Source: an uncultured Alphaproteobacteria bacterium
GTDB taxonomy: Bacteria > Pseudomonadota > Alphaproteobacteria > Geminicoccales > Geminicoccaceae
Length of the DNA stretch: 32,000 bases
Direction of reading: 5' to 3'
Assembly: GCA_963782885.1 (NCBI GenBank)
Contig: CAWALL010000008.1
Span: 698,400-730,399 of the forward strand
Below the pieces are notes generated by a model. It did not search any database and had not been told where the DNA came from. It saw only the letters and a list, made by a program, of their open reading frames with translations. The position numbers were made by a program, and so were the translations under genes. This document shows positions 1-32,000 of the stretch, piece by piece (positions within the stretch are counted from its first letter, which is position 1; every line of letters starts with the position of its first letter).

Positions 1-138
1 GTAAGGGATCGTCTTGCGAAGCACGCGGACGGTTTCGTCAAGGAGCGTAGGCAGATCAAGGCCGGCGTGCGCAAGCCGGACGATTTCCTGACGCCGGCGC
101 GCCCGCAGCTCGCCGTTCGTGCCAACGCCGTTGGCCAT
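1..138 (-). CDS. 5' end of an unidentified CDS that runs off the window (first 46 codons)
   Basis: ATG is the complement of cat at 136-138. The frame stays open to position 1. Translation is MANGVGTNGELRARRRQEIVRLAHAGLDLPTLLDETVRVLRKTIPY, with GC-rich third positions. Too short to assign a family. Confidence 0.3.
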   Translation of the reverse strand, partial: MANGVGTNGELRARRRQEIVRLAHAGLDLPTLLDETVRVLRKTIPY

Positions 139-286
139 GGCTGGACGATGCTTGCATGTGGCCCGTAAGCCGAAAAAGGTTCACATATCGGCGGCTTCGG
201 GGCAACCCCCACATTTCTGGCATAGGCGGCCGTCGCCTGCCCTCCTAGTCTGACGGCATCGGTGATTTGACCCAGGAGCTGGGCCG

Positions 287-1255
287 ATGGACCCAACGCT
301 GCCGGCACCCTCCGCTGCGCTTTCGCTCCGTCCTCTCCGGGAGAGCGAATTGGACGATGCCGATCGGATCTTCCGTCTGGCCTTCGGCAGGTTTCTCGGC
401 CTGCCCGATCCGATGGCCTTCATGAACGGCGCCGAGCTCGTGCGCGCCCGCTGGCGAACCGACCCGGCCGCCTTCCTCGCGGCAGAGCTCGACGGAACGC
501 TCGCCGGTTCGAGTTATGCGACCAGTTGGGGCAGCGTCGGATTCTTCGGCCCGCTGACGGTCCGGCCCGAGTTGTGGGACCGTGGCATCGGGCAACGACT
601 GCTTGAGGCCGTGATGGAGCTTTTTCGCCGGTGGGGAACGCGCCATATCGGTCTGTTCACGTTCCCGCACAGCCCGAAGCATATCGCCCTATACCAGAAG
701 TTCGGATTCTGGCCGCGGAGCTTGACCGCGATCATGCGCAAACGAGTGGCGCCGGCGTCCCATGGCGCCCAGGCTTCGCTGCTTTCGGAGCTTCCGGAAG
801 ACGCGCGCCGGGACTGGATCGATGCATGCTTCGAACTCAGCGACTCGGTTCACCCCGGCCTCGACCTGCGCGCAGAGATCACAGCCGTTCTTGCGCAAGG
901 AACCGGAGACACCCTGTTGCTGCGAGACGGTTCTCGCTTGCAGGCGTTCGCAGTCTGTCATTGCGGGTCGGGCTCGGAGGCCGAAAGCGGCACCTGCTAC
1001 GTGAAATTCGGTGTCTGCCGGCACGGCCAAGAGGCAGATGTCATCTTCGGACGACTTCTCGACGGCTGCCAACGCTTTGCCGGTGGACGCTCCGTGGAAT
1101 GGTTGATCGCCGGCGTCAACACGGCACGGCACGCCGCCTATCGCACCATGCTCGCCAGCGGCTTCAAGCCGCAGATACTTGGCGTCGCGATGCATCAACC
1201 GAACGAGCCCGGCTACAATCGCGAGGAGCTATTCCTGATCGACGACTGGCGCTAG
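287..1255 (+). CDS. GNAT family N-acetyltransferase (two-lobed, ~322 aa)
   Basis: ORF-track ORF. It carries an acetyl-CoA-binding-type motif, VRPELWDRGIGQRLLEAVMELFRRWG, followed by YQKFGF. Codon usage is consistent with the host. Confidence 0.85.
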   Translation: MDPTLPAPSAALSLRPLRESELDDADRIFRLAFGRFLGLPDPMAFMNGAELVRARWRTDPAAFLAAELDGTLAGSSYATSWGSVGFFGPLTVRPELWDRGIGQRLLEAVMELFRRWGTRHIGLFTFPHSPKHIALYQKFGFWPRSLTAIMRKRVAPASHGAQASLLSELPEDARRDWIDACFELSDSVHPGLDLRAEITAVLAQGTGDTLLLRDGSRLQAFAVCHCGSGSEAESGTCYVKFGVCRHGQEADVIFGRLLDGCQRFAGGRSVEWLIAGVNTARHAAYRTMLASGFKPQILGVAMHQPNEPGYNREELFLIDDWR

Positions 1256-1401
1256 AGCGCGGTCTCCGATCGAGCGCGTGGCCCAATACCGATCTCCTCC
1301 GGAAGCGCAGTCGACGCGTGCGGTCACGGCGCGGTCCCAGTCCATTCGGATGGCCGCGCCGAACGCCTGCTCGGAATCCGCTGCGGCCTGACGCTGGATC
1401 G

Positions 1402-1422
1402 CTAACCCGGATTTCTCAAACC
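1402..1422. repeat. Left target-site duplication (CTAA) plus left terminal inverted repeat of the IS1380-family element
   Basis: Read directly: gCTAAc-ccggatttctcaaacc. The 16-bp core is the exact reverse complement of 3032-3047. Confidence 0.8.
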
Positions 1423-3048
1423 AGAGCGTGCATCGGGGCTCTGGATCGGCGATAACTCTTCTGTGACAAAGGCTTAACGCGACGCAGAGGAGCTCCCCGA
1501 TGCCGACAGAGTGTAACCGCGACCTGTTCGGATTTGAAGCCGTCGAAGGACGCCAGGTGGTGGCCGCGTTCGACGGCGGGCAGGTGACCTCGGACGCCGG
1601 GGCGCTGCTGCTCGGGGCCGTGAACCGGGCGATCGGTCTGATGGGGCGTCTGGCCCGCTGTTTCGCCGACGGACGCATGCAGGAACTGGTCGAGCACGGT
1701 GTCGAGACCATGCTGATGCAGCGCATCTGCGGCATCGCGCTGGGCTACGAGGACCTGGTCGACCACGACGAGCTGCGCCATGATCCGGTGCTGGCGACCC
1801 TGGCCGGCAAGCTCGAGGCGCGGCGCAAGGACTGCGCGCCGCTGGCCGGCAAGAGCACCTTGAACCGGTTCGAGCATGCGCCGGCCGCGGCGCTCGACCG
1901 CTATCACAGGATCGGCCACGACCCGCGGGCGATCGAACAGCTGTTCGTCGCTCTGTTCCTGGAGGCGCATGCGAGGCCGCCCGAGCGGATCATCCTCGAT
2001 CTCGATGCCACGGACGACCCGCTCCACGGCCACCAGGAAGGGCGCTTCTTCCATGGCTACTACGACTGCCACTGCTATCTGCCGCTGTACGTCTTCTGCG
2101 GCCGCCACCTGCTGGCCGCCAAGCTCAGGCGCTCGAACATCGACGCGTCGGCCGGAGCCAAGGACGAGATCACACGCATCGTCGCCCAGATTCGTGAGAG
2201 CTGGCCTAGGGTCGAGATCCTGCTGCGGGCGGACTTTGGCTTCGCCCGCGACGAGTTGATGAGCTGGTGTGAAGACAACGGCGTCGACTACGTCTTCGGC
2301 CTCGCCCGCAACCCTCGCCTGCTGGCCGAGATCGACGGAGCCCTCGCGGCCGCCGAGGCCGAGCATGCCGCAACCGGCCAGCCGGCTCGGCAATTCGACG
2401 ACTTCACCTATGCCACCCGGGACAGCTGGAGCTGCGAACGGCGGGTCGTGGCCAAGGCCGAGCATCTGGCCAAGGGCTCCAACCCGCGCTTCGTGGTCAC
2501 CTCGCTGCCGCCGTCGGTGATCGACGGCCAAAGCCTCTACGAGCAGATCTACTGTGCCCGCGGCGAGATGGAAAACCGGATCAAGGAGCAGCAGCTTGAT
2601 CTGTTCGCCGATCGTACGTCAGCAGCGACGATACGGGCCAATCAGCTCAGGCTTTGGTTCGCCTCGTTCGCCTACGTGCTGCTGGAGGCGCTGCGCCGAA
2701 TTGGCCTCCGCCATAGCCAGTTCGCCAACGCCACCTGCGGCACGATCCGCCTGAAGCTCTTGAAGATCGGCGCCCTGGTCCGGGTCAGCGTGCGTCGGAT
2801 CAAGGTCGCCATGGCCTCGGCTTGCCCCTACCAGGACGAGTACCGCCTCGCCTACCTGTACGTGAAGCGCGCCGCCTTCTGAACGTTCTTGCATGCCTGA
2901 TAGGCGCCCCACCCGCGGGGCGTTCGCTTGCGTTCGTCCGAGAATTCGCTGTCAGGCGACCTCCACGGACGCTCACCTCAACCCGAGCCAACTTCTGCGC
3001 CGACCCCGCCACCAATCAACCCGTGCTATGGGGTTTGAGAAATCCGGA
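1406..3048 (+). mobile_element. IS1380-family insertion sequence, apparently intact (~1.64 kb)
   Basis: A single 460-aa DDE transposase ORF is bounded by a perfect 16-bp terminal inverted repeat: ccggatttctcaaacc at 1407-1422 and ggtttgagaaatccgg at 3032-3047. CTAA lies directly outside both ends (1402-1405 and 3049-3052). The size and 4-bp duplication fit IS1380-family behaviour. Confidence 0.9.
1500..2882 (+). CDS. IS1380 family transposase (DDE)
   Basis: 460-aa ORF. The N-terminus FGFEAVEGRQVVAAFDGGQVTSDAGALLL and the blocks LDLDATDDPLHGHQEGRFFHGYY and YCARGEMENRIKE are typical of IS1380/ISAzo-type transposases. Confidence 0.93.
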   Translation: MPTECNRDLFGFEAVEGRQVVAAFDGGQVTSDAGALLLGAVNRAIGLMGRLARCFADGRMQELVEHGVETMLMQRICGIALGYEDLVDHDELRHDPVLATLAGKLEARRKDCAPLAGKSTLNRFEHAPAAALDRYHRIGHDPRAIEQLFVALFLEAHARPPERIILDLDATDDPLHGHQEGRFFHGYYDCHCYLPLYVFCGRHLLAAKLRRSNIDASAGAKDEITRIVAQIRESWPRVEILLRADFGFARDELMSWCEDNGVDYVFGLARNPRLLAEIDGALAAAEAEHAATGQPARQFDDFTYATRDSWSCERRVVAKAEHLAKGSNPRFVVTSLPPSVIDGQSLYEQIYCARGEMENRIKEQQLDLFADRTSAATIRANQLRLWFASFAYVLLEALRRIGLRHSQFANATCGTIRLKLLKIGALVRVSVRRIKVAMASACPYQDEYRLAYLYVKRAAF

Positions 3049-3052
3049 CTAA
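3032..3052. repeat. Right terminal inverted repeat plus right target-site duplication (CTAA) of the IS1380-family element
   Basis: Read directly: ggtttgagaaatccgg-a-CTAAg. Confidence 0.8.
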
Positions 3053-3355
3053 GGTCCATGGCCCGGCTCCACCAGCCGGGGCAAAGGCGACCTTCGATGT
3101 CGGCGTGGGGCGCTGATTGGCTCCGGCGGCCGCAATCGGTGCGCAGGACGGGCCGATCAACTCGGCGCCAGCGGTCGGGGCACACGGTCAGCTGCCGCGG
3201 ATCCGAGCGAAGGGTCGTCCGGTCCTGGTCTCGGCCGCGGTGGACTCCAGCCGGTAGCCCTCAACGTCCGGCTTGTGGCGGGAAGGACCGTCAGGCCGCC
3301 TGGGCGATCGCGTAGCGGGGGCCTGAGCCGGCCGCCGCGGCGTCCAGGGAGCCAA

Positions 3356-3511
3356 TCAGCCGATCAGCAGGCCGACGATGATGCCGATCGCGAAGAACAG
3401 CCAGTGCTCCGGCGACCGGGTCCGCAGATAGGTCAAAAGGCTGCCGACGAAGCTGCTGGCCTGCTGGCCGAGATCGCCGTCGGCGCCGCTGCGTCGGTGG
3501 TAGGGGTCCAT
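3356..3511 (-). CDS. Small hypothetical membrane protein (51 aa, C-terminal TM helix)
   Basis: Internal ATG at 3511 of the 76-aa track ORF. It is preceded by a strong SD (AGGAGG, 7-nt spacer). Translation is MDPYHRRSGADGDLGQQASSFVGSLLTYLRTRSPEHWLFFAIGIIVGLLIG, with high GC3. I recognise no family. Confidence 0.45.
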   Translation of the reverse strand: MDPYHRRSGADGDLGQQASSFVGSLLTYLRTRSPEHWLFFAIGIIVGLLIG

Positions 3512-3598
3512 GGCGCGCCCTCCTCGATCGATCGCCCGTGCGCTCTCGAAGCCGCGCCTTTGTAGCAGCTGAGCGGCAGGCCGCAATCCGGTCGCCGA

Positions 3599-4237
3599 TC
3601 AGGCCAGCCGGCCGAGCACCTCCTCGGCCAGCGCGGCGATCTCGAGGCCGGCCGGGCTCCTGGGCGCGCTCTCGGCGACGCCTTGCCCGGCCGCGATCGA
3701 GGCCGCGAACGCCTGCCGATTGCCCAGGCAGGCGGCGGCGAGCGGCCAGCGCTGCTGCTCGATCTCGGCCCGGATCGCCTCGGCCGCGAGCCCGCGCGCC
3801 GGCACCCGGTTGAGCACCAGCAGCGCCTCGGTCTTGGCGGCCTCGGCGAGCTCGAGCGTGGTCCTCGAGGCCCAGAGGTCGAGCGCGTTCGGCTGGCAGG
3901 GCAGCAGCGCCAGGTCGGCCGCGCGCAGGGCGCTCCGGGCGTCGGTCTCGGCGTGCGGCGGGTTGTCGATCAGCACGAGGTCGAACTCCCGGCGCAGCCG
4001 GCCGACCTCGCCGCCGAGCCGCCAGCCCGACAGCCCCTGGACCACTAGCCCGCCCTCGTCCTCGCCCAGCCGCCGCCGGCGCAGGTTGAACCAGGTGAAC
4101 AGGCTCGCCTGCGGATCGATGTCGAGCATCGCGACCCGCCTGCCCATGGTCAGCCAGGCCACGCCGAGCTGGATCGCGAGCGTGGTCTTGCCGGCGCCGC
4201 CCTTCTGCTGCGCGATGCTCACGACGGCGCCGGTCAT
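3599..4237 (-). CDS. ParA/MinD-type P-loop ATPase (orphan ParA family protein)
   Basis: Deviant Walker A, QQKGGAGKTT, lies near the N-terminus, followed by LDIDPQ and VLIDNPP. The start is set at ATG 4237 (MTGAVVSIAQ), preceded by GGGAG. The track start at 4261 is also possible. No parB-like gene is adjacent. Confidence 0.85.
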   Translation of the reverse strand: MTGAVVSIAQQKGGAGKTTLAIQLGVAWLTMGRRVAMLDIDPQASLFTWFNLRRRRLGEDEGGLVVQGLSGWRLGGEVGRLRREFDLVLIDNPPHAETDARSALRAADLALLPCQPNALDLWASRTTLELAEAAKTEALLVLNRVPARGLAAEAIRAEIEQQRWPLAAACLGNRQAFAASIAAGQGVAESAPRSPAGLEIAALAEEVLGRLA

Positions 4238-4332
4238 CGGCACAGCGCTCCCGTCACCCAACCCTCACTCGAATGGTTAGCGGCTGCGCCAAACCGGCGC
4301 AAGACGTAGCTGCACCCGGCCGGCGCGCGCCT

Positions 4333-5373
4333 TCAGCCCGGGCCGCGGCGGGCCGCCTGCAGCCGCGCCTGCACCTTTTGATCCGCGACCGCCTGCGGGG
4401 TCTGGCCGGTGCGCGCGGCGGCGCCCAGGACCTCGGCCGCGATCCCCTCGATCCGGCCGACCGCGGCGAGCACGGCGTCGGACGAATCGTCGATCCGCTC
4501 CTGATGGAAATCGATCACGCCGCCGGCATTTGCGAGGTAGTCGGGCACATACAGGATGCCGCGCTCGGCGAGCATGGCGGCGTGGCGGCGGAGTGCCAGC
4601 TGGTTGTTGGCGCCGCCGCAGACGATCCGCGCCCGAAGCCGCGGGATGGTCAGGTCGTTGAGCACCGCGCCGAGCGCGCAGGGCGCGAACAGATCGACCT
4701 CCTGGTCGTAGACCGCCTCGGGCTCGACCGCTTGCGCCCCGAGTTCCCGGACCGCCTGCGCCACACGCGCCGGGTCGAGGTCGGCGACGATCAGCTCGGC
4801 GCCGGCCTCGTGGAGATAACCCGCGAGCGGCCGGCCGACGTTGCCGAGCCCCTGGATCGCGACCCTGAGGCCCTCGAGCCGGTCGCGGCCGGTCGCCTGG
4901 CGCACCGCCGCCCGGATCGCCATCAGCACGCCATAGGCGGTGACCGCGAGCGGCGCCCGCGCCGCCGTGGTCGCGGCTGCGGTGTGAGCGGTGACCTCGC
5001 GCATGACCACGAGGTCGTCGAGCGTCGTCCCGATGTCGTCGGCCACGATGTAGCGGCCGCCCAGCGCCTCGACGGCGCGACCCATCGCCCGCAGCAGCGC
5101 CGGCGTCTTGGCGCGTCTCGGATCGCCGATGATCACCGACTTGCCGCCGCCATAGGGCAGATCGCAGATCGCGGCCTTGTAGGTCATGCCGCGCGCCAGC
5201 CGGAGCGCATCGGTCAGCGCCTCGGCGCCGCTCGGATAGGGCCACATCCGGCAGCCGCCGAACGCCGGGCCGAGCGCGGTCGAATGCAGCGCGACGATCG
5301 CCCGCAGCCCGGCCGCGGGATCGGCTGCGAACACCACCTGCTCGTGAGCATCGAAATCCGGATGGTCGAACAT
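4333..5373 (-). CDS. Glu/Leu/Phe/Val dehydrogenase family protein (leucine/valine dehydrogenase-like)
   Basis: 346-aa ORF. It has the catalytic-Lys block YGGGKSVI and the Rossmann motif VAIQGLGNVG. The N-terminus GGCRMWPY is typical of short Leu/Phe dehydrogenases. Confidence 0.9.
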   Translation of the reverse strand: MFDHPDFDAHEQVVFAADPAAGLRAIVALHSTALGPAFGGCRMWPYPSGAEALTDALRLARGMTYKAAICDLPYGGGKSVIIGDPRRAKTPALLRAMGRAVEALGGRYIVADDIGTTLDDLVVMREVTAHTAAATTAARAPLAVTAYGVLMAIRAAVRQATGRDRLEGLRVAIQGLGNVGRPLAGYLHEAGAELIVADLDPARVAQAVRELGAQAVEPEAVYDQEVDLFAPCALGAVLNDLTIPRLRARIVCGGANNQLALRRHAAMLAERGILYVPDYLANAGGVIDFHQERIDDSSDAVLAAVGRIEGIAAEVLGAAARTGQTPQAVADQKVQARLQAARRGPG

Positions 5374-5557
5374 GGCCGCGGCTCCGCCAAGGTATCTGCG
5401 CTCTCGACTGTCCGCCCCGCGCTGTCAAGAATTGGTTGCTGCCTGCGGGTCGCGGCGATCTCGACCGCACGTCCGGGACGTGCCACCATCCGCGCCGCCG
5501 GCCGATCGGTCGGGGACCGGGGGAAAAGTGCGGTTCGCACGCGAAGGAGGAAACCTC

Positions 5558-5800
5558 ATGGGCATCATCTGGACACTGATCATCGGCCTGCTCGCCGGCA
5601 TCGTCGCCAAGCTCCTGATGCCGGGGCGCGACCCCGGCGGCTTCATCATCACGATGCTGCTCGGCGTCGCGGGCGCCTTCGTCGCCACCTACCTCGGCCA
5701 GGCGGTCGGCTGGTACCAGGCCAACCAGGGCGCGGGCTTCATCGGCGCCGTGGTCGGGGCGATCATCCTCCTGGTCATCTACCGCATGGTGAAGCGCTGA
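5558..5800 (+). CDS. GlsB/YeaQ/YmgE family stress-response membrane protein (80 aa)
   Basis: ATG 5558 is preceded by AAGGAGG (5544-5550). Translation MGIIWTLIIGLLAGIVAKLLMPGRDPGGFIITMLLGVAGAFV... is the family signature. The longer track ORF (from 5372) is an artefactual extension. Confidence 0.9.
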   Translation: MGIIWTLIIGLLAGIVAKLLMPGRDPGGFIITMLLGVAGAFVATYLGQAVGWYQANQGAGFIGAVVGAIILLVIYRMVKR

Positions 5801-5810
5801 TCCGAACGCC

Positions 5811-5850
5811 CGGCGACGATGCCCGGCCGCCAGCACGGCCGGCGTCGCCG
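5811..5850 (+). terminator. GC-rich stem-loop 10 nt after the GlsB-family stop codon (possible terminator, no U-tract)
   Basis: cggcgacg(atgc)ccggccg - ccagca - cggccggcgtcgccg gives 8+7 bp of pairing with a 4-nt bulge. There is no downstream T run, so intrinsic-terminator function is uncertain. Confidence 0.3.
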
Positions 5851-6240
5851 CGGCGGCCGGGTCATGACGCGGTCCCTCCGATCTGGACCGCGGCGGTAGC
5901 CGCCATCCCGGCGCGGACTCGACCGCTGCAGGCTGACGAGCAGACCTGCTAGCCGGAGGCTTCGATCGGCTTTTTCGCGACCCTGAACGGATATGGCGAG
6001 TTCGCGGGTTTGAGCCGTCATCGACCCTCCGAGGGGGCGTACCGGAAGCTAAACCGAGCCGCGGGCGGTGGCGAATCGGAACCGGTACAAACCTGAACGT
6101 TTCTGCAGAATGTTCTGATCACATCGGCCATCCTGCTGCATAGCCGATAAGACTAACGATCGCTTTTATTGGTCTTTTGTTTACTTTTGGCCATGTATGA
6201 TACCGCTACGCTACTTTGGTGAAGAGCAGCGGAGCTGACA

Positions 6241-7371
6241 GTGCCAACTCTGCAGCCGATCGGCAGCCAGCGCGGCATCTTGGCAACTCTGCTACTGATC
6301 CTCTTGTTCTGGATCGGCGGCTGCCAGTCGCTAGGGACCCCATCAGAAGGGATGGTCGGGCCTGACACCCGGTGGACCATCTCCGGGCGGGCCGGGCCGG
6401 TCTCGCTCCGATCCCCGGGTCAATCATTTTGGCAGAGGGCGATCGCCGGAGTGAGGATCGCTCCAGGTAGCGAGATTGCGACCTTCGATGGCAGTCGCCT
6501 CGAGCTGGCGAGCGCCGGTGACGAGGTGACGGCGTCCGGCCCGAGCCGTTTCACCCTGCCCGACTCCGAACGAAACGGCGTCCGGGTCCGTCAGGACGCC
6601 GGCAGTCTTCGTTACAAAGTGCAAAGCGCACCAAAGCGGCGCTTTGAGGTCAGGACGCCGCATTTCTCGACGGTCGTTAAAGGAACATCATTTCTAGTGT
6701 CCATCGATCGAACCAGCTCGGCGGTCGCCGTAGATGAAGGCCGGGTTGTGGTAGTCGATGCCGATGGAGAACCACTCGCAGAATTGACCCCCGGACAGAT
6801 TGGCCGGATGGCTGCCGAGCCTGGCGCGACGCTTCAAGTCACCACGGTTGCCGCCCCGACATTGGAGAGTACGGAGCCGGGGGCGGGACGCGAGGCGTCG
6901 GCTCATGGCACCACGGAGTCCCCCAAAACTGCGAGCGGCACAGACACCCCCCTCGCCGCGCCGCCGAACGAACCCGGCGCGCCCGCCGCCGAGCCTTCTT
7001 TCTTCGAACGCATCGAGAGCATCGTTGACGACTTGGCCGCGCAGCTCAGCAGTGCGGGCGCTCTGACCAGCGGGGCTGCCGAACCCGATCACGAGCGCGA
7101 GCAGGCGCAGCAGAGCAACGACGGCAACCCGTTCGGTGGCAGCCGTGGCAACGAGAACAGCGCCGGCCACGGTGGCAGGGGCGGTAAAGGGGGCAAAGGC
7201 AAAGGCGGCAATGGCCAGGGCAGGGGCCAGGGCCAGGGCAAAGGCCAGGGCAACGGCAAGGGCAACGGGCATGGCCACGGACCAGGCATAGGTGCCGCCG
7301 GCGGTCGCGCCCACATGATCCTGGACCGCGACGACCGAGGATATCTTATCGCCTCCAGCGAGCGCCATTGA
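6241..7371 (+). CDS. FecR-domain lipoprotein with a Gly/Lys/Gln-rich low-complexity C-terminal region
   Basis: GTG 6241 lies 6 nt after GGAG. The lipobox is LLFWIGGC. The FecR-type beta-sandwich block is FEVRTPHFSTVVKGTSFLVS...VAVDEGRVVVVD. The C-terminal region is GGRGGKGGKGKGGNGQGRGQGQGKGQGNGKGNGHGHG. Confidence 0.8.
   Translation: MPTLQPIGSQRGILATLLLILLFWIGGCQSLGTPSEGMVGPDTRWTISGRAGPVSLRSPGQSFWQRAIAGVRIAPGSEIATFDGSRLELASAGDEVTASGPSRFTLPDSERNGVRVRQDAGSLRYKVQSAPKRRFEVRTPHFSTVVKGTSFLVSIDRTSSAVAVDEGRVVVVDADGEPLAELTPGQIGRMAAEPGATLQVTTVAAPTLESTEPGAGREASAHGTTESPKTASGTDTPLAAPPNEPGAPAAEPSFFERIESIVDDLAAQLSSAGALTSGAAEPDHEREQAQQSNDGNPFGGSRGNENSAGHGGRGGKGGKGKGGNGQGRGQGQGKGQGNGKGNGHGHGPGIGAAGGRAHMILDRDDRGYLIASSERH
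7171..7283 (+). repeat. Coding low-complexity tandem repeat (GGC-AAR/CAG/AAC periodicity) inside the FecR-like gene
   Basis: Repeated ggcaaaggc / ggccagggc / ggcaacggc units encode G-K/Q/N dipeptide repeats. The antisense strand gives a spurious PW/PL-rich ORF. Confidence 0.6.
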
Positions 7372-7373
7372 AA

Positions 7374-10196
7374 ATGCGTCGTCAGCTCATTCTTGGGGCC
7401 ATTGGTGGTTTTGTCGCCGCGCTGTATCTGACCGGTGCGCTCGACTTTGTCGAACGCCATCTGCACGACCTCCGCAATGGCGTCCTCCCCCGCGCCGCCA
7501 GCGGTGAGATCGTCCTTGTGACGGTTGATCGCCAAAGCCTAGAACGACTGCCCGGGTGGCCATGGCCGCGAGCATATTACGGCACTGTGATTGAGCGGCT
7601 CATTGATGCCGGCGCGACCAAGATTGCGGTCGCGATCGATTTCAGCACGCCATCAGACGCTCAGAACGATCGACGTTTAGCCGCAGCCCTGGCGCGCGCC
7701 GGACCCCATCGGATAGCGCTTCCCGTGTTTCGCCAACTTGGCGAAGGCGACGAGGTTGACCACGTCGTCGAGCCGCTTGCCCTGTTCCGCCAACACTCGG
7801 CATTGGCATCGGCCGATCTGTGGCCGGACCAAGATGGTCTGGTCCGTCGTTTCGATGCCTATCAAAATGTGACGGGAGCCTCGATTCCGACCGTCCCCGA
7901 GTGGTTGCTGGGCGAATCAGAGAATCCAGCAAGGGGTAACCTCATCGATTTCAGCATCGAGCCCAGCACTGTCCCGCGCATCAGCTTTGCGGATGTGCTC
8001 GAAGGCAAATTCGACCTCACGCGGGTGGCAGGAAAACGCGTGCTCATCGGCGCCACCGCGGTCGAACTCGGGGACGAAGTCAGTGTCCCTCGCCACCGAA
8101 TGTTACCCGGCACCGTGTTGCAAGCCGTCATCGCGGAAACGATGCTTCAACAACGGGCCATCCGCACCCTCGGGGGTTGGCCTGTCGCCCTGCTTGGCGC
8201 CCTGATGGCGCTCGCCGTCGGCTGGCTCCTGGGCAAACTCGAGTGGCGCCGAGGCACGGCGCTGGTGGTCGCGGCCGTGACGCTCGTGCTATGCGTCGGC
8301 CTCGTGCTTCAGTTGACGGCAGCCATCTCGCTACAGACTTCACCGATCCTCCTGAACATCCTGCTGGCCGCGCTCGCCGGGCAGCTCGATCGTCAGGTCT
8401 CGACGATATTGGCGCAGCGTCTGGCTCTTCGGGGCAAAGACGCTCTTCTGGGCCGTCTGGTCAATAATGTGTTCGATGGCATTGTAGCGTTCGACGATCA
8501 AGGCAAGGTGTTGTCGTGGAACTGTGCTGCCGAGCACATGTTTGGTGACTCGACTGAACAGATCAAGGGACGGCCGCTAGGGGAGTTGTTGCCGCTCTTA
8601 CAGCACAGCCACGCCGCCGAGGGTACACGCACCCCGCGCGAGCTCGTTGCCAAACGAAGTGATGGCAGTCGCTTCCCCGTGGAGGTCGCGGTTAGCACCG
8701 CCGACATGGAAGGCGTGCGGATGGGGATTGCAGTTGTCCGGGACATCACGAAGCGCAAGGCGGACGAGGAACTCGCCCATCAAGCTCTTCACGACAGCCT
8801 GACCGGGCTGCCGAATCGAGCGTATCTGCTCAACCGGCTCGGGGAAATGATGGTCGACGTCGAGCGCTCGCGCGAGCCGTTCGCTCTGCTGATGGTCGAC
8901 CTCGACGGCTTCAAACAGATCAATGATCGGTTTGGCCACTCTACCGGCGACCTGGTCTTACGCGATCTCGCACCGCGCTTACAAGAACCTTTGCGCAGGG
9001 ACGATGTCGTCGCTCGGCTCGGTGGCGATGAATTCGCGATCCTGCTGTCGCCGCCGACCGACGCCAGCGCCTCCTTGGCGATCGCAGGTCGAATCAATCA
9101 TTGCTTGCGCCAACCCCTGCTGGTTGATCGGATGCGCTTCAGGCTGTCCGCAAGCATCGGCATCGCCCTCCATCCGCAGCATGGTCGTAAAGCCAGCCAT
9201 CTGCTGCGCCGCGCCGACGCGGCCATGTACACAGCCAAGCGCGATCGGCTCGTCCTGGCCCTGTACGACCCGGACTGCGAGGCGGCGATGATGGATGACT
9301 TCGTGCTGCGGGACGAGCTGGATCGGGCGATCCAGCAGGGCAATCTTTTGTTGCACTATCAGCCCAAGGTCGACGCCCGCACTCTGCGGCTTGTCGGACT
9401 GGAAGCATTGGTGCGCTGGCAGCACCCGGAGTATGGTCTGCTGCCGCCAGACAAGTTCATTCCGCTGGCGGAGGCCACCGATCTGATCCGACCCCTGACC
9501 GATTGGGTGTTGGATGCCGCAGTCCGCCAACAACGCCTGTGGTTTGAGCGCGGATACGACCTGGTTATTGCCGTCAATCTGTCTGCTAAATCAATTCGGG
9601 ACCCTCAGCTCGTCAATAGATTTCAGGCGGTCTGCGAACGATGGATGGTCCCGCCGGATCGGGTGATGCTAGAGATTACTGAAAGCGCGGTGATTTCGGA
9701 TCCCAAATGCGCTTCGCGAGTACTCAGGCGCCTGGCACGAATTGGCTGCAGGATCGCACTCGATGATTTTGGCACGGGTTATTCATCGCTCGTGCATTTG
9801 CAGACCCTGCCGATCAGTGAGCTCAAGATCGATCGTTCCTTTGTTGCATCGATGTCGACCGAGCAAAATGCCTCAACTATAGTTCAGACTATTATCAATC
9901 TGGCACATACCCTGGGAATGCAGGTCGTCGCTGAGGGCGTCGAGGACCGAGCAACATTCACCAAACTCACGGTGATCGGCTGCGATCAGATCCAAGGTTA
10001 TCTGTTTGGGCGACCGAGGGCCGCCGATGACCTGGAAGAATCACTCCTTGAAAGCTCGCGGTCATCTGGCTCGAGCGACCAGGCGGATCGGCCTAAGAGC
10101 AGACTTGCTGCACTCCTCGCCGCAAGAGTTGGTTCTCTCCGATGCCCACCGGTTGCAGAGTTGGAAGGGGCCTTGAACAAGCCGGGCGCGGCGTGA
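7374..10196 (+). CDS. CHASE2 sensor - TM - PAS - GGDEF - EAL protein (c-di-GMP cyclase/phosphodiesterase)
   Basis: ATG 7374 lies 2 nt after the FecR-like stop (a TTG at 7368 is also possible). The N-terminal periplasmic CHASE2-like region is followed by hydrophobic helices (about residues 270-340). The PAS block is FDGIVAFDDQGKVLSWNCAAEHMFG. GGDEF is intact (RLGGDEFAILL). EAL is intact (EALVRWQHP, DDFGTGYSS, KIDRSF, EGVE, QGY). Confidence 0.9.
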   Translation: MRRQLILGAIGGFVAALYLTGALDFVERHLHDLRNGVLPRAASGEIVLVTVDRQSLERLPGWPWPRAYYGTVIERLIDAGATKIAVAIDFSTPSDAQNDRRLAAALARAGPHRIALPVFRQLGEGDEVDHVVEPLALFRQHSALASADLWPDQDGLVRRFDAYQNVTGASIPTVPEWLLGESENPARGNLIDFSIEPSTVPRISFADVLEGKFDLTRVAGKRVLIGATAVELGDEVSVPRHRMLPGTVLQAVIAETMLQQRAIRTLGGWPVALLGALMALAVGWLLGKLEWRRGTALVVAAVTLVLCVGLVLQLTAAISLQTSPILLNILLAALAGQLDRQVSTILAQRLALRGKDALLGRLVNNVFDGIVAFDDQGKVLSWNCAAEHMFGDSTEQIKGRPLGELLPLLQHSHAAEGTRTPRELVAKRSDGSRFPVEVAVSTADMEGVRMGIAVVRDITKRKADEELAHQALHDSLTGLPNRAYLLNRLGEMMVDVERSREPFALLMVDLDGFKQINDRFGHSTGDLVLRDLAPRLQEPLRRDDVVARLGGDEFAILLSPPTDASASLAIAGRINHCLRQPLLVDRMRFRLSASIGIALHPQHGRKASHLLRRADAAMYTAKRDRLVLALYDPDCEAAMMDDFVLRDELDRAIQQGNLLLHYQPKVDARTLRLVGLEALVRWQHPEYGLLPPDKFIPLAEATDLIRPLTDWVLDAAVRQQRLWFERGYDLVIAVNLSAKSIRDPQLVNRFQAVCERWMVPPDRVMLEITESAVISDPKCASRVLRRLARIGCRIALDDFGTGYSSLVHLQTLPISELKIDRSFVASMSTEQNASTIVQTIINLAHTLGMQVVAEGVEDRATFTKLTVIGCDQIQGYLFGRPRAADDLEESLLESSRSSGSSDQADRPKSRLAALLAARVGSLRCPPVAELEGALNKPGAA

Positions 10197-10526
10197 GGAT
10201 CTGCGAGTGGGCACTGGGGCACTGGCCCGTCGTTCGTCGCTAAGTGCAGCAACTCCACCGCCGGTACGGATTTCATCGAGAGCTTGACACGGCTCAGGGA
10301 CGCCAAGGCGTGACTGGGAGACGACTCTAAGAGCCGATCTTTCGCATGGCGCCCCGACCGTCCGCAAAGGGACCGGTAGCGGACTCCGACGTCGAGATCG
10401 CTTGATCGTTCGAGATGCGGCGCGGCCAAGAGCGGGTCTGAGCTCAATCCCTCATTAACCTCGGCCAGCTAATAGGGAGCGCGCGCACGGGGTGCGCCTG
10501 GATCGGGCGATCCAGCAGACCGCCGA

Positions 10527-10955
10527 ATGGGGAATGCACGCGCTATGATGGCTGTCCCTTCGCCGCGCCGGTTGGTGGCGCTGACCCTGGCCGTGGTCAT
10601 GTTCGCGCTGACCGGGCCGATCGATGTCGCCCGCGCCGCCCTGGTGACGACCGAGCAGGCGATCGAGCCGGCGGTCCAGGTCGATGCGCGCGCCCGCGTG
10701 GCCGCCTTCCTGGCCCGCGACGACGTCCGCCAGCAGATGGTGGCGCTCGGCGTCGACCCGGCCGAGGCGGTCGATCGGGTCGCCAGCCTGTCCGATGCCG
10801 AGGTCCAGAGGATCGCCGGCCAGCTCGACCGGCTGCCGGCGGGCGGGGACGCCATCGTCGCGGTGATCGGCGCCGCCGTGTTCATCTTCCTGGTGCTGCT
10901 GATCACCGACCTGCTCGGCCTGACCCACGTCTTTCCGTTCATCAACCACCACTGA
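10527..10955 (+). CDS. PA2779-family small protein (signal/TM N-terminus, C-terminal TM anchor)
   Basis: 142-aa ORF with the blocks FLARDDVRQQMVALGVDPAEAVDRVASLSDAEVQRIAGQLD and a C-terminal helix AVIGAAVFIFLVLLITDLLG. It sits 2 nt upstream of a PA2778-type peptidase gene, as in the conserved pair. The start could instead be one of the two nearby downstream Met codons (MMAVPS...). Confidence 0.75.
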   Translation: MGNARAMMAVPSPRRLVALTLAVVMFALTGPIDVARAALVTTEQAIEPAVQVDARARVAAFLARDDVRQQMVALGVDPAEAVDRVASLSDAEVQRIAGQLDRLPAGGDAIVAVIGAAVFIFLVLLITDLLGLTHVFPFINHH

Positions 10956-10957
10956 CG

Positions 10958-11983
10958 ATGGCACGCGGGCGCCTGGGCGTCGCGGCTCTGGCCGCGCTGG
11001 GCCTGGCCGCCTGCGCGACCCCGGCCGCGGTCGAGCGCGCGGCGCTGCGCCCGGCGCTGCCGGAGCGGGCCGAGGTCGCGGGCGTCCCGTTCGAGCCCCA
11101 GGACGAGCTCTGGTGCGGGCCGGCAGCACTCGCGATGGCGCTCAGCTGGTCGGGCCCGCGGGTCACGCAGGCGGAGCTGGCGCCCGCGGTCTATACGCCC
11201 GGGCGCGCCGGCACGCTCCAGTCCGACCTGCTGGCCGCCGCCCGCAGCCACGGCCGGCTCGCGGTCCCGGTCGCCGAGCTCGGCGATCTGATGGCCGAGC
11301 TGGCGGCCGGCCATCCGGTGCTGGTGCTGCAGAACCTCGGCCTCGGCTGGTGGCCGGTCTGGCACTACGCGCTCGCGGTCGGCTACGACCGCACCGCCGG
11401 CGACCTCGTGCTCCGCTCCGGCCTCGAGGCGCGCCAGCGCATCGCGCTCGCGACCTTCGAGCGGACCTGGGCGCGCGCCGGGCACTGGGGCCTCGTGATC
11501 CTGCCGCCGGACCGGTTGCCCGCGAGCGCCGGCCCGGCGCAGGTCGTGCCGGCCGCCGCCGCCCTCGAGCGGGCCGGCCGCCTCGCGGCCGCCAGGGTCG
11601 CCTACGACACGATCCTCGAGCGCTGGCCGGACGACGCCACCGCCCGGCTCGGGCGCGGCAACGTCCGCTACGCCGAGGGCGACCTCGAGGGCGCCGAACG
11701 CGCGTTCCGGGACGCGGCGTCGAGCGATCCCGAGAGCGGCGCCGCCTGGAACAATCTCGCCCAGGTCCTGCTCGAGCGCGGCGAGCCCGAGGCCGCGCTC
11801 GACGCCGCGCGCCGCGCGGTCGCGCTGGGCGGCCCGCTGGCGCCGACCTACCAGACGACGCTCGGCCAGATCGAGGACGCGCTGCCGACGCCCCGGCGAT
11901 CGCCCGCCGCGGACGCGCCCGCCACAGCCGCCACAGCCGCCCCACGCGCCAAGCCCCCCGACGCCCACATCGCCGCCCGCTGA
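10958..11983 (+). CDS. PA2778-family cysteine peptidase (C39-like domain plus C-terminal TPR)
   Basis: The lipoprotein-like N-terminus is LGLAAC. The catalytic Cys context is PFEPQDELWCGPAALAMALSWSG, and His is in GHPVLVLQNLG...WHYALAVGYD. The C-terminal TPR-like repeats include RLGRGNVRYAEGDLEGAERAFRDA and AWNNLAQVLLERGE. Confidence 0.8.
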   Translation: MARGRLGVAALAALGLAACATPAAVERAALRPALPERAEVAGVPFEPQDELWCGPAALAMALSWSGPRVTQAELAPAVYTPGRAGTLQSDLLAAARSHGRLAVPVAELGDLMAELAAGHPVLVLQNLGLGWWPVWHYALAVGYDRTAGDLVLRSGLEARQRIALATFERTWARAGHWGLVILPPDRLPASAGPAQVVPAAAALERAGRLAAARVAYDTILERWPDDATARLGRGNVRYAEGDLEGAERAFRDAASSDPESGAAWNNLAQVLLERGEPEAALDAARRAVALGGPLAPTYQTTLGQIEDALPTPRRSPAADAPATAATAAPRAKPPDAHIAAR

Positions 11984-12174
11984 GCGCGCCGACGGCGCGC
12001 CCGGCGGCGTCGTGCGCCCGGGCGAGCGCCCGGCCATCGCGTTTTCCGCCTGCGCGCGGCTCCCGACGTCGGGCCGGAGGCGCGCCCGCCCGGTCCGGCC
12101 CGCGCGGGGCTGTTCAAGCCTGGCGCCAGCCGGCAGGATGCGCGCAGCGCGGCCCTGATCCTGGGAGGTGGCAC

Positions 12175-13101
12175 GTGGCGCTGATGTTTTTGAGCCCGGA
12201 CGATCCGGCCGAGGCCTGGCGGCGCGAGCTCCTGGCCCGCATGCCCGAGCTCGAGGTCGAGATCTGGCCCGAGGTCGGCGACCCCGCGGCGATCGATCTC
12301 GCGCTGGTCTGGCGGGCGCCGCCGGGCGAGCTCGCCCGCTACCCGAACCTGAAGGTGATCCTCTCGCTCGGCGCCGGCATCGAGTGGCTGGTCGCCGACC
12401 CCTCCGTCCCCGACGTCCCGATCGCGCGCATGGTCGACCCCTCGCTGACCCGCACGATGACCGAGTACGTGCTGCTCGCGGTCCTCCGCCATCACCGCGA
12501 GTTCGACCGCTTCGAGCGCGCCCAGCGCGCCCGCGACTGGGCCTACCGCTTTCCGCCCCAGGCCGCCGACCGCCGGGTCGGGATCATGGGCCTGGGCGAG
12601 CTCGGCGCCGCGGCCGCCCACGAGCTCGTCCGCCACGGCTTTGCCGTCGCCGGCTGGAGCCGCACTGGCAAGGCGCTGCCCGATGTCACCGACTACGTCG
12701 GCCGCAGCGAGCTGCACGCGTTCCTGCACCAGACCGACATTCTGGTCTGCCTGCTGCCGCTCACGGCCGACACCCGCGGCATCCTCGACGCCGAGACCTT
12801 CGCGAGCCTGCCGCACGGCGCCTGCGTGATCAACGCCGCCCGCGGCGCCCACCTGGTCGAACCCGACCTGCTCGCCGCCCTCGGGAGTGGCCACCTCGCC
12901 GGCGCCACCCTCGATGTCTTCCAGACCGAGCCGCTGCCCCCGGAAAACCCGCTCTGGAGCCACCCCAAGGTCCTGATCACGCCCCACGTCGCCAGCTACT
13001 GCCTGCCCGCGACCGCCGCCGACGGCGTGGTCGACAACATCCGCCGCGCCCGGGCCGGCCAGCCGCTCCGCCACCAGGTCGACCGCACCCGCGGCTATTG
13101 A
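12175..13101 (+). CDS. D-2-hydroxyacid dehydrogenase family protein (glyoxylate/hydroxypyruvate reductase A-like)
   Basis: GTG 12175 lies 6 nt after GGGAGG (12163-12168); ATG 12184 is an alternative start. The NAD motif is VGIMGLGELG, and the catalytic region is INAARG...LDVF..EPLP...HPKVLITPHVAS. The long upstream part of the track ORF (from 11113) is Arg/Pro-rich junk that overlaps the peptidase gene. Confidence 0.88.
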   Translation: MALMFLSPDDPAEAWRRELLARMPELEVEIWPEVGDPAAIDLALVWRAPPGELARYPNLKVILSLGAGIEWLVADPSVPDVPIARMVDPSLTRTMTEYVLLAVLRHHREFDRFERAQRARDWAYRFPPQAADRRVGIMGLGELGAAAAHELVRHGFAVAGWSRTGKALPDVTDYVGRSELHAFLHQTDILVCLLPLTADTRGILDAETFASLPHGACVINAARGAHLVEPDLLAALGSGHLAGATLDVFQTEPLPPENPLWSHPKVLITPHVASYCLPATAADGVVDNIRRARAGQPLRHQVDRTRGY

Positions 13102-13226
13102 CCCGGCGGCTGCCCCGCCCGACCGCCCGCGATCCGCCCGTCCAGGGCCGGCTCGCGACCCGCGAGCGTCGCGCCCACCCCCTATCCCGAACTCCAGAGT
13201 CACGAAAAACGCTGGAGCCCGCCGCC

Positions 13227-13556
13227 ATGCGCCTTCCCGCCCTCCTCGCCCTGGCCCTTGCGCTCGCCGCCTGCGCCGACCAGCGCGCGAGCGACGTCCT
13301 GCCCGGCGAGCGCTCCGCGACCGGCACCGCGCGCCAGGTTCTCAACGGCGTCGGCACGCCGGTCTACGCGGTCGTCAAGGGGGCGAGCTGCGTTGCGACC
13401 GGCGTGGTCGCGATCCCCGCCGCGACCGCCTTCCAGGTCACCGGCAACCCCCAGGACCGCGGCCTCGCGGACGACACCTACAAAACCGTCGGCCGCGTCT
13501 GCGGCGGCTCGTACAAGCTCGGCGCCCCACCCGAGGGCGTGCCCCCGAGCCAGTGA
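13227..13556 (+). CDS. Small hypothetical lipoprotein (109 aa)
   Basis: ATG 13227. The signal peptide with lipobox is MRLPALLALALALAAC. It lies in frame within track ORF 12168..13556. I recognise no family. Confidence 0.6.
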   Translation: MRLPALLALALALAACADQRASDVLPGERSATGTARQVLNGVGTPVYAVVKGASCVATGVVAIPAATAFQVTGNPQDRGLADDTYKTVGRVCGGSYKLGAPPEGVPPSQ

Positions 13557-14129
13557 TCACGACAAGCCGCTGACGGTTCGTGACCCGCCCGTCGGGTTCG
13601 CGCCACCCGGCCCGCCGGCCTTCGCCTCGCCGCCATCCTCTCGTCCGCCGCCGCCCCGGCTCTGCCAGTAGAGCTGCTGCTCCTCGGCGATGATCTCTTC
13701 GATCGCCTCGACAAACCGCAGATACGCCTGGTCCTCGTCCGCAATCTCCCGATAGGCGCCGGCGCCGTTGATGTAGAGACGATATTCGCGCTTCATCCGC
13801 TCCGACGCCTTGCGGTAGCCGAGCCAGATCTCATCGAAATTGCCGATCCGCTCGATCCCCTTGGCCAGGACCACGATCAGGCCGAGCGCGCCGGTGACGA
13901 GCTTCACCGGGAAGTTGGCCGGGATGATCTGGGCGGCGGTGGTGAGCCCGCCGGCCGCCAGCACCACGAACGCGAGCCACTGCGACCACTGTTTGTAGCG
14001 GCCGGCTTTCCGGGCGTACCAGTCGCGCTGATTTTCCAGATGCTCGCCGAGATACCGCTTGGCCCGCGCGACCCGCCCGGCCGTGCGGTCGTCGGTCGCC
14101 GCCTCCGTCAAGGTCGCTTCGTTGCCCAT
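13557..14129 (-). CDS. SLATT-domain (DUF4231) two-transmembrane putative effector protein, intact (190 aa)
   Basis: The N-terminal helix is HLENQRDWYARKAGRYKQWSQW. Two hydrophobic helices follow (LAFVVLAAGGLTTAAQII and LVTGALGLIVVLA). The family-typical post-TM helix is FDEIWLGYRKASERMKREYRLY. The tail is Gly-rich. The ATG lies 15 nt downstream of the STAND gene stop. Confidence 0.85.
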   Translation of the reverse strand: MGNEATLTEAATDDRTAGRVARAKRYLGEHLENQRDWYARKAGRYKQWSQWLAFVVLAAGGLTTAAQIIPANFPVKLVTGALGLIVVLAKGIERIGNFDEIWLGYRKASERMKREYRLYINGAGAYREIADEDQAYLRFVEAIEEIIAEEQQLYWQSRGGGGREDGGEAKAGGPGGANPTGGSRTVSGLS

Positions 14130-14144
14130 GGCGCCAATTCCCAG

Positions 14145-14873
14145 CTACCCGACCTCGGCTTCCAGCGCCTCGACCTCCGGCCGCCGCCGGCCGTAGCCGG
14201 TTTCTTCCACGAGCCGCCTCGCCTCGACGACCTGCTCGCGCCCCCTTTCCCGATCGCCCTCCGCGAGCGCGAGCCGGGCATATTCGAGATGGGCATCGCA
14301 CTGAAAGAGCCGCATCTCGGAGCGCCTTGCGATCCGCATCGCTTCGTCCAGATCCTGCTTGGCGGCCGGGAGATCGCAGGTCTCCCGGAACAGCCCCGCG
14401 CGCGCCAGCAAGCCACGTGGCAGGTAGTGCATCGTACCCGCTTGGCGCAGTCCGTCGACCGCTTGGTTGAGCTGCATCATGGCCTTTTTAAACTCGCCCA
14501 CCGCTAGCGCGGCCCGGCCAAGGGAGAGGTGACCTAGGCCGAGGTCGAGCAGCTTACGACTGCCACCCAGCACGACCTCGAGCGCATACGCCGCTCGCCC
14601 GCGCGCCTCAGCAGCCCGGCCCCGAGCGAGCAGCAGATCGCAATACCGATAGCTCGGGATTGAGTAGAGCCGTGGGAACTTCGGCTGCCGGGACACCTGC
14701 AGCGCCTCCGCCTCTTGGAGCAGTTCCTCCGCACGCGTCGGCTGGCCCGCTTGGTGCAGCGCATCCGACAAAGCTGTACGTAAATCCATGCGCCGAGCAA
14801 GGTCTTTACTGCGGTCGGCGAGGTCGAACTTCCATCTTCCCGATGGCCATTGCCTCGGCGATGTTGCCCAGCG
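14145..14873 (-). pseudogene. C-terminal fragment: TPR-like repeat sensor region
   Basis: It is back in the original frame: ...FDLADRSKDLARRMDLRTALSDALHQAGQPTRAEELLQEAEAL...LGRAALAVGEFKKAMMQLNQAVDGL...HLEYARLALAEGDRERGREQVVEARRLVEETGY. The stop is TAG at 14145-14147. Confidence 0.75.
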
Positions 14874-15018
14874 TCAGATGCAGCTCAGAGAGATTGTTTG
14901 CTCGAACGGCTGCTTCCTTGAAATCCTGCATCACGACGCACGCGTCGAGCGATGCTTTCATTGGCGGCACCGCGTCCCGCAGCCGTCCGAGCGCGCGGAG
15001 ATCGAATGGCGGCGGCAT
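14806..15018 (-). pseudogene. Frame-shifted internal TPR-like segment
   Basis: The alternative frame reads PPPFDLRALGRLRDAVPPMKASLDACVVMQDFKEAAVRANNLSELHLTLGNIAEAMAIG, which is plausible helical repeat sequence. The flanking frame has several stops across the same span. Confidence 0.65.
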
Positions 15019-15763
15019 TCAGCAGGAACGCCTGAGTCGGATTCAGTCAGCGTCGGCACTGGTTTCTCGAACGGCGGATCGAACAGGCCGGCGAGCGCCG
15101 CCAGATCCTGACCGAAGGCGCCGAGCTTCCTGGTGGCGTAGAACTCGTTCGTCCTGCTGATCCGCGCCCAGTACACCTTCTCAGCAGCTTCCTGATACCG
15201 TCCCGCTTGGCAACCGTGGTGCATCGCCTGGAACAGCAGCGCCATCTCGGTAAGCGTGTCGGGCAGCTCCTTAGCGCTGTCCCGCAGGAGCTCGTACAGC
15301 CGCCCGTGCCCCGCCCGCCACGCCTCCGGTTTTTCCGCCTTTAGCCGCTCCCCGAAATGCTCCCGCACCAGCGGATGCGCGTCGATCTCGTCGGGCGCGT
15401 GGTGGCTCGCCGGGGCGAACAGGCCCAGAAGCCGTAGGCTTTCGATTTCCTCTTTCCGGTCTTCCGATGAGAGAGCCACCAGATGTTCGGTGAGACCGGC
15501 GATCGCCGGCGGCTCTATCAGGGCGGCTATGGCTTTGGCATCGGCCGGGCGATCGAAAAGACCGAGAAGGGCGAGCAGATTGGCCTTGGGGCCGTCACCA
15601 AAGCGCTCGGCGAAGGCCTGCATAAGTCGACGGGGATGGCGGCCTTCCTTCAGCGGAATGTCGAGATCGGGGATGGCCTCGGCGCGGCGGATGTGGTGGT
15701 CGTGCCACAGGCCGATCCAGGCGCCAAGCAACTTAATGGCGTAGGCATGATTGCCGAAGGCTT
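14958..15763 (-). pseudogene. Middle fragment: NB-ARC GLPL-like / winged-helix region and first helical repeats
   Basis: It continues the frame of the N-terminal fragment once the IS is removed: (K)AFGNHAYAIKLLGAWIGLW...LLALLGLFDRP...MALLFQAMHHGCQAGRYQEAAEKVYW. The last ~20 codons (ECRRHSISARSDGCGTRCRQ) look out of frame. Confidence 0.75.
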
Positions 15764-15794
15764 TGACGGCAACTAGCTCTCCATGAGTTTCAGG
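15764..15794. repeat. Target-site duplication TGACGGCA (15764-15771) plus terminal inverted repeat (15772-15794) of the IS1595-family element
   Basis: Read directly from the sequence. Confidence 0.85.
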
Positions 15795-16834
15795 TAGCGC
15801 CAGCAGCGACGAGGCCGCGATAGGTGGTGGGGCGGGTCAGGACGGCATGCTGGATGACGCGGGCGAAGCGGTGGCTGATGCTCTTGGCGGTGCGGCGGTT
15901 GAAGCGGAAGACGTACTCGTCGAGATAGGCCGGCAGGTGCTTGTTCGAGACCGCGCCGTGGTGGGTGCCGAGCAGCCAACGCTTGGCGAGGCCGAACACC
16001 AGGTGGATCGCCGGCAGGCGCAGCGCGGCGTCGCCCCAGGCGGCGGCGAGGTTGATCGGCTGGTGGGCGTAGCCGGCGGCGGCGAGGCCAGTGTAGCCGG
16101 ACCAGCCATCGGTGGTCACGGTCGCGGGCTTGGCGACGTTTTCGCCGAGGAAGCCTTCGAGGCTCCGGGCCGAGACATCGGGCACGACGGCCAGCCTCAG
16201 CCGGCCCAGGCGGCACCCGCGGGCCTGGCCGCGGCCGGTCTCGACCGCGCCGGCGACCGTCGTCTTGCCGGCTGCGCCGCGGCCGGAGCGGCCGGGCCTG
16301 GGGCCACCGACATAGGTCTCGTCGGCCTCGACCTGCGCGCCAAGCGGCGCCCGCTCCGGGCGCACCATCGCGCGGCGGATCTTGTGCAGCCAGCTCCAGG
16401 CGGTCTGATAGCTGCCGAAGCCCATCTGGCGCTGGAGCTCCATCGCCGAGATCCCGCCCTTGCTCGAGGTCACCAGGTAGATCGCGAGGAACCACTTGGC
16501 GAGCCCGGTCTTGGTCTGCTCGAACAGGGTGCCGGCCAGGATCGAGTGCTGCTTGCCGCAGGCCGTGCACTCCTCGATCAGGCGTTTCTTGTGGCTGTAA
16601 GCCTGACCATGCCCGCAGCCCGCGCAGCGGAACCCCGCGGGCCAACGCGCCCGCACCAGATACGCCCGGCACTTGGCGTCCGTGCCGAAGCGCTTCAGGA
16701 AGCTCGGCAGATCGCGCGGCAGATCCGTCAGCAGCTCGTCGGCCATGGCACCCTCCCCACTATGTTCGCTCTTCGTTCACCCTCCTCCATCCTGCCGCCG
16801 GAGTCAAGCAGCCTGAGCCTTGTGGAGAGCTAGT
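15772..16834 (-). mobile_element. IS1595-family (ISXO2-like) insertion sequence, 1063 bp, inserted in the STAND gene
   Basis: It has a single 318-aa transposase ORF. The imperfect terminal inverted repeats match at 19 of 23 positions, with the first 12 perfect (actagctctcca). It is flanked by an exact 8-bp direct repeat, TGACGGCA, at 15764-15771 and 16835-16842. Confidence 0.9.
15790..16746 (-). CDS. IS1595 family transposase (N-terminal zinc-ribbon, ISXO2-like DDE domain)
   Basis: The zinc-ribbon region is FLKRFGTDAKCRAYLVRARWPAGFRCAGCGH...CTACGKQHSILAGTLFEQTK. Further blocks are KWFLAIYLVTSSKGGISAMELQRQMG and EADETYVGG. All are typical of the family. Confidence 0.93.
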   Translation of the reverse strand: MADELLTDLPRDLPSFLKRFGTDAKCRAYLVRARWPAGFRCAGCGHGQAYSHKKRLIEECTACGKQHSILAGTLFEQTKTGLAKWFLAIYLVTSSKGGISAMELQRQMGFGSYQTAWSWLHKIRRAMVRPERAPLGAQVEADETYVGGPRPGRSGRGAAGKTTVAGAVETGRGQARGCRLGRLRLAVVPDVSARSLEGFLGENVAKPATVTTDGWSGYTGLAAAGYAHQPINLAAAWGDAALRLPAIHLVFGLAKRWLLGTHHGAVSNKHLPAYLDEYVFRFNRRTAKSISHRFARVIQHAVLTRPTTYRGLVAAGAT

Positions 16835-16842
16835 TGACGGCA
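16812..16842. repeat. Terminal inverted repeat (16812-16834) plus target-site duplication TGACGGCA (16835-16842) of the IS1595-family element
   Basis: Read directly from the sequence. Confidence 0.85.
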
Positions 16843-18014
16843 TTTTCCAGCTCTTCGTCGGTCCCCTCGATCCCCGAAACTCGAAGCAGGGCGCGACCGC
16901 CAATGGTCGAGACCTGGTCGAGGTCGACCTGGCGGACGGCCGCCTTGATCTCGCCGTCGGCGAGGTCGGCGACCGGCTCGCGGGTGGTGATCACGCAGAG
17001 GCCGGGATTGCGCTTGGCCAGTTCGAACAGGAGAACTTCCAGGCCCGGGTCTTTGAGCTTGCCGCGATCGAAGGCGTGGCCGGATTGCAGGGGCTCCAGG
17101 CCATCGAGCAGGAGGAGCGTCCGCCGCCGCTGGATCAGCTCGGCGAGGCGGTGGCCGCGGTCCCAGGCGGAGAGCCCCGCGCCGGCGGTCTCGTCGCCGA
17201 AACGTTCGACCGCCTTGGCAATGAACTCGTCGCCCGAGGTCACGCGCTCGCCAGTGCCCTGGCTGTAGAACGACCAGGCGAAGACCCGCTCGGCGCCGCG
17301 GTAGTTGTCCTCGTCCATGGCCTCGCACCAGCAACGCACCAAGGTCGATTTCCCAACGCCACCCGACGCCTTGAGGACGACCAGGTTCAGCTCCTGATCG
17401 TCCCATGCCTTGTTGAGGAAGTTCAGCTCCTTCCGCCGGCCGAACAGCAAGTCGTCGCTCTGGGGCAGGCGCGTGATGTCGACCTCGGGCGCCGGACCGA
17501 CAGGGGCCGGTCGCTCGTGACCCTTGCCTGTTTCGAGGTAGGAGACGACTTGGCGGGCCACTTCGGCAAACACCTGATCCGGATCATGGGCGAAATGGGT
17601 CAGCACCGGCTTCGCGTCGCGCGGCAGGATCTGCCAGCGCTTCAGCCAAGGATGTCGCTGCCAGACACAATCACGGAGCAGAATCGGGAACAGCTCGAGT
17701 TTGCCCCGGTAGCGCTGCTGCAGCAGATAGGGGATCTCCTCGTCCATGCAGAACGACAAGTCGAGGAAGTCGGAAGAGATCAAGCAGACGGCGCAACAAC
17801 TCTTGCTCAGGATGTCTCTTATTCTGGCGTACCAATCAACTCCTGCCTTGATCTGCCGGTCATCCCACACCTGCAGGATACCGAGTCGCCCCAGCTGACT
17901 CAGATGTGGCAGCAGCCTGTCCTTCCACTCTTCGTCACCACCGTGGCTGTAGCTGACGAAGACGATCGGGGGCTCGTCGCCCGGCTGGTGCAGAGACTCG
18001 AGTTGGACGGCCAT
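16830..18014 (-). CDS. N-terminal fragment: TIR domain plus P-loop half of the NB-ARC NTPase (394-codon ORF ending at a stop supplied by the IS end)
   Basis: TIR motifs are IVFVSYSHGGDEEW, WDDRQIKAGVDW and LISSDFLDLSFCMDEEIPY (conserved Glu). Walker A is LKASGGVGKSTLV, Walker B is TLLLLDGLE, and sensor-1-like is LCVITTRE. The TAG at 16830-16832 lies inside the IS terminal repeat. Confidence 0.85.
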   Translation of the reverse strand: MAVQLESLHQPGDEPPIVFVSYSHGGDEEWKDRLLPHLSQLGRLGILQVWDDRQIKAGVDWYARIRDILSKSCCAVCLISSDFLDLSFCMDEEIPYLLQQRYRGKLELFPILLRDCVWQRHPWLKRWQILPRDAKPVLTHFAHDPDQVFAEVARQVVSYLETGKGHERPAPVGPAPEVDITRLPQSDDLLFGRRKELNFLNKAWDDQELNLVVLKASGGVGKSTLVRCWCEAMDEDNYRGAERVFAWSFYSQGTGERVTSGDEFIAKAVERFGDETAGAGLSAWDRGHRLAELIQRRRTLLLLDGLEPLQSGHAFDRGKLKDPGLEVLLFELAKRNPGLCVITTREPVADLADGEIKAAVRQVDLDQVSTIGGRALLRVSGIEGTDEELENAVN

Positions 18015-18117
18015 CGCTGAAATCCGGCCCGCTCACGATCGGAAGTTGATCGACCTCGTCAGAAAGCCATATCGTAGCGGGCAGGGCAAGCGGGCCGGGC
18101 CAGGCCCCGTGGCGCAC

Positions 18118-18137
18118 ATGCGTCACAAGTGACGCAT
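18118..18137. promoter_or_regulatory. Perfect palindrome ATGCGTCAC-AA-GTGACGCAT about 104 bp upstream of the TIR-STAND start codon (candidate operator)
   Basis: The 9-bp arms are exact reverse complements. The half-site TGACGCAT recurs at 18428-18435. No binding factor is known. Confidence 0.3.
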
Positions 18138-18444
18138 CAAGGCGACGGCGCCCGCGCTGAGAGGCAATGGAGCTCACCTTGAGGTTGATCCGATTTGACC
18201 GATTCCTGCCTTGAGAACCAACGCGAAGATATTCGCATTAACCTCCTATTTTTATGTGACAATATCAATTCACATGAAATCACTGGTATCAACTGCATCA
18301 ATCTAACCGGTGGCTCCAGGGCTTGATCCCTCCGAGCGGATCGGTCTCCCTATGATTAAGATGCTACACCTCATAGTTCTCGATGCGCCACTGATGCGAC
18401 ACGTGGCAATGAATCAGGCTACACTTCTGACGCATCGCAAGACG

Positions 18445-18460
18445 ATTGATCTCGATCAAT
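18445..18460. promoter_or_regulatory. Perfect 16-bp palindrome ATTGATCTCGATCAAT containing an exact FNR/FixK/Crp-family box TTGAT-N4-ATCAA
   Basis: The consensus match was read directly. It lies about 300 bp upstream of the ppsA start, in the divergent spacer. Confidence 0.35.
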
Positions 18461-18487
18461 TCAGTAGGGCGAATCGGTTTTGTCTGT

Positions 18488-18507
18488 ATTTTTCTGTTCA
18501 GAAAAAT
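18488..18507. promoter_or_regulatory. Perfect palindrome ATTTTTCTG-TT-CAGAAAAAT in the AT-rich spacer (operator or small hairpin)
   Basis: The 9-bp arms are exact reverse complements with a 2-nt centre. Confidence 0.25.
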
Positions 18508-18760
18508 CAGATCATTTGATCGATTCGCAGGCGAATTGGCTCCATATCGAATGTGATCAGGAGCCTGCGCGGGCATGGACGCTCGAATGAGGTCATCGGC
18601 AGGCTTGGTCGCGCATCAATCCGGGAGGCTGTGCGGTCGAGTTGAGCCGTCCGTTGATCGCCGGGCGAGGGCGGTGGACTTGACCCAGGTCAATGACCGG
18701 GGGGCGTGCCGGGCCGAGGTTGGCGCCCGCGATCCGCAACCGGGGAAGTGGGGGTGCGTC

Positions 18761-21202
<2,442 letters not shown>

Positions 21203-21205
21203 CGC

Positions 21206-22099
21206 TCAATCGACCCAGGGCGGGGCCGCCTCCCGGTGCGAGAAAAATATGGTCGCCGCGATGCCTTCGGGAACCGCGGCGATCACGCCCGGCGCCGCTT
21301 GCCGGGGCTCGAGCCCGCGCGCCAGCAGGGCCGCGCGGGTCGCCGCGAGATCGTCGCTGCTGAGCGCGAAGGCCGCCATGAACGGCGGCGAGGGCAGGGC
21401 GCTCCCCGGGAGCAGTCGCAAAAGACAGCTCTGATCCACGAACCCGATCCGGCCGCGGTCGAGCTGCAGCAGCCAGCCGCAGGTCGAGCGCCTGGCCGCG
21501 CGGCCGACGAACCGGCCGAAACGCTCCGCCGCCTCGGCGGGATCTTCGACGCAGAGCAGGACGTCGGTCAGTGCCCTCGCGCGGTTCGGGTGCTCCAGCC
21601 AGCGGGCCTGCCAGACAAGCTCGGGCGTGTGGTGCCGGCAGAACTGAATCCGGCCTTCGGCCATCGTGCCGGGCGGGATGCGCACGACCGAGAACCGCGC
21701 CAGCCCCTGGCCTGCCGACGTCTCGACCGTGCGTTCGAGCGCGATTGGCGGCTGGGGCGCGAAGCCGGAGGTGGCGAGCTGCCGATAACTGGCTTCGGCA
21801 TCGCCGGTTCCCAACGCGATCAGATGCAGCCCGACGTAGCGGCCGATTCCCTGCCGGAGCTGGCCGGCCACGGAAGTGTCGGCGATCGGGGCCAGGACTT
21901 CGACGTAGCCCTCGCCGAGCATGGCCAGGCGATTGGCGGTACCGGCCGGGACCAGCGGCTCGCCCGGCGCCAGCCGGTGGCGTTGCGGCGAGAACGGCGT
22001 CAGGCGAAAGCCCAGTCGCTCGAACGCCCGCGCCGCGGGCGCGATCTCCGGCACGAACAGGCCGACGTGGTCGAGCACCACCTCGCCCGCGCGCGGCAC
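21206..22099 (-). CDS. VOC (glyoxalase/bleomycin-resistance/dioxygenase-like) family protein, two-domain
   Basis: The motifs LDHVGLFVPEIAPAARAFERLGF and a second beta-alpha-beta-beta-beta-like half are present. The start is uncertain. GTG 22099 was chosen because the track ATG at 22216 would overlap the upstream DUF429 gene by about 100 nt. Confidence 0.7.
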   Translation of the reverse strand: MPRAGEVVLDHVGLFVPEIAPAARAFERLGFRLTPFSPQRHRLAPGEPLVPAGTANRLAMLGEGYVEVLAPIADTSVAGQLRQGIGRYVGLHLIALGTGDAEASYRQLATSGFAPQPPIALERTVETSAGQGLARFSVVRIPPGTMAEGRIQFCRHHTPELVWQARWLEHPNRARALTDVLLCVEDPAEAAERFGRFVGRAARRSTCGWLLQLDRGRIGFVDQSCLLRLLPGSALPSPPFMAAFALSSDDLAATRAALLARGLEPRQAAPGVIAAVPEGIAATIFFSHREAAPPWVD

Positions 22100-22119
22100 G
22101 TTGTCGGGACGGTTCGGGC

Positions 22120-22857
22120 TCAGAACCGGATCTCCATCCGCAGGCCGCGAGAGTCGAGGGGCGGCATCGCCGGCAGCCGTCCGGCGGTACCGGCGGCGAT
22201 GCGCGTCGCGGTCCACGCCATGACGCAGGCATCGAGCACGTCGTCGGCGCGGGCGCCGAGCGCGCCGACGCGCCGCAACAGCCGGTCCGGATCCGCGAAA
22301 CCGGCCCGGCGTAGCAGCTCGGCCCGCTGCGCTCGACCTTGGTCCGAGCGTTTACGCGCGATGATCTGGAAATCGGGCTCGTGCCGCGCTGCCTGATCGC
22401 GCAGCGCAGTGAACGCCAGCTCCGGGTGTGCCTCGATGATCCGCGCCTGCAGCGCCGGGGTCATGACCCGGTCGATCTCGCGCATGTAGCGGAACAGGCT
22501 CCAGGACTGGCGCGACAGGCCCCGCCGATCGGGCGAGCTCGCCCGATTGATCCGATTCGCCTCGGCGTGGCAAGCCGCCTCCAGGGCCTGCCGGCAGGGG
22601 CTCGAGAACACGCTGCTCGCCCGCCCTCTCAACCGCGCCCGCGCAAGGCGCTCGCACTCGCGTCCGCCAGCCACCGCTTCGCCGGGGAAACCGATCGGCA
22701 TGTCGACCGCGACGCAGGCGGCGCCGGCGGTCAGCGCCAGGACGTCGTCGAACACCGGCGCGCGGTGCAGCTCGACAATCCGGCCGCGCTTCAGGGCAAT
22801 CAGCCAGGCGCCGCCCATGACGTCGACGCCGGCGACCGGTGCCGCGGAACCGTTCAC
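22120..22857 (-). CDS. DUF429 domain-containing protein (predicted RNase H-fold)
   Basis: The family-like N-terminus is VAGVDVMGGAWLIAL..., followed by VAVDMPIG, then AHPELAF and DDVLDACVMAWTA. GTG 22857 forms a GTGA overlap with the upstream stop; ATG 22818 is an alternative. The rest of the 560-aa track ORF is an artefact. Confidence 0.8.
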   Translation of the reverse strand: MNGSAAPVAGVDVMGGAWLIALKRGRIVELHRAPVFDDVLALTAGAACVAVDMPIGFPGEAVAGGRECERLARARLRGRASSVFSSPCRQALEAACHAEANRINRASSPDRRGLSRQSWSLFRYMREIDRVMTPALQARIIEAHPELAFTALRDQAARHEPDFQIIARKRSDQGRAQRAELLRRAGFADPDRLLRRVGALGARADDVLDACVMAWTATRIAAGTAGRLPAMPPLDSRGLRMEIRF

Positions 22858-23687
22858 GAGCCGACCTGGACGGGCGCAACCAGGGAGCGCAACGCCGCCA
22901 TGATGCTCGGCGCGACCGCGCGCGAGGTGCGCGGGTTGGTCGCCGAGGGCCGGTTGCGACTGGTCAGGCTGAGCTGGATGTCGGCGGCGTCGACCTCGAC
23001 GTGGTGGACGGCGCCGGCCACGTCCGGATCGGCCAGCACCAGGACCTCGGTCCGGTCGAGGCCGATGCCGGCGAGGCTCAGCGTGACCGCGACGTTGAAG
23101 TGCTTCGGAAAGGCGAGCGCCGCCTCGCGGGCGGTGCCGGCAAAGACCTGCACGGGTTTGCTGATCGGTTGCGTGAAGTCGAAGCCGCGTTCGCGGACGT
23201 AAGCCTCGCGGACCAGCGAGTCGGGCCGGATGCGCGAGGTGAGCTTCAGGCTCCCGATCTCGCCCTCGGCGGCGGCACGGATCGCATCGAGCCCCGGCAG
23301 GGCGCCGGTCGCGATCTTGATGCGGCCACCGCTCGCGCCCACCCGGTCCAGCACCTCGGGATGGGCCGCGAGGCCGCCGACGCTGACCGGCACCAGGACC
23401 TTGCCGGCGCCGAGTGCTATGCGCGCGATCTCGGGTAAGGCGTCGCCGGTCGCGCATTCGACGATCACGTCGGCGTGCGCCGGCAACTCGGCGAGCGGCA
23501 GCACCAAAGGCGGCGGCTCCAGACCGGCAGCGTTGCGCCGCGCCCGATCGAGATCGCGCGCCGAGATCGCGGTCAGCCGCGCCTCCGGGATCGCGCCGGC
23601 GACCAGGCGCCGGGCCAGATCTCGCCCGACCGTGCCGAAGCCCGCGAGCGCCACCCGCATCGGTTTTTCCCGGGAAAAGGTCGTCAT
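22854..23687 (-). CDS. Aspartate dehydrogenase (NadX-like) domain protein
   Basis: The Rossmann motif is MRVALAGFGTVGR, and C-terminal blocks FAGTAREAALAFPKHFNVAVTLSLAG and HHVEV are typical of L-aspartate dehydrogenase. ATG 23687 overlaps the upstream stop as ATGA. Confidence 0.85.
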   Translation of the reverse strand: MTTFSREKPMRVALAGFGTVGRDLARRLVAGAIPEARLTAISARDLDRARRNAAGLEPPPLVLPLAELPAHADVIVECATGDALPEIARIALGAGKVLVPVSVGGLAAHPEVLDRVGASGGRIKIATGALPGLDAIRAAAEGEIGSLKLTSRIRPDSLVREAYVRERGFDFTQPISKPVQVFAGTAREAALAFPKHFNVAVTLSLAGIGLDRTEVLVLADPDVAGAVHHVEVDAADIQLSLTSRNRPSATNPRTSRAVAPSIMAALRSLVAPVQVGS

Positions 23688-25078
23688 GGGCCGTCCTCGG
23701 CTTCGAGCGGCGCCCGGAGCAGCCCGGCGTAGGTTTGCAGATCAGGTGCCTCGGGCAGGCCCCGGATCGCACCCTTGAGCTCCGCACTGCGCGCCGCTGC
23801 ACCGACGACCGCGAGCAGCCGGTCGAACTTCGCCTCGATCTCGGCGGCGGTCATCGGCGCTTCGGGGTAGCCGCGGGCGATGTCGTTTCGCCGCCGATGC
23901 ACGTGGCCCGACCGGGTCCGGATCTCGAGCTCGGTCGCGTAAGCGTCGGGAAAGCGCTCCTCGAGCTCGCCGTCATCGGCCTCGACCCTGACCCGCGCCG
24001 CGAGGTCGCGGACCAGGGGGTCGGCGTCACGCCGGTCGACGAACAGATCGGCGACCTCGAGCCGTCCCCGCGCGAGCGCGACCGCGAGCACGTATTGCGC
24101 GCAATGGCTCTTCAGCGGGTTGGCGTCGATGCAGTGCACGCCCGAGCGGGCAAAGCGCATCACGATTCTCTCCACGTCCCCGGGCTGCAGACCGAGGTCG
24201 CGGATCAGCTCGAACAGCGCGTCGAGCGCCGGGTGCAGGAAGGAGACGCAGGGATAGGGCTTGATCGCGAGTTCGGCGATCCCATCCCAGCGGTGGCCGA
24301 GATCCCGGATCAGGAGCGCGGGCTCAGGGTGACGGCTGAAGGCCTTGAAGACCGTGTGGCCATGGTCGAAGACGCCGAGCGGGCCGCCGAAGCCGTCGGC
24401 CGCGAGCAGGGCGGCGGTCAGCCCGTTGCGCGCCGCCATGCCCATCTGGAACGGCCGCGAATTCTCGCTCGGATCGCTCTCCCAGGCCATCAGACCCGAA
24501 GCCTGGCAGGCGGCAAGACCGAGCGCCCGGATCACCGCCCCGGCGTCGAGCTCGAGCAGACGGCAGGCGGCGGCCGCGGCCCCGAAGCCGCCGCAGACGG
24601 CGGACGGGTGAAAGCCCAGCGCATACTGCTCGGCGGGCCCGAGCGCGATCGAGACCCGGTACTCGACTTCGCAGCCGAGCGCCACCGCCGCCAGGAAATC
24701 GTGCCCGCGCGCGCTGGCCCGTTCGGCTGTGGCGAGCGCTGCCGGGATCACGACCGCGATCGGGTGCAGGATCGCCGCGGGGTGGTGGGGCTCGAAATCG
24801 CAGGCGTAGCCCATCGTGCCGTTGGCGAGTGCCGCGTGCACCGCGCCGGTCTTGAAGCCATGGCCGACCACGCTCGCCTCGGGCGCGCCGCCCTGGCCGC
24901 GGGCGAACGCCGCGATCCGCCGCCCGGTCGACCAGGCCGGATTGGCGGCGGCCAGCAGGCAGCCGCTGCCATCCAGGACCAGGTCGATCAGGCGCGGCCC
25001 GAGCGCGGCGGGCAGGTCGTCCGCCCGGAAGCTCGCGATGAAGTCGGCGAGTGCCTCGGTGCTTGGAGCTTCGGTCAT
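23684..25078 (-). CDS. MmgE/PrpD family protein (2-methylcitrate dehydratase-like)
   Basis: 464 aa from ATG 25078 (MTEAPSTEALADFIASFRADDLP...). Family blocks include AALANGTMGYACDFEPHH and GFHPSAVCGGFGAAAAA. Confidence 0.9.
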   Translation of the reverse strand: MTEAPSTEALADFIASFRADDLPAALGPRLIDLVLDGSGCLLAAANPAWSTGRRIAAFARGQGGAPEASVVGHGFKTGAVHAALANGTMGYACDFEPHHPAAILHPIAVVIPAALATAERASARGHDFLAAVALGCEVEYRVSIALGPAEQYALGFHPSAVCGGFGAAAAACRLLELDAGAVIRALGLAACQASGLMAWESDPSENSRPFQMGMAARNGLTAALLAADGFGGPLGVFDHGHTVFKAFSRHPEPALLIRDLGHRWDGIAELAIKPYPCVSFLHPALDALFELIRDLGLQPGDVERIVMRFARSGVHCIDANPLKSHCAQYVLAVALARGRLEVADLFVDRRDADPLVRDLAARVRVEADDGELEERFPDAYATELEIRTRSGHVHRRRNDIARGYPEAPMTAAEIEAKFDRLLAVVGAAARSAELKGAIRGLPEAPDLQTYAGLLRAPLEAEDGP

Positions 25079-25085
25079 GGCGCGC

Positions 25086-25826
25086 TCAGAGACCGAGGCC
25101 GCCGTCGACATGGATCAGCTGGCCGGTGAGGTAGCTCGCCGCCTCGCTCAGGAGAAACGCGATCACCGCCGCGACCTCGTCGGGGCGGCCGAGCCGGCCG
25201 AACGGGATGCGCTCGAGCGCCCGGCGCCAGCCCCGCTCGTCGAGCGCGGCATGGGCGCCGACATCCTTCTGAATGTAGCCGGGCACGACGGCGTTGACCG
25301 TGACGCCGGCCGGCGCAAGCTGCGCCGCGAGCGACCTGACCAGCGCCTCGAGCCCGGCCTTGGCGGCGGCCGAGGCCGCGAAGCCTTCGCCGCCCGGCGC
25401 GAAGCGGTGGCCCAGGAAAGAACTGATCGCGACCACGCGGCCGGCGGGCGCGGCCTCGAGCAATGGCAGCGCGGCGCTCGCGAGCGCGAAAAATGCATCG
25501 CGGATGACGGCGCTCGAGCGCGCGAGATCATCGAGGTCGAGCTCGCCGAAGCCGCCCCTGCGGGCAAAGCCCGCGGCATGCACGAGGCCGTCGAGCCGGC
25601 CGAAGCTCGAGCGCGCGTCCTCGATCAGGGCCGGCGCTGTCGCCCGGTCGGCGAGATCGCCGAGCCCGAGGCGCACGCGCGCGCCCGCGTCCTCGGCTGC
25701 GGCCGCGACCCGCTCCAGGCCAGTGCGATTCTGGCGGGTGTGGAGCAGGAGTACGACCTCGGGGCTCGCGATCCGCCGGGCCAGCGCGGCGCCGATGCCC
25801 GAGCCGGCGCCGGTCACCAGGATCAC
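25086..25826 (-). CDS. SDR family oxidoreductase
   Basis: The cofactor motif is [15 protein letters not shown], with SAAKAG (YxxxK-region variant) and PGYI. GTG 25826 lies 6 nt after GGGGAGGGG. The track start (TTG 25853) is an alternative. Confidence 0.88.
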
Positions 25827-25845
25827 CCGCAGCCCCTCCCCGGCC

Positions 25846-27766
25846 TCACTCAAGCGGGGTCTCCGCGCCGGCCGGCCTCGCCGCCGCCCGCTGACCGAGC
25901 GCGAACGGGCCAGGCAGATAGTAGAGCACGGCCAGGACCACGAGCGCGATCAGGACGCGCGGCCAGACCGGGTAGATCTCGAGCAGCGCGATCGCGAGGC
26001 CCGCCACGAGCAGCAGCGGACGCAGCGGCAGCGCGATCGGGCCGTTCAGGTAGCCCGTGAGCCCGGCCGCGAGGATCGTGAGGCCGGTGAGGTTGACCAG
26101 GATCTGGCCCAGCACCTCGAAGAACGGCGCGTCCATCATCAGCGCCGGCGTGTACAGGTAGCTGTAGCCGACCACGAAGCCGGCGATCGAGAGCCGGAGC
26201 GCCTGCACGCCGGTCATGATCGGATGCGCGCGCGCGATCGAGGCGGCGGCGTAGGACGCGATCGAGACCGGCGGCGTGGCATCCGCCAGGATCGCGAAAT
26301 AGAACACGAACAGATGCGCGCCCAGCACCGGCACGCCGAACTCGGAGATCAGGGTCGGCGCGCCGATCGCCGAGGTGATCACGTAGGCGGCGGTGGTCGG
26401 CACGCCCATGCCGAGCGCGATCGTGGTCAGCATCAGGAGGATCGCCGCGAGCCAGAGCTCGCCGCCGGCCGCCTGGGTGATGATCGTGCCGAGCGAGATC
26501 ACGAGGCCGGTGACCGTGAGGCATGCGACGATCATGCCGGCCCCGACGCAGGCGACCGCGATCGAGGTGATGTTGCGACCGGCGTTCGCCAGGATCCGGA
26601 ACAGCCGGCGCGGGCCGATCCGGGTGTGCGGCCTGAGCCACGAGGCGCCGATGGTCGCGAGGATCGAATAGAAGGCCGCGAAATGCGGCGAGTAGCGGAA
26701 CGCCAAGCAGGCCCATCAGGACCCCGATCGGGATCAGCAGGTGGGCGTCGTCGAGGACCGCCCGCCAGGTCGGCAGGTCGGCGGCGTCCATGCCGCGCAG
26801 GCCGAGCTTGCGGGCTTCGAGATGGACGCTGATCAGGACCATGAAGAAGTAGCAGCAGGCGCCGAGCAGCGCGGCGACGATGATGCTCCGGTAGGGGATG
26901 TTGGTGATCTCGGCCATGATGAAGGCGCCGGCCCCCATGATCGGCGGCATGATCTGGCCGCCGACGCTGGCCGCGGCCTCGACCCCGCCGGCGAATGCCG
27001 GCCGGTAGCCGAGCTTCTTCATCATCGGGATCGTGAACGAACCGGTCGCGAACACGTTCGAGGACGACGAGCCGCTCATCGTGCCGAACATCGCCGACGT
27101 CAGGACCGCGACCTTGGCCGGCCCGCCCGAGTAGCGGCCGGCGACCCGGGAGCCGAGATTGCTGAACAGCCGGCCGACGCCCGAGCCCTCGACGAACGCG
27201 CCGAACGCGATGAAGATCGCGACCATGGTCGCCGAGATGCCGGTGATCGTGCCGTACATGCCCTCGCCGTTGACCAGGTACATGTCCTCGACGATCTCGT
27301 CGAAACCGAGGTCGCGGTAGTTCCACATACCCGGCATGTGCTCGGTATTGAACAGGTACACGAGTGCTGTCACCAGCAGGCCGGCGAGGATCGGCGTCAC
27401 CGCCCGGCGCAGCGCCTCGATGAACAGGAGGATCGCGAGCGTGCCGAGGACGAGCTCGGCCGGCAGCAGCGGCGTCACGTTCTCGAGGCGCATGTTGATC
27501 CGGTTCGCCTCGAAATAGGAATAGGCGTGGGGCAGAAGCGCGAGCCCGGCGAGCAGCCAGTCGAGCGCCGAGGGCCGGTCCTTGGGCGAGCGGGTCGGGT
27601 GGGCCGGATAGAGCAGGAAGGCGAGCGGCAGGAACAGCAAAAGATGCAGCGAGCGCTGCTCGCGCGGCTCGAGATAGCCTACCCAGGCGGTATAGAGCTG
27701 GAACAGCGTCGCGGCCGCGGCCCAGATCGCGACCGCCGCGCCGACGCGACCCTCGAGCTTGCGCAT
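25846..27766 (-). pseudogene. TAXI-type TRAP transporter fused permease (4TM/12TM fusion), interrupted by a 1-nt frameshift near 26700-26715
   Basis: The N-terminal ~353 codons of track ORF 25850..27766 read as permease (...FGTMSGSSSSNVFATGSFTIPMMKKLGY...LLIPIGVLMGLL) and then turn Arg/Pro-rich. Track ORF 25846..26706 continues the permease in the adjacent frame (AFRYSPHFAAFYSILATIG...). Removing one T/A at about 26705-26706 gives GLLAFRYSP. Confidence 0.85.
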
Positions 27767-27811
27767 CGAGCCGCGCGGTCCCGCCGGCTGGCGGGACCAG
27801 CGCCCCGCGAG

Positions 27812-28783
27812 CTACATGTAGCCCTTCTCCTTGTAGTACCTGGCAGCGCCCGGATGGATCGGCGCCGGCGGGTCCTTGGCCGCGGTCGCGCAGTCGAACA
27901 CGCTCATGCTCTGATGGATGTCCGGCAATTTGTCGGTGTTCTCGCAGAGCGTCTTGGTGATCTGGTAGACCGTATCCTCGCTGACGTCGGCATTGACCAT
28001 CAGCGTCGTGCCCATGATCACGGTCGGCACGTCCTCGCTCTGATCGGGATAGGTGCCGGCGGGGATCACGCCGATCTTGTAGCCGTACTTGTCGTGCAGC
28101 GCCTGCTGCACGTCCTTCGGCCAGGGCACCAGCTCGGCGTTGCGGCCTTCCAGCATCTCGATCGCGGCGGCGCCCGGAATCCCGAGCGTGAAGAACACGT
28201 AGTCGACCTGGCCGTCCTTGAACTGCGACGCCATCTCGCTGTAGTTGCCGTGATTGATCTTGAAGTCGCGATTGTCGCGCAGATCGTCGTAGCTGGTGCC
28301 GTAGTAGTCCATCACGTACTGAAAGGTCTGCTCGTCCGAGGAGCCGGCCTTGGTCACGGCGAGAGCGACATCCTTGCCGTCCTTGAACAGGCCGGCGAAG
28401 TCGAGCGGGGCATTCTTGGCGCGCAACAGGTGCATGTAGTTGTCGGAAAAGCTCATGCCGATCATCATCAGCTTGTCGTGCGGCGCGCCGTCGTAGATGC
28501 CGGTGCCGTTGCGGGCGGCGAAGGTGAAGATGTCGAGGCCCATGCCGAGCTGGCTCTGGCCCTTTTGGACCTTGGACGGATTGGCGGTGCCGCCGCCCGG
28601 CACGACCTTGATCGTGAGGTCCGGATTGGCGTCCATCAGCAATTTGGCCATGCCCGAGGCCATCGTGTACCAGCCGCCGCCGATCTGGCCCGCGGTCCAT
28701 TCCAGGGTCTCGGCCGCCGCCGCGCTGGTGATCCCGATCGCGAGCGCTCCCGCCGCCGCGACCGTCTGCCATGGTCTGGACAT
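27812..28783 (-). CDS. TAXI family TRAP transporter solute-binding subunit
   Basis: ATG 28783 lies 5 nt after GGGAGG. The signal peptide is MSRPWQTVAAAGALAIGITSAAA, and the family block is TAGQIGGGWYTMASGMAKLL...VVPGGGTANP. Confidence 0.9.
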   Translation of the reverse strand: MSRPWQTVAAAGALAIGITSAAAAETLEWTAGQIGGGWYTMASGMAKLLMDANPDLTIKVVPGGGTANPSKVQKGQSQLGMGLDIFTFAARNGTGIYDGAPHDKLMMIGMSFSDNYMHLLRAKNAPLDFAGLFKDGKDVALAVTKAGSSDEQTFQYVMDYYGTSYDDLRDNRDFKINHGNYSEMASQFKDGQVDYVFFTLGIPGAAAIEMLEGRNAELVPWPKDVQQALHDKYGYKIGVIPAGTYPDQSEDVPTVIMGTTLMVNADVSEDTVYQITKTLCENTDKLPDIHQSMSVFDCATAAKDPPAPIHPGAARYYKEKGYM

Positions 28784-28860
28784 CTCTGCCTCCCTTCTTG
28801 TCTCCGCGGTCCCGGACCGATTGTCCACGCGAGCGGCACCGGGTCAAGCTTCCCAGGCTT

Positions 28861-31173
28861 TCAGCGCGCTCGCCTGAGCGCCCGCCAGACCCGCTCCGGG
28901 GTGAGCGGCATGTCGAGCGCCGTGACGCCGTCGGCGGCGAGCGCGTCGAGCACCGCGTTGACCACCGCCGGCGGCGAGCCGGTGGTCGGGCCTTCGCCCG
29001 TGCCCTTGACGCCGAGCGGATTGTCGTCGGCGACCAACGCGTTGAAGCGCGTGGTCAGCATCGGCAGATCGTCGGCCCGCGGCAGCGCGAAATCCATGAA
29101 GCTGCCGCTCAGCAGCTGGCCGCTCGCCGGGTCGTGGACCACCCGCTCGAGCAGCGCCTGGCCCAGCCCTTGTGCGATGCCGCCGTGCAGCTGGCCCTCG
29201 ACGATCAAGGGATTGAGCATCCGGCCCGGGTCGGCGACCATGACGTGGCGGATCAGCGTGACCTTGCCGGTCGCGGGATCGACCTCGACCTCGGCGAGCT
29301 GGCAGCCGTTCGGATAGCTCGGGCCCTGGGTCTCATAAGTCTCGGCCGCGAGCAGCGGCGCGCCCCGCGCCTCGGCGGCGCGCGCCACCTCGAACAGGCC
29401 GATCCGTCGGTCGGTGCCGCGGATCGTGTACTGGCCGTCCGCGAACGCGACGTCAGCGGCCGCCGCCTCGAGCAGTTCGGCGGCGAGCGCCTTGCCCTGC
29501 TCGACCACCGCCTCGGCACCCTGCAGGACGGCGCCGCCGCCGATCCGGGCGCAGCGTGAGCCGTGGGCGCCGAAGCCCGCCTCGATCAGATCGGTGTCGC
29601 CGTCGACGACCTCGATCGCCTGCGGCTCGACCCCGAGCGCGTCCGCGGCGACCTGGGCGAACACGGTGGCGTGGCCCATGCCGAAGTCCTGGGTCCCGAC
29701 GTGCAGCTGGACCCGGCGATCGCCGCCGACTCGGACCTTGGCGAACTCCGAGGGCGCGCCGCCGGCGTTCTCGATGTAGACCGAGACCCCGATCCCGCGC
29801 CGCAGCCCGCGCGCCGCCGCCTCGGCGCGACGCTTAGGAAATCCACCCCAGTCAATGGCTTCTAGCCCGATATCGAGATTACGCGCGAACTCGGCGCGGG
29901 GATAGACCGCGCCGGTCGGCGAGCGCCAGGGCATCTCCTCGGGCGCGATCAGGTTGCGCCGGCGGAGCTCGATCCGGTCGATCCCGGTCGCGCGCGCGGC
30001 GGCATCGACCAGCCGCTCGAGCAGATAGGTGAGCTCGGCGCGCGCGATCCCGCGGTAAGCCGAGATCGGCGTCGTGTTGGTAAACACGCCATCGAGCGTG
30101 AAGTGATGCACCGGGATGCGATAGGGCCCGCAGATCATCGGCGCCATCCAGTGCATCAGCACGAAGGCGGAGCGGCTGGCCAGATAGCCGCCGTGGCGCC
30201 AGGTCGCGGCGACCCGGATCGCGACGAAGCGGCCGTCGGCGTCGAGCCCGAGCGTGCCGCGCAGCCGCTGGCTGCGGGCCTGGGCGTCGGCGATGAAGCT
30301 CTCGCTGCGCTCGGCGACCCATTTGACCGGGCGCCCGAGCGCCTTGGCGGCGAACAGGGTGAGGACGAACTCCGGATAGACCATGTTGCGGGCGCCGAAG
30401 CCGCCGCCGACGTCGGGAACGATCACCCGCAGGGCCGGCGCGTCCACGCCCATGATCCCGGCGAGCACGCCGCGGATCGCATGGCCCGACTGGCAGCCGG
30501 CGCGCAGCGTATAGCGCGCCTCGGCTGGATCGAAGCTCGCGAGCGCCGCGCGCGGCTCCATGAAGGCCACGATCTGGCGCGGAAACTCGACCTCGAGCTC
30601 GACCACCCGGGCGGCAGCCTCGAGACACTCGGCGACCGCGGCCGGATCGCCCGCCTGCCAATGGAGCGAGCGGTTGGAGGAGAGCTCGGGCCAGAGCCTG
30701 GGCGCACCCTCGGCGAGCGCGGCCTCGAGATCGACCGCCGCCGGCAGGACCTGGTAGTCGACCTCGACCAGCTCGGCGGCATCGCGCGCCGCCGCCAGGG
30801 TCTCGGCGACGATCAGCGCGACCGGCTCGCCGACGTAGCGCACCCGGTCCGTCGCCAGCGGAAATTGCGAGGCGTCGGGCAGCTCGCTGCCGTCGGCGTT
30901 GGTGAAGGCGAAGGGCGGCGTCCGGGTCAGGGATGGGATCGGCCCGATGCCGGCGGCCTGCAGGTCGGCCGCGGCGTAGACCCCGAGCACGCCGGGCGCG
31001 CGCCTGGCCGCCGCGAGCTCGATGCCGGCGATCTCGGCGTGGGCGTGCGGGGAGCGCAGGACGACCGCATGGGCCTGGTCCGGAAGGTCGAGGTCGGCGG
31101 TGTAGTGCGCCCGGCCGGTGATGAAGCGCTCGTCCTCGAGACGCGGCAGCGGCTGGCCGACGTAGCTTGGCAT
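28861..31173 (-). CDS. Xanthine dehydrogenase family molybdopterin-binding subunit (CoxL / aldehyde oxidase large-subunit-like)
   Basis: 770 aa from ATG 31173. The N-terminus MPSYVGQPLPRLEDERFITGRAHYTADL is typical of this family. Mo-cofactor domain blocks include GGGFGAR and VKGTGEGPTTGSPPAVVNAV. No 2Fe-2S or FAD subunit genes are adjacent in the window. Confidence 0.9.
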   Translation of the reverse strand: MPSYVGQPLPRLEDERFITGRAHYTADLDLPDQAHAVVLRSPHAHAEIAGIELAAARRAPGVLGVYAAADLQAAGIGPIPSLTRTPPFAFTNADGSELPDASQFPLATDRVRYVGEPVALIVAETLAAARDAAELVEVDYQVLPAAVDLEAALAEGAPRLWPELSSNRSLHWQAGDPAAVAECLEAAARVVELEVEFPRQIVAFMEPRAALASFDPAEARYTLRAGCQSGHAIRGVLAGIMGVDAPALRVIVPDVGGGFGARNMVYPEFVLTLFAAKALGRPVKWVAERSESFIADAQARSQRLRGTLGLDADGRFVAIRVAATWRHGGYLASRSAFVLMHWMAPMICGPYRIPVHHFTLDGVFTNTTPISAYRGIARAELTYLLERLVDAAARATGIDRIELRRRNLIAPEEMPWRSPTGAVYPRAEFARNLDIGLEAIDWGGFPKRRAEAAARGLRRGIGVSVYIENAGGAPSEFAKVRVGGDRRVQLHVGTQDFGMGHATVFAQVAADALGVEPQAIEVVDGDTDLIEAGFGAHGSRCARIGGGAVLQGAEAVVEQGKALAAELLEAAAADVAFADGQYTIRGTDRRIGLFEVARAAEARGAPLLAAETYETQGPSYPNGCQLAEVEVDPATGKVTLIRHVMVADPGRMLNPLIVEGQLHGGIAQGLGQALLERVVHDPASGQLLSGSFMDFALPRADDLPMLTTRFNALVADDNPLGVKGTGEGPTTGSPPAVVNAVLDALAADGVTALDMPLTPERVWRALRRAR

Positions 31174-31910
31174 CAGGTTTCCTCGGAAAGCGACCAGCGG
31201 CGTGGCCGCAGCCCGCCTTGGAACCAGGTGACAAAGCTCACCATGTCGAAGACCGGCAGGCCGGTCCGGTCCCGGAGCATCCGGGCGTGCGGGCACATGT
31301 TGGTGCACTCGAGCAGGATCGCGCCGACCTCGGGATGGCCGCGGACCAGCTCCGCACCGGCATCGAGGATGTCCTGCTCGCCGGCGGCGAGGTCCATCTC
31401 CACTTCGTCCTCGAGAATCACGCGGGAGAACTCGCGGCCGCCGTCGGTGCCGACCACCGGCGCATCGGCCGGCACGCCTGCGGCCGCGAGATGGGCGGAC
31501 GAGAGCGTCGCCTTCGAGATCGTGAGGATGCCGACCCGGCGGCCAGGCGGCAGCAGGCGCTCGATCAGCGGCGCCTGCATCAGCGCCGAGGTCGCGACCG
31601 GCACGCCCACGGCATCGGCGAGCTCGCTCTGGAAAAGAGCCAGAAAACCGCAGTTGGTGGTGATGCCGTCCGCGCCCATGGCGACGAGCTCGCGGGCGCC
31701 CGCGACGAAGGCGTCGAACAGCCCCTCGGCGCGCCGACGCACGACCCGGTCCGGCGAGGCGCCCTTGACCACCTTGTAGTGGACCGGAAACGGCCAGGTC
31801 AGCGCATTGCCGACATCGCCGGCGATGCGCGGAAAGCGCGCGTCCAGCATCAGAATGCCGAGCGCGGCGCCATAGACCGCCTTGCCGCCCCGGACTGTAC
31901 GGCCGGCCAT
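31173..31910 (-). CDS. Aspartate/glutamate racemase family protein
   Basis: Translation is MAGRTVRGGKAVYGAALGILMLDARFPRIAGDVGNALTWPFPV...ITTNCGF...LLECTNM, with two Cys-containing active-site-like blocks. ATG 31910 lies 2 nt after the upstream stop. Its own stop overlaps the next start (TGATG). Confidence 0.8.
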   Translation of the reverse strand: MAGRTVRGGKAVYGAALGILMLDARFPRIAGDVGNALTWPFPVHYKVVKGASPDRVVRRRAEGLFDAFVAGARELVAMGADGITTNCGFLALFQSELADAVGVPVATSALMQAPLIERLLPPGRRVGILTISKATLSSAHLAAAGVPADAPVVGTDGGREFSRVILEDEVEMDLAAGEQDILDAGAELVRGHPEVGAILLECTNMCPHARMLRDRTGLPVFDMVSFVTWFQGGLRPRRWSLSEET

Positions 31911-31912
31911 GC

Positions 31913-32000
31913 TCAGGCGACCCACTCCGAAACCGGCGCCCGCGCCTCGTGCAAGGGCTGCGTGACGACGTCGACCAGGGCCGGCCCGTCGCTCGCGAGC
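31913..32000 (-). CDS. 3' end of a CDS entering from beyond the window (C-terminus resembles thiamine-diphosphate enzymes)
   Basis: The frame ending at the TGA (complement of 31913-31915) reads ...LASDGPALVDVVTQPLHEARAPVSEWVA. The GPxLVDVV motif near a C-terminus is typical of acetolactate-synthase-like TPP enzymes. Only 29 codons are visible. Confidence 0.4.
   Translation of the reverse strand, partial: LASDGPALVDVVTQPLHEARAPVSEWVA

Follow-up and report, generated by a model that had tools for sequence, protein, structure and literature searches.

An inactivated TIR-STAND-TPR and SLATT gene pair as a fused-sensor variant of TIR+SLATT defence systems

Introduction

The combination of a TIR domain with a SLATT membrane protein was predicted by Burroughs et al. 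in 2015, as cited in PMC7159879, and was noted again later (PMC7159879, PMC9503650). It has since been validated and named. Type VII Thoeris, an anti-phage system, pairs a small stand-alone TIR protein, ThsB, with a SLATT effector, ThsH; upon infection its TIR makes canonical cADPR, and cADPR added by itself poisons cells that carry the SLATT-containing system (Yirmiya et al., bioRxiv 10.64898/2025.12.03.692087). Shaseng, also anti-phage, consists of a SLATT and two TIR proteins and requires its own TIR (bioRxiv 10.1101/2024.12.27.630466). A second group of related systems, Avs/AVAST and the bacterial NLR-like sensors, joins an effector, a STAND NTPase and a TPR-like sensor (Gao 2022; Kibby 2023; Nature 2026, PMC13581612), a tripartite layout that is also seen in the single-gene TIR-NLR of Rousset 2022 (PMC9122126).

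Here we describe a locus in a 32,000-nucleotide stretch of an uncultured alphaproteobacterial genome (the window) that belongs with the TIR+SLATT (type VII Thoeris) systems as a variant with a fused sensor and is not a wholly new system. The original prediction had called it a candidate undescribed two-gene module, a claim that the history of TIR+SLATT overturns. What is new is that the TIR partner is fused to a STAND protein, an architecture that the type VII Thoeris survey missed because TIRs in Avs proteins were discarded there (10.64898/2025.12.03.692087).

Results

A TIR-STAND-TPR protein and a SLATT protein

The first gene (minus strand, 18014-14145) codes for a protein of about 931 residues with a TIR domain, a STAND P-loop NTPase and TPRs. 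Its 5' portion is 83% identical to the intact orthologue P0004 over 393 aa (tblastn), and its 3' portion matches intact orthologues from about residue 391 to 931, comprising winged-helix and helical domains followed by the TPR sensor. The 394-aa ORF at 16830-18014(-) matched Pfam TIR_2 (3.9e-12, 47 bits, cutoff 28) and PADLOC ThsB1 (8.6e-25), and the TIR domain scored highest against the Thoeris ThsB model (PADLOC ThsB1, 1e-25 to 1e-27) and not against CBASS TIR-effector models. Across 31 homologues one TIR Glu was invariant, as were the lysine of Walker A and the Asp/Glu of Walker B.

The NTPase stayed under the gathering cutoffs of all the Pfam NTPase models tried (AAA_16, NACHT, NB-ARC and nSTAND1). 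It was placed among the STANDs by structure comparison with Foldseek (6mfv at 3e-12, RPP1 and Apaf-1 at ~3e-8), its neighbours being STAND-TPR, Apaf-1, CED-4, MalT and the plant TIR-NLR RPP1. No PADLOC Avs or NLR model was matched. In the ORF at 14145-14789(-), TPR_14 was the sole Pfam TPR model over its cutoff (26.5 versus 23.5), with TPR_MalT (31.4 bits, cutoff 45) and TPR_12 (24.4, cutoff 30.1) sub-threshold; in the AF2 model of an intact orthologue a helical-repeat array runs from residue ~630 to the C-terminus. The TIR domain, the Walker A, Walker B, CVITTRE and GLPL-like motifs and the TPR-like repeats named in the original prediction were all recovered (Table 1). Of its NB-ARC/STAND label, the STAND part stands on structure, whereas the NB-ARC match fell below threshold.

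Table 1 Features of the locus (window coordinates).
Feature	Position	Strand	Evidence or remark
SLATT_1/DUF4231 two-TM protein, intact, 190 aa; putative membrane effector	13557..14129	(-)	Pfam, NCBIfam, AF2
Spacer, STAND stop codon (TAG) to SLATT ATG	14130..14144	(-)	15 nt, read directly; TAG-CTGGGAATTGGCGCC-ATG
STAND gene, 3' portion	14145..15770	(-)	tblastn with P0004 and P0001; weak Pfam TPR; AF2 of P0004
Frameshift zone, internal stops	14806..15057	(-)	three-frame translation; alignment to L001, P0001/P0004
NTPase motif FGNHAYAIKLLG	15723-15758
Target-site duplication, copy 1	15763..15770	.	8 bp, GCCGTCAA on minus strand
IS1595-family insertion sequence, 1063 bp	15771..16833	(-)	inverted repeat; in-frame restoration on excision
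IS transposase ORF, 318 aa	15790..16746	(-)	Pfam DDE_Tnp_IS1595 3.4e-30, Zn_ribbon_IS1595 3.3e-10
Target-site duplication, copy 2	16834..16841	.	8-bp direct duplication
STAND gene, 5' portion	16842..18014	(-)	TIR domain (17643-17963) and P-loop NTPase core
NTPase motif CVITTRE	16977-16997
NTPase Walker B LLLLDGLE	17094-17117
NTPase Walker A GGVGKST	17343-17363
TIR motif SFCMDEEIPY	17727-17756
TIR motif IVFVSYSH	17943-17966
Divergent intergenic region, STAND start to ppsA	18015..18574	.	GC about 0.57; presumed operon promoter region

The second gene matched Pfam DUF4231 (1.1e-14, 55 bits, cutoff 24.7), Pfam SLATT_1 (2.2e-6) and NCBIfam SLATT_1 (9.3e-23, 80.6 bits, cutoff 41), in agreement with its earlier assignment to SLATT/DUF4231. 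Its AF2 model (pLDDT 81) has five helices, among them a two-helix hairpin, and the protein ends in a Gly-rich low-complexity tail. Seventeen residues are invariant across 167 homologues, and no separate ligand-binding domain was recognisable with Pfam or AF2. Between close relatives the gene evolves fast, with a dN/dS of 0.6-0.75 against 0.25-0.31 in the neighbouring dehydrogenase; this could reflect relaxed constraint.

Operon layout

The two genes share one direction, and the operon-like layout first proposed is kept in relatives: the same or a near-identical spacer was found in L001, L002, L003, L004 and L072. Both genes are intact, with 15 nt between them as in the window, in L003 (923 and 183 aa) and at the syntenic locus L072 (931 and 193 aa). 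Spacer and direction are retained though the STAND genes of the window, L003 and L072 are just 48-68% identical. The syntenic locus is flanked by ppsA and 2-hydroxyacid-dehydrogenase genes, and the surroundings are housekeeping genes with no recognisable defence island. The module has a GC content of 0.64-0.68, lower than the left flank (0.74-0.80), as had been noted, but not lower than ppsA (0.67-0.69). A consensus promoter scan of the divergent intergenic region returned no match, and a promoter there is inferred only.

Inactivation of the sensor gene

In the window the STAND gene is interrupted after codon 393 by an IS1595-family element with imperfect terminal inverted repeats, whose excision rejoins ...ENAVKAFGNHAYAIKLLG... 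in frame. A second copy of the element, 99.6% identical, lies at another site in L002. In addition, the TPR region carries three +1 frame changes, near 15040, 15015 and 14820, none of which (0/3) falls at a homopolymer run. The window's STAND gene is dead and the module is a relic in which the SLATT ORF alone is intact; this copy cannot work because its sensor gene is both split by the element and frameshifted.

Distribution of the two partners

We then compared how often each gene occurs with the other. Outside the syntenic L072 pair, this SLATT was not found next to any window-family STAND homologue examined (38-79% identical); P0001 (73%), P0002 (71%), P0006, P0021, P0057 and L091 (79%) all do without it, so the SLATT is dispensable for the STAND family. 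Nor did it follow the STAND gene at any of the 61 metagenome loci whose downstream sequence reached 600 nt or more (0/61). The expected pairing in other genomes holds at the syntenic ppsA/2-hydroxyacid-dehydrogenase locus, with intact pairs in L003 and L072, and fails for every STAND homologue examined elsewhere: it is real, yet narrow within this STAND family.

As a separate observation, a different, tandem SLATT occurs at 1 of the 61 metagenome loci. At L085 a window-family TIR-STAND gene is followed, 9 nt downstream, by a tandem SLATT and then by a second TIR-STAND gene.

Seen from the SLATT side, a TIR ORF lay within 6 kb at 32 of 62 species-level genome loci (within 600 nt at about 24 of them) and was absent from that distance at about half (30/62). 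The partners include TIR-nSTAND1-WD40 (L017, L039) and TIR-nSTAND1-TPR (L019), where the STAND gene follows directly on the SLATT, the opposite order to the window; at L057 a TIR-nSTAND1 gene lies ~1.4 kb downstream of the SLATT. On the Methylobacterium indicum plasmid pVL1_5, a TIR-STAND-TPR gene of a third STAND lineage (annotated FxsT) begins 40 nt after the SLATT. Two TIR-STAND lineages unrelated to that of the window, nSTAND1-WD40/TPR and FxsT-like, adjoin members of this SLATT subfamily, both with the gene order reversed. As in type VII Thoeris, members of the same SLATT_1/DUF4231 family also adjoin small TIR proteins (L043, L051, L157), and the non-TIR parts of the partners range over FGE-sulfatase, WD40, TPR-S and nSTAND1. 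This recurrent proximity to TIR-sensor proteins, independent TIR-STAND lineages included, bears out the defence-type reading made at the outset.

Discussion

The locus shares with type VII Thoeris and Shaseng its TIR and SLATT genes, with a conserved catalytic-type Glu and a top score against the ThsB model, and a small two-TM SLATT without a separate sensor domain (ThsH was compared by description only). Unlike the stand-alone ThsB, the TIR here forms the N-terminal part of a STAND NTPase-TPR protein of 931 aa, and the signal and defence role of the locus are putative. With Avs and NLR-like sensors it shares invariant Walker motifs and homologues that are mostly single genes, but whereas classical Avs proteins have their effector fused in cis, this lineage encodes a membrane effector in a dedicated gene of its own downstream.

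In an intact allele, on the model of Avs and other STAND sensors from bacteria, the TPR array would bind a phage protein. Binding would lift autoinhibition and the NTPase, with its invariant Walker A and B motifs, would drive oligomerisation. The clustered TIR domains would then form active sites that turn NAD+ into a second messenger derived from ADP-ribose; if type VII Thoeris is a guide, this would most probably be a cyclic-ADPR isomer. In response the SLATT would form oligomers that breach the inner membrane, as type VII Thoeris, Shaseng and CBASS SLATT effectors suggest, and the cell would be killed or arrested ahead of phage release. We give a probability of roughly 0.6 to this whole reading, an operon of two genes for abortive-infection-type defence that has since been inactivated, in which a TPR-sensing TIR-STAND protein would act through an ADPR-derived messenger to cause a SLATT membrane lesion. 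The order of events in the original prediction has experimental precedent in its TIR-to-SLATT half (type VII Thoeris, Shaseng), whereas we infer the sensing and oligomerisation half. Its alternative, a drop in NAD+ that gates the SLATT, found no support.

In plants, TNL receptors produce a TIR-made nucleotide signal that leads to an EDS1/helper-NLR Ca2+ channel. The locus is similar in having an NLR-type receptor whose TIR output would pass through a separate membrane-permeabilising protein, and the structural similarity to RPP1 spans TIR and NOD. The likeness is one of logic only, however: the SLATT is unrelated to helper NLRs, there is no EDS1-like adaptor, and the sensor is TPR and not LRR. 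CBASS and reverse-transcriptase (DRT10/UG17) systems also have a two-TM SLATT effector, with a predicted nucleotide-type signal leading to membrane damage. In contrast, the SLATT partner here is a TIR-STAND protein, and the genes scanned at the locus included neither a CD-NTase (SMODS) nor a reverse transcriptase.

The TIR-STAND-TPR protein could instead be an autonomous, single-gene Avs/NLR-like NAD+ depleter, and the SLATT a neighbour with no functional tie to it: an orphan effector that remains from some other system, or a membrane protein whose role is unrelated. This would suit the solo state of the window-family homologues examined, the closest included, bar the syntenic L072 pair, and the 30 of 62 SLATT loci with no TIR nearby. 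Moreover, dS is 0.17-0.22 for the SLATT (resident-like) and 0.6-0.95 for STAND alleles, so the two genes do not have one common history. Yet the 15-nt spacer and shared orientation outlast STAND allele replacement, the TIR proteins next to SLATT_1 homologues span three or more unrelated STAND lineages and a wide range of further TIR fusions, with either gene first, and TIR+SLATT coupling has been demonstrated by experiment in type VII Thoeris and Shaseng; we consider such independence unlikely.

We see a smaller chance that no diffusible nucleotide passes between the two partners, and that the SLATT is instead contacted directly at the membrane by the oligomerised TIR-STAND protein or responds to a fall in NAD+. 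The SLATT has no separate ligand-binding domain, and between the window and L003 the C-terminal ~130 aa of the STAND protein and the SLATT align at about 85% nucleotide identity while the rest of the STAND gene is unalignable, which would fit a conserved contact surface. However, the dS of these 130 aa (0.6-0.78) is far above that of the SLATT (0.17-0.21), and cADPR addition by itself is toxic in type VII Thoeris cells. The SLATT family also pairs with TIRs whose non-TIR parts are wholly different; therefore the common element is the TIR and its product. It is very improbable that the pair serves outside phage defence, in signalling or as an NTP-dependent 'conflict system' for kin discrimination or programmed cell death of social/multicellular bacteria. 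STAND/GTPase systems with TIR and SLATT are indeed enriched in multicellular prokaryotes (Kaur et al. 2020, PMC7159879), and the housekeeping setting of the locus is compatible with such a role, but all experimentally tested TIR+SLATT or TIR-STAND systems in the literature searched are anti-phage, and costly immune genes typically show the swapping of alleles and the inactivation by an IS that are seen here.

The preferred reading, the two-gene defence operon, leaves room for the STAND protein to act by itself. Most gene 1 homologues are solo, which makes it probable that the TIR-STAND-TPR protein is self-sufficient and able to act alone by NAD+ depletion; in this family the NADase activity of the TIR may be the terminal step. 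The SLATT would then probably be a trans-acting, add-on effector that was recruited in one lineage.

Gene layout of the locus and inactivation of the STAND gene

The locus consists of two co-directional minus-strand genes, coding for a TIR-STAND-TPR protein and a SLATT protein, between ppsA and a block of lipoprotein, 2-hydroxyacid-dehydrogenase and peptidase-C39-TPR genes. The original prediction of a two-gene TIR-STAND plus SLATT locus was confirmed as an observation, and all of the motifs it had quoted for the STAND gene were found again in the window. In the 3' STAND ORFs, TPR_14 scored above its Pfam cutoff, while TPR_MalT, TPR_12, and TPR_10 scored below theirs. The stop codons of SLATT and of a small, convergent lipoprotein ORF adjoin without any spacer (13556/13557), and no terminator-like structure was detected at this junction. 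At the other end, a promoter scan of the divergent region between the STAND start and ppsA found no sigma-70 consensus promoter.

Features of the locus (window coordinates)
Feature	Position	Strand	Description
Second transposase gene	1500-2882		DDE_Tnp_1_4, 2.6e-154; 460 aa; unrelated to the IS1595-family element; ~11 kb from the module
SLATT gene	14129-13557	minus	190 aa
STAND stop (TAG)	14145-14147	minus	SLATT start lies 15 nt farther
STAND 3' ORFs	14958-15731, 14806-15018, 14145-14789	minus	Remainder of the gene; weak TPR matches
IS1595-family element	15771-16833		1063 bp; splits the STAND gene
IS transposase ORF	15790-16746		DDE_Tnp_IS1595, 3.4e-30; N-terminal zinc ribbon
STAND 5' ORF	16830-18014	minus	394 aa; TIR domain and P-loop NTPase core
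Divergent intergenic region	18015-18574		GC ~0.57, lowest in the window
ppsA	18575-21202	plus	

The inserted element carries all the features of the IS1595 family: a transposase with a zinc ribbon, terminal inverted repeats (here imperfect), and an 8-bp target duplication, GCCGTCAA, directly repeated on either side. When the element and one copy of the duplication are excised, ...EELENAV joins KAFGNHAYAIKLLG... in frame, as in intact homologues. A 99.6% identical copy occupies a different site, beside a FecR gene, in the contig of a close relative (L002, 14275-15277), whose STAND gene is free of the element, so the element has shown recent activity in this population. No further copies were found in a search of plasmids.

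Three +1 frame changes, at ~15040, ~15015, and ~14820, throw ~70 codons in the TPR region out of frame and introduce stop codons. Because none of them lies within a homopolymer run, and because every neighbouring gene of the window that was checked is full length, in contrast to the many split genes of the related long-read contigs (L001, L002, and L004), we favour the interpretation that they are real mutations, which would have accumulated after or alongside the insertion, rather than assembly errors. The STAND gene of the window is a pseudogene, and the copy of the module in this genome is a relic.

Architecture of the STAND and SLATT proteins

The TIR domain in the 5' ORF matched Pfam TIR_2 above its cutoff (3.9e-12) and the PADLOC model ThsB1 (8.6e-25). 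For the NTPase core, matches to AAA_16, NACHT, and NB-ARC were all sub-threshold. Membership in NB-ARC (PF00931) was rejected, its 18.3-21.3 bits missing the cutoff of 23.5, and every Pfam STAND model likewise fell below threshold. Of the TIR-NB-ARC-TPR architecture originally proposed, TIR-STAND-TPR is solid, on profiles, conservation, and fold, and the NB-ARC assignment is undemonstrated. The NTPase can be described no further than as "STAND, AP-ATPase-like", a label suggested by the likeness of its predicted fold to Apaf-1, CED-4, and RPP1.

A search with the repaired 931-aa protein, in which scoring was limited to the 8000 candidates with the most words in common, returned 4791 or more relatives at E<=1e-10. 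Among the relatives listed, most are 905-996 aa long, with a few longer and a few partial, and they are 49-77% identical to the query and span many bacterial phyla and some archaea. In 31 homologues, the Walker A motif (GGVGK), the Walker B motif (D-G-x-E), the arginine of the TTR motif, and the TIR glutamate in C-x-x-E-E-I-P-Y are invariant or nearly so; this glutamate aligns with the D-E of the Cat1 TIR. The AF2 model of an intact orthologue (P0004; pLDDT 85) passes from a TIR domain to an alpha/beta NTPase with helical and winged-helix modules, and from there, at about residue 630, to a helical-repeat array. Foldseek matched the model to an archaeal STAND-TPR protein in the PDB (6mfv, 3e-12), to the plant TIR-NLR RPP1 (3e-8), and to Apaf-1 (3e-8), as well as to CED-4, MalT, and NRC4. 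By sequence, no close relative with a solved structure was found, just TIR and TPR pieces being matched. No named Avs, bNACHT, or NLR model matched: PADLOC v2.0, run on the window fragments, on P0004, on a 73% identical homologue (P0001), and on the intact protein of L003, returned TIR models only. Assignment of the STAND core to a known PADLOC system was accordingly rejected, and NCBIfam models gave no match to the STAND protein.

The SLATT gene is intact. Its product matched DUF4231 (PF14015; 55.1 bits, cutoff 24.7), Pfam SLATT_1 (PF18181; 28.2 bits, cutoff 26.3), and NCBIfam SLATT_1 (NF033634; 80.6 bits, cutoff 41); in PADLOC it gave just a weak match to "2TM effector" (7e-4). The AF2 model (pLDDT 81) is all-helical, with helices at residues 5-30, 34-68, 73-96, 98-120, and 132-162, and its central two-helix hairpin with flanking helices has the predicted two-TM layout of the family. 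Neither a sequence search nor a fold search found a solved SLATT structure.

Evolution at the locus

The two genes have diverged to different degrees. Between the window and L002, both flanks are 96-99% identical, and most of the STAND gene is unalignable; between the window and L001, identity is 95% from the middle of the STAND gene through SLATT and beyond, and ~71% in the 5' half of the STAND gene. Synonymous divergence between the window and the syntenic pair L072 amounts to 0.21 in SLATT and 0.30 in the flanking dehydrogenase and reaches 0.60-0.78 in the STAND gene, and across the relatives compared the respective ranges are 0.17-0.22, 0.30-0.35, and 0.6-0.95. The STAND values are thus two to four times those of SLATT and the dehydrogenase. 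In these comparisons, the STAND gene acts as an exchangeable cassette beside a resident SLATT gene. Purifying selection on the N-terminal half of STAND is clear (dN/dS 0.15-0.18). For SLATT, dN/dS is 0.6-0.75 among close relatives, versus 0.25-0.31 for the neighbouring 2-hydroxyacid dehydrogenase; this fast change may reflect either arms-race (positive) selection or relaxed constraint.

Pairing of STAND and SLATT genes

Intact pairs with the same strand and the same 15-nt spacer are present in L003 (923 and 183 aa) and L072 (931 and 193 aa; an Illumina JGI contig), and broken versions in six further loci (L001, L002, L004, L009, L010, and L038). All of these loci with sufficient flanking sequence share one chromosomal position, with ppsA on one side and the dehydrogenase on the other. 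For this STAND family, pairing is conserved only narrowly. General pairing with SLATT was rejected, since the homologues examined, the syntenic L072 pair excepted, are without this SLATT: BrnT/BrnA lies downstream of P0001, an FAA hydrolase downstream of P0002 (71% identical), and unrelated genes surround P0006, P0057, and the archaeal P0021. Among metagenome STAND loci with at least 600 nt of downstream sequence, none of 61 has a SLATT of the window type, including one with a 79% identical protein (L091). A plasmid search recovered no member of the window STAND family.

Other downstream genes occur occasionally, such as a patatin (L096) or an extra TIR (L076). The one exception to the absence of SLATT is an apparent three-gene operon (L085, 1-5671), in which a TIR-STAND gene of the window family is followed after 9 nt by a gene for a 310-aa protein with two SLATT domains in tandem, and then by a second TIR-STAND gene, which is cut by the contig end. 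Elsewhere, directly downstream of another homologue (L077, 6164-9739), is encoded a 1192-aa TIR-PNP_UDP_1-NACHT-TPR protein, with two nucleotide-targeting domains at its N-terminus.

The evidence for pairing is much stronger from the SLATT side. We scanned SLATT homologues in one genome per species, calling TIR ORFs with a TIR profile built in this analysis. Of 62 loci (34-76% identical), 32 have a TIR ORF within 6 kb of SLATT, and ~24 within ~600 nt; we give counts because the flanks of STAND loci are themselves TIR-rich and unsuited as a background for TIR frequency. By Pfam, the partner is TIR-nSTAND1-WD40 in L017 and in Dankookia rubra (L039), TIR-nSTAND1-TPR in Microvirga (L019), and TIR-nSTAND1 in L057. 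Roughly ten species-level alphaproteobacterial MAGs (L020-L030, L036) conserve a divergent pair of SLATT and a ~530-aa TIR-FGE-sulfatase, whose gene lies ~350-600 nt upstream on the opposite strand; this may be another uncharacterised arrangement of a TIR sensor with SLATT. The remaining partners include TIR-TPR-S, SIR2-TIR, and TIR-only proteins, with patatin, SLOG, or TPR-S genes alongside.

On the Methylobacterium indicum plasmid pVL1_5 (NZ_AP024150.1, 2000-8327), a SLATT gene whose product is 53% identical to that of the window lies between two genes for ~930-aa STAND-TPR proteins, one with an N-terminal TIR domain, 40 nt downstream, and a divergent one with DUF4062 on the other side. Both carry the RefSeq label "FxSxx-COOH system TPR protein (fxsT)", an annotation that probably hides a defence module here. 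This SLATT family therefore adjoins STAND genes of no fewer than three unrelated lineages (that of the window, nSTAND1, and FxsT-like), in both gene orders, and the sole element common to all SLATT partners is the TIR domain.

A separate case is a compact pair, resembling type VII Thoeris, on a phage-like element of Staphylococcus chromogenes (NZ_CP031273.1, 3992-4830), where a DUF4231/SLATT gene overlaps a gene for a 135-aa ThsB_TIR protein; an integrase gene and ImmA/HTH genes lie next to them.

Comparison with known systems

The association of TIR with SLATT was predicted by Burroughs et al. (2015), as cited in a passage of PMC7159879, and phage TIR-SLATT neighbourhoods are noted in PMC9503650. 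In type VII Thoeris, a TIR protein (ThsB) and a SLATT effector (ThsH) defend E. coli and B. subtilis; canonical cADPR is made in a phage-dependent manner, and cADPR induces toxicity (Yirmiya et al., bioRxiv 10.64898/2025.12.03.692087). Shaseng, with SLATT and two TIR proteins, is another validated case. The window module shares with type VII Thoeris a TIR protein with the conserved catalytic-type glutamate and a SLATT gene adjoining the TIR gene in the same operon, and its spacer is kept in L003 and L072. The likeness of its SLATT to validated ThsH proteins (IMG 2745918372, M1t6BS2105N_136545922, and 2850952262) is one of shared "SLATT" annotation only. Because type VII is defined without Avs/STAND TIRs, whereas the window TIR is fused to a STAND NTPase and TPR repeats, the module falls outside the type as defined. 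With Avs and other antiviral STAND proteins it shares an N-terminal effector, a central STAND NTPase with Walker A and B motifs, and a C-terminal repeat sensor, but it matches no named Avs or bNACHT model and is outside every named Avs family. A CD-NTase (SMODS), as CBASS would require, was absent from the scanned ORFs of the locus and its surroundings. The module is most aptly classed as a type VII Thoeris-like signalling variant with an NLR/Avs-type sensor.

The claim of an undescribed two-gene module was therefore too strong, since TIR plus SLATT has already been characterised. The original interpretation was supported in part: the analysis establishes the architecture, the conserved catalytic-type residues, the operon arrangement, the recurrent TIR-SLATT adjacency, and the inactivation in this genome. 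Uncharacterised and recurrent in different lineages, the STAND-fused form is a class that deserves testing. Large STAND surveys (PMC13581612) make no mention of SLATT, and in the literature we found no account of a TIR fused to STAND that acts together with a SLATT gene. The survey by Yirmiya et al. discarded the TIRs of Avs proteins along with stand-alone TIR proteins, so such a class would be missed by design.

Discussion

In the mechanism that we propose, the TPR array would sense a phage protein, the STAND protein would oligomerise in an NTP-dependent manner, the TIR domain would make an ADPR-derived messenger, and SLATT would oligomerise in response and damage the membrane. We give this signalling model a probability of about 60%. 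The main argument that SLATT responds to the action of the TIR domain is that TIR is the only element common to the SLATT partners. The chief alternative is that the STAND protein is autonomous and SLATT an unrelated neighbour. Narrow pairing on the STAND side is what such a neighbour would leave, and the recurrence of TIR beside SLATT speaks for a functional link; we regard this alternative as unlikely. Since most homologues are solo, we do think that the TIR-STAND protein can also act alone, through NAD+ consumption, with SLATT as an added effector in trans.

Coupling of STAND and SLATT by direct contact, or by a drop in NAD+, is a lesser alternative, in which contact would have to accommodate TIR partners of unrelated lineages; we consider it improbable. 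A role in conflicts other than with phage seems to us very improbable given the TIR-SLATT systems already validated against phage.

Extending the signalling model, we suggest, at somewhat under even odds, that bacterial TIR-NLRs include a distinct class, evolved more than once, whose members generate signals instead of acting as terminal NADases. Phage sensing would make them release a messenger of the cADPR family, which would open a SLATT membrane effector encoded by a gene of its own, a wiring acquired by the three or more unrelated STAND lineages; in the lineage of the window, SLATT would be the resident "socket" for exchanged, divergent TIR-STAND cassettes.

Because its sensor gene is a pseudogene, the window copy itself is of low practical importance. 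If intact versions work as proposed, they would join two defence paradigms that have been treated separately: the NLR/Avs pattern-recognition receptor with its effector fused in cis, and the Thoeris system of a small TIR sensor, a second messenger, and an effector in trans. It would follow that bacterial NLRs, like the TIR-NLRs of plants, can reach a membrane effector by way of a diffusible product of the TIR domain. A signal-generating TIR-NLR with SLATT would be the prokaryotic counterpart of the plant path from TNL to small molecule to membrane channel, and would offer a tractable bacterial model of plant TIR-NLR logic.
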